DNA from: a virus
Lineage: Duplodnaviria; Caudoviricetes
DNA length: 36,513 nt
Virus record (IMG/VR): IMGVR_UViG_3300049844_000214
Span: 1-36,513 of that record
Strand: one strand, 5' to 3'
Below are positions 1 to 36,513 of the stretch, in pieces. The notes below the pieces were generated by a model. The model saw only the letters and a list, made by a program, of their open reading frames with translations, was not told the origin of the DNA and ran no database searches. The position numbers were made by a program, and so were the translations under genes. Positions within the stretch are counted from its first letter, which is position 1. Every line of letters starts with the position of its first letter.

Positions 1-127
1 AATTCTAAAGTTACCACCATCACCAGAGAGTGCTGCCCATTTATTTTTAAAGTCCTCTGTTCTTTTAATTACAGGGAATGTTGTAAGCGTATTATTCGAC
101 TTGATCTGAATTTGTAGCCCGTTAGTC
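1..127. repeat. Terminal direct repeat, left copy (circular assembly overlap)
   Basis: 1-127 is identical to 36387-36513, and an ORF reads through the junction in frame. Confidence 0.97.
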
Positions 128-978
128 GGTGTTATATTCTGAGCCAGGAATTGCCCAAATTTTACCCCGTTACCCTGGGCATCAAAAATCATAGACTCAA
201 TAAATAAGTCTGAAGTAGCTGAAGCTGGTATTGTGAAGTCTACAGGAGTAACGCTGCCGTTTTGTCTAATATCTATTCCGTAGGTTACGTTAGAAGCCTC
301 TTGAACGAATAAATCTTCTAGTTCTTTTGCCGTAACCGATACGCTGCCAGAAATACCAAACACACCTAGGTTATGAGGAGAGTCCGGGTCTCTAGTGATT
401 GATATTGGCTTACTTCTACTCTTAAGCGTATTGAATGGCACCGTAACTGAAGCGGTCCCTGTAGTTGTAACTGTGAAGTCATTAAGATTAGGTCGCTCTA
501 CAAACTCACCGGTGAGAGAAAACGCTGTAGCACTAATATGAACCATTGGCCTATCTGTGACCTTGAGCGCTTTAAGATCACACGTCGTCTTAAATGTTGA
601 GTCTAGATTTAGCTCGCTTACAATTCTATCTCTTAACTTAAACTCATCACCGACTTCGCCAGCCAATACAGTGAAAACCTTCGTGTATGAAGGATAATCA
701 GCATCTGGAGAAGTTGGATCGTTATTCGTGCCAGCGACATATATCGTGATCGTGCTGCCGGCTGAGCCTGTATTATTAATCGTGAAGTACGCATCTGGCA
801 GAGGATCAAAACCAAACGTAGAAGTGACGATAACTTCACCGATAGTTAGAAGCCCATTTCTACCAAACTGATCCTGAATAACAGCGGCTCTTAAACCTGA
901 ACTAGTTTGACCGTCAGCTATTACCGCTACTGATTCATCTAGTGTAGTTGTGAGGTTTGAGTCTTCTAAGCCTGCCAT
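1..978 (-). CDS. Putative virion structural protein, 5' part of an origin-spanning gene (about 387 aa in total)
   Basis: Missing from the ORF track. ATG at 978 (MAGLEDSNLTTTLDESVAVIADG...) stays open to position 1, continues from 36386 and stops at TGA 36201. Beta-rich and within the structural operon. Confidence 0.85.
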   Translation of the reverse strand, partial: MAGLEDSNLTTTLDESVAVIADGQTSSGLRAAVIQDQFGRNGLLTIGEVIVTSTFGFDPLPDAYFTINNTGSAGSTITIYVAGTNNDPTSPDADYPSYTKVFTVLAGEVGDEFKLRDRIVSELNLDSTFKTTCDLKALKVTDRPMVHISATAFSLTGEFVERPNLNDFTVTTTGTASVTVPFNTLKSRSKPISITRDPDSPHNLGVFGISGSVSVTAKELEDLFVQEASNVTYGIDIRQNGSVTPVDFTIPASATSDLFIESMIFDAQGNGVKFGQFLAQNITPTNGLQIQIKSNNTLTTFPVIKRTEDFKNKWAALSGDGGNFRI

Positions 979-984
979 TTAGTA

Positions 985-1167
985 TTACTTCGATTTATTC
1001 TGAGCAATTGCTACGGCTCTCATCTGACCCTTGCGATGAAGTTGACGTTGATATGCTATTGCTTCGGCTTCAGTATCAAACGACTTTTTTGCTTTTTCTT
1101 GAGGATCTCGCTCCGCTTTCGATAGCTTTACTTCCCACTTCTGACCCTTCTTTTCTATCTTCGCCAT
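985..1167 (-). CDS. Small basic protein (60 aa), resembles an Arm/AP2-like DNA-binding domain
   Basis: GAGGAG RBS before ATG 1167. MAKIEKKGQKWEVKL...KKSFDTEAEAIAY pattern. Confidence 0.5.
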   Translation of the reverse strand: MAKIEKKGQKWEVKLSKAERDPQEKAKKSFDTEAEAIAYQRQLHRKGQMRAVAIAQNKSK

Positions 1168-1348
1168 CTTTAAACTCCTCTTTTTCTGCGGCTTTTTTAG
1201 TCTCCGCCATATTTTGGGCCGATAACCACTCAAGCGCTCTAACCATTCTGACCATATCAGAACCGCTTACTGTGAAAGTGCCCTTAGATATTTGCTGAAT
1301 TAAAAATTTAACGTATTCATTTGGAGTCGGAGTCATGAAAGAAATCAT
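1076..1348 (-). CDS. Hypothetical protein
   Basis: ORF co-oriented in the structural operon; 3' end overlaps 985-1167. Confidence 0.55.
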   Translation of the reverse strand: MISFMTPTPNEYVKFLIQQISKGTFTVSGSDMVRMVRALEWLSAQNMAETKKAAEKEEFKDGEDRKEGSEVGSKAIESGARSSRKSKKVV

Positions 1349-1376
1349 GGCCCCGACTCACAAATTTTTCAAGCTA

Positions 1377-2144
1377 TTATGCTAATTCAAACACGCGAAC
1401 AGCTTTTGATGCAGTTCCACAGATACCATAAAGCGTAACGCCTTGACCGATCTCAAGAGACAGTGTTGCGCCTTTGTCAATTTGCAAACCACTGCCGACA
1501 GTAACGCCAGTTGGTCCAACGTATACTGGTTTGTCAGATACGTTCTGAATAATCATGCGAGTACGACCGGCAAGCGCAGTAGTTGGCAAAGCAACTTCAG
1601 TCAAACCAGTCGTAACTTCAACGCTAGCTGCGGCAATTGCAGGGGCATCGTTGATAAAAGTACGGCGATAACGGTCCATCGCCAAATTCCCTTTGTCGCC
1701 CGCTGCGATACTGCCCAAAGCGGCAGATTGATCATAAGCATGGCCGCCAATTTTCAGTGGGTCTTCTGAATCCACTTCGTCATCACCGACCATGTCTCCA
1801 ACGAGATCAATGTCAGTAATAACTCTCAAGCGACCCTGAGCGTCAACTTGCATTGGGGCATAGTCGCCATCGGCACTAACGAGTGAGCCTTGCGCGTCTT
1901 TTCGAACAGCCAAGATGAATTGACCATTGTCGCCAGTGGTGTGGGCGTCATCTTCAGCAAAGATACCGCTATCGGCTCCGCCAACGAGGTTAACGTCGAG
2001 GGCTTCTTTGCCTCCGATGTTTGTAGAGCTAATCAAATCACCGTCGCTACCTGCACGGAGATAAGAACCGACATTTGGCGAAGCGTCGGCTGTAGCTACT
2101 GATGTAGAATCAAAAATAAGACGATCTAGTGTTAAAGCACTCAT
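1377..2144 (-). CDS. Putative virion (head decoration-like) protein with C-terminal beta-sandwich
   Basis: Downstream of the capsid gene. C-terminal RxxxxIQN..xxVYVG...G..I..G domain shared with 2496-2915. Confidence 0.65.
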   Translation of the reverse strand: MSALTLDRLIFDSTSVATADASPNVGSYLRAGSDGDLISSTNIGGKEALDVNLVGGADSGIFAEDDAHTTGDNGQFILAVRKDAQGSLVSADGDYAPMQVDAQGRLRVITDIDLVGDMVGDDEVDSEDPLKIGGHAYDQSAALGSIAAGDKGNLAMDRYRRTFINDAPAIAAASVEVTTGLTEVALPTTALAGRTRMIIQNVSDKPVYVGPTGVTVGSGLQIDKGATLSLEIGQGVTLYGICGTASKAVRVFELA

Positions 2145-2173
2145 GAGTTAAAGATTCCTTTCTTTAACTTATT

Positions 2174-2491
2174 TTAAGCCCATTCCACGATCTCAACAAT
2201 TTGTGACGCTTTATTTGTCTGAAAGTAAATTGAACCGCTAAATGAAATTAAATCCTCTGAGTAAACCGCTCCGGCTGGAACGGTTAAGTAAGTTGTAGCG
2301 GTGTCTCCACTATTGAAGGCAACTCTCATCGTAGCGTTACCTCTGACCTTGATTGTGAACTTAACTGCAGAAGGCCCTAGGGCTTGCGAAACCTCAGTGT
2401 TAGCCAAAGGCACCGAGACGTTATGGATGGTCGGGGTAAAGCCCGCTTCGAGCGTAGCCCGTCCTCTGAATACACCTGTTATATTACTCAT
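2174..2491 (-). CDS. Putative small virion beta-sandwich protein
   Basis: Operon position; beta-strand pattern resembling its neighbours. Confidence 0.6.
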   Translation of the reverse strand: MSNITGVFRGRATLEAGFTPTIHNVSVPLANTEVSQALGPSAVKFTIKVRGNATMRVAFNSGDTATTYLTVPAGAVYSEDLISFSGSIYFQTNKASQIVEIVEWA

Positions 2492-2495
2492 TTGG

Positions 2496-2915
2496 TTAGG
2501 CTATCTCTAGCACTTTGATCTTAACGGTTTTGCCGGATTCGGCAATAGCGAATATGGAGATGACGTCGGTGACGTCTAGATTGAAAGATTCGTTTGGTCC
2601 AACTTCAAAACCTGCGGTTGTTCCAAGGCTTCTATCTGCAGTTACTCCTAAAGTAGGGCCACAATAGATAGTCTCGGCCTCATCGAGGTTCACTATCGAG
2701 ATTGCGTTTCTGTTTGCTAAGGCGGTAGGAGGGATAGCTCCGGCAACGTCGGTCACGTTCATTGTAGTGACCCTAAAGCCCTCGTTAAGCCCACTAGGGA
2801 CGGTGTCGATCGTCCCACCACTGATCTCTGTGACGGTTCTAACAGCGGTGTCATTATTCTTGTTGAGTGTAAACTTATCGTGCTCGCGATCTTCGAGCAT
2901 CTCACGCAGAACCAA
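2496..2915 (-). CDS. Putative virion beta-sandwich protein
   Basis: RNAISIVNLDEAETIYCG...GFEVGPNESFNLDV aligns by eye with the C-terminus of 1377-2144. Confidence 0.6.
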   Translation of the reverse strand: MVLREMLEDREHDKFTLNKNNDTAVRTVTEISGGTIDTVPSGLNEGFRVTTMNVTDVAGAIPPTALANRNAISIVNLDEAETIYCGPTLGVTADRSLGTTAGFEVGPNESFNLDVTDVISIFAIAESGKTVKIKVLEIA

Positions 2916-3108
2916 GTTTTAACTCCTGTTTCACGTCAATGTCGGCGTCGGCATAGAACCAGGCGACCCAGTTCTTGCCGTCCTTCTGAATACCAAAATA
3001 CTTATGTTGCGCGCCGCGCTTAATATTATTAATTAGCATGGACCGCACCAACTCTTTTGGAGAAGGTGCGGTCAGAAACTGAGGAACATTTAGTATTCGT
3101 TCAGCCAT
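2902..3108 (-). CDS. Hypothetical protein
   Basis: ORF directly after the capsid gene, coupled to its neighbours. Confidence 0.6.
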   Translation of the reverse strand: MAERILNVPQFLTAPSPKELVRSMLINNIKRGAQHKYFGIQKDGKNWVAWFYADADIDVKQELKLGSA

Positions 3109-3121
3109 GCTAATGGATCAA

Positions 3122-3961
3122 TTAAGCAGCGGTACCGATGAGGACTTGGCGCTTGCCAGAATCCATGACTTTCGAACCGTAGAGTTCCCATAGCAAGTAC
3201 TCAGTTGCTACGTTCGGAAGATCTCTCATTGATTCGAAGGTAGGTGCCTTCTGCATTGCGAAACCTACTGCCGACTTGTGGTAGTAGATCACGTTGTTAT
3301 CTTCACAAACAGTGCTCATGATTACCTTAGAGCCGTAGAGCATACCGAGTTCACCGAGTTGAACAGGGTTAGCGCTGCCGTACTTATCAACATGAACGAA
3401 ATCATCGATAGCGAGCAATTCCTTCTCGTGAAGTGGGTTAACAAGCAAGTAGCGATCCATTCCTGGGACCACTTGAGTGTTAAGCAAATAACGAGCATTC
3501 AGAATGTCTGACTTACCCAGAGTAGAAGCGTTGGCGAATGCAACTCTGTGATCAGGAGCAGCTGCCGAAGCGAGCTTCAACTGAACATACAGGTCTTTGT
3601 CAATTTGAAGAGCCAACTCAGCTGCCATTTCCTTAATGATTTCAGCTTCAACGTCCGGCATAGCTTGAATCGCAGCAATAGATTCCATGCGAGCCAAGAT
3701 AGCCTTATGTTTAGCCAACGAAATAGCATCAACTGCGAAAGTGAGAACTTGTGCAGTCAATGCGCTATTTTCAGCCTTGTCGCCAGCTGCGAATTGGGTT
3801 CTTCGTGGGATTTGAACTTCTTTGGCACCCTTAACCGCGTAAGACGAAAAATCTGTTACGGTTGGGATCAAAAAAGAAGTTTGTTTCAATACGTCTTGTA
3901 CAATACCAGCAACGATATCAACTGCCGTTGCTGATGTCTCTGTTACGCCAATATCTGCCAT
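3122..3961 (-). CDS. Major capsid protein (HK97 fold)
   Basis: Follows the scaffold gene and has an AGGAGG RBS. Motifs L...VP..DRYLLVNP, GELGMLYGSKVIMS, YHKSAVGFA, LYGSKVMD. Confidence 0.85.
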   Translation of the reverse strand: MADIGVTETSATAVDIVAGIVQDVLKQTSFLIPTVTDFSSYAVKGAKEVQIPRRTQFAAGDKAENSALTAQVLTFAVDAISLAKHKAILARMESIAAIQAMPDVEAEIIKEMAAELALQIDKDLYVQLKLASAAAPDHRVAFANASTLGKSDILNARYLLNTQVVPGMDRYLLVNPLHEKELLAIDDFVHVDKYGSANPVQLGELGMLYGSKVIMSTVCEDNNVIYYHKSAVGFAMQKAPTFESMRDLPNVATEYLLWELYGSKVMDSGKRQVLIGTAA

Positions 3962-3967
3962 TTGAAA

Positions 3968-4558
3968 TTACCTCCTATGTAATTCACTGGCCCGAATCTT
4001 TTTAAAAGCTTCGAGTTTATCTGTTAGTGACATGTCCTTGACGGTCCTAGGTTTCTCCTCAACCGTCTGTGGAATAGTCGTATGTATTACTGTTTTCTTT
4101 TGCGAGCCAAACATCTGTGGTTTTTGTTTTCTGTACTCTTCAATTAAAACTTCAACTCCATCCACTGTGTGGTTCTCCGTGTCGAATTCTACAAGATCGA
4201 GATTCCCCATCATGTAGACCGCCTCTGGGTCGATACAACCTGCCTTGGTTGCAGCTTCGACGACTGCGGTTTTAATTGTTTTCTGCACATACTTTTCAAC
4301 CCATTGCTTCTTACTCTCTGATTCCTTCTGCCAAAGGTCTTTGTACTTACCTTGCTCAGCTAGTTCAGATTGTTTAGAGGCTTCGAGTTTAGATCGCAGC
4401 TCTTCTAATTCTTTTTTAGTCTCCTGAAGTCTAGACTTATAACGTTTTGATTCTTCTAGAAGACGAGCTTCAGTCGAACTAGACGTTTTTGCCTCAACTT
4501 CATCGACCGGTGCCTTCGCATCCTTAACTTCGGCATTCGCCTCTGGTTTAATATCCAT
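3968..4558 (-). CDS. Capsid scaffolding protein
   Basis: Charged coiled-coil with ESKRYK and KPQMFG motifs, just upstream of the capsid gene. Confidence 0.8.
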   Translation of the reverse strand: MDIKPEANAEVKDAKAPVDEVEAKTSSSTEARLLEESKRYKSRLQETKKELEELRSKLEASKQSELAEQGKYKDLWQKESESKKQWVEKYVQKTIKTAVVEAATKAGCIDPEAVYMMGNLDLVEFDTENHTVDGVEVLIEEYRKQKPQMFGSQKKTVIHTTIPQTVEEKPRTVKDMSLTDKLEAFKKIRASELHRR

Positions 4559-4594
4559 TGTAATCGCCTTTCGGTGTTGTTTCTAATCTCTGTG

Positions 4595-5116
4595 TCATTT
4601 TAGTAACTGTTTCAAGTTTTTTTCAAGGTATTCTGTGACTTGTGCCTTTATTGAGTCAAAAATACTACGTCTAAGTGTCTCTTTACCCTCTGGAATGATT
4701 GGTCTTTGCGCTTGGTTGTTGTGTCCTTCGCGGTGTCCTTGCTCTTTGTCGTCAGCATCGCGGTCGAATCTTTTGTCAAACCCAACTCTTGGTAGGAATG
4801 AACCTGACTGAAGCTTCGGTGCTAGAGATCTTAAAGAGTTTAGGAATTTACCAGATAGTTTAAGGTTTACAGGCGATAGTGACTTACCTGAAATCCTACC
4901 AGATTGAATTCTTTTTCTATAACCGCCACGATAAGCAGAAAAGTTACCCTTACCTGCTATTGGGCTACTACCAGACGATATAAGTTCTTTCATTCGATTT
5001 GCTACGATTGAGCCAATATCTTGAGCTTGTTGTTTATTTAGCCCAACTTTAGTAGCAGTAATATTCTTAATTCTAGTAGTTAGCTTTGATGTATTGATCT
5101 TTACGTCAATCGCCAT
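4595..5116 (-). CDS. Putative virion morphogenesis/neck protein
   Basis: Basic protein with VNLKLSGKFLNSL and QAQRPIIP motifs; resembles 5106-5582. Confidence 0.6.
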   Translation of the reverse strand: MAIDVKINTSKLTTRIKNITATKVGLNKQQAQDIGSIVANRMKELISSGSSPIAGKGNFSAYRGGYRKRIQSGRISGKSLSPVNLKLSGKFLNSLRSLAPKLQSGSFLPRVGFDKRFDRDADDKEQGHREGHNNQAQRPIIPEGKETLRRSIFDSIKAQVTEYLEKNLKQLLK

Positions 5117-5582
5117 CGACGATCTCGTTTACGATCTTAGCTATTTTCTTGATGATCTTCTGATCAAAGTGCTGACCCTTCGTTTCGTCTGGAATGAATT
5201 GTCGTTCTGGTAGTGGCGAGTTACCAGAGAAATTATTATGCCCGTCCGCTTTACCTTGTTGATCATCACTCACTGTGACTCTGAGTTTATTCCCAAACTG
5301 GCCTACCTCTAGAGACGACATCAGGTCGCCGTCTAATCGGAGATCAGAATAAGAAGCCCCCCCTTGAGCCTTTTTCTTCTTTAGGTACGACTTAGATAAA
5401 CTTCGTTGCCAGTCGCCATCTTCAACGGGCGAAGTCCCACGCTTAGTATATGCAAGTATTTCTCTCTCTAACATCTCGGCGACAGACGTGATGACGTCCT
5501 CTCTTATTGATTTCGGTACTCGCTTCTTAACGCCTGCTACGATTAGCGGATCGAAATCAAACTTCACCTTGCGATTCGCCAT
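5106..5582 (-). CDS. Putative virion morphogenesis protein
   Basis: LSKSY..KK, SDLRLDGDLMSSL, GHN, LPERQFIP motifs typical of phage virion morphogenesis proteins. Confidence 0.65.
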   Translation of the reverse strand: MANRKVKFDFDPLIVAGVKKRVPKSIREDVITSVAEMLEREILAYTKRGTSPVEDGDWQRSLSKSYLKKKKAQGGASYSDLRLDGDLMSSLEVGQFGNKLRVTVSDDQQGKADGHNNFSGNSPLPERQFIPDETKGQHFDQKIIKKIAKIVNEIVDGD

Positions 5583-7125
5583 TTATATCTTCATCCTCTT
5601 TGGTCATGCTATCCTTGGCGTTTATGTCTCGTCCTATAATGTTATCTATTTGACCGGATCGCTCTATGGATATTTCTTTCATTTTAGTATCGATTTGATC
5701 ATCAGTCATCTCTGGGTTGAGCATCTTAATCGCGTCGATCTTCGTGATGAGCCCAAGCGCTAGCATCCTCTCGATGTCGTCTAGCTTTTCTTTGTTAGAC
5801 TCCATCGGGCGAATAGATGGGAATACAATGTTAACTTCTAGGTCTTGGCTAAACATACCCAGTGCCGCTGCGTCTTCATCAAGAGCACCGTTCTCGTATA
5901 GATAGTTATGGTATTTTGCTATTACCTGCCAAAGTTCTGACTCAGCTGTAGCAAATTTCGATTGCTTAGCTTGAATGTCCTCAAGTGTGTCGCTCATCGA
6001 GATCAGTGCGTGAAAGCCTGACGTGAAGTCACGACCTGATAGGGTGCCTCCGATAGATTTCGGGTCTAGAGAGTTAGTTGAAAGAAGTAATCCCAAGATA
6101 TCTAGTAGTAGGTTCTTATACTCTTCAATTGGTGGGTTGTTCTGAACGTACTGCATCTCTGGTTGTGGGAGTCCAGAGTCAGGTTGCTGTTTCAACCAGA
6201 CGATTTTATTAAGCCCAATAACGCTATTTTTAGGCTCTTCTATCGACTTAATTACCATCTGCCCCCAACCCTGCTGCTTCGAGATGGTGAGTAAATCAGA
6301 GAACCCTAACTGTAGAGCCATGGTCAGATCGATCATATCGTCGCCATACATAGCCCAGAACTCGTTATCGCGATCCTTGGTTAGGTTAACAAATGGAGCA
6401 ACACCGAGTGGGTTTAATGTCGCAATCGATGGGTCAATACCTTGTGGAATAATTGGGTTACCTTCGCTATCGCAAAGAAAATGTTCTTCATCAGACCAGA
6501 AAATATAATTCCTTTTTATTTCTGGGTGTTCGTTTGAATCTACTTGATCGCCTGCGGACTTGTTTTGAAGAATGCGATTATACGATTGAACACCTGTAGC
6601 AGACGGAAGATCTGAATCAGGGTTAACCTCACCCTCTTCAACGAATGAGTTTAGAATCCAGTACTTTGCTTTCGTTTGATCGAACTCATCAGGAGCTACC
6701 GAGTAGTTATAAGCTGGCAGGATGTAGAGACAGAGTTTACCGTTTTGTTTAGGCATGACGTAAGCAGGTGCGTTTGAGAATAACTCCAAGTAACGATCCC
6801 ACTTTAGCATGACGTCGTTTAGTTTTAGTTCATTCACATAGAAATCAATAAGTGCCTGATCGGATGGTAATTGCGCGTATCGTGAAGGTGCTTTCTTGAA
6901 TAGACCCGCTTTTTTGTCACAGATCTTCTTGAGTAGGTTGATGGGACAGAGACGCATCTCAGGAATCGACTCAGGTCCGAACTCGCGTCTAAGTTGCTCG
7001 ATGAGAAACGACCGACCGCCGTCTTTGTAAATTCTGTGACGCTTAAGGTAGGCAGTACGTCTTGTTTTCTCTGCCTCGCCGTTAATCTCTGCAATGATTT
7101 GTTTAATCTGATTAATGTTTGCCAT
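5557..7125 (-). CDS. Portal protein
   Basis: 522 aa directly after terL. NLLKKICDKKAGLF and NPLGVAPFV are SPP1-like portal motifs. Confidence 0.85.
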   Translation of the reverse strand: MANINQIKQIIAEINGEAEKTRRTAYLKRHRIYKDGGRSFLIEQLRREFGPESIPEMRLCPINLLKKICDKKAGLFKKAPSRYAQLPSDQALIDFYVNELKLNDVMLKWDRYLELFSNAPAYVMPKQNGKLCLYILPAYNYSVAPDEFDQTKAKYWILNSFVEEGEVNPDSDLPSATGVQSYNRILQNKSAGDQVDSNEHPEIKRNYIFWSDEEHFLCDSEGNPIIPQGIDPSIATLNPLGVAPFVNLTKDRDNEFWAMYGDDMIDLTMALQLGFSDLLTISKQQGWGQMVIKSIEEPKNSVIGLNKIVWLKQQPDSGLPQPEMQYVQNNPPIEEYKNLLLDILGLLLSTNSLDPKSIGGTLSGRDFTSGFHALISMSDTLEDIQAKQSKFATAESELWQVIAKYHNYLYENGALDEDAAALGMFSQDLEVNIVFPSIRPMESNKEKLDDIERMLALGLITKIDAIKMLNPEMTDDQIDTKMKEISIERSGQIDNIIGRDINAKDSMTKEDEDINGESQGEV

Positions 7126-8406
7126 TTAGTTCCACCTGCTCAGTGAGCCGAATTGCGGTTGGTTGACGCTATCGTCCATCCTATTAATGAAGAAGTAGCG
7201 TAGAGCGTCATTGATATCATCATCCTTCTTGACTGGGTTCTCGTTAACGATACTGCCATTTTTCTCAGGATACACGTACTGCCTCATTGAGTCGATTAGC
7301 TTAGGGCATTTCGGTTCATTCACGAATAGCCTGATCTGCCCTGTCATGGTCTTGATGTGGTTTCGTACGAGTGTAATGCCCTTCTGAACCGGGCTAGAGC
7401 GGTACTTGAAGTGAATCGAGCGCTTGGGGTCTCTAAACCACTGAACGTTAGATCTACCCGTTTGCTCGCGCTCTTGGTTACCTGCGATATCGCAATAGTA
7501 TTCTGATATTTTGTATGGCTTAGAGATCATGATCTCGTAGAGCTTTTCTAGAGTTACCTTCGATTGACAGAACTCATCGATGACGTAGACGGTGTTTGTT
7601 TTCGTGTCGAGCTGAAGCCAAAGAACAGCAACGGGGTGAGCCCAACCCCAGTCGACTGACACATAAGTTGGTAGCTTATCGTCGTATGGGTATAGGCCAC
7701 AGTTACTCTCAGAGAAATCGTCGTAGACCAGGTTTGTAGCGGGCGTATTCCAATCGATCTCAAACATCGCTCTAAATGTGCGAGGAGATAGAGTGGCCTT
7801 CATCCGCTCTAACTCTTCTTGCGGGAAATGAGGGTTATCTTTCGTAAACCACACCCATACTCTTGAGTCAGGGAATTTGTTTTCTATAAACGTCTTGTAT
7901 ATCCAGTGAGCTTTAGGATTCACGATGTTTGGCCCGAGCGACCCTTCGATAGTTATCGTCCCCATCGTGTCTGATGTTCTGGCTAGAGACTCAAAGAACA
8001 CCTCTTCGCCACACTGAAACGCTTCTGTTATGAATATGTGATTTAGTTTCTCACCCTCCATGCGAGAGATCTTTTCGCCAGAGAAACTCTTGATCATAGT
8101 GTTATTCGTTTGCCACGTCATGATCTGATCGGACTTATTAAAGTCCTCCTCAAAAGGCTTAGCGAACTTACGAAACTTAGGCCAGACGAGACGTCTAAGC
8201 ATCCCTTCCGTGGGGGCGATGATTCCTATCTGATATGGGTCGCGTCCGTTATCGTTATAATTGGGCTGTTTTTCTGCCTTTAGAATCGTATCGATGTAGC
8301 AGGCCTCGCTCTTGCCAGATCTTTTGGCACTGCAGATCACTCTTATTCTGTGGTCATCCTGAATAAATTCTTGTTGAGCAGGAAACGGTTCAAATATTAT
8401 TGCCAT
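7126..8406 (-). CDS. terL: Terminase large subunit
   Basis: PFPAQ adenine-binding motif, Walker A-like KRSGKS, IIAPT, DNPHF, nuclease motifs VDWGWAHP and DDINDALRY. Confidence 0.93.
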   Translation of the reverse strand: MAIIFEPFPAQQEFIQDDHRIRVICSAKRSGKSEACYIDTILKAEKQPNYNDNGRDPYQIGIIAPTEGMLRRLVWPKFRKFAKPFEEDFNKSDQIMTWQTNNTMIKSFSGEKISRMEGEKLNHIFITEAFQCGEEVFFESLARTSDTMGTITIEGSLGPNIVNPKAHWIYKTFIENKFPDSRVWVWFTKDNPHFPQEELERMKATLSPRTFRAMFEIDWNTPATNLVYDDFSESNCGLYPYDDKLPTYVSVDWGWAHPVAVLWLQLDTKTNTVYVIDEFCQSKVTLEKLYEIMISKPYKISEYYCDIAGNQEREQTGRSNVQWFRDPKRSIHFKYRSSPVQKGITLVRNHIKTMTGQIRLFVNEPKCPKLIDSMRQYVYPEKNGSIVNENPVKKDDDINDALRYFFINRMDDSVNQPQFGSLSRWN

Positions 8407-8779
8407 TAGACTTTAAGTCGTTAACAGCTTCTTTAAAATTGATCACAAGTTTTTCGTTCGACTGAGTCTCTTGTTTAATTTCTTGTTTCTCACTCATGCC
8501 TAAGTACTGTTTTGAGAGCCAAATCATAAGGGTTTTGTCACCCGCCATAGCGGCTTCAAACATTTTGCGTCTGAGCGCAATTTTGCCGCGCCCGCGCTTT
8601 TGCTCGAAGTATTCAGCAAAAAGCATACCTTTATCGCGTTCAACTGCGCGTTCTATGGTGTCGATTGAACAATCGAACCAAGAGGCAATCTCTCTGAGAG
8701 AGCATTGAATATGGCAGAGTTTATCAAACTCAACCCAATTTATTTCTGTAAGTGGTCTACCACGCTTAGCCTCGGCCAT
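8390..8779 (-). CDS. terS: Terminase small subunit
   Basis: GRP + HTH N-terminus and A..GD.T..IWL.KQYLG motif; overlaps the terL start. Confidence 0.85.
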   Translation of the reverse strand: MAEAKRGRPLTEINWVEFDKLCHIQCSLREIASWFDCSIDTIERAVERDKGMLFAEYFEQKRGRGKIALRRKMFEAAMAGDKTLMIWLSKQYLGMSEKQEIKQETQSNEKLVINFKEAVNDLKSNGNNI

Positions 8780-8837
8780 CAGTCCTTCGACTCTCTACCC
8801 GATATCCATTCGGATGTTTACATTGTAACTCAGATTG

Positions 8838-9014
8838 TTATTCAAACGCCATTGGGACGACGACGAGTTGAAGATTCATGTCTCTGCATTCAGACAACTT
8901 CATAACGCTCTGAGCATCAGACTGTGGCACTTCAAGTGACACAAGCCAACCACCATCAACAGTGGTTTGTATCTTGCCCAGCGTCACTGTCATGGTTATT
9001 GTTTCTAGATCCAC
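8838..9014 (-). CDS. Hypothetical protein (probable GTG start at 9014)
   Basis: 3' part of track ORF 8838..9101 (KIQTTVDGGWLVSLEVP). Start is uncertain. Confidence 0.5.
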   Translation of the reverse strand: MDLETITMTVTLGKIQTTVDGGWLVSLEVPQSDAQSVMKLSECRDMNLQLVVVPMAFE

Positions 9015-9372
9015 GCTTAGAAAATGGCCTATGATGCCACAGACCGCAAGACTTGATTTTACAGTTACCCACTTGTTCTTGAACATCTTCAAAGCCGACA
9101 CAATCTAGACATTTGAGTTTAACTGATTCAGTCTTGCTACCCGACCCAGACATAACTTTGGCGGCGAGAAATCGTGCTCGCAGTGGTACCGCGTTGTAGC
9201 GGACCTTTTGAGAATCAGACAATTTAGCCTCAAAGCCAGCAATACGTGCCGCAACGAGAGCACGTTGTTCATCTGGGTCTAGTTGGGTGCCCCTTAGGTG
9301 TGCCGCTGTTCTCCCCCCTGATTTACGGTCGCTAACTGGCAAACTAGGGGTATCGTGGTTGTGTTCTGTCAT
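8956..9372 (-). CDS. Hypothetical protein with Cys motif (CLDC...C....C.LW)
   Basis: ORF with a putative Zn-binding motif. Confidence 0.6.
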   Translation of the reverse strand: MTEHNHDTPSLPVSDRKSGGRTAAHLRGTQLDPDEQRALVAARIAGFEAKLSDSQKVRYNAVPLRARFLAAKVMSGSGSKTESVKLKCLDCVGFEDVQEQVGNCKIKSCGLWHHRPFSKRGSRNNNHDSDAGQDTNHC

Positions 9373-9459
9373 GCGATATCGTCTATATTCCTAGACATAC
9401 CAAGTCAAGTCCTTTTTGACACAGGTAACAAAGACACAACTACCATTCGCAACGCCTAT

Positions 9460-9468
9460 TGTTATAAT
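9460..9468 (+). promoter_or_regulatory. Extended -10 promoter (TGTTATAAT); likely leaderless transcript for the ATG at 9476
   Basis: Consensus TGnTATAAT ends 7 nt before the ATG, and no RBS is present. Confidence 0.5.
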
Positions 9469-9475
9469 ATTAGAT

Positions 9476-9634
9476 ATGAAGACAAGAGCAGAACTTTTAG
9501 AGGACTTTGAAAAAGCCGCTAAGGCGCAGTGGCAACGTGGTCGAGAACTCGGCTACGAAGGTGAAGAGCTTCTGAGTTTCGTTTTAAGAGAACTAACCCT
9601 AGACATAGCCTACTTGATTAAACAGCTCGAATAA
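9476..9634 (+). CDS. Hypothetical protein (52 aa)
   Basis: ATG 9476 (MKTRAELLEDF...) follows the promoter. Confidence 0.55.
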   Translation: MKTRAELLEDFEKAAKAQWQRGRELGYEGEELLSFVLRELTLDIAYLIKQLE

Positions 9635-9797
9635 GGCGTGGCGGTCCTGGTTAGACACAGTCAGCCAAGACACGCCCTACCCGAAAACATTCCATCGCTC
9701 GAGGCTTTTCATATGCACGATACGGGCCGTGTCTCCATTGACACAATTGCACAAGTAATGCGGTATGTTATTATGTTGGTATTGAAGGCGAGGCGTT

Positions 9798-9983
9798 ATG
9801 AGAATGTTTATTACAGAAACCATGAGTAACGGCGAGATCAAAGAAACAGAAGTTTTCGATGTCGAAGAGTTCGGTCAAAAGATTATCGATGGTGTTTTCG
9901 CTTACCGAATCGATTACCTGTACTCACTTTCAAAAGCGGTACAGGAGACAAAACTCAAGACCTGTGAAACCAGCGCTGCCTGA
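9798..9983 (+). CDS. Hypothetical protein
   Basis: GAGG RBS; TGTTATTAT extended -10 upstream at about 9766. Confidence 0.55.
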   Translation: MRMFITETMSNGEIKETEVFDVEEFGQKIIDGVFAYRIDYLYSLSKAVQETKLKTCETSAA

Positions 9984-10215
9984 CAGTATCCAATTCCCAA
10001 CCGTGTTGAACAAGCCAACGCCACATGGTGGGGTATTTCTTTGAAGCCGTGGTTAATCCCAACTGATGCGCCTCTGAATGGTGCCCCCTACAAAGAGCCA
10101 TTAGGTTCGATATGGAGTTGTCTGCGTGTTTGCTACCACCGGACGCACCTCTTGTTTTGACGTGGTGGTGTTCGCCCAATCGCCCGCAAACTATGCAGTT
10201 CACAAGTTGTTTCAA
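9955..10215 (-). CDS. Small HNH/Zn-finger nuclease-like protein
   Basis: CxxC...HHVKTRGA.G...NLMALCRGHH.EAH..G motif. Confidence 0.75.
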   Translation of the reverse strand: MKQLVNCIVCGRLGEHHHVKTRGASGGSKHADNSISNLMALCRGHHSEAHQLGLTTASKKYPTMWRWLVQHGWELDTVRQRWFHRS

Positions 10216-10245
10216 AGGTAGTACCTAACCATTTCTCGCAAACCT

Positions 10246-10305
10246 GTGTGCAGTATCCTGATGTGCTGTTACGTAATGCATTATTGGGTGTAGTACAGTA
10301 ATCTA
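10246..10305 (+). ncRNA. 5-nt periodic tract E (putative guide RNA)
   Basis: gtgTg cagTa tccTg atgTg ctgTt acgTa atgCa ttaTt gggTg tagTa cagTa atcTa: 12 units with a pyrimidine (11 T) every 5th base, mostly preceded by G. Confidence 0.65.
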
Positions 10306-10308
10306 ATG

Positions 10309-10335
10309 GGCCACTTGATCGAAAGATCGGTGGCC
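10309..10335. terminator. GC-rich hairpin with GAAA loop, closing tract E
   Basis: GGCCAC(T)TGATC-GAAA-GATCGGTGGCC. Confidence 0.6.
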
Positions 10336-10341
10336 AAATTA

Positions 10342-10569
10342 TTAATGCGTAAATCCTTTATTTTCTTCAGCCCCATCAAGTAACTGCCTTGCCCACAACT
10401 GGAACGCTTCAATTGTGCATTTAAACTGATCTCTTTCAAACTCTCCTTGCGCATGCAATGCAATCGCTATCTTTTTAATTTCTAAATAGTCGTTTGGAGA
10501 AAGTCGACCCTCTACTATGCAATACTCCGTCGAGTTGTCTTCGTAGTCTTCATCATCCTCTTCTGACAT
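10342..10569 (-). CDS. Hypothetical protein (acidic N-terminus)
   Basis: ATG 10569 within track ORF 10342..10707, overlapping the end of the upstream gene. Confidence 0.55.
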   Translation of the reverse strand: MSEEDDEDYEDNSTEYCIVEGRLSPNDYLEIKKIAIALHAQGEFERDQFKCTIEAFQLWARQLLDGAEENKGFTH

Positions 10570-10741
10570 AGGATCCACATTCCACCGTATACTGCGACGA
10601 AAACTCTTCGCGGTCTTTACACATGAGACACAGGCGATTGTATTTCGAACGTGAGTGAAACTTCTTATTACACTTGAGACAGTCTCGCTTAACTGTTTTA
10701 GAAACACCTTTTGCTCTTCGTGCTCCGCCTCGTTTCGCCAT
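10553..10741 (-). CDS. Small Zn-finger protein
   Basis: CLKC..KF.S....NRLC..C motif. Confidence 0.65.
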   Translation of the reverse strand: MAKRGGARRAKGVSKTVKRDCLKCNKKFHSRSKYNRLCLMCKDREEFSSQYTVECGSYVRRG

Positions 10742-10756
10742 TAATTAAATTATGAG

Positions 10757-11449
10757 TTACTCGAACGGAATAAACAAAGGGGTGCGACCATTATTTAAAA
10801 CGACACCGCATCCAAGGACGGGTTTATTCCTCATGTACTTACCGTAAGCAAAAGCAAAAGAGGCTTCATCGATGAGGCAACCCACGTTCATGGCCCATAT
10901 GTTTTTCTTTATGTGATCAACTGCAGCGAAGGAATGAAGATGTCCAATGATCGTAGATATGGCTCCGTCAATTGCAGCATTACGATGTCCATCTTTACCG
11001 CTATAACCCATGCCGTGTATCACGCGAAATGGTTGCTTAGCTTCAACGATCCACTCTTCTTTCCAGTACCAACCTTTTGGAGCTTGAATAATTTCTTGGT
11101 AAGTTTTTAGTAACCGCTCTGGAATGCCTGCCTCTGATGCTTTTTTTAACCATCGTAATCCATGATTACTTATTGCAAGCTTCATTTCTGGAAATGCTTC
11201 ATACCAGAGAGAGAGTTCATTGATTGATTCCTCTAGCTCTACAACAGCGCTTAGTTTTGTGTTTGGGTCTTTGCCGTAAGAGCTAGCGAAGTAGAAATCC
11301 AACTCATCGCCGACGTGAAAACAGTTTGCGTCTGGGATTCTGTATTCTTTTTTCACGCGCTGAACGAATTCGAGTGAGCGCTTATGTTGAAACGGAATTT
11401 GAGTATCGGAGATTACAAGATATCTATCGGGATGAATTTTTGTGACGAT
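10757..11449 (-). CDS. Calcineurin-like metallophosphoesterase (probable ATC start)
   Basis: Motifs VISDTQ, VGDELD, SNH, IHG, GHLH. Motif I lies upstream of the track's GTG (11356), and the frame is bounded by an in-frame TGA near 11462-11464. Confidence 0.85.
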   Translation of the reverse strand: MVTKIHPDRYLVISDTQIPFQHKRSLEFVQRVKKEYRIPDANCFHVGDELDFYFASSYGKDPNTKLSAVVELEESINELSLWYEAFPEMKLAISNHGLRWLKKASEAGIPERLLKTYQEIIQAPKGWYWKEEWIVEAKQPFRVIHGMGYSGKDGHRNAAIDGAISTIIGHLHSFAAVDHIKKNIWAMNVGCLIDEASFAFAYGKYMRNKPVLGCGVVLNNGRTPLFIPFE

Positions 11450-11455
11450 AGAAAA

Positions 11456-11482
11456 TCCCCCTCACTTTAATTGTGAAGGGGA
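11456..11482 (-). promoter_or_regulatory. 10-bp hairpin covering the phosphoesterase RBS and ending tract D
   Basis: Minus strand TCCCCTTCAC-AATTAAA-GTGAGGGGGA followed by TTTT. Confidence 0.6.
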
Positions 11483-11485
11483 ATT

Positions 11486-11565
11486 TCAATTCAACAAAAC
11501 ATTACAATAAAAAACAACAACCCACTTAACCCAGCTTTAAAAGACTAAACGAGGCTGCGCATTAG
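11486..11565 (-). ncRNA. 5-nt periodic tract D (putative guide RNA)
   Basis: Minus strand cTaat gCgca gCctc gTtta gTctt tTaaa gCtgg gTtaa gTggg tTgtt gTttt tTatt gTaat gTttt gTtga aTtga: 16 units. Confidence 0.75.
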
Positions 11566-11572
11566 GTTTGCT

Positions 11573-11824
11573 TTATATATTACGTAGCCTATTTTTGGCT
11601 ACCGCCAATTGAAACTCAACTGAGGTGTTTCGGCTTGATAGTTCTTCATAGGCAACCTGGTACTTTTTCAGAACGTCCAATAAGAAAATCGTGTCAGAGA
11701 TAATGCCAATCTCGGCGTCTCTGTCATGCTCGTTACGTCTGATAATGAGTTCTATGCGGTGTAGTTCACCGTCCTTCAGTAGCTTCACCCGAATATTCTT
11801 GAGTGCTGCCATCGGTCTTGTCAA
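11573..11824 (-). CDS. Hypothetical coiled-coil protein
   Basis: ORF in the replication operon. Confidence 0.6.
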   Translation of the reverse strand: MTRPMAALKNIRVKLLKDGELHRIELIIRRNEHDRDAEIGIISDTIFLLDVLKKYQVAYEELSSRNTSVEFQLAVAKNRLRNI

Positions 11825-12209
11825 CCAATTCGTTTGATATGGTTTGGTTTACGATCTTCCACTCTAGATAGAATTCGGTCATCTTTTCTTTACCGTGACA
11901 CTTAAGACACTTCTGAAAGAACTCATCGTCCTTGAAGTTACCCGCTCTAAATAAATCATAAAGAAGCGCCTGAGTGGCCTCACTCTCTAAAGGGTTATCT
12001 CTTGCCCACCTCTGAGCATCAGCGAACTCTGTTTTGTCGGTCTCCGGAATATAGTTAATCCTGTGTAGTGGCTCATACCAAAGAGGTAGTCCCTTAGAAA
12101 ACTCAGGAGCAGATAAGCAAGGGCAGCGAAAGGAATAAGGGGCACACTTACGTTGCCATCTATGCTCGGCCCAAAAGATTCCCTTACCGTCACAAAGGTT
12201 ACATCTCAT
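11766..12209 (-). CDS. Hypothetical Zn-binding protein (CxxCxGxG...CxC)
   Basis: Cys motifs; coupled to the upstream gene. Confidence 0.65.
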   Translation of the reverse strand: MRCNLCDGKGIFWAEHRWQRKCAPYSFRCPCLSAPEFSKGLPLWYEPLHRINYIPETDKTEFADAQRWARDNPLESEATQALLYDLFRAGNFKDDEFFQKCLKCHGKEKMTEFYLEWKIVNQTISNELVDKTDGSTQEYSGEATEGR

Positions 12210-12738
12210 TACGAGTAAACCCTAAATTAATTTTTGGGATTGTGTTTTCAATACGATTTTTAATTATTTCACGTTCATACGTTACACGTTTAGCTTGATT
12301 TATTAACCCAGTAACTGTCTCTCGCCATTGAGCCTTTGTGCCCATCATTTGAGATCTATCGGCGGTAGCACATAAATCACTCCAACCGCCTTGCATTCGA
12401 ATCAATTGCCAACCAACTTCACCAATGTAGTCTCGAGCCATGGCGGGATTAGAATGCCCAAATTTCGAAACAGCTCCCCAAATTTTTTCTGTGATTTGTC
12501 TCGCCTCGTCTTCAACACTTGGCATAGAGCCCTTTAGTTTTTGTTTCAAAATAGCCGGCAAAGGACAACGGGTTATTTTTGGGTCTTCAGTGATCTCGCG
12601 AAAAACTTTATTTAAAGCATCGACAGGGATATCCGCTAAGTCTTCAGCCCACATCTTTACCGTCATGTCGGCCAGTGTCTCCCGATAATAAGCGGCGATG
12701 GTGAGAACAAATTTTATGTGCTCATCTAGTTTTTTCAT
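12199..12738 (-). CDS. Putative helicase loader/inhibitor (G39P/DUF6475-like)
   Basis: Directly after the initiator. W...L.D....P.PA.L and AVSKFG...GGWSDLC patterns. Confidence 0.65.
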   Translation of the reverse strand: MKKLDEHIKFVLTIAAYYRETLADMTVKMWAEDLADIPVDALNKVFREITEDPKITRCPLPAILKQKLKGSMPSVEDEARQITEKIWGAVSKFGHSNPAMARDYIGEVGWQLIRMQGGWSDLCATADRSQMMGTKAQWRETVTGLINQAKRVTYEREIIKNRIENTIPKINLGFTRNEM

Positions 12739-13528
12739 TTTTCGTCAGCCTTTCAAATTGTGCCTTCATTTGCTGCCCCTGGTTAGATAGCCTGGCATCA
12801 GAGGCGGTGTGCCAAACCCCAGTCGCAGCGTAAGCCTTCACCGAAGAAATATTTTGATACAACGCGGTAACGCTGTGGTGCGTTGTAATAAACCACGGAT
12901 CTTTAAGTTCAAAGAAAAAAGGGATCAGCTTCGAGAGGGTATCCCCCCCGGCGCTCTTAGCTAGGGCGTTCAAAAGACCCGCATCCTTCGGAGTTATTAC
13001 CGGATTAACTTGGTAAGTCTTTTTGTATTCTTCACAGTACACTGAAACACAATTTGGGATGACCTGAGGGCGCGAATGAAATGAGCGCGTAGTATTTGTT
13101 TGTTCTCTTGTTTGTTTACTTGTTTGTTCTCTTGTTTGTTTGGACGACATGGGTGTCACCGGGGTGACGACATGGGTGTCACCGGGGGGTGACATGGGTG
13201 TCACCGGGGGGGTGACATGGGTGTCGTATGGTTCATCGTCGTTTTTGAGGGGAGCGCACGACATGGATGTCACCCCTAAATCGTATTTATTGCACGACTT
13301 AAATGATCTGGTAATGGTCAAATATTTTAGTTTTTCAAGAGTAGTTATATGCCTTTGAACTTGTCTCTCGCTGAGTTTGGCTAACCTAGCTATTCTGGGG
13401 ATAGCAGGCCTCATATCAGGGTAATGACTAAGTATGGCAATTAGGACTAATTTCTCTGACGCCGAGATGTTTTTTAGTTCGCACAATGCAATTCTAGTAA
13501 CTAGTTCAAACTGAGTTTGTTTTTTCAT
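12722..13528 (-). CDS. Replication initiator (lambda O-like, N-terminal winged HTH)
   Basis: SEKLVLIAI...PAIPRIARLAKLSERQVQRHITTLEKLKYL...N.Y; central linker encoded by iterons. Confidence 0.85.
   Translation of the reverse strand: MKKQTQFELVTRIALCELKNISASEKLVLIAILSHYPDMRPAIPRIARLAKLSERQVQRHITTLEKLKYLTITRSFKSCNKYDLGVTSMSCAPLKNDDEPYDTHVTPPVTPMSPPGDTHVVTPVTPMSSKQTREQTSKQTREQTNTTRSFHSRPQVIPNCVSVYCEEYKKTYQVNPVITPKDAGLLNALAKSAGGDTLSKLIPFFFELKDPWFITTHHSVTALYQNISSVKAYAATGVWHTASDARLSNQGQQMKAQFERLTKNEKTR
13096..13276. repeat. Putative replication origin: iterons plus AT-rich repeats inside the initiator gene
   Basis: GACATGGGTGTC at 13146, 13169, 13191 and 13214, with variant GACATGGATGTC at 13260. 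Adjacent TTGTTTGTT-based 12-mers at 13096-13143. Confidence 0.85.
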
Positions 13529-13589
13529 GTTGATTTTGACAGGTAGAGTCGTATAAGATTGGGCCTCTGTTTTTTAGCAAAAAAATACT

Positions 13590-13638
13590 AACCCACGCTT
13601 TGAAAATGTCTAGTTTTCAGGTGTGGGTTTTTTATTTT
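13590..13638 (+). terminator. Intrinsic terminator-like hairpin (possibly bidirectional)
   Basis: AACCCACGCTTTGAAAA-loop-TTTTCAGGTGTGGGTT followed by a T-tract; A-tract upstream. Confidence 0.7.
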
Positions 13639-13656
13639 CTATCCGTGCAATGTGAA

Positions 13657-13887
13657 CTATTTGTTCATACCCGTCTCAACCCGACACCTTGGGCACAACT
13701 TCAACGACTCACTCGGGTGAAATGCCGTGCTGTCTGGGATTGTATAGCCCTCTCTCTTATACTGATTTAGTTTATTCCTTAGACAACGTATTGATAACCC
13801 TAAGCTTTCGGTTGCCTTTGTTCGATTCCAGTTATGTTTAGCGAGTGTGCTTATGATTAAGAATCTTTCAATCTCTTCGATCGTCAC
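13657..13887 (-). CDS. Fis-type HTH protein
   Basis: ERFLIISTL..HNWNRTKATESLGLSIRCLRNKLNQY matches the Fis/NtrC C-terminal HTH pattern. Confidence 0.85.
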   Translation of the reverse strand: MTIEEIERFLIISTLAKHNWNRTKATESLGLSIRCLRNKLNQYKREGYTIPDSTAFHPSESLKLCPRCRVETGMNK

Positions 13888-13914
13888 TTGATAATCGTAG
13901 CTTAGAATTAAAGA

Positions 13915-14235
13915 GTGACAATTCGATTCGCTATTAAGGGGAAACGCTGGCGAGTCACTCTGTTAACTGATCGGTCATTCTTTAAGCACGACCAAACAGC
14001 ATTGGCCTTATGTGAATTACCTCCTGATAGAAGGATTCTTTTAAAAAAATCACAGATAAATCTGCAAAATATTATGCATGAAGTGTTTCACGCATTTAAA
14101 TCTGAATGTTGTTTGAACAGTGCTGAGCTAGACTCGTCTCAGGTTGAAGAATTAATGTGTGATATTTTTGCTGAACACGGTGAAGAGGCTCTTGAATTGT
14201 CCCGTTGGATTCTTAAAGAAATAACAAAACAATAA
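13915..14235 (+). CDS. Small HExxH metallopeptidase-like protein
   Basis: MHEVFHA motif with downstream EE. Confidence 0.65.
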   Translation: MTIRFAIKGKRWRVTLLTDRSFFKHDQTALALCELPPDRRILLKKSQINLQNIMHEVFHAFKSECCLNSAELDSSQVEELMCDIFAEHGEEALELSRWILKEITKQ

Positions 14236-14310
14236 ATTACAGGAATCTACGAAACAGAATAAGACAATACGTTAGGATACACTAAAGAACAACAACCTAA
14301 GGCACATCAG
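14216..14310 (-). ncRNA. 5-nt periodic tract B (putative guide RNA), downstream of the RAMP gene
   Basis: Minus strand cTgat gTgcc tTagg tTgtt gTtct tTagt gTatc cTaac gTatt gTctt aTtct gTttc gTaga tTcct gTaat tTatt gTttt gTtat tTctt: 19/19 units have T in register. Confidence 0.85.
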
Positions 14311-14325
14311 CTTCAAAAACTGTGT

Positions 14326-14904
14326 TTAAATAACTTTGAATTTTGTTACGCGAAACCTTCCAAATGGACCTCCCTTAGAAACACGAAACGCTCCTATTCC
14401 AGCTCTCCGTCCAGCATCGTTCAATACTTGATGACAAATTTCTTGTGACAACAATTCTTCATCAATTTCTACAGTTGTTTTTACCTTCCACTTATCAAAA
14501 CGTGGACGACAGATCGCAACTGCACCCTTTAGATGGTTAGTTCCTTTCATAATATCAACTTCAAAGTTTTTGATCGGCTCATTGCTGTCATCTAAAAGCG
14601 TTATGTTCATATCAAGCGGACGAAACACACCGGCTGCAATAGCCTTTAAAGATCTTTTAGAATTAGTTTGCCTGTAGTCACTAGCTACCGCTTTGAATGC
14701 ACCACTTATGTATGTAGAAGGTATATAAAAAGAACCGTCTTCCGATTTATATGCGCCCTTTTCTGCAATCTCTCTCGGAGTTAATTCTTCCTTGTCCTGC
14801 TTTTTCTTCGTCTTCGCTCCAAGCAAACCAAACAAAGCCTCTTCGCTCATGCGGTGTTGAAGAAGTGCCGAATCTCCAGTCAACTCAACCTCTATGGTTT
14901 TCAT
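14326..14904 (-). CDS. Solitary Cas7-like RAMP-fold protein (192 aa; Vipr-like)
   Basis: AAGGAG RBS before ATG 14904. N-terminal strand IEVELTGDSALLQH, YIPSTYISGAF (compare Cas7/Csm3 IPGSSxKG), RPRF..W and C-terminal Gly-rich loop GIGAFRVSKGGPFGRF. Confidence 0.85.
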   Translation of the reverse strand: MKTIEVELTGDSALLQHRMSEEALFGLLGAKTKKKQDKEELTPREIAEKGAYKSEDGSFYIPSTYISGAFKAVASDYRQTNSKRSLKAIAAGVFRPLDMNITLLDDSNEPIKNFEVDIMKGTNHLKGAVAICRPRFDKWKVKTTVEIDEELLSQEICHQVLNDAGRRAGIGAFRVSKGGPFGRFRVTKFKVI

Positions 14905-14915
14905 TTGAACTCCTT

Positions 14916-15005
14916 TTAAATTAACAATACAAAACAGTACGAGACCGAACATAAACGCACCCTAAAACACATGACGCTAAGATACGCTAAAGAAGAGCAC
15001 TCTAG
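14916..15005 (-). ncRNA. 5-nt periodic tract A (putative guide RNA) in the RAMP gene leader
   Basis: Minus strand cTaga gTgct cTtct tTagc gTatc tTagc gTcat gTgtt tTagg gTgcg tTtat gTtcg gTctc gTact gTttt gTatt gTtaa tTtaa: 18/18 units have T in register. Confidence 0.85.
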
Positions 15006-15033
15006 TTCTACTTCGCCTCATATTTATGACGCA

Positions 15034-15062
15034 CTTATACACAACTAGACGCTGCGTGTAAA
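15034..15062 (-). promoter_or_regulatory. Sigma70-type promoter for tract A, RAMP gene and tract B
   Basis: Minus strand TTTACA-17 nt-TATAAG. Confidence 0.65.
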
Positions 15063-15063
15063 C

Positions 15064-15077
15064 TTAACAATTGTTAA
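15064..15077. promoter_or_regulatory. 14-bp perfect palindrome next to the -35 box (candidate operator)
   Basis: TTAACAATTGTTAA. Confidence 0.45.
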
Positions 15078-15079
15078 CG

Positions 15080-15838
15080 CTATTTAGGAGTGTAAATCTC
15101 TGCCAGCGCGTGGATTGGGTGGTCGGCTGGCTCCATTGGCTCAAACATGGCTTTAAATCCGCCCTGCCGCTCAATTTGCTTCAAGTGTGTCTTATAGATC
15201 CAAGTACGAAACCATGACGGTTTACACTTGTACATAGCGCTCGTCATGAGCCAAAGCATGGCATACTCTGACCAGTGTTTCTTCATTGGTAGTAACCACG
15301 TAAATGCGGCAGAACCCAATAACCATATAGCGCCGGTTGGGTCTACAAATTGAGCATTCGATACAACCTCGAGCATGTAAATCACATGCGGCTGCAAACT
15401 GAACCTAATTCTAGGGTCCTGTGGTTGTTGAGTGTCCCACCTTAGCTTCGATCGCTTAACTCTCGCATTAATCTCAGTCGCGGTGTCGAATCCAAACAAA
15501 CTCGCTCCAGCCGCTATAGCGATTAAATTGTCCACCGAATTAGGCAACGTTTTGTCGCCAGGACGACGGTCATATATTCCAATTCCAGATCTTAACTTTG
15601 TTAATATGCTTTCGAACTGTTTACGTTCTTTAATCGTTATGTGCTCACCACGAAGATAGTAAGCATAAACTAAAAATAACAATCCATTGTGGTTCAAAAC
15701 AGTTGGGCCCATTCCAAACCCAGGATGAGTTTCATCCTTTTCTAGTTTCATGAGGCCGTCGTCAGCTAGATACGATTGTTCGATAATTTTAACAGTATTA
15801 TTCAATATTTCATAATGAGCTGGAGGCGAATATTCCAT
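15080..15838 (-). CDS. Hypothetical alpha-helical protein (252 aa)
   Basis: Long ORF; no family recognised. Confidence 0.7.
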   Translation of the reverse strand: MEYSPPAHYEILNNTVKIIEQSYLADDGLMKLEKDETHPGFGMGPTVLNHNGLLFLVYAYYLRGEHITIKERKQFESILTKLRSGIGIYDRRPGDKTLPNSVDNLIAIAAGASLFGFDTATEINARVKRSKLRWDTQQPQDPRIRFSLQPHVIYMLEVVSNAQFVDPTGAIWLLGSAAFTWLLPMKKHWSEYAMLWLMTSAMYKCKPSWFRTWIYKTHLKQIERQGGFKAMFEPMEPADHPIHALAEIYTPK

Positions 15839-15885
15839 TTCTAAATTGTGACATCCGTTTTAATAGTTTCAAAATATGCCAATGC

Positions 15886-15950
15886 AATTTAGTGTTCTGT
15901 AAATTTATGTTTATTACGGTTTTGTAAATTTCTGTGGCGTTTTGTAATGT
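15886..15950 (+). ncRNA. 5-nt periodic tract C (putative guide RNA) in the SSB-like gene leader
   Basis: aattT agtgT tctgT aaatT tatgT ttatT acggT tttgT aaatT tctgT ggcgT tttgT aatgT: 13/13 units. Its variable dinucleotides match 16011-16037. Confidence 0.85.
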
Positions 15951-15971
15951 TAACAATTCGAAGGAGGTCGA

Positions 15972-16457
15972 ATGGGTTTATTTAATGCTAAAATTGAGAC
16001 GAGCGGTAATTCGAAGTACTTGACTTTGAAGTCCGGCGATAGATATGTCGGCACTTTTCAGGGCTCACCGAAAGAGGGTTGGGTGCTCTGGATCGACGGT
16101 AAGCCTCAACCCGCAGAGTACGGGACACCCGGCGCTAAGTTTCAGTTCGAAATGGCTTTCGTCTTGAAAGACACTTTTGAAGCCAAAATCTTTAAGGGCG
16201 GCGTTTCTATTTATTCACAACTCAAGAAACTGGAATCCGAAGGCTACGACTTACTCAAGACTTGGATTTCTATTTCTCGTAAGGGCGAGAAACTGGACAC
16301 CGAGTACATGGTGATGCCTATTCCACAATTCCAAATTCAAGGTGCCGATGCAATGAACATAGAAAAGGCTCTTGCTAAGTCACCCGCAAAACAAGCCAAT
16401 TTAGGCTCATTATTAACATCGGATGATGTGCCTTTTATGCGTAAGGAGTGGTTATGA
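15972..16457 (+). CDS. Putative single-stranded DNA-binding protein
   Basis: AAGGAGG RBS, beta-rich core with ISRKGEKLDTEYMV, and SSB-type DDVPF tip near the C-terminus. Confidence 0.7.
   Translation: MGLFNAKIETSGNSKYLTLKSGDRYVGTFQGSPKEGWVLWIDGKPQPAEYGTPGAKFQFEMAFVLKDTFEAKIFKGGVSIYSQLKKLESEGYDLLKTWISISRKGEKLDTEYMVMPIPQFQIQGADAMNIEKALAKSPAKQANLGSLLTSDDVPFMRKEWL
16011..16037 (+). other. Gapped target site matching tract C (NN-skip code)
   Basis: TCg AAg TAc TTg ACt TTg AAg TCc GGc versus tract C dinucleotides TC AA TA TT AC TT AA TC GG. Confidence 0.8.
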
Positions 16458-16735
16458 AACTAACAGACACGCAACGAGTAGCTATTAATAAACAACTAAC
16501 CGCGGGTCACTCTGCAGCTGATCTCGCCAAAGAGTACGGCGTCAGTACGAGCACGATTTACAACTTGAAAGACGCTAAACCTACTAAGCGAGTAAAGAGA
16601 CGTACTAAAAAGAAATCTGATCATAGCGAGCTTGTGATGCTTCGTGAGTCGAATACTTTTCTTATTCGTCGTAACGATGAGTTGAATCAGTTGATCGGTG
16701 AACTCTACGCTGAACAACGGCTTGATAATTACTAA
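16448..16735 (+). CDS. HTH DNA-binding protein with C-terminal coiled coil
   Basis: SAADLAKEYGVSTSTIYN. True start is probably ATG 16454. Confidence 0.75.
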   Translation: MVMKLTDTQRVAINKQLTAGHSAADLAKEYGVSTSTIYNLKDAKPTKRVKRRTKKKSDHSELVMLRESNTFLIRRNDELNQLIGELYAEQRLDNY

Positions 16736-16965
16736 TGGCAGGCCCAGTATTTAACCTCAATGAGACCCCTGATCGCGTAACCGTATCTCGGGGGCGTAAA
16801 ATATCGGACGGTCAGTACGGTAGTCACGACCTCTTCTTCAGTTACTCAACTGATTGCGAAGAGGGCGAGACCCCCGTTGATGCTTTTAGACGAGCGCTCG
16901 TTGAGGTGAATAGGGTCTTATCTGCTATGGAGAAGCAACTCATCGAGAGTCTGACACATAAATAA
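16735..16965 (+). CDS. Hypothetical protein
   Basis: TAATG stop/start coupling with the upstream gene. Confidence 0.65.
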   Translation: MAGPVFNLNETPDRVTVSRGRKISDGQYGSHDLFFSYSTDCEEGETPVDAFRRALVEVNRVLSAMEKQLIESLTHK

Positions 16966-16967
16966 AT

Positions 16968-17058
16968 CTTGGCATGATCCTCCAACGCATTCATGCTGAG
17001 GTTAATGGCGACAGGGGCGGGGGTTAGATTTTGGAGTAACTCGTCTCTGTCGCTTTAT
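16968..17058 (+). terminator. Two tandem hairpins (terminator or attenuator-like)
   Basis: CTTGGCATGA/TCATGCTGAG (16968-17000) and GCGACAGGGGCGGG...CTCGTCTCTGTCGC followed by TTTATT (17008-17053). Confidence 0.55.
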
Positions 17059-17073
17059 TAAGGAGACTAGATT

Positions 17074-17316
17074 ATGGAGCTTACCGGAGAAACAGCCATT
17101 GAAAGGTTGCGACGCGAGAAATCACAACTAAGAGCCGAGCTACCAGGGATGTGCGAACGCGTTTCGGTCGCCATTGCCATGCTCTATGAAGAATCCGACC
17201 CGGCCGTTAAGCTTAAGATCGAACCCATCATCATGCAGATCACCGACATGGAATGGAAATTCGAGCGAATCAAAGAAATTAAGACATTAGTAAAAGCACT
17301 CAGAGAGTCGGTATGA
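17074..17316 (+). CDS. Hypothetical coiled-coil protein
   Basis: AAGGAG RBS. Confidence 0.7.
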   Translation: MELTGETAIERLRREKSQLRAELPGMCERVSVAIAMLYEESDPAVKLKIEPIIMQITDMEWKFERIKEIKTLVKALRESV

Positions 17317-17558
17317 ATGGACAAGGCAAGTCACCCACTAGTGGCGGCAACCCTAATCTCAGTTGTGGTCGCTCTAGCGGTTATGTTGATCGTCCCAACC
17401 GAGCCAAAGAATCGACGCCTAAGCCAAGAGGAGCTATCGGCATGTCTCAATGCCGTATATGCCTTGGACAGGGTAAGTACCGAGACAAAGTCCTCTACAC
17501 GTGGCGGACGTGCTCGTGCACAGGTGGGTGGGGCGAATCGTGGGATCAAGACGAATGA
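17313..17558 (+). CDS. Hypothetical protein with CxxCxGxG...CxC motif
   Basis: ATGA overlap with the upstream gene. Start uncertain, and it competes with ORF 17317..17577. Confidence 0.4.
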   Translation: MNGQGKSPTSGGNPNLSCGRSSGYVDRPNRAKESTPKPRGAIGMSQCRICLGQGKYRDKVLYTWRTCSCTGGWGESWDQDE

Positions 17559-17761
17559 ACATCAAAGAGGCATGTGAGATTGTTTTTGAGGGCCGTGACC
17601 CAAAGACCGTGAAGCCTACGCATAATTATGCACGCTCTTATGCACCGGACCCACATGGGATTGATGACCCAGGCGATGAGATTATTCGTGGTTACCATAA
17701 GGATTGGTTCGATGATTATTTAGAGAGTCAGAAGTCGAAGAGGTGGGGAGACAAAGAATAA
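17555..17761 (+). CDS. Hypothetical protein
   Basis: MNIKEACE... start within track ORF 17501..17761, with an ATGA overlap. Confidence 0.55.
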   Translation: MNIKEACEIVFEGRDPKTVKPTHNYARSYAPDPHGIDDPGDEIIRGYHKDWFDDYLESQKSKRWGDKE

Positions 17762-17770
17762 ATAAACGTA

Positions 17771-17935
17771 AGTGCGGCCACGCGGGAACTACTGTAACAC
17801 CGTAGACGCGTAGATACTCAGATCTGTCATGGTTGTCGCGAGAGTAGGGTTCGAAACCGAAATCTAGCCTCTGGGAGTTGCCGGGTTACCTGGTTGACTG
17901 AAATGACTCTGTGGGGGTAACGGCCCACCCGCACT
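17771..17935 (+). ncRNA. Putative structured ncRNA (about 165 nt) with tRNA-like closing stem
   Basis: AGTGCGG/CCGCACT terminal stem, adjacent GTGGG/CCCAC arm and internal stems; no ORF. Confidence 0.45.
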
Positions 17936-17944
17936 ATTTTATAT

Positions 17945-18022
17945 GACTGGTTGGCGCACGGTGAGCGCGGCAGGTACCATAATCTAGACATGCAGGGGAT
18001 GGTTAAACTCCATCACCAGTCA
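17945..18022 (+). tRNA. tRNA-like element or degenerate tRNA (CAT in an enlarged anticodon loop)
   Basis: Acceptor GACTGGT/ACCAGTC, D-arm GCGC-ACGGTGA-GCGC, T-arm GATGG-TTAAACT-CCATC. Anticodon arm has a 12-nt loop; no encoded CCA. Confidence 0.6.
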
Positions 18023-18038
18023 CTTATTTTGTATTAAT

Positions 18039-18248
18039 ATGAAATTTATAATCGAATTCAACGAAGACGAGCGAGAACAACATCAAGACGCTCTTTTTGG
18101 CGCAAGCTACCGAATAGCTCTAGATGATATGAATAGTTGGCTAAGGGGTAAACTCAAGTATGAAGATCACTCGCCCGAAGCCTTTGCCGCTTACGGGGCC
18201 TGTAAAGATAAACTAAATGAATTACGGCGAGAGGCGGAGGAGTTGTAA
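18039..18248 (+). CDS. Hypothetical phage protein
   Basis: ORF with the IEFN.DE...WLR.KLKY pattern seen in small phage proteins. Confidence 0.7.
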   Translation: MKFIIEFNEDEREQHQDALFGASYRIALDDMNSWLRGKLKYEDHSPEAFAAYGACKDKLNELRREAEEL

Positions 18249-18406
18249 TGGTCGACGACGAACAACCAAACGAGCCAAAAGAAGACAAAAGCAAGCAAGA
18301 CGCTATCGACTATAAGCGAGACTTGCGTGATGCTGGCAGGTACCGAGAAAAGCTAATCGAACAAGAACTAGAGAAACGAAATGGCACAACTGATCGAGAC
18401 ACATAA
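18248..18406 (+). CDS. Small hypothetical protein (52 aa)
   Basis: GGAGG RBS and TAATG coupling (MVDDEQPNEPKEDK...); below the track's size cutoff. Confidence 0.5.
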   Translation: MVDDEQPNEPKEDKSKQDAIDYKRDLRDAGRYREKLIEQELEKRNGTTDRDT

Positions 18407-18584
18407 AGAAGAAATCCCAGCTGACGAAGCACTAATGAATTTATTCGACAAGAGTGAGTTACTTGCTACAAAGCGAGATGCTGAGAAAAATAAAAAGATC
18501 ACAACAATCAAGAAAAAGATCGGCTCAATATTCGGAGGCGAATTCGTCGTATCTATCACTTTTGATTTTAGGAGTAAGAAATGA
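18381..18584 (+). CDS. Hypothetical protein
   Basis: Co-oriented ORF. Confidence 0.55.
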   Translation: MAQLIETHKEEIPADEALMNLFDKSELLATKRDAEKNKKITTIKKKIGSIFGGEFVVSITFDFRSKK

Positions 18585-18814
18585 AGCCAGAAAATAACGA
18601 CCGTTTATATAGCCTTATTAAAGACATTGAGACCGTACAATCAGACCTTTGTTATGCTCTCGATCATTGTGAGGATTTACCAGATCGAACAACATTCTAT
18701 ATGAATAGCGCTCTTACAAGCCTTGAAAGCGCTAGAATTATTGCAAACGAATTACTTTATCCAATACAGAAGGGTTCAAATGAAACAACTACTACCACTA
18801 CTGCTACTCTCTAG
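18581..18814 (+). CDS. Hypothetical protein
   Basis: AGGAG RBS and ATGA overlap. Confidence 0.6.
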   Translation: MKPENNDRLYSLIKDIETVQSDLCYALDHCEDLPDRTTFYMNSALTSLESARIIANELLYPIQKGSNETTTTTTATL

Positions 18815-20249
18815 CTGCACATTCACTGCGAATATAAACCCCCCCGAAATAACACCATCACCGTCAACTTCTGTGGGGGTATCGCCGACGCCTAGTGTGA
18901 GCCCGACACCTGTCGTGAGTGTGACTCCAACTATTTCACCGACTCCTGTTATTACTACTTCACCAATAACCACTCCAAATAAAGCCTATTTAGGCTCTAA
19001 ATTAGATCTTTCTTGTAGCGCTCCCATTTTAGTGCCCGTGTTCACATCTAAGGTTACCGCCTACGTTCAAAAAGATTCTGATCTTGCTACTATTGATCTA
19101 TCGAAAACCGATACTGTCTTATTTAAGCGCGGAGGCACCTACACACTAAGTAAGCAGTTCTTTGTTTCTCGTGGACTCTTCGGTGCTTACGGCGAAGGGG
19201 CTAAGCCAATCGTTATTGCTCCAAGCGGATTTGTCAGAACCAATACAGCAAAGAATCTAGTCATTCGTGATCTTGTTTTGAAATCATCCCCAAAGTCTCT
19301 TGAGCGAGTGAACGTTCAGAACGACGCGATCCGAGTGGGCCCAGGCTCCGAGAATATTCTAATTGAAAACATGGAGATTGATTCCTTTCGAACTGGCTTC
19401 ATCGCAGAAAACGCTAACGTTAAGAATGTCGTCCTGAGAAATAACAAGATCACCAATTCCTTTTCGTTCGGCGCGAACGCACCACACGCACAAGGCGCCT
19501 ATATTGAAGGAGTTGACGGTGTAGTCCTAGACGGTAACCTCTTCGATCATAATGGATGGAAAGAGGGGCAACACAGATCTATCTTTAATCACAACGCCTA
19601 TGTACAGGTGAATAATAAGTGCCTAATTGCCGAAGGTAACGTCTTTAAAAACGGTTCTAATTTCGGGCTTCAAGCTAGAGGGGGCGGCACGATTAGAAAT
19701 AATAAATTCATCGGTAACGCTAACCACATGGAGTTTGGATACTGTAACGGCGGCATGGTTGAACTCTACAAGGTGCCTGTCGGTGTGAGTGGCGAGGTTA
19801 CTGGCAATATGTTCGTTGGCTCTTACGACTGGGGTCGCGGTGGAATCAAGTTCGGTAACACTCTACAAGCGAAAGCCGGTAATAATACTTTCGTCGGCGA
19901 GAGTGGCCCACTCATTAAGGCCGAACCCGTTGCATATGATATTGCGCGCCAACGCGGTATCGGTGTTCATAACCTTAAGTTTGAAGGCAATAACTTCGTT
20001 TACAACATTAAGCCCGTAAACCGACTTGTCGTTCAAGGTAAGGCGGGGGGGCCCGTGTACTTAAGAGCACCCGGCGATATCGCTGATAAGGCCGGTAATG
20101 TTTTGATTTCTTTTCAGTACCTGGGTGGCGATCGAGAGGGTACCGGGATCAAGTGGACAGGAGAGCCGAAACTTATTAACGATATCTATCCTAGAGGGTT
20201 TTCAGAGGATGTTAAGTTCGTTGAGTTAAAGGACAAGCCTAGCCTATGA
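18780..20249 (+). CDS. Lipoprotein with Pro/Thr/Ser linker and right-handed beta-helix (polysaccharide lyase/depolymerase-like)
   Basis: MKQLLPLLLLSSC lipobox, TPSPS-type linker, FKRGGTY and Asn-ladder repeats (VLRNNKI, LDGNLFDHNG, IRNNKFIGN). Confidence 0.75.
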   Translation: MKQLLPLLLLSSCTFTANINPPEITPSPSTSVGVSPTPSVSPTPVVSVTPTISPTPVITTSPITTPNKAYLGSKLDLSCSAPILVPVFTSKVTAYVQKDSDLATIDLSKTDTVLFKRGGTYTLSKQFFVSRGLFGAYGEGAKPIVIAPSGFVRTNTAKNLVIRDLVLKSSPKSLERVNVQNDAIRVGPGSENILIENMEIDSFRTGFIAENANVKNVVLRNNKITNSFSFGANAPHAQGAYIEGVDGVVLDGNLFDHNGWKEGQHRSIFNHNAYVQVNNKCLIAEGNVFKNGSNFGLQARGGGTIRNNKFIGNANHMEFGYCNGGMVELYKVPVGVSGEVTGNMFVGSYDWGRGGIKFGNTLQAKAGNNTFVGESGPLIKAEPVAYDIARQRGIGVHNLKFEGNNFVYNIKPVNRLVVQGKAGGPVYLRAPGDIADKAGNVLISFQYLGGDREGTGIKWTGEPKLINDIYPRGFSEDVKFVELKDKPSL

Positions 20250-20689
20250 TTATAGCGTTTGAGGGGTTGGGCGGTTACCCAGGGGGCCGTCTGTTTCAGG
20301 CTCTAATTGAACAAGGTAAGCCACTAAGTGCGTTTCGGTATTTCTCTCACAATAGTCCGGGCATGGTTTCAGATGATATTAGTAACGTAGTCGGCTTCTC
20401 ATACGGGGCCTATCAAGCGCTCAACTATGCGAGACGAAACGAGAATATCACTACGCTGGTTACGATAGATCTAAGGGTGCCGCTTTTTAAACACAGAGAC
20501 TTTACTCGCCCTAAGCACCTTAAGAGATGGGTCAACCTCTATCAACACGACTGGCTACACCCCATTAATTTCTTTCTACCCGGCACTAGCTGTAAAGAAG
20601 CTGACCTTAATGTGAAGCTTGAATATGTATATCACTGGGAAATGTGTGAGCACCCGAGTGTGGCGCGCACCATAGGTACGCTAGTTTAG
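20246..20689 (+). CDS. Small alpha/beta-hydrolase (esterase/lipase-like)
   Basis: GFSYG nucleophile elbow (GxSxG), LVTID and a C-terminal His. Confidence 0.75.
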   Translation: MIIAFEGLGGYPGGRLFQALIEQGKPLSAFRYFSHNSPGMVSDDISNVVGFSYGAYQALNYARRNENITTLVTIDLRVPLFKHRDFTRPKHLKRWVNLYQHDWLHPINFFLPGTSCKEADLNVKLEYVYHWEMCEHPSVARTIGTLV

Positions 20690-20727
20690 TCTGGTCGTTA
20701 CATTATTCCCGTGCGAGTATTTTCAAC

Positions 20728-21684
20728 ATGAAGAAATTAATCTTATTAGCACTCCTTTCTGGTTGCACTTACAACTACCCGAATTGCCCAACCGACTCAC
20801 CTACCCCAGGCATTACAGTTACACCCACTCCGATCGTTTCGGTTACGCCTTCGCCTTCGCCAACGAAGCCTGCGGTTAGTGAGAAATTCAAAATTGGTGT
20901 CTGGTTTCAGCCTGGCAAGTCTCTAGAGAATTGGAAAGCCAGAGGCGTTACCCATCTGTTCGGCCCCGAGCTTGAAGGCTATAGACCCGAAGCCGAGTAC
21001 ATGAACAAAGCACAAGCGCTTGGGTTTCGTGTAATTGGAAACGACAAGATCACGCGTGATTGGCCCGCTTTAGATTCTATGCTTGTAGTGGATGAGTTTG
21101 ATGCAAAGAAGTGGTCGATGGATCAATTGAGAGCCTACGTTGCATCAATGAATGCGCGCGTACCGGGCAAGAAAATATTCTGCTCCTTCGCTGGCCCGCT
21201 TTTGGGTTATGAAAAGGAGGCTCCACGATATCAAGAATACATGAGCCTATGTGATGAGATTAGCAGCAATTGGTATCCAATGTCTCGTAACGCCGAAAGA
21301 TACAGCGAGTGGCACGTTGCTAATGCGGTTTCATATTTAGTGAAGTTGAAAAAACCACATCAAGAAATATGGTCTATTGTCGAAACTGCGAATATGGGGT
21401 TAAAAGATTCCCCACTTGGTCGCGACCCAACGCCCGCTGAGTTTCGTGCGTCTCTATGGGTTTCTATTGAGGCAGGCGCAACGGCGATTGCATATTTTCC
21501 AGATTTCTTTAATCCTGCACACGGTGGATGGGCCGGCTTCGAAAGGCTAGCACCAGGGATTGAAGACGAAATGAAAAAGTTTCGTGCAGAAATCGACGTG
21601 AAATGGCCTCTAATTAAGGCAGGCAAACTGAAGGTTCGCGTTGATCAGCCGACGAATGCTGTAACTTTTGAAGATGTAAAATAA
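20728..21684 (+). CDS. Lipoprotein with Pro/Thr linker and putative glycoside-hydrolase TIM barrel
   Basis: MKKLILLALLSGC lipobox; VDE, S.N.YP and PTPAE.RAS.W.SI..GA..I.YF patterns. Confidence 0.65.
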   Translation: MKKLILLALLSGCTYNYPNCPTDSPTPGITVTPTPIVSVTPSPSPTKPAVSEKFKIGVWFQPGKSLENWKARGVTHLFGPELEGYRPEAEYMNKAQALGFRVIGNDKITRDWPALDSMLVVDEFDAKKWSMDQLRAYVASMNARVPGKKIFCSFAGPLLGYEKEAPRYQEYMSLCDEISSNWYPMSRNAERYSEWHVANAVSYLVKLKKPHQEIWSIVETANMGLKDSPLGRDPTPAEFRASLWVSIEAGATAIAYFPDFFNPAHGGWAGFERLAPGIEDEMKKFRAEIDVKWPLIKAGKLKVRVDQPTNAVTFEDVK

Positions 21685-21985
21685 CGTCTTGAACTGATCT
21701 CGCAACGAACGCATAACCGCCCGCTTTATTAATAGCATCGATGCACGCTTGCTGCTCAGGGCTTACCTTGCCGTATCTTGTTTTTACTTCAATGGCGATA
21801 AATCGCTTAGCGACAAGTACAATAAGATCAGGGCAGCCACGACGACCAGCTGACCGCCTAAACCTACGAGACCTAGGGTCGAAAACGCCAGTAGTTTGAA
21901 TCGGGAATACCTCGCAGTTAGGGATTGTCTCCAGGTAGTTTTTAATCTGCGTCTTGATGATTGATTCTGGTTGCTGTTTTGACAC
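21614..21985 (-). CDS. VRR-NUC domain nuclease
   Basis: PE..I, G.PDL, IEVK...G..S.EQ, GG...VARSV motifs. Confidence 0.9.
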   Translation of the reverse strand: MSKQQPESIIKTQIKNYLETIPNCEVFPIQTTGVFDPRSRRFRRSAGRRGCPDLIVLVAKRFIAIEVKTRYGKVSPEQQACIDAINKAGGYAFVARSVQDVILHLQKLQHSSADQREPSVCLP

Positions 21986-21988
21986 TCT

Positions 21989-22213
21989 TTATTTTTTATC
22001 ACGTAAGTATCTCAGCGCCTCATCTAACTTATCTTCGATGCGATCAAGGCGATCTTTTTGAACTGCGTCTCTGAGTACAACCTCTTCTTTAATTTGTTCT
22101 GCTCTATCTATGGCGGCTGATTTAGTGTCGAAAAGATTTACTCCACCGATAGCAATAGCTACTCCGGTAGAAAGCGCGACGGCCTCGGCTTTTAAAAACT
22201 CCGCTACCTTCAT
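21989..22213 (-). CDS. Small membrane protein (one TM plus coiled coil), lysis region
   Basis: Hydrophobic N-terminus; RLDRIEDKLD. Confidence 0.6.
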   Translation of the reverse strand: MKVAEFLKAEAVALSTGVAIAIGGVNLFDTKSAAIDRAEQIKEEVVLRDAVQKDRLDRIEDKLDEALRYLRDKK

Positions 22214-22255
22214 TCTTGTGGGCCTGAGTGTGAAATACTAAAGCGAGCACACACC

Positions 22256-22561
22256 CTATTTAGTAGCTGCACCACTGAAAGAATATGCGCTCGCCCTACC
22301 ATCCTTGGAATCCCCATTAGAGTTTTTGCAACTCTCTAAAAGTGTTCTAAAATCCTCGGGGTTCGTGCAGGTCATTTTCTCTGCAGACTCATCCCCTACT
22401 CCTTTAGTATAACTTCGATTTTCTGGCGGGAGTCGCGAGTCATAACAATAAAATGTCTGGTCCTGGACTCTATAGACACAGACCTCAATCTCTAATGGCT
22501 TAGGAGCTAAGGAGCCCGCATAGGCTACTGTAGACGTCAGGAATAGAATCAGCGCTTTCGT
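22256..22561 (-). CDS. Unannotated secreted protein, possible spanin component (probable ACG start)
   Basis: AGGAGG then ACG AAA GCG CTG ATT... gives (M)KALILFLTSTVAYA signal peptide; 101-codon open frame with 4 Cys. Confidence 0.55.
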   Translation of the reverse strand, partial: TKALILFLTSTVAYAGSLAPKPLEIEVCVYRVQDQTFYCYDSRLPPENRSYTKGVGDESAEKMTCTNPEDFRTLLESCKNSNGDSKDGRASAYSFSGAATK

Positions 22562-22752
22562 ATGGCCTCCTGAATATCTTTAGCAGCATCCGCGTACTGT
22601 TGTGGCTCCTTAGCGTCCCGTAGCTTTTTAAAGGCATTACCCATCTCAATCATCTTAGCCTGTGGATCGGGCCCAAACACCGCCAGAATCTCTTTTAAGA
22701 GCGTTAGAATGGTCGGTAGGGCCGCAATGGCTGAGAGGATAGCCGTAACCAC
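22549..22752 (-). CDS. Small membrane-anchored protein (possible i-spanin)
   Basis: Probable GTG start at 22752; N-terminal hydrophobic helix plus helical tail; in the lysis cassette. Confidence 0.5.
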   Translation of the reverse strand: MVTAILSAIAALPTILTLLKEILAVFGPDPQAKMIEMGNAFKKLRDAKEPQQYADAAKDIQEAIRKR

Positions 22753-22756
22753 AGTT

Positions 22757-22981
22757 TTACTTTTCTTTTCGCTGAATCGGGGCAAAAGACTTAATGGCTA
22801 GTAGTACGGTACCAACCAAGGGAATGCTTTCAAGCTTCGCAAACCACTTGTCGTCATCTTGAGTAGGGGTAATAGCGACATAGGCTTGACCGAGTACAAC
22901 CAAACCGCCGAGAGCTGCAAGAGCAACCGGAACGAGCGGGTGTAAAGAAGATAACCAAGCTAAAATAGGTGCAAATTCCAT
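22757..22981 (-). CDS. Putative holin
   Basis: 74 aa with TM segments, TPTQDDD motif and basic C-terminus; near the endolysin. Confidence 0.65.
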   Translation of the reverse strand: MEFAPILAWLSSLHPLVPVALAALGGLVVLGQAYVAITPTQDDDKWFAKLESIPLVGTVLLAIKSFAPIQRKEK

Positions 22982-23051
22982 AATACGATTCCTTTCGATA
23001 TTGAAGTATATGGTCTCATGACGTCACAATTATTCAATAGGGTGGTGCGAT

Positions 23052-23570
23052 ATGCTTGTTTGTTTTGAGTCAACTAAAGAGTGGATTAGAGAACGTATTG
23101 ATATCAACAATAAAACTGGATGCTGGGAGTGGACGAGAGCTCTAGCTAAAACTGGGTATGGGGTTTTCACTGCCAACAACGGAGGTGTGGTGTTCCTTGC
23201 ACATCGTTTTATGTGGTCGCTAGTCAATGGGCCACAACCAGCCGGGACCTATATTTGTCATAAATGTGACAATCGAAAGTGTGTTAATCCAGACCATCTT
23301 TTTTGTGGGTCGCCCAAAGACAATTCTATGGATTCAAGAAAAAAACGACGTGGAACAGGTAAGTATTTTCAAATTAAGTCGCCATCTGGAGAAATACTTA
23401 TAGGTTATAGCACAGCAAGTTTTGCAAAACGATTTGGATTACTACAGTGTGGACTAAGCGACCTTGCTTTAGGTAAAAACAAGACACATCACGGGTGGAC
23501 TGACATGAAATATATCACCCGCGAAGTTGCCTTAGATAAAAATAAACCTTATCGACGTATTTTTGATTAG
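23052..23570 (+). CDS. HNH homing endonuclease
   Basis: GCWEW...GYG...AHR...[18 protein letters not shown]...DN motif; opposite strand to the lysis cassette. Confidence 0.9.
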
Positions 23571-24009
23571 CGAATAACCCGCCTGTTGTCTCTACCGGTG
23601 TTCCACAGTTGTATGCCGAAACAGCTTCATCTTCATCAGCGTACTTCACGAACTTACTCTTGAGGTGAAGACATCCGTAAAAGAGTCCCGTGTATGGGTC
23701 ACACAGTTGAGTCGGGTAGCCCCTGAATCGGTACTCATCGATCGCCACTGCGGCCATAATTTGCATTAACCCAAAACTACACCGCTGAAGCATGGTGAGC
23801 GTCTCTACACTCATTCCCTCATTCTCTGCGATGTCTCTCACGTCGTTAGCTCTAAGCACCCACCTATACTGTGGTTCGAACCGAACTGCCCACGGGTTGC
23901 CCGCACTCTCTACCATGACAATAGCAGCGACTACATTAGGGTCTAGGCCTACTTTAATGGCGACATCATCTATCAGCTCTATGGGTAGACGATTGAGCCA
24001 CGCCGTCAT
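23515..24009 (-). CDS. Endolysin, SLT lytic transglycosylase
   Basis: AIVMVES (catalytic Glu), GLMQI, AYN.G and YV.KV motifs. Confidence 0.9.
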
Positions 24010-25328
24010 TAGTATTTGTCTACAATAATTCTAGCTATTGAAAATTGTTCTAGACCTACTCGACACGAGCTTGTGGTCCCAGATGTTCTCTTTGCTATGA
24101 TTCTGATTGTAACAGTTGTCGTAGATCCAAGCGTAAATGACCCCACCGCTACACCACGAGAAATATTTTGAGTGCCGTTAGCACCAAACTCACCCATGGC
24201 AAAACTCATGTCAGCTGTAGTCCCAGTTGTCGACATTGCAAAAGCGCATACGTCACTGCCAGAGTTATTGTAAAACTTCCATCCAGACAGGGTTACTCTA
24301 TATGTCCCCGCAGGGGCGTTTGTTAGTATTACGCTTGGTGTTTTTCCGTTTGCTGTAGCCCCACCTGTAACAGAAGGCGATACACACCCTGCGTTTGCAG
24401 AGAAATCTGAATAACTACTACTTGCGGTCGTGAAGTCACATGGAGTTGTATCGACATCAAATTTTAGAGTGCCGTATTCAGTAAACCCACCCGTTGCACT
24501 AGCTGTAAAAGTTAATACTCCACTGCCGTTTGTGGAAAGCAATTGGCCCGAACTTCCATCACTATTCGGCATCTCTAAAGCAGCAGCTCCGATCTTCACT
24601 TTACCAGTACCGTTAGCAACTAAGTTCAGGTGTCCATTGGTATCTGTAGCGCTAACGGTGTTACCGTTTAGTCTCAAGTTATCAACATCGAGTTGAGTGG
24701 CGCCCGCAATTTCACCCGTAGCAGCATGTGTAACTCCGCTACCATTTAGTACAACCTTACCAGTTCCGTTAGGGGTTACGGTAACATTGCCGTTCACATC
24801 AGTACTAGAAATAGTGTTAGCAGTCGCAGAAATGTTACCCGCATTGACGGTTGTCGTAGTTACTGATCCTGCAGAAAACTCACCACTGGCGCCTCTTTTC
24901 ACAATAGCGTTTGCAGTATTGGCACTCGTTGCAGCGTTCGCTAGTAACTCAGCCGCGTTGATATTCGCCGCACTAGAACCGCCAACCGAGTTAACTGTAA
25001 CCGCCCCAGTGTTTGCAAGCGTTGCATCTGCGCTCAAGTCAACCGGAGTGGCTACTGAGCTACCGTTACCTACATAAATCTTGCCGCTTGCAAGCGTTTC
25101 AGACAATGGGTTGTAATAAGTCGTGCCGTCATTAGACAGCTGAAGCTTATTCAGTGAATCGTTTGCCTTGATCTTAGGCCCGTTTTTAAACTCAATCGTT
25201 TGATCTGCGCTCGAACTGCGACCGATTAGAATCCTGTCTTCTACAAACTTCTGCGAAGCGCACGCTTGAAACCCAATTAGACCACCGAATATTGCTACTA
25301 AACTTACAATTAATGATTTTTCTTTCAT
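24009..25328 (-). CDS. Tail fibre-like protein with N-terminal signal-like peptide
   Basis: Fibre repeats (NTISSTDVNGNVTVTPNGTGKV and a second copy, DGSSGQLLSTNGSGVLTF); hydrophobic N-terminus. Confidence 0.7.
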   Translation of the reverse strand: MKEKSLIVSLVAIFGGLIGFQACASQKFVEDRILIGRSSSADQTIEFKNGPKIKANDSLNKLQLSNDGTTYYNPLSETLASGKIYVGNGSSVATPVDLSADATLANTGAVTVNSVGGSSAANINAAELLANAATSANTANAIVKRGASGEFSAGSVTTTTVNAGNISATANTISSTDVNGNVTVTPNGTGKVVLNGSGVTHAATGEIAGATQLDVDNLRLNGNTVSATDTNGHLNLVANGTGKVKIGAAALEMPNSDGSSGQLLSTNGSGVLTFTASATGGFTEYGTLKFDVDTTPCDFTTASSSYSDFSANAGCVSPSVTGGATANGKTPSVILTNAPAGTYRVTLSGWKFYNNSGSDVCAFAMSTTGTTADMSFAMGEFGANGTQNISRGVAVGSFTLGSTTTVTIRIIAKRTSGTTSSCRVGLEQFSIARIIVDKY

Positions 25329-25329
25329 A

Positions 25330-25791
25330 TTATACTCCGAATAGTGTTTGTGGACCGTATCTGAAAACTCCTGTACCAGTGTAATTTGCGCCAGCTATGT
25401 TTGTACTTGTATACTGAATCTGTCCTCCTGCTGTAACGCTAAATTCAATCCCGGCGTCGTCACCCACTGATGTAAACGAATACCTCCAAGTTGCATCAGC
25501 GAAGTCATAGAACATGTAAAGAGTGCCGGTCTCATAGAGATCACTAGCCGCTGTGTCTGTTTTTCTTTTGATGTAAACACCGATATGAACTGCCTGATAT
25601 GTTGCAGACGAAAATACTAGCCCAGTTACGTTAGCAGCTGCTACTTGGTTATTCGCTAATGCGAATGAAAGAGTTGTGCCGTCGACATAGCTCTTTGGAG
25701 TTAAGTCATCAGGCAGGGTTGGAGTGCCAGGCGCCGGTAGCGTCGGAGTTGTGAATAATGTGTTGAAATCGAATTTTCTTATACCGCTCAT
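25330..25791 (-). CDS. Putative tail fibre or tail-tip protein
   Basis: TPKSYVD fibre motif; beta-rich. Confidence 0.6.
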   Translation of the reverse strand: MSGIRKFDFNTLFTTPTLPAPGTPTLPDDLTPKSYVDGTTLSFALANNQVAAANVTGLVFSSATYQAVHIGVYIKRKTDTAASDLYETGTLYMFYDFADATWRYSFTSVGDDAGIEFSVTAGGQIQYTSTNIAGANYTGTGVFRYGPQTLFGV

Positions 25792-25800
25792 CTAACCCCC

Positions 25801-27969
25801 TCAGAAATCACTTGAGAATATATTGACTGGCTTAATGTCGTCAGTAGTCAATGTAACCTCGTTTTTGCCTTTGTCTATACCCACAATTATACCGTCAATG
25901 TTTCGAGTCGTCCCCGCCTCGTAAACAAACCCAGGTAGCTTCTCTGCGCTGATCCTTACAGTATTATTGAGCACTTCACTGAATGCCTCAATAGGTGCCG
26001 TAACGGTTAGAATCCCTCTTCGCATACAAAAGAGAATCTCCATTCTATTAAAGATTTCTTGTGCTTCACCGTCAGAAAGCAAGAACGTCTCTACTTCTTT
26101 TTCTTTAGATAGCTGATGAAGCGTTTGAAAATTAATAACCTCTACAGGCGTAGAATCGCTCGTATTGATTATTTTCCAGGCGGCTCTTGAATCTAGTATG
26201 CCTCTCTCTGAGTATTTGTATTTCAACCTAAGATACTTGTAGGCATCTTTAAATGTCGTTTCAAACTGTATGGAATCATTTCTATTGACGTATTGTGTTA
26301 GCTCTTTGTCTGTACTCGAGTTGAACGTCGTTGGCTTTACTCTGGCTATTGACCATTTAAGATCTTCATCTAGGTAGATCCTTGTAAGTGTAGACTGAAA
26401 TATTTTCTCCAGTAACTCTCTATATGTCGGCATCGTACCGTTCGTGTCGTAAGGTATCTTAAAACCTAACTCTAGTACTTGCTCAGCTTCAAGTGCTGTG
26501 AACGATGCTCCATTGATCTCTGTTATTCCCGCTTGATCTAAAAACAGATACACAAGCGAAACGTGATCGGTATTTGTGCCGTATGTGGTTGATATAGTGC
26601 CAAACGCGCCGCCGTTAGTTGGCCTATTAGTAGTCCCGTATACGTGCTCAGCAATAACTGTGTCAGAAGGTTCAAGCGGTGTACTCATCCCCACGTTAGC
26701 TTCGAAGTTATTCACAAATTGAATCATCGTGTGAGGTATTCCAGTGAGAGTATCGGGTGTCGTGTAGTCACGATTGAAATAGCAAAGATATGGCGTGCCC
26801 TGATGAATAACTGTGATTCTACTTACTCGCCCCGTTTTTACGGTATCACCAGTCGACGCTGCACCTGCTCCGAGTGCTGCGTGCTCTATGTAGTTATTCC
26901 CGGTATATTGAACATCAGTTACAATTCTCCACTCGTCGGCAGCCTTGTCTAGCCAAACCGTATCGCCAATAATAAACCCAGTTGCATCGTCAACATATGT
27001 TCTAGTAGTGGTTGACGTTGGCGATGCTGGCACGGTAGCAAGTTTCCAAACTCCTGTGCCGCTAGTGCCGTCCTTGAGTGATGAACCAAGACACACGCCC
27101 CACTTGCGATTAGTGCTAGTGCTAACGTCTTGAAAGTTTACGTTTGTAGCTGGAATGTTTCTAGAGAACCCGTAAACTTGCGGGATCCATATACCGTCCT
27201 TAGCTGGGTCTACTACTCCAATTGTGGGCGCAATGTCAGAGTTACCAGTATAATATTTTGCGTATATATCGTCATCTGTGAATATCGTCTTTTCTAACTC
27301 TTGGACCTCGAAGAATGTTTTTATTGAAATACTTTTCTGTGTCCATGTGACGTCACCAAGTTTGCCTCTGAATATTTTTCTGATATTTGAAACATCGTCA
27401 CTGCCTACCTGATGGTAAATCTCGATAGCTCCGTTATTGAATGAAACATACTCATTCATGAACTGATTAAACCACTGATCGGCGTTGTTGATGTTGAGCC
27501 CACTACTAGTAATTGAAAAGAACCCGTTTTGAACATCCTCTATAGACTGATTTACAATCGGTAGTTTAATCAAATAAGGCTTGTAATATACCGTGCCAGA
27601 AGCTGTATCGGTTGGCGTTCGATACCAGTACTTTGCAGTATTAGACAAAAACATCTTTACCGTAAACGTAGCAAGCCCTGAGTAAAATGCGGTTAACCCT
27701 ACTGGGCCACCTGTGAAATTGAAATAGAGTAGCTTATTCTCTTCGTCTACAAAGTGCTTATAGGTAGACCCGTCGATTGAGTCTCTGTTTGGAGCAAGAG
27801 TTAGGTTCTCAATTCTATCTCCATATGGCCATGGCTTATAATAAACGTTTGCGTAAGGAGAACCACTGTATGCAGTCCAGCCCGTGTCGTCGTCAGCCCA
27901 TCTGAGATTAAGAATCACATAGCTTGTGACTTGCGCTCTATTTGTCTCAATCTCTGTTAGGTAACTCAT
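25801..27969 (-). CDS. Putative tail tip/hub protein
   Basis: 722 aa, downstream of the tape measure; IPQVYG motif. Confidence 0.7.
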   Translation of the reverse strand: MSYLTEIETNRAQVTSYVILNLRWADDDTGWTAYSGSPYANVYYKPWPYGDRIENLTLAPNRDSIDGSTYKHFVDEENKLLYFNFTGGPVGLTAFYSGLATFTVKMFLSNTAKYWYRTPTDTASGTVYYKPYLIKLPIVNQSIEDVQNGFFSITSSGLNINNADQWFNQFMNEYVSFNNGAIEIYHQVGSDDVSNIRKIFRGKLGDVTWTQKSISIKTFFEVQELEKTIFTDDDIYAKYYTGNSDIAPTIGVVDPAKDGIWIPQVYGFSRNIPATNVNFQDVSTSTNRKWGVCLGSSLKDGTSGTGVWKLATVPASPTSTTTRTYVDDATGFIIGDTVWLDKAADEWRIVTDVQYTGNNYIEHAALGAGAASTGDTVKTGRVSRITVIHQGTPYLCYFNRDYTTPDTLTGIPHTMIQFVNNFEANVGMSTPLEPSDTVIAEHVYGTTNRPTNGGAFGTISTTYGTNTDHVSLVYLFLDQAGITEINGASFTALEAEQVLELGFKIPYDTNGTMPTYRELLEKIFQSTLTRIYLDEDLKWSIARVKPTTFNSSTDKELTQYVNRNDSIQFETTFKDAYKYLRLKYKYSERGILDSRAAWKIINTSDSTPVEVINFQTLHQLSKEKEVETFLLSDGEAQEIFNRMEILFCMRRGILTVTAPIEAFSEVLNNTVRISAEKLPGFVYEAGTTRNIDGIIVGIDKGKNEVTLTTDDIKPVNIFSSDF

Positions 27970-28436
27970 AGTGGGCTAGTGATGAAGCTACATGTGTATG
28001 GTGTTTTGTATAGTTGAATGGTTGTCTGAGGAGTTAGATATACGGGATCATAAACGTCTTGCACCCAAGCTATGTATGAGTCCGAAGTGAACGTAGGCCC
28101 GTTAACGTAAAGAACTAGATGATATACTTCTGAAGCCACAAGAGAAATATCAGTAGAGAACTCAAAATAGATACTCGAATAACTATTTGCAACGCCATTT
28201 GCGATATTCGCCTTTGTCTGTGAATTACTACTTGTCGCGATAAGAACGCCAGGCAATCCAGCCCTATCACCATAGACTCTAGCTTGTACTGAAGTATAGC
28301 TTGGATCACCGTACTGTATTACCGTAACCCTTAGGGCTTTCAACAAGCAGTTTTCATCGGGCGTGAATTTCTGTGCAACTGTCGTCGCTTGGGCCTCGGC
28401 CGTTGTGTATGGCCTACCGTACACGTAAGCGCTCAT
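27966..28436 (-). CDS. Putative tail protein
   Basis: Beta-sandwich pattern (AQKFTP...D..G.PG..IATS) within the tail operon. Confidence 0.6.
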   Translation of the reverse strand: MSAYVYGRPYTTAEAQATTVAQKFTPDENCLLKALRVTVIQYGDPSYTSVQARVYGDRAGLPGVLIATSSNSQTKANIANGVANSYSSIYFEFSTDISLVASEVYHLVLYVNGPTFTSDSYIAWVQDVYDPVYLTPQTTIQLYKTPYTCSFITSPL

Positions 28437-29548
28437 AGCTCCTCCGCCACATCTATCTTGACGTTGAATATATTGGGTCTTGTTAGTGCTATTCTTGGAG
28501 ACGAATCAAACCGAACGAATCTGACGTAACGATTGACTGAGCTAGAGAACACTTCGTTCTTGTCGATGATAATGTAAAACGGTTTATGTACACCGAAGAG
28601 ATCGAACATCTCTCGAAGCTGCTCGACGTCTTCTTTCGAAAGAAAGGCAAAGTCTAAACCGAATTTAGATGTCTTTGGTTTAATATCAGAGAACGCCTGA
28701 CCGCCTTCCGAGAAAACCACGTCTGTTCTATCGATAAGACTATACTCAAGCGGGAATTGCGCTTTACCAGTCGTGAACTCCTCGTACTCACCCAAGAAGA
28801 TGGTTGATGCTTCGATGTAGCCGTTAGGATTTTGATCTTCTATTTTGAGGCGCCAATACCTAAGCCCGCCACTAGTATAGAACCCAGTGTCAGACTGTAG
28901 AAATATAACCTCATCATCGTTTGTTAACGCTTGTGAATAATTGGGCGACGTCCACTCATCCGTTACGTTACCTTGTAGCGTCAAAATAGCTGAGTCAGAT
29001 AGCTTCATCGCCTGGTTACGAATGCCAGACATGCAAAACGCTGTGGGGTTAGTCTCGACTCCGAAGTCCCAGGTCATGAACTCATACTGAGCTATGCGAA
29101 CATAGTCACCAATATAACTAGTAGCGCCAGTCCTATTAGTGGCGGCAAAACCAAGCACATCATAGGCAGTAGAGCCTACATCTGCCATTTTCAAATTAAA
29201 AGTCCCGAGTGAAGAGGCTATCTGAATGCGCTTAGTTGATGTCTGTGTGACTGTGTAGGTGCCGGCACCCTGATCTTCGAGCGCAGTCTTCACAGCAGCT
29301 AGAAACGTCGTAACTGACGTGTATTCAGCTACGGCAATAGTAGCAGTGAAATCGCTACCGCCTTCATTGAAAACAATACCGCGATTAGAAGTAGTAATGT
29401 TCCAATAGCCTTGAGTACGCCAAACCTTCGTTCGTGGTCTTGTCGTGTCAACATTGCTTCCTGGGAATGTGGTAATCTCTGAAGACGGCGTTCTTGCATT
29501 CACGAACTCTACATCTGACCATGCTTTAGTACAAAATCTAATGCACAT
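28433..29548 (-). CDS. Putative distal tail protein
   Basis: Immediately after the tape measure; C-terminal ..AEEL. Confidence 0.65.
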   Translation of the reverse strand: MCIRFCTKAWSDVEFVNARTPSSEITTFPGSNVDTTRPRTKVWRTQGYWNITTSNRGIVFNEGGSDFTATIAVAEYTSVTTFLAAVKTALEDQGAGTYTVTQTSTKRIQIASSLGTFNLKMADVGSTAYDVLGFAATNRTGATSYIGDYVRIAQYEFMTWDFGVETNPTAFCMSGIRNQAMKLSDSAILTLQGNVTDEWTSPNYSQALTNDDEVIFLQSDTGFYTSGGLRYWRLKIEDQNPNGYIEASTIFLGEYEEFTTGKAQFPLEYSLIDRTDVVFSEGGQAFSDIKPKTSKFGLDFAFLSKEDVEQLREMFDLFGVHKPFYIIIDKNEVFSSSVNRYVRFVRFDSSPRIALTRPNIFNVKIDVAEEL

Positions 29549-31828
29549 CTAGGCCGTCCTAAATCCTTGGCGGTTGAGGTTTAGTATCACGCTGGCTAGC
29601 TCTTGCTCACCGACTATTAAATTAACAGATAGATTCTGTGATCCACCCTGACCACCTAAAAACTGTTCTAGTTGAGATGATAGGTCTTTAGATAAAATCT
29701 GTTCACCTGCGGATACTCGTGCGATAGCGCGATCGTTCTCAAACTTACCTAGGTCAGGTATTCGACCACCTTCGGCGAACCCAAGGCCCAAGAACCCGCC
29801 GCCTCCGAATAGTCCGCCACCACCGCCGGGCTTACCGCCACTGACTGCATTTGATATTCCTTCACCACCAGGTAAAGCAGAAATCAAAGCATCAACGAAA
29901 CGGTCTGCGCCCCTGATAAGTTCATCAATAAAAGTCTGTGCCGCTATGATATAAATTTGAGGCAGGTTCTGAATCAAAGATTGAAAGATATCAGGTAGCG
30001 CTTTTATGATAGCGAGTTGAAATTTTATTGTCAGTGTTGGGTCGCTAACTATCTTGGCAAACGCAGCTGAAAGTTGTTCTGCTACTTCAGGCAAACGATT
30101 TGTAAGCTTAATGAACCCTTGAATTAAAATATCTGGCAGTCGATCAGTAACTAAAATAAAAGCATCAATGAGTCCGACCACTAGGTCAGGCAAAGAATTT
30201 ATTAATGCCTCTATGAACGCAGGCACCGCTAGCACTATATTTTTCAGCACGTTAGGAATCTCTGTCAGAAAAGCCTGTATTTGAGCTTTCACTAGCTCTG
30301 GGCCTTGTGCGAAGAAACTAAACATCTGTTGAACAGCTTCGCCGACTACTGGTAACCCAGTGAGAAAATTAGCCGCGGCCCCTGCAATACTTGCTACAAA
30401 GTCAGCTGCTCCGGCCGCACCCTTTTGAACAGAAGCGAAAAACCCCTTGGTTGCCGTTGCAAGCCCCACCACAGCATCCTTAATTGGGGCTATTGCAGAT
30501 TGGATGCCTGAAGCAAACCCACCTAGGCTTGAGTTAACCTCCGGTGTAATACTTAAAACTAGCGCAATTGTAGTGGCTTTTGATGCTTTAGATAGTTCGT
30601 CTTTTACATCTGCAAACGAATCAATGATCTGCTTATTGTTCTGCCTTATTCCTTCAGCAGCCTTTTGTGAGCTTCTAAGCTGTTTTTCTGCTGAGCTAAC
30701 AAACGCTTCTGTAGTTACTCGTATCTGAGATACTAGTTTCTTTCGCTCTTCTCTTGTTTTTTCAATCTCTATCGATTCGTTCTTTAATGCTTCAATGCTT
30801 AGTTTAGAGTTCTTAACTAGATCTTCATTGCCTGTTAGTTTACCAAAAGCTATTTGAAGTAAGTTCACACCTGCCGCAGCTGCAGTGAATGTCTGGTTTG
30901 TTTCTGCTATGGTGTCTACTATTAATTCTAAACCGCCAACTATTGACGGAATGATGTTGAGTAAACCTATCAGCGCTTCGTTTACAAACTTGCGTATGGT
31001 GCTAGCGTTTTCTGCGATTATTCTTTCAAGTTCACCAAAGAACTTAGATGCTGAATTAACTACAAGTATTACGCCTTCATTCTTGGTAACTAAAAACCCC
31101 AACTCTTTAGTTGTATCGTTGATAGCGTTTCTAAGTTGCGTTGTGGCGCCACTGAATGTCTGAAGCTGAGCCGAGGCTCTACCGCCAAACCTAGACTCAA
31201 GTACAGAAAGAGTGTTAGCAAAAGTCTCGGCATCGGTTGCGCCTTTTCTAATCTCAATGCCGTACTTCTTGAATGTCCCAATCTCACCCTCTGCGGCCTT
31301 ACCTACTAGTCGAGCAGCTGACTCAAGGTCAATACTAAGAGCCGCAGCTAAATCCGCAGACGCTTGCGTGGCTTGTTTTAGGCCTGTCTCAGATAGTCCA
31401 CTCAGCGACTCAATAAGAGCGCCTGCTGAAAGGATAGCATCGTCAGAGAACTTACTTGATGCCTCTAGTGAGTTAGCGAACGCTTCAAAATCAGCTGACG
31501 CTTGCTCGGAGAAATTACCCGAACCAGCTAATGCCGAATTAAGCTGATTTAGAGCATCTTCATACGCTATGGCCTCTTGAATGCCAGACGAAAAGGCGTC
31601 TTTTAATGCAGAAAACCCGCTCTGAATTACACTCGCTGATAAGAACCCTGCTGCCGTTGTGCCTATGTTTTTTAAGGTGTTCGCAAACCCAGAGATACTT
31701 GAATCTGTTTTCTTGGCTTGATCGCTTATACTTTTAAATGAATTAGTAGCTACTTTTTGAAAGTCTTGAAATTCTTTAAGGGCCTTATTAAGATTCGCCG
31801 CTATGTCTATTGTGATATCAGCGGCCAC
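29549..31828 (-). CDS. Tail tape measure protein
   Basis: 759 aa, Ala/Ser-rich and helical, with amphipathic LP repeats and a GFAEGG motif; follows the chaperone. Confidence 0.9.
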   Translation of the reverse strand: MAADITIDIAANLNKALKEFQDFQKVATNSFKSISDQAKKTDSSISGFANTLKNIGTTAAGFLSASVIQSGFSALKDAFSSGIQEAIAYEDALNQLNSALAGSGNFSEQASADFEAFANSLEASSKFSDDAILSAGALIESLSGLSETGLKQATQASADLAAALSIDLESAARLVGKAAEGEIGTFKKYGIEIRKGATDAETFANTLSVLESRFGGRASAQLQTFSGATTQLRNAINDTTKELGFLVTKNEGVILVVNSASKFFGELERIIAENASTIRKFVNEALIGLLNIIPSIVGGLELIVDTIAETNQTFTAAAAGVNLLQIAFGKLTGNEDLVKNSKLSIEALKNESIEIEKTREERKKLVSQIRVTTEAFVSSAEKQLRSSQKAAEGIRQNNKQIIDSFADVKDELSKASKATTIALVLSITPEVNSSLGGFASGIQSAIAPIKDAVVGLATATKGFFASVQKGAAGAADFVASIAGAAANFLTGLPVVGEAVQQMFSFFAQGPELVKAQIQAFLTEIPNVLKNIVLAVPAFIEALINSLPDLVVGLIDAFILVTDRLPDILIQGFIKLTNRLPEVAEQLSAAFAKIVSDPTLTIKFQLAIIKALPDIFQSLIQNLPQIYIIAAQTFIDELIRGADRFVDALISALPGGEGISNAVSGGKPGGGGGLFGGGGFLGLGFAEGGRIPDLGKFENDRAIARVSAGEQILSKDLSSQLEQFLGGQGGSQNLSVNLIVGEQELASVILNLNRQGFRTA

Positions 31829-32057
31829 GTCGAGACTTCCTTTCTTCGACTTTGCGTTCCTTAGCTATCTGATCTTCAATGATCCGAAACGCATTCGCTC
31901 TAAAGTTATCTAGTCTATCTCCGTCGAACGTGTATCCAAGATCCTTTAGAATCTTTCGACTCTCGTACTCAGACACTATCCAGTCGGCCTCGTTTCGACC
32001 CTTGAGCCCACGATAAGCCCAAGACGTTTGCTGACGAAGCGAGGCTTCTACTTTCCC
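31818..32057 (-). CDS. Tail assembly chaperone -1 frameshift extension (gpGT-like)
   Basis: G GGA AAG at 32057-32051 just before TAG. The -1 frame is open (KVEASLRQQTSWAYRG...RRGR*) to TGA 31818. Confidence 0.8.
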   Translation of the reverse strand, partial: GKVEASLRQQTSWAYRGLKGRNEADWIVSEYESRKILKDLGYTFDGDRLDNFRANAFRIIEDQIAKERKVEERKSRRGR

Positions 32058-32389
32058 AACCTGTCATCGCTACCTAAATACATGCTGGCGACCTCCATAA
32101 GGATTGGCCCGCCAAGTGACTTACTTGCATTTAGATCGTCAAACGATTTGAACTCTTGATCTTCGTACTTAAGAGCCACACCCTTGTAGAACTTCTTCGT
32201 CTCTACAATGATCTTAGACATAGCAAGTAGGCTATCAGAGTTATTCATCTGTGATGCGCCACCCATAACATCCATTTTACTCATTGCTATCAGTTCACAC
32301 TGAGTGGTGAAGAGTGGTTGTTCTAGCTCCATTGAACCAGACCATTTCGAACCCTCTTCTTTTACGCATTTAGGGACGTAATTCATCAT
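32048..32389 (-). CDS. Tail assembly chaperone (gpG-like)
   Basis: Between tail tube and tape measure; ends in GK at the slippery site. Confidence 0.8.
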   Translation of the reverse strand: MMNYVPKCVKEEGSKWSGSMELEQPLFTTQCELIAMSKMDVMGGASQMNNSDSLLAMSKIIVETKKFYKGVALKYEDQEFKSFDDLNASKSLGGPILMEVASMYLGSDDRLGK

Positions 32390-33915
32390 ACAAACCCTAA
32401 GTATACTTCGCCGTTACCGCTTGAATCAACGTGACCGCTGAAGCCTAGCTCTAGAGTTACGGTACCGTCTGCATCCGAGATAACGTGTGAGGTATAGACA
32501 ACTTCTGAACAGTAAAGAGCGCCTGCTTTACCAGCTGCCCAGTTACCATCTGAACTCTTTTCACCGAACGTGAACTGAAGTGCTCGGGTTGTAGAGCTAA
32601 CGAAGTCTTGAAACTTTTGAGCTTCATACGTTGGCAGTGTGATCGTTGCGCTACCCGAAACTGTTCTAGCACTTGCAACCGAACCGCTAACACCTGAGTC
32701 AGCACAAAGACTTGGGATCTTTGGTTTCTCAACAGACATCTCAAAACTAAACGCTTGAACACCTTCAGATACGCATGACGTCTCTGTGAAGTTACCAATG
32801 ATCAATTGCTGACTCTTCGCCACAATAGGGTTCGACCCATCTAGCGAAGGCGTGTATGGAGCGACAACCGAAATTGCGTTGTCTGAGGTATAAGTTAGGG
32901 AACCCGTATCGTCTGCAGCTGTACTGAAACCAATGAGTGCTCCGATAGTAGCAGCGGTGCCTGCTCCGGTATTCCACAAGAGGCTAAGTGTAGTGCCAGT
33001 GCTTAGGAATGTGAACTTTCCAGTCGTGCTAGAATAAGTAACTGTGATCGTGTCAGCCGACAAAGCATCAATCTTAGATTGAATCTCTGCGGCTAGTTCG
33101 ATCGGAGAACGATACACCTTCTGAGTAATAAGCGCTTGAAAGGTGCTCGAAGAATCCGTGAAGTCTAACTTGTAGTTAGATGCAGTAACTTCTAGTGGGT
33201 GAAAATAAATCTTTGTGCCTTCGAGTTCAAAAGAAGCATTAATGAATTCGTTTGCAGTAGCTTCTAAAGACATAGAAGTAACTTGCATACCGGCACCTAG
33301 TTGTGGGGCACCTTCACCTCGGTAATCCCAAATGCTTAGGCTCGGATGACCCGAGTTAGTTGGCTTAAATGTCACACCCTTGCCAAGAGCCACACCTGAA
33401 GCAGGGGCCGCTGCCAGGTTGAAATTAATTGTGAGGTCATCGGTAGCAACACTCTTCACGCATCGGATCGAGTAACCGTTAGTGGCGTCCTTGATCATGA
33501 CTACATCACCACGGCTAAACTCAGCCCCGAAGCCTCCGCCTACTTTAAGTACAGCTGGGACTGTAGCAGAACCTGCAGTTGAAGCTGCAATCGTTGATCG
33601 TTCGGTTGATCTAACTGAAACTGATCCGAAGATTGATTCACAGAACAAATCATACTCTGGCTTCTGACCTTCAACTGAAGAGTGATTTAGGTAATGTGAA
33701 TAACTTGCAGTTGGGGCCTCTAATCCTTGAACAGCTTTAGCTTGCCCGATTGAGCCCTTGATTTCTGAGTTGGTAAGTGATTCAAAAGAACCCTCTAAAG
33801 AAAAGGCTCCGTCCTGAATTGAAACGGCTTGGTTGCCAGCGCTTGGGCTCACTGGAGTGCCTTCGGTCACTTCTTTTACGACAAACCATTTAGTGTTTCG
33901 TGTACTTAATGCCAT
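32386..33915 (-). CDS. Major tail (tube) protein with inserted domains
   Basis: N-terminal KEVTEGTP motif, AAGGAGG RBS and position upstream of the chaperone. Confidence 0.8.
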   Translation of the reverse strand: MALSTRNTKWFVVKEVTEGTPVSPSAGNQAVSIQDGAFSLEGSFESLTNSEIKGSIGQAKAVQGLEAPTASYSHYLNHSSVEGQKPEYDLFCESIFGSVSVRSTERSTIAASTAGSATVPAVLKVGGGFGAEFSRGDVVMIKDATNGYSIRCVKSVATDDLTINFNLAAAPASGVALGKGVTFKPTNSGHPSLSIWDYRGEGAPQLGAGMQVTSMSLEATANEFINASFELEGTKIYFHPLEVTASNYKLDFTDSSSTFQALITQKVYRSPIELAAEIQSKIDALSADTITVTYSSTTGKFTFLSTGTTLSLLWNTGAGTAATIGALIGFSTAADDTGSLTYTSDNAISVVAPYTPSLDGSNPIVAKSQQLIIGNFTETSCVSEGVQAFSFEMSVEKPKIPSLCADSGVSGSVASARTVSGSATITLPTYEAQKFQDFVSSTTRALQFTFGEKSSDGNWAAGKAGALYCSEVVYTSHVISDADGTVTLELGFSGHVDSSGNGEVYLGFV

Positions 33916-33960
33916 TTCATCCCCTCCTTGGGGTTACTTAATTCGAACCTTGAATTAAGA

Positions 33961-34419
33961 TCAGTTTATAAGTTCATAATACTCTAAATTGAAAATTCCG
34001 CGAATAGCAACATAGTTATCTTTTTCTCCGAACACGAACTCGACGCCACCGTCGTTCTGATATTCAAAGTTAACTACGTCTACTGAGCCAAGGTTTCGGA
34101 ATCCTTCGAAAGAATTCACTAACGACATGAAATCCTCAACCAAGCTTTTCTCTACCGAAGACCGTCCGCTCACATCTAATTGCTTCTTAAACTGCTTACG
34201 AGTAACCGATATGATCATGTCGCGACGCACGAAATATCTATTACAACCGATCTCTCGTTTCGAGTTTAGAGCTGGCCCAATAGCAAAACCGTAGCCTAAG
34301 GTAAGTTCTTTTTCTGAGTTCTGCTCAAGGCTATAAGGGTTAGTGATTCTCTCGTGTGACGTCAGCACTGACTCGATCTTAGTAATAATAGCGTCGTATG
34401 CAGTCGAGAGTGTACTCAT
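33961..34419 (-). CDS. Putative tail terminator/completion protein
   Basis: Size and position upstream of the tail tube. Confidence 0.55.
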   Translation of the reverse strand: MSTLSTAYDAIITKIESVLTSHERITNPYSLEQNSEKELTLGYGFAIGPALNSKREIGCNRYFVRRDMIISVTRKQFKKQLDVSGRSSVEKSLVEDFMSLVNSFEGFRNLGSVDVVNFEYQNDGGVEFVFGEKDNYVAIRGIFNLEYYELIN

Positions 34420-35255
34420 CGTCTGACGACCGTTCTCTCAAACCGCGTCTCAAACGAGTCGAGTAGCGTGTTCTGGTTACGGTCAATGTATCCAACTCCG
34501 ACGTTAAGAGCCGCCTTATAAGCTTTACCGGCTTCGGTCTTCTGTTCAACCCAGTCCTTACCGAACGCCGTGTAGATTATCTCTGCCGTCTTATGAACTA
34601 CGGCCTCAACGAATACAGCGCCATCTAGTAAAAGATCAGGGGTCACGATCTTTTGATCTAGCTTAAGGTCTCTCACAGTGATCTCGGTCGCCCAAGTGAG
34701 TTGATCATCCCATGACGTCTTACCAGTCTCGAAATCCGTCTTTGTGCTAGCCAGAATAAGCTCAGGGTAAAAAGATCCAAGCTCGCCCTCATTAGCGAAT
34801 CTGTGGCCAACGTATTTCAATACACATCCGGGCGTGAAGTCTGCCGAAAACACGAGCTTTGCCCAATATAGGCCATAGATATTAAGACTTGTTAATCCTG
34901 TAATCTCGCTCGTATCTTGATTAACCCAGATAGCGTTCTTGTTTTTTCTCCAAGTGATCGTACCGTTCTGGCCAAACGTAGCGCCTGTGAGTTTAGTCCC
35001 GTCAATAACATCAACCGCAGCCGTCCAAGTTGAGCTATCCCACAAGTATACGCTTACTGTAGAGGCTAAAGCATTTACGGTACCGATAGAAAAATAACGG
35101 CTAGAAAATGGGTAGATTGAACCAATATATAAGGCGTCCTGAGCTGCTACTATCGGTAGTGACGACGTCCCTGAAACGATATCATTTAGTGGTAAAGAGA
35201 GATCAATCAAAGAGCCGTTATCAGAGTGAATGATTCTATTGGTGACAATACTCAT
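34416..35255 (-). CDS. Putative head-tail adaptor with N-terminal beta domain
   Basis: Position; helical C-terminal domain. Confidence 0.5.
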   Translation of the reverse strand: MSIVTNRIIHSDNGSLIDLSLPLNDIVSGTSSLPIVAAQDALYIGSIYPFSSRYFSIGTVNALASTVSVYLWDSSTWTAAVDVIDGTKLTGATFGQNGTITWRKNKNAIWVNQDTSEITGLTSLNIYGLYWAKLVFSADFTPGCVLKYVGHRFANEGELGSFYPELILASTKTDFETGKTSWDDQLTWATEITVRDLKLDQKIVTPDLLLDGAVFVEAVVHKTAEIIYTAFGKDWVEQKTEAGKAYKAALNVGVGYIDRNQNTLLDSFETRFERTVVRR

Positions 35256-35794
35256 TTTACAAACACCCTTTCAAAATCAGGACTATTTGAAACTATTTGG
35301 TATAACTCTTCGGTATCAATAGATTCAGGATCAATCCCCTCAACACCTCTAATAGGAATATTCCGTAAACCGTATAGAACAACGCCATTGCAAACGACTC
35401 CTTGACGTATGAAATTAGGTATTCTTATTCCTAGTCTCATTAGTATGCGACGTAAACCAAGACTTACTAACTGAAACCATCCGTATGACGTGCCTATCTG
35501 ATTCATGCACTCCATTGCCGACTTAATCTTTTGCTCGTGCCTTCCTTTTTTAGGTCTAAATACCTCTAGGTTTACATTCTCATCGTCTATGTATTTCTTT
35601 AGAGGACTAATAACGACCTCGTATTCCGTCGTTTCACATATATAAGTAGCAAGTACGCCTGACTCTATAATTATAAACGAATGAGACCATTTTGATCCCA
35701 TGAGCCATGCAATAATTCTGGCAACTAACCAGTTTTTTTGCATTAAAAAGCCTACGTCTGAAGTCTCTAGCTGCATTATTCTTTCGTGCCCCAA
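35252..35794 (-). CDS. Permuted papain-like (NlpC/P60, YiiX-like) enzyme
   Basis: SKWSH (His) precedes G.SY and VVCNGVV (Cys), the permuted catalytic order. Confidence 0.75.
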   Translation of the reverse strand: MGHERIMQLETSDVGFLMQKNWLVARIIAWLMGSKWSHSFIIIESGVLATYICETTEYEVVISPLKKYIDDENVNLEVFRPKKGRHEQKIKSAMECMNQIGTSYGWFQLVSLGLRRILMRLGIRIPNFIRQGVVCNGVVLYGLRNIPIRGVEGIDPESIDTEELYQIVSNSPDFERVFVK

Positions 35795-36204
35795 ATGATA
35801 TTACATCTAAAGGTATCTGAAGATAGATCACCCTTGGTTGCTATAACCTTTAAATAAAGCCCGCCAGTCAAGTGCCCTAATCCTCCAAGAGCACCAACCG
35901 CTAACACACCACTCGGAGGTATAAACCAACCAATATTTGACTGATCGACATCTGTGTCTGTGTAACTACCTACAACGGTTCCGACTCCATATCCTAGAAT
36001 GTCGTCCTCATCGCTCAAATAAATCTGAACGAAGTCATCAGCGTGGTGATTATTAAAATAAGCGTGACCGCCTTCAATAATTCTAGCCGCAAACTCGCCT
36101 ACTTCGCCCGGCACTTTCAATAAAACAGTTGCTACACCATCGGTTGTTACTTGTTTTATTTTACAAATCTTAAGAGTAGCGCGATCAGGGACAATAATGC
36201 TCAT
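35776..36204 (-). CDS. Putative virion protein
   Basis: Coupled ORF in the structural operon. Confidence 0.6.
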   Translation of the reverse strand: MSIIVPDRATLKICKIKQVTTDGVATVLLKVPGEVGEFAARIIEGGHAYFNNHHADDFVQIYLSDEDDILGYGVGTVVGSYTDTDVDQSNIGWFIPPSGVLAVGALGGLGHLTGGLYLKVIATKGDLSSDTFRCNIIWGTKE

Positions 36205-36513
36205 GGTGTTTTCTCAAACCCCTTTGCTCTAAAGTTTAATCTTGTACCGACTGACGTTAGATTGTCTTGCACTCTTATTCTTATATAGTCGTCGTTACCG
36301 GCTCCAAAAGAGCCAGCTATTTTTAATGTAAACGGGTTATCAAAAGCAAGAATCGCAAGCATCTCATCGGCTCCGGCCTGAATATCAATTCTAAAGTTAC
36401 CACCATCACCAGAGAGTGCTGCCCATTTATTTTTAAAGTCCTCTGTTCTTTTAATTACAGGGAATGTTGTAAGCGTATTATTCGACTTGATCTGAATTTG
36501 TAGCCCGTTAGTC
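36201..36513 (-). CDS. 3' part of the origin-spanning structural gene
   Basis: Same frame as 1-978 (...GGNFRIDIQAGADEMLAILAFDNPF...FEKTP*). The stop overlaps the ATG of 35776..36204. Confidence 0.85.
   Translation of the reverse strand, partial: TNGLQIQIKSNNTLTTFPVIKRTEDFKNKWAALSGDGGNFRIDIQAGADEMLAILAFDNPFTLKIAGSFGAGNDDYIRIRVQDNLTSVGTRLNFRAKGFEKTP
36387..36513. repeat. Terminal direct repeat, right copy
   Basis: Identical to 1-127. A 127-nt overlap is typical of an assembler k-mer. Confidence 0.97.

Follow-up and report, generated by a model that had tools for sequence, protein, structure and literature searches.

Tract E, a period-5 repeat on the plus strand of a phage genome (10217-10306), is probably (probability roughly 0.6) a stand-alone VIPR guide RNA gene that spells a variant of the adjoining 75-aa gene and would direct Vipr to silence the versions carried by related rivals, the phage's own copy, with six mismatches, probably escaping. 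VIPR is a CRISPR-like gene silencer described in preprints of 2026 (10.64898/2026.04.26.720920, 10.64898/2026.04.26.720927). The stretch of DNA analysed (the window, 36,513 bases) represents an entire phage genome of 36.5 kb, bounded by direct terminal repeats and rated 100% complete, in which terminase and capsid genes are present. For tract E we observed the repeat, a hairpin, a Vipr homologue encoded 4 kb away and an in-register match to a protein family; the mechanism we infer from that of Escherichia phage SUSP1.

The repeat has the form NGT/NN. Its clear core of 12 units occupies 10247-10306, one base further on than originally predicted (10246-10305), while the predicted triplets and 13 dinucleotides were found exactly as listed. 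The core is well preserved, as 11 of the 12 clear triplets carry the T and 9 the G. The 5' units are degenerate and keep only the third-position pyrimidine, a register that indeed extends back from the core to give 18 units, the first one starting at 10217 and not at 10216; the informative units are those at 10227-10291. In the whole window, scanned on both strands, none of 300 dinucleotide shuffles held a run like that of tract E, with thresholds taken from the tract itself (12 consecutive units, all with the pyrimidine, T in 11 or more and G in 9 or more), so that the shuffle comparison proposed with the original prediction came out in favour of the tract. Taken by itself, the pyrimidine run of 18 units lacks significance, as 15% of the shuffles have one. 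A matrix scan trained on tracts A-E returned exactly five tracts in the window over a span of 5.7 kb, in agreement with the earlier view of five scattered tracts and no single array. In this matrix the first triplet base is free (G in 12%), the second is G in 63% and the third is T in 91%. Both neighbours of tract E lie on the minus strand, namely an HNH-like gene (9955-10215), with a 5' leader that, on the opposite strand, overlaps the degenerate 5' units of the tract, and the 75-aa gene (P0118, 10342-10569), which is convergent with the tract and has no assigned function. Tract E had been thought unique among the tracts in running opposite to its flanking genes; its own orientation was borne out, but tract C also lies on the plus strand. 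The sequence at 9800-16500 was found in identical form in one DNA sequencing run, possibly its source, no RNA run was listed as containing the sequence, and Rfam gave no matches over 9900-16100 at E up to 1.

A GAAA-loop hairpin on the plus strand (10309-10335) is the predicted 3' tail or terminator of the putative RNA. It is present as predicted, though two bases, not none, separate it from the tract. Its fold of -18.3 kcal/mol (z -4.9) was not equalled in stability by any of 200 shuffles. When the strands were compared, the plus strand (-18.0 kcal/mol, with a GNRA loop and a G-U pair) folded more stably than the minus strand (-14.5 kcal/mol), and both surpassed 200 of 200 shuffles. On the minus strand the hairpin comes six bases past the stop codon of the 75-aa gene and, as this strand folds too, it could simply end the transcript of that gene. 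Among the tracts of the clade, 10 of 72 are accompanied within 45 nt by a hairpin at least as stable as -10 kcal/mol. Promoter scans revealed no sigma-70-like promoter upstream of tract E on the plus strand. Instead of being transcribed separately, as originally proposed, the tract could form the 3' part of a longer transcript that comes from the plus-strand ORFs at 9416-9983.

With regard to a protein partner, the vipr gene (14326-14904, minus strand) lies 4,020 bases (4.0 kb) from tract E on the opposite strand and encodes a RAMP-fold protein of 192 aa, the predicted partner of all five tracts. We found 116 homologues of this product, and the resulting 117-row profile matches the Vipr protein of SUSP1 (36pp_D) at E 1.6e-13. 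The structure model (pLDDT 92.6) matches Csm3/Cas7 folds, and on this evidence the genome encodes a Vipr protein (a RAMP fold with a G-loop). His17, Arg133 and Arg174, which align with H17, R138 and R179 of SUSP1 Vipr, are kept in 113, 117 and 117 of the 117 rows, respectively. D177 of SUSP1 Vipr is reported to read the first G of the GGY triplet (10.64898/2026.04.26.720920, 10.64898/2026.04.26.720927); the corresponding position is Ser or Ala in 114 of the 117 rows, and this replacement of the Asp that contacts the first G would fit the free first base of the NGT triplet. Close Vipr homologues have the same repeats beside their vipr genes. The neighbours of vipr (15080-15838 and 13915-14235), among which an accessory vap gene was sought, gave no informative Pfam or PHROG match. 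In GTDB genome contigs the only close Vipr relative (57%) is on a 6.4 kb contig (L110) of an Oligoflexales MAG, a weak hint at a Bdellovibrionota-like host that is too weak to assign one.

To read the tract we skipped one target base after each dinucleotide. With the degenerate 5' units included, the best genome-wide match of tract E was then the adjoining 75-aa gene, on its coding strand and in wobble register (19/24 read bases over twelve units and 20/26, or 77%, over thirteen). This near-self site (10390-10428, minus strand) covers codons 48-60, with the skipped base at the wobble position, and lies 84 bases from the tract, in frame, on the most conserved motif of the protein family. At the nucleotide level 24 of 150 shuffles equalled the match genome-wide, so that it lacks significance there (p 0.16). 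At the protein level 2 of 200 shuffles scored as well, and in a local test covering 1 kb on either side 10 of 1000 shuffles reached the skip-1 score of tract E. Skips of 0, 2 and 3 were unsupported for this tract in the local test, with 228-283 of 300 shuffles doing as well, while among all 20 local tests three with a wrong skip also went down to 4-5 of 300. When only the 12-unit core was tested, tract E stood outside the top 25 of 129 tracts.

The guide departs from the phage's own gene at six codons (guide/gene: Leu/Phe, Ala/Thr, Tyr/Phe, Asn or Lys/Gln, Ile or Met/Leu and Val/Ala). Five of these six guide residues, all except Tyr, occur in at least one of four homologues of the 75-aa protein (P about 0.001, a post hoc value that takes the six single-base variants as equally likely). 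Moreover, four of the six mismatches fall within the five read units nearest the tail. A test with a profile of the homologues only gave 0 of 3000, a result that is not independent, since the homologues had been found with the phage's own 75-aa protein.

These four homologues make up, with the 75-aa protein, a small phage protein family. With a cut-off of E 0.001 the family search returned a further 10 proteins. Three short ones, which align over the conserved motif, were kept; the other seven are longer, mostly matched in several stretches, and were left out. The fourth homologue, on a phage contig from a viral scan (L116), is likewise encoded beside a phosphoesterase gene; the record is a 34% fragment in which no vipr match was found. 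This homologue agrees with guide E at 12/12 bases over the first six read units and at 15/16 over the first eight (14/16 for the phage's own gene), but its overall agreement of 18/26 is below the 20/26 of the own gene. Counted by codon, the four homologues are compatible with the guide at 7, 8, 8 and 7 of 13 codons, compared with 7 for the own gene. As none of the four fits better overall, the true target of tract E is so far unseen, and the allele of a rival and that of an ancestor look alike as candidates.

The exact gapped search suggested with the original prediction came back empty, as exact patterns of 10 and 9 units had no match in IMG/VR. Two looser patterns retrieved 6 and 9 stretches there, among which the contig of the fourth homologue was the only clear family member; the first of these patterns is not independent, as it was loosened after that homologue was known. 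Unrelated contigs chosen by pattern reached 20-21/26 against the guide. Further family members were not detected by word-based protein searches, in 131 genomes from the phylum of the Oligoflexales MAG or in 50,697 phage records; two viral scans gave only the fourth homologue among the matches listed, and the ESM Atlas gave no usable match.

The same code was examined in the wider clade by testing the 1-nt skip on 129 tracts against their own loci (47 in all). Six tracts stood out, those of L005, L030 and L070-L072 together with tract C. The L005 guide (7678-7752) matches its own vipr at 26/28 bases and the vipr genes of L002 and L094 at 27/28, and the L030 guide (1828-1927) matches its own vipr at 19/20. 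In both L005 and L030 the sole mismatched unit inside the span that matches comes from a synonymous switch between six-fold codons in the own vipr (of Ser in L005 and of Arg in L030), a type of silent change that a wobble skip cannot ignore. L070-L072, which are one element, match at 22/26, antisense in the next gene; they represent a VIPR locus that is more distant (L072 1317-1381 and 1660-1698) and has its last guide matched to this gene of 578 aa, which appears helicase-like by eye.

Tract C (15883-15952, plus strand) is situated directly upstream of an SSB-like gene (15972-16457), in which, 59 bases downstream of the tract, it finds a self site (16011-16037, plus strand) with 18/18 read bases over nine units in wobble register. 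No shuffle reached this match, either genome-wide (0/150) or locally (0/1000). The last three units of the tract match at 3/6 bases, and terminal units of the clade's tracts are biased to a few dinucleotides. Tract C is thus a candidate for true self-targeting or autoregulation, and its perfect nine-unit self match means that self-avoidance is no rule in this phage. A scan for SSB-like homologues with an upstream guide gave three weak loci; in L007 a 29% SSB-like homologue has a weak tract behind it. The original reading of tract E as a guide is thereby strengthened, given the vipr gene in the same genome and a skip code that decodes tracts E and C onto real genes.

By analogy with SUSP1, an RNA of about 110-120 nt would be made from the plus strand of the tract E locus, and Vipr would form a filament on it, with one protomer per five-base unit and the triplet hidden. 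The dinucleotides would then pair with the template strand, every third base being skipped, and, going by the SUSP1 structures, this gapped pairing would begin near the 3' tail. Transcription of the target would be blocked without cutting. Given that guide E spells a variant of its neighbour, it is probably aimed at the copies in rival phages, while the mismatched own copy, with most of its mismatches next to the tail, would probably escape. The 75-aa gene and guide E would move together as a small cassette, apart from the vipr locus.

Four other explanations were weighed against this reading. Tract E could be a relic written from an ancestor of the neighbouring gene, which has since escaped or been replaced, leaving a guide without living target or expression. 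Neither IMG/VR nor the homologues yielded a matching allele, the tract is degenerate in its 5' units, the promoter scans were negative, and family-like residues suit an ancestor as well as a rival. However, the core and the hairpin of tract E are as intact as those of the tracts beside vipr, and in a family of five sequences an absent allele means little; we therefore consider this explanation unlikely. Another option, which appears quite unlikely, is that tract E is a working self-guide whose partial match dampens the 75-aa gene as well as read-through into the HNH-like gene, tract C acting likewise on the SSB-like gene. It would account for the own gene being the best match anywhere in the family, for the perfect match of tract C to its own gene, and for the fact that both guides abut their genes. 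On the other hand, a tuned self-guide has no need of differences that in five of six cases are residues of other family members, the mismatches cluster next to the tail, and the 77% identity is below the 80% cut-off given in the text of the VIPR preprint.

That tract E is a guide for some unrelated sequence, its likeness to the neighbour arising by chance, is compatible with the genome-wide nucleotide statistics and with the scores of the pattern-selected unrelated contigs, but we judge it very improbable because of where the match falls (so close to the tract, in frame, on the most conserved motif), because the differences are residues of the family and because tract C repeats the arrangement. 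Finally, the position of the hairpin just behind the stop codon of the 75-aa gene on the minus strand is what one would see if tract E were no guide but a chance periodic stretch beside an ordinary terminator. This is extremely improbable in view of the empty shuffles and of a motif that is the same as in the tracts flanking vipr, here and in relatives.

The arrangement of the tracts also distinguishes this phage. Tracts A (14917-15006) and B (14217-14311), both on the minus strand, lie directly upstream and downstream of vipr, respectively, and tract D (11456-11566, minus strand), which has a terminator-like hairpin, lies upstream of a metallophosphoesterase gene. When 25 other loci with a length of 10 kb or more, several of them duplicates, were examined, all strong tracts (score at least 22 and G in half of the second positions) were on the vipr strand and started at most 1.2 kb from vipr; this cut-off dropped weaker off-locus stretches with scores of 18-20 (e.g. 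in L007 and L023), and tracts built on other motifs may escape the matrix. Three complete phages that encode close Vipr homologues had no tract in their further stretches, which were covered except for the last 0.7 kb of one. The window is an exception, with tracts 2.8 and 4.0 kb from vipr and two tracts on the other strand. The order vipr, array and metallophosphoesterase recurs (L030 1828-3181; L006 10603-11627), and the same gene follows tract D in the window, where replication genes sit between tracts B and D. Tract D may therefore be the end of an array that was split off by the replication genes. Targets for tracts A, B and D were not found on either strand of the window or of about 1 Mb of loci, nor in five further stretches of four phage records; weak protein-level matches of A and B in L116 were lost at the base level (18/38 and 17/38). 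Tracts A and B resemble each other over about 17 bases close to their 5' ends, perhaps reflecting a common origin or target, and the plus-strand ORF at 13915-14235 ends, convergently, within the 3' end of tract B. Short tandem repeats with a period of 11-12 bases, possibly origin iterons, are present at 13093-13262 in an HTH replication-initiator-like gene. Elsewhere in the clade some arrays are staggered and contain as many as 13 guides or more (L002 4423-5244, L003 10601-11043, L032 800-1095 and L034 3014-3368); in these the guides are joined by a short constant linker with a register shift of one base, as in published staggered arrays.

Compared with the published systems, tract E would work like VIPR, and by the published definitions it is neither a type II nor a solo guide. 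As far as the preprint text describes type II VIPR (Escherichia phage SUSP1 and a Pseudomonas fulva prophage), the two have in common a phage-borne single-RRM RAMP protein with a G-loop, pentamer repeats with variable dinucleotides and 9-16 units (12 clear units here), a structured 3' end, which here is the predicted hairpin, and a 1-nt skip on the wobble base, seen here computationally for tract C (18/18), L005 (27/28) and, together with its family support, tract E (20/26). The type II triplet is GGY and its guides flank vipr and end in an invariant tail, whereas the triplet here is NGT, the five tails differ, and tract E stands far from vipr on the other strand. The NGT/NN repeat belongs with the non-canonical YNNNG (10.64898/2026.04.26.720920) or WGT/NN (10.64898/2026.10.21.760802) classes, whose degenerate triplet is of the same kind; in the text of those preprints, unlike in the window, they appear as motifs beside Vipr-like genes, without decoded targets or detached guides. 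Orphan vrRNAs are defined as having no Vipr on the contig or none within 20 kb (10.64898/2026.10.15.759431). Tract E had been called an orphan, a name it loses with vipr 4.0 kb away on the same contig; it is a detached guide. With the solo vrRNAs of SUSP1 satellites and VIPR-null phages (10.64898/2026.10.15.759431) it shares being a single guide outside an array and, in the preprint's account, probably also being aimed at relatives, with a self match lower than the rival match. Solo vrRNAs, however, have no vipr within 20 kb and are described as targeting vipr, vrRNAs, satellites or host REP sites, whereas the phage of tract E has its own vipr and the tract adjoins the own copy of the gene it spells. 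The preprint's P. fulva, type III and type V sets contain no self match of at least 80%, in contrast to the near match of tract E and the perfect one of tract C. In the text of the VIPR preprints, with which the comparison was made (data S1-S4 aside), no guides beside their own copy of the target are reported.

A further signal bears on how such guides arise. In tract E each dinucleotide, together with the first base of the triplet that follows, gives the correct codon in cases where the choice counts (Cys versus Trp). When four guide-target pairs were pooled, one of them being tract E, from which the idea arose, this free first base specified the residue of the target at 19 of 24 split-box codons, against 12.4 expected on the basis of 68 other tracts (P 0.004); the third base itself is identical at 10/24 split-box and 2/14 four-fold codons. 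Tract C agrees with the third bases of the SSB-like gene at 1/9 positions. Sense stop codons are mildly under-represented in those 68 tracts (24 versus 32.1 expected, P 0.034; 20 versus 28.9 with ends trimmed, P 0.013), and no such signal was seen for antisense stops or for freedom from stops in one frame; with many stop codons remaining, the link between guides and codons is loose. The third-base agreement, as read from sequence, suggests that guides are copied codon by codon; it would fit either copying of entire codons from a diverged allele or pairing of a third base. As a tentative possibility, guides of this clade may arise when a gene is copied by codon, with GT inserted after each codon and the product placed beside its source. 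Tracts E and C would then be acquisition footprints, the free first base would be the wobble base of the source, and a gene-plus-guide pair would act as an allele-exclusion cassette against kin phages.

The text of the VIPR preprints is silent on how guides arise and on how a phage avoids silencing itself. Here two guides sit beside the genes they spell, tract E mismatched and tract C perfect over nine units, together with one small Vipr. With this pair a single reporter assay could directly address mismatch tolerance, seed position and self-avoidance, and the window offers natural target read-outs for the NGT/NN class. The third-base signal can be tested too, as a hint at how guides originate or at a read-out of three bases.

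Follow-up and report, generated by a model that had tools for sequence, protein, structure and literature searches.

A tract of 5-nt units in the leader of a phage gene for a single-stranded DNA-binding (SSB)-like protein matches the coding sequence of that same gene over nine consecutive units, with two bases read and one skipped. The DNA analysed, hereafter the window, is a stretch of 36,513 nt; it is a phage genome with 127-nt terminal repeats and with terminase, capsid and tape-measure genes. As judged from its sequence, the window carries a VIPR system with an NGT-type repeat, VIPR being a CRISPR-related silencing system published in 2026 (10.64898/2026.04.26.720920; 10.64898/2026.04.26.720927; these and the other sources are cited for their accessible text). 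We consider the most likely single reading, with a probability of roughly 45%, to be that the guide of this tract (tract C) together with Vipr would repress its own SSB-HTH operon as a feedback loop, and a weapon against kin phages is the main rival. The features concerned are as follows.

10245..10299, plus strand: tract E, stand-alone, 11 units, then a hairpin-like inverted repeat (by eye); the weakest tract; no self-match
11494..11553, minus strand: tract D, stand-alone, 12 units, then a hairpin-like inverted repeat (by eye); no self-match
14219..14323, minus strand: tract A, which follows vipr directly and has 18-21 units; no self-match
14326..14904, minus strand: vipr, stand-alone RAMP gene with likely start at 14904 (192 aa), within the mechanical open reading frame (ORF) 14326-14952
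14919..15003, minus strand: tract B, 17 units in the vipr leader, 3' end resembling that of tract C; no self-match
15848..15875, plus strand: weak sigma-70-like promoter candidate (9/12 matches), start near 15882 just before tract C
15886..15950, plus strand: tract C, 13 NN+N(G/T)T units found by repeat scan, predicted vrRNA guide in the leader of the SSB-like gene
15961..15967, plus strand: ribosome-binding-site-like purine run in the sequence, 10 nt after the last tract C unit
15972..16457, plus strand: gp32-like single-stranded DNA-binding protein gene, 161 aa (fold match and weak PHROG match)
16011..16037, plus strand: gapped self-target in the SSB-like gene (codons 14-22), matched 18/18, or 19/20 once codon 13 (16008-16010) is included
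16448..16735, plus strand: helix-turn-helix (HTH) gene that overlaps the end of the SSB gene at its stop (Pfam HTH_38 at E 7e-6, narrowly short of the cut-off)

Results

Tract C and its gapped self-match

Scanning the window for period-5 spacers revealed five vrRNA-type tracts of 5-nt units, with 71 units altogether. The third spacer base was T in 69 of these units, the second was G in 48 and T in 18, and the first was G in 8. The repeat is of the NGT type and fits the YNNNG variant listed for VIPR (10.64898/2026.04.26.720920), not the canonical GGY; with a first G in 8/71 units, the window falls outside VIPR type II (SUSP1-like; GGY, 3' pseudoknot tail, vap1). Tracts B and C run directly into ribosome sites. 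A tandem-repeat scan reported no CRISPR array, and Rfam gave no match. Self-targets of tracts A, B, D and E did not rise above shuffles. When external targets were sought, a 9-unit seed of tract A gave two homologous matches with unmatched flanks, indistinguishable from chance at that collection size; an 8-unit seed of tract B gave nine matches, none extendable, and an 8-unit seed of tract C gave ten, none within an SSB relative. The 18-base pattern of tract C had zero matches in viral_contigs.

Units 3-11 of tract C (15896-15940) equal positions 1-2 of codons 14-22 (SKYLTLKSG) of ORF 15972-16457, guide and target both lying on the plus strand with 70 nt between them. The preliminary description had reported these units at 15896-15940 and 16011-16037, an 18/18 match about 70 nt downstream in the same sense, and a skipped base that is the wobble position; units and coordinates were correct as written, and the guide is indeed in codon frame. 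It did not mention that the tract extends to 13 units (15886-15950) with unmatched flanks. The 18/18 match arose at a step of 3 only, and skips of 0, 2 and 3 bases gave nothing comparable. Matches per unit along the tract were 0,1,2,2,2,2,2,2,2,2,2,0,1, that is 20/26 (77%) over 13 units, 20/24 without unit 1 and 19/20 over units 2-11. There was zero recoding within the nine units: synonymous escape is possible at 4/9 target codons (two Ser and two Leu, two of them via a single transition), and none is used. The repeat frame of tract C is unbroken over 13 units, its spacers are degenerate (middle base T in 4/13), and no hairpin or tail was found after it. One contig of public run X1 spans 9500-19500 with zero differences; this run may be the window's source, so it does not count as independent. 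At window positions 16009-16023, overlapping the target, are one 8-bp palindrome and two others of 4-6 bp; if they serve as a protein operator or for methylation, binding could be modulated.

When both strands were scanned 5-to-3 without bias, no other run in the window was as long as the 9-unit one, the runners-up reaching 7. Shuffling the unit order of tract C 300 times never gave 9 perfect units (maximum 7) or 19/20 (maximum 17). The composition-corrected chance of the match was 3.9e-11 per position and 2.9e-6 per genome, and the expectation was 4.4e-5 for the 31 possible nine-unit starts in the five tracts, about 1e-7 when targets are limited to the 200 nt downstream and 0.10 if any genome position may act as a guide. 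The significance of the match thus comes from tract C being defined independently, by its spacers, and for such spacer-defined tracts the negligible chance claimed at first was confirmed.

The vipr gene

The vipr gene is about 1 kb from tract C, is flanked by tracts A and B, and encodes a single RAMP homologue outside a CRISPR-cas locus. The protein had no Pfam match, and its structure model matched Csm3/Cas7 chains (95 matches at E<=1e-3). An alignment of Vipr with 43 of its 155 relatives matched the Felixounavirus-type protein ESCO56_00118 (hhalign 97.3%, E 2.4e-11), on which the identity of Vipr rests as a stand-in for SUSP1 Vipr. ESCO56_00118 has His17, Cys173, Asp177, Trp178 and Arg179 in SUSP1 numbering and is flanked by GGY arrays. 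His33, Arg149 and Arg190 of the window Vipr correspond to SUSP1 His17, Arg138 and Arg179, and the G-loop residue Asp177 of SUSP1 is Ala188.

In SUSP1, Asp177 reads the first G of GGY (10.64898/2026.04.26.720927). Residue and repeat were both readable at 77 loci: the first base was G in 7-32% of units at the 17 Ser/Ala loci and in 12-100% (median about 86%) at the 60 Asp loci, in rows that include duplicates and whose Ser/Ala members are mostly one clade. That the first G is lost where the G-loop Asp is lost agrees with the structure and, because of duplicates and shared descent, is no independent test of it. The G-loop Asp is thus a candidate handle on repeat specificity, confounded by descent.

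Tracts stand directly 5' of vipr in 5/12 scorable clade loci (window 14919-15003, minus strand; L006, L008, L029, L030 and L118), often reaching the ribosome site. By coating its own leader, Vipr could exert translational feedback.

The SSB-like gene, its relatives and its leader

The three top Foldseek matches of the SSB model were gp32/RB69 SSB (E 3e-3 to 1e-2). Aligned to the gp32 type by VIA-align, the model gave Z 8.2 (rmsd 2.9, 128 aligned), just 1 Z unit above BRCA2, and PHROG 1607 was matched weakly (E 3.8e-4). We hold with moderate confidence that the modelled protein has a gp32-like OB-fold core, a fold from which it may be expected to bind ssDNA. Both the RAMP effector and the SSB-like target of the preliminary description were therefore supported, the former by the hhalign match to a Vipr-type protein and the latter by the gp32-like fold matches.

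The SSB and HTH genes likely form one operon, presumably an early one. No terminator-like site was found between tract C and the SSB gene; promoter-like sites were not enriched over shuffles (10 vs 7.7 +/- 2.7), and the leader folded no better than shuffles (z -0.30). Among the 107 mechanical ORFs, no integrase was found in the 62 compared with PHROGs and the 21 compared with Pfam, and a repressor-substitute role in lysogeny is therefore not favoured. Elsewhere in the window, tandem 12/24-nt and 23-nt repeats at 13095-13225, in an O-like replication initiator gene (12722-13528), are likely origin iterons, and among small genes at 18723-20249 (plus strand) lies a gene whose 508-aa product has a linker rich in Pro and Thr and matches pectate-lyase/NosD beta-helix families weakly.

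The SSB-like protein has 344 relatives, of which the best 150 were aligned, the 149 other than the window protein being <50% identical to it. Within these best 150 of 344, all 9 units fit the window protein only, the next best being 8 units (one protein) and 7 (two), and Thr18 occurs in 4/149 relatives. Unit 2 of tract C is AG, as against AAT (Asn) in the window's gene, and Ser is commoner than Asn at that position (36 vs 11 of 149). Unit 12 would encode Phe or Leu at position 23, where 0/149 relatives have either. Since the relatives are all <50% identical, the guide appears aimed at self or close kin, without telling which.

Closer relatives of the SSB were sought in several collections. A word search returned the query alone, viral contigs gave three weak loci that the SSB profile did not confirm, and nothing was matched in 131 genomes from the phylum to which the sole MAG with a clade Vipr belongs. 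With the window protein as the query, no Vipr was matched in the annotated phage collection. These searches found no sibling phage, nor any relative in which a leader tract accompanies a matching SSB gene; the sole Vipr-clade record with an SSB relative, G005, is without the leader tract.

Guides and targets in related loci

The Vipr search set consisted of 80 metagenomic loci (the best of 143), 21 viral loci and a single contig from an Oligoflexales MAG. Step-3 self scores of at least 13 were reached by 2 of 398 tracts (101/105 sequences; false tracts and duplicates included), namely tract C and a guide of L007 that targets the L007 vipr, and controls reached this score 0 times at step 2 and once each at step 4, at step 5 and with shuffled tracts. 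No further self-match was found in the whole or nearly whole records G001-G007, G009 and G010. A motif survey covered 128 loci from 9/64 parts of viral_contigs, with full flanks for 80, and yielded 130 tracts in 44 loci, again with false tracts and duplicates. Four of its scores were at least 14: two simple repeats, one at shuffle level and one of 37/48 to an adjacent gene (L210), and these 130 tracts held no non-repetitive perfect self-match. The L210 tract (6654-6535, minus strand) is a solo tract of 24 units with CGT spacers and a hairpin, in a 14-kb locus without a Vipr match; its target lies about 200 nt downstream, apparently antisense to the neighbouring gene.

Four guides of relatives had targets in cross-matching. 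The L012 guide matched L066 and L069 at 18/18 vs 14/18 in its own copy, the L066 guide matched L012 and L074 at 18/18 vs 15/18, the L007 guide matched vipr of its relative L005 at 27/28 vs 26/28 in its own vipr, one Ser codon-family swap apart, and the L077 guide matched L066 at 20/20, its own copy being absent from the short contig. The own copy thus scored below the rival in 3/3 relatives scorable for both. In two of those three the guide also stands upstream of the own homologue, so this layout alone does not imply feedback. As cores were chosen from the best match and scores of 16-18 also arose in the controls (2 rows at step 2, 4 at step 4), lone 18-point cross-matches are borderline; the in-frame, reciprocal placement in homologous genes supports them. 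Own copies being normally recoded, tract C is the exception.

Targeting is reciprocal among L012:2469-2583, L066:937-1066 and L077:780-934, whose guides match rival gene copies in the operon downstream of vipr. From their sequences we take the targeted genes to be NTPase-like and SSB-like, and one of the guides of the three recoded relatives presumably aims at an SSB-like gene. The L007 guide (L007:7676-7750, target L007:7277-7318; G004) is the first after vipr and spells a conserved vipr motif, which the window vipr matches at 21/28. Long arrays of 9-26-unit tracts with short purine-rich linkers, a frame shift and no tails occur in L005:4421-5242, L007:7676-8536, L026 and L027 and resemble published staggered arrays.

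Unmatched ends of the guide

Across 60 clade guides, a set that includes the window's own tracts, the first unit was AA in 31/60 and the last AA, TT or GA in 40/60, the entropy being 2.35 bits for the first unit, 2.97 for the last and 3.87 inside. The penultimate unit was TT in 12/60 vs 34/495 internal units, a modest bias. Tract C starts with AA and ends with TT and AA, tract B ends almost identically, and 3/4 of the mismatched tract C units are terminal. Because Phe and Leu are absent at position 23, and because of the terminal bias and the likeness to tract B, the 3' units look like scaffold; for the same 0/149, a rival allele is hardly what unit 12 encodes. Scaffold is thus the likely role of unit 1 and of the final two units of tract C, and the single informative mismatch would then be unit 2, at the end that engages last in SUSP1. 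As a counter-case, the L007 guide matches its target through its last unit. Engagement in SUSP1 runs 3' to 5', binding beginning at the 3' units (10.64898/2026.04.26.720927), and by analogy the 3' mismatches of tract C would fall in the nucleation region.

Discussion

The proposed self-repression, which the preliminary description had also put forward and which is supported in part, rests on one genome, and we infer every step of it beyond the sequence match. Transcription would start near 15882, and the leader RNA of tract C would load Vipr, a coat that might in addition obstruct the ribosome site, which lies 10 nt further on. The tract C complex would bind the template strand at 16011-16037 and block RNA polymerase, leaving a transcript of ~130 nt that contains the whole guide; the guide would thus still be made while rising amounts of Vipr lower the expression of SSB, the HTH gene and the genes downstream. 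Co-infecting kin that share the SSB allele would be silenced by this complex as well.

The sequences show the match itself, a Vipr gene at a distance of 1 kb, a single repeat type in all five tracts, and a skip-1 code that also holds between relatives. In favour of self-repression, the exact 9-unit core is far beyond chance. The guides of L012, L077 and L066 match rival genes likewise, with 9-10 perfect units and unmatched ends; since such a core is the look of real targets, the window's own SSB gene appears to be on-target. The target shows no synonymous escape, whereas the own copy of L007 differs by exactly a Ser swap. The terminal-unit bias of the clade guides, the like ends of tracts B and C, the misfit of unit 12 with every SSB relative, the fit of all nine units to the window protein only among the 150 aligned, the lack of a viral_contigs match to the 18-base pattern, the leader tracts before vipr in clade loci and the autoregulation of T4 gp32 also speak for it. 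Against it, 77% over 13 units is below the 80% cut of the VIPR survey (10.64898/2026.04.26.720920), relatives' guides match the rival better than their own copy, the two 3' mismatches lie where SUSP1 binding starts, unit 2 fits a Ser-13 kin allele, tract C is without hairpin or tail, the penultimate-unit bias is modest, and the last unit of the L007 guide does match.

It is rather unlikely, in our estimate, that the guide evolved against the SSB of close unsampled relatives, e.g. a Ser-13 allele, with the phage's own gene escaping or tolerating it through the mismatches in units 2 and 12-13. Attack on rivals is the published role of VIPR (10.64898/2026.04.26.720920; 10.64898/2026.10.15.759431), and the recoded own copies of 3/3 scorable relatives, the L210 solo guide, the 3'-first nucleation of SUSP1 (10.64898/2026.04.26.720927) and the fit of unit 2 to Ser agree with such a role. 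However, the core is without recoding, unit 12 fits none of the 149 SSB relatives, and searches with the 18-base pattern and the 8-unit seed of tract C found no better-matching allele. Moreover, the L007 guide has its better target in a rival despite one mismatch (27/28), and the satellite targets of SUSP1 match at 89% on average, so that the own match of 19/20 should still bind.

A recent accident or a silent relic, that is, a match without a selected role, is improbable, its routes being taken together: recombination may have placed a targeted allele by the guide, the guide may have been newly written from the adjacent gene, or the leader tract may never be processed into a working guide. 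Tract C is the single case among the 398 + 130 tracts scanned (false tracts and duplicates included), and its missing tail or hairpin and degenerate spacers would suit a relic. The 70 nt between guide and target, however, leave a small window for recombination, tract B and several relatives' leader tracts likewise lack a hairpin, and the repeat frame is intact over 13 units. As no sibling genome was found, a guide against kin and an accident or relic stay alongside self-repression.

Far less probable is a purely translational operator, in which the leader repeats load Vipr, or form an unstructured SSB site like that of T4 gene 32, and block the ribosome site, DNA targeting being incidental. 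Tract C ends 10 nt before the ribosome site, tract B is placed likewise before vipr, and the leader folds no better than shuffles; this would leave unexplained why the free dinucleotides spell the downstream gene. A chance match or assembly artefact is very unlikely: the expectation of 0.10 holds for unrestricted starts, whereas the tract is defined by its spacers (4.4e-5 for the five tracts together, ~1e-7 for targets in the 200 nt downstream), the guide is in codon frame, 0/300 shuffles equal it, and one contig spans the region without differences.

If self-repression holds, viral RAMPs would be programmable transcription factors of the phage's own cycle, beyond weapons. VIPR has been proposed to be ancestral to CRISPR and is described as a tool of mobile-element conflict that lacks or avoids self-targets; should a guide in a gene's leader indeed act on that gene, regulation of genes would join the natural roles of VIPR. 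We tentatively suggest that tract C may be the first VIPR guide for self-regulation, built into the 5' leader of the mRNA that it shuts off, a self-sustaining switch timing replication genes, in which the Vipr roadblock would cut the transcript down to the guide. With guide and template 70 nt apart, a locus that works in this way would be a compact natural test of which units count and how guides are written. If the guide is instead aimed at kin, this is an ordinary new VIPR locus.

Comparison with known systems

The preliminary description had proposed DNA targeting by a non-contiguous code that skips the wobble base. Such targeting is supported, but a new code was rejected, since the published account of VIPR (10.64898/2026.04.26.720920) already covers the skip-1 code, alignment with the wobble base, silencing by sites on either strand and variants of the NGY type. 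What is new is the unrecoded self-target in the gene's own leader. In SUSP1 the repeats carry a coat of Vipr, which pairs their NN bases with DNA and can silence transcription whichever strand the site is on. The window shares with VIPR (10.64898/2026.04.26.720920; 10.64898/2026.04.26.720927) a stand-alone phage RAMP gene flanked by tracts of 5-nt repeats with 9-16 units, a code that reads two bases and skips the wobble base, and no CRISPR array in a tandem-repeat scan. Unlike VIPR as published, its spacer is N(G/T)T instead of GGY, the G-loop Asp177 is Ala, and neither a tail of the pseudoknot type nor a vap gene was identified. For types III and V, as for the P. fulva clade, self-targeting of at least 80% is given as absent (10.64898/2026.04.26.720920). 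Literature searches on VIPR, vrRNAs and self-targeting led only to the VIPR preprints cited here, whose data tables may list a self-target.

As with solo and anti-vipr vrRNAs (10.64898/2026.10.15.759431), guides occur away from vipr and have wobble-aligned targets in homologues of related phages. The self scores of those vrRNAs are below their rival scores and autoimmunity is avoided, whereas the core in the window matches self perfectly. The non-canonical VIPR repeats WGT/NN and TGH/NN (10.64898/2026.10.21.760802) likewise combine a degenerate trinucleotide with a Vipr-like fold, and the accessible text on them mentions no self-target.

Repression of its own locus by an RNA-guided defence effector is common to the proposed loop and to the regulatory crRNA-like mini-arrays of CRISPR-Cas (10.1101/2023.03.03.530964), tracr-L and CreR. 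Those regulators pair contiguously and partially with promoters of cas or cargo genes, unlike the window match, which is gapped and lies inside a phage replication gene with the guide in that gene's leader. T4 gp32 is autoregulated by autogenous translational repression (PMC535899), so tight control of an SSB has precedent. Both cases have a gp32-fold SSB with a control element in the leader; in T4 the SSB acts on its own mRNA, whereas the predicted controller here is an RNA-guided Vipr complex on DNA.
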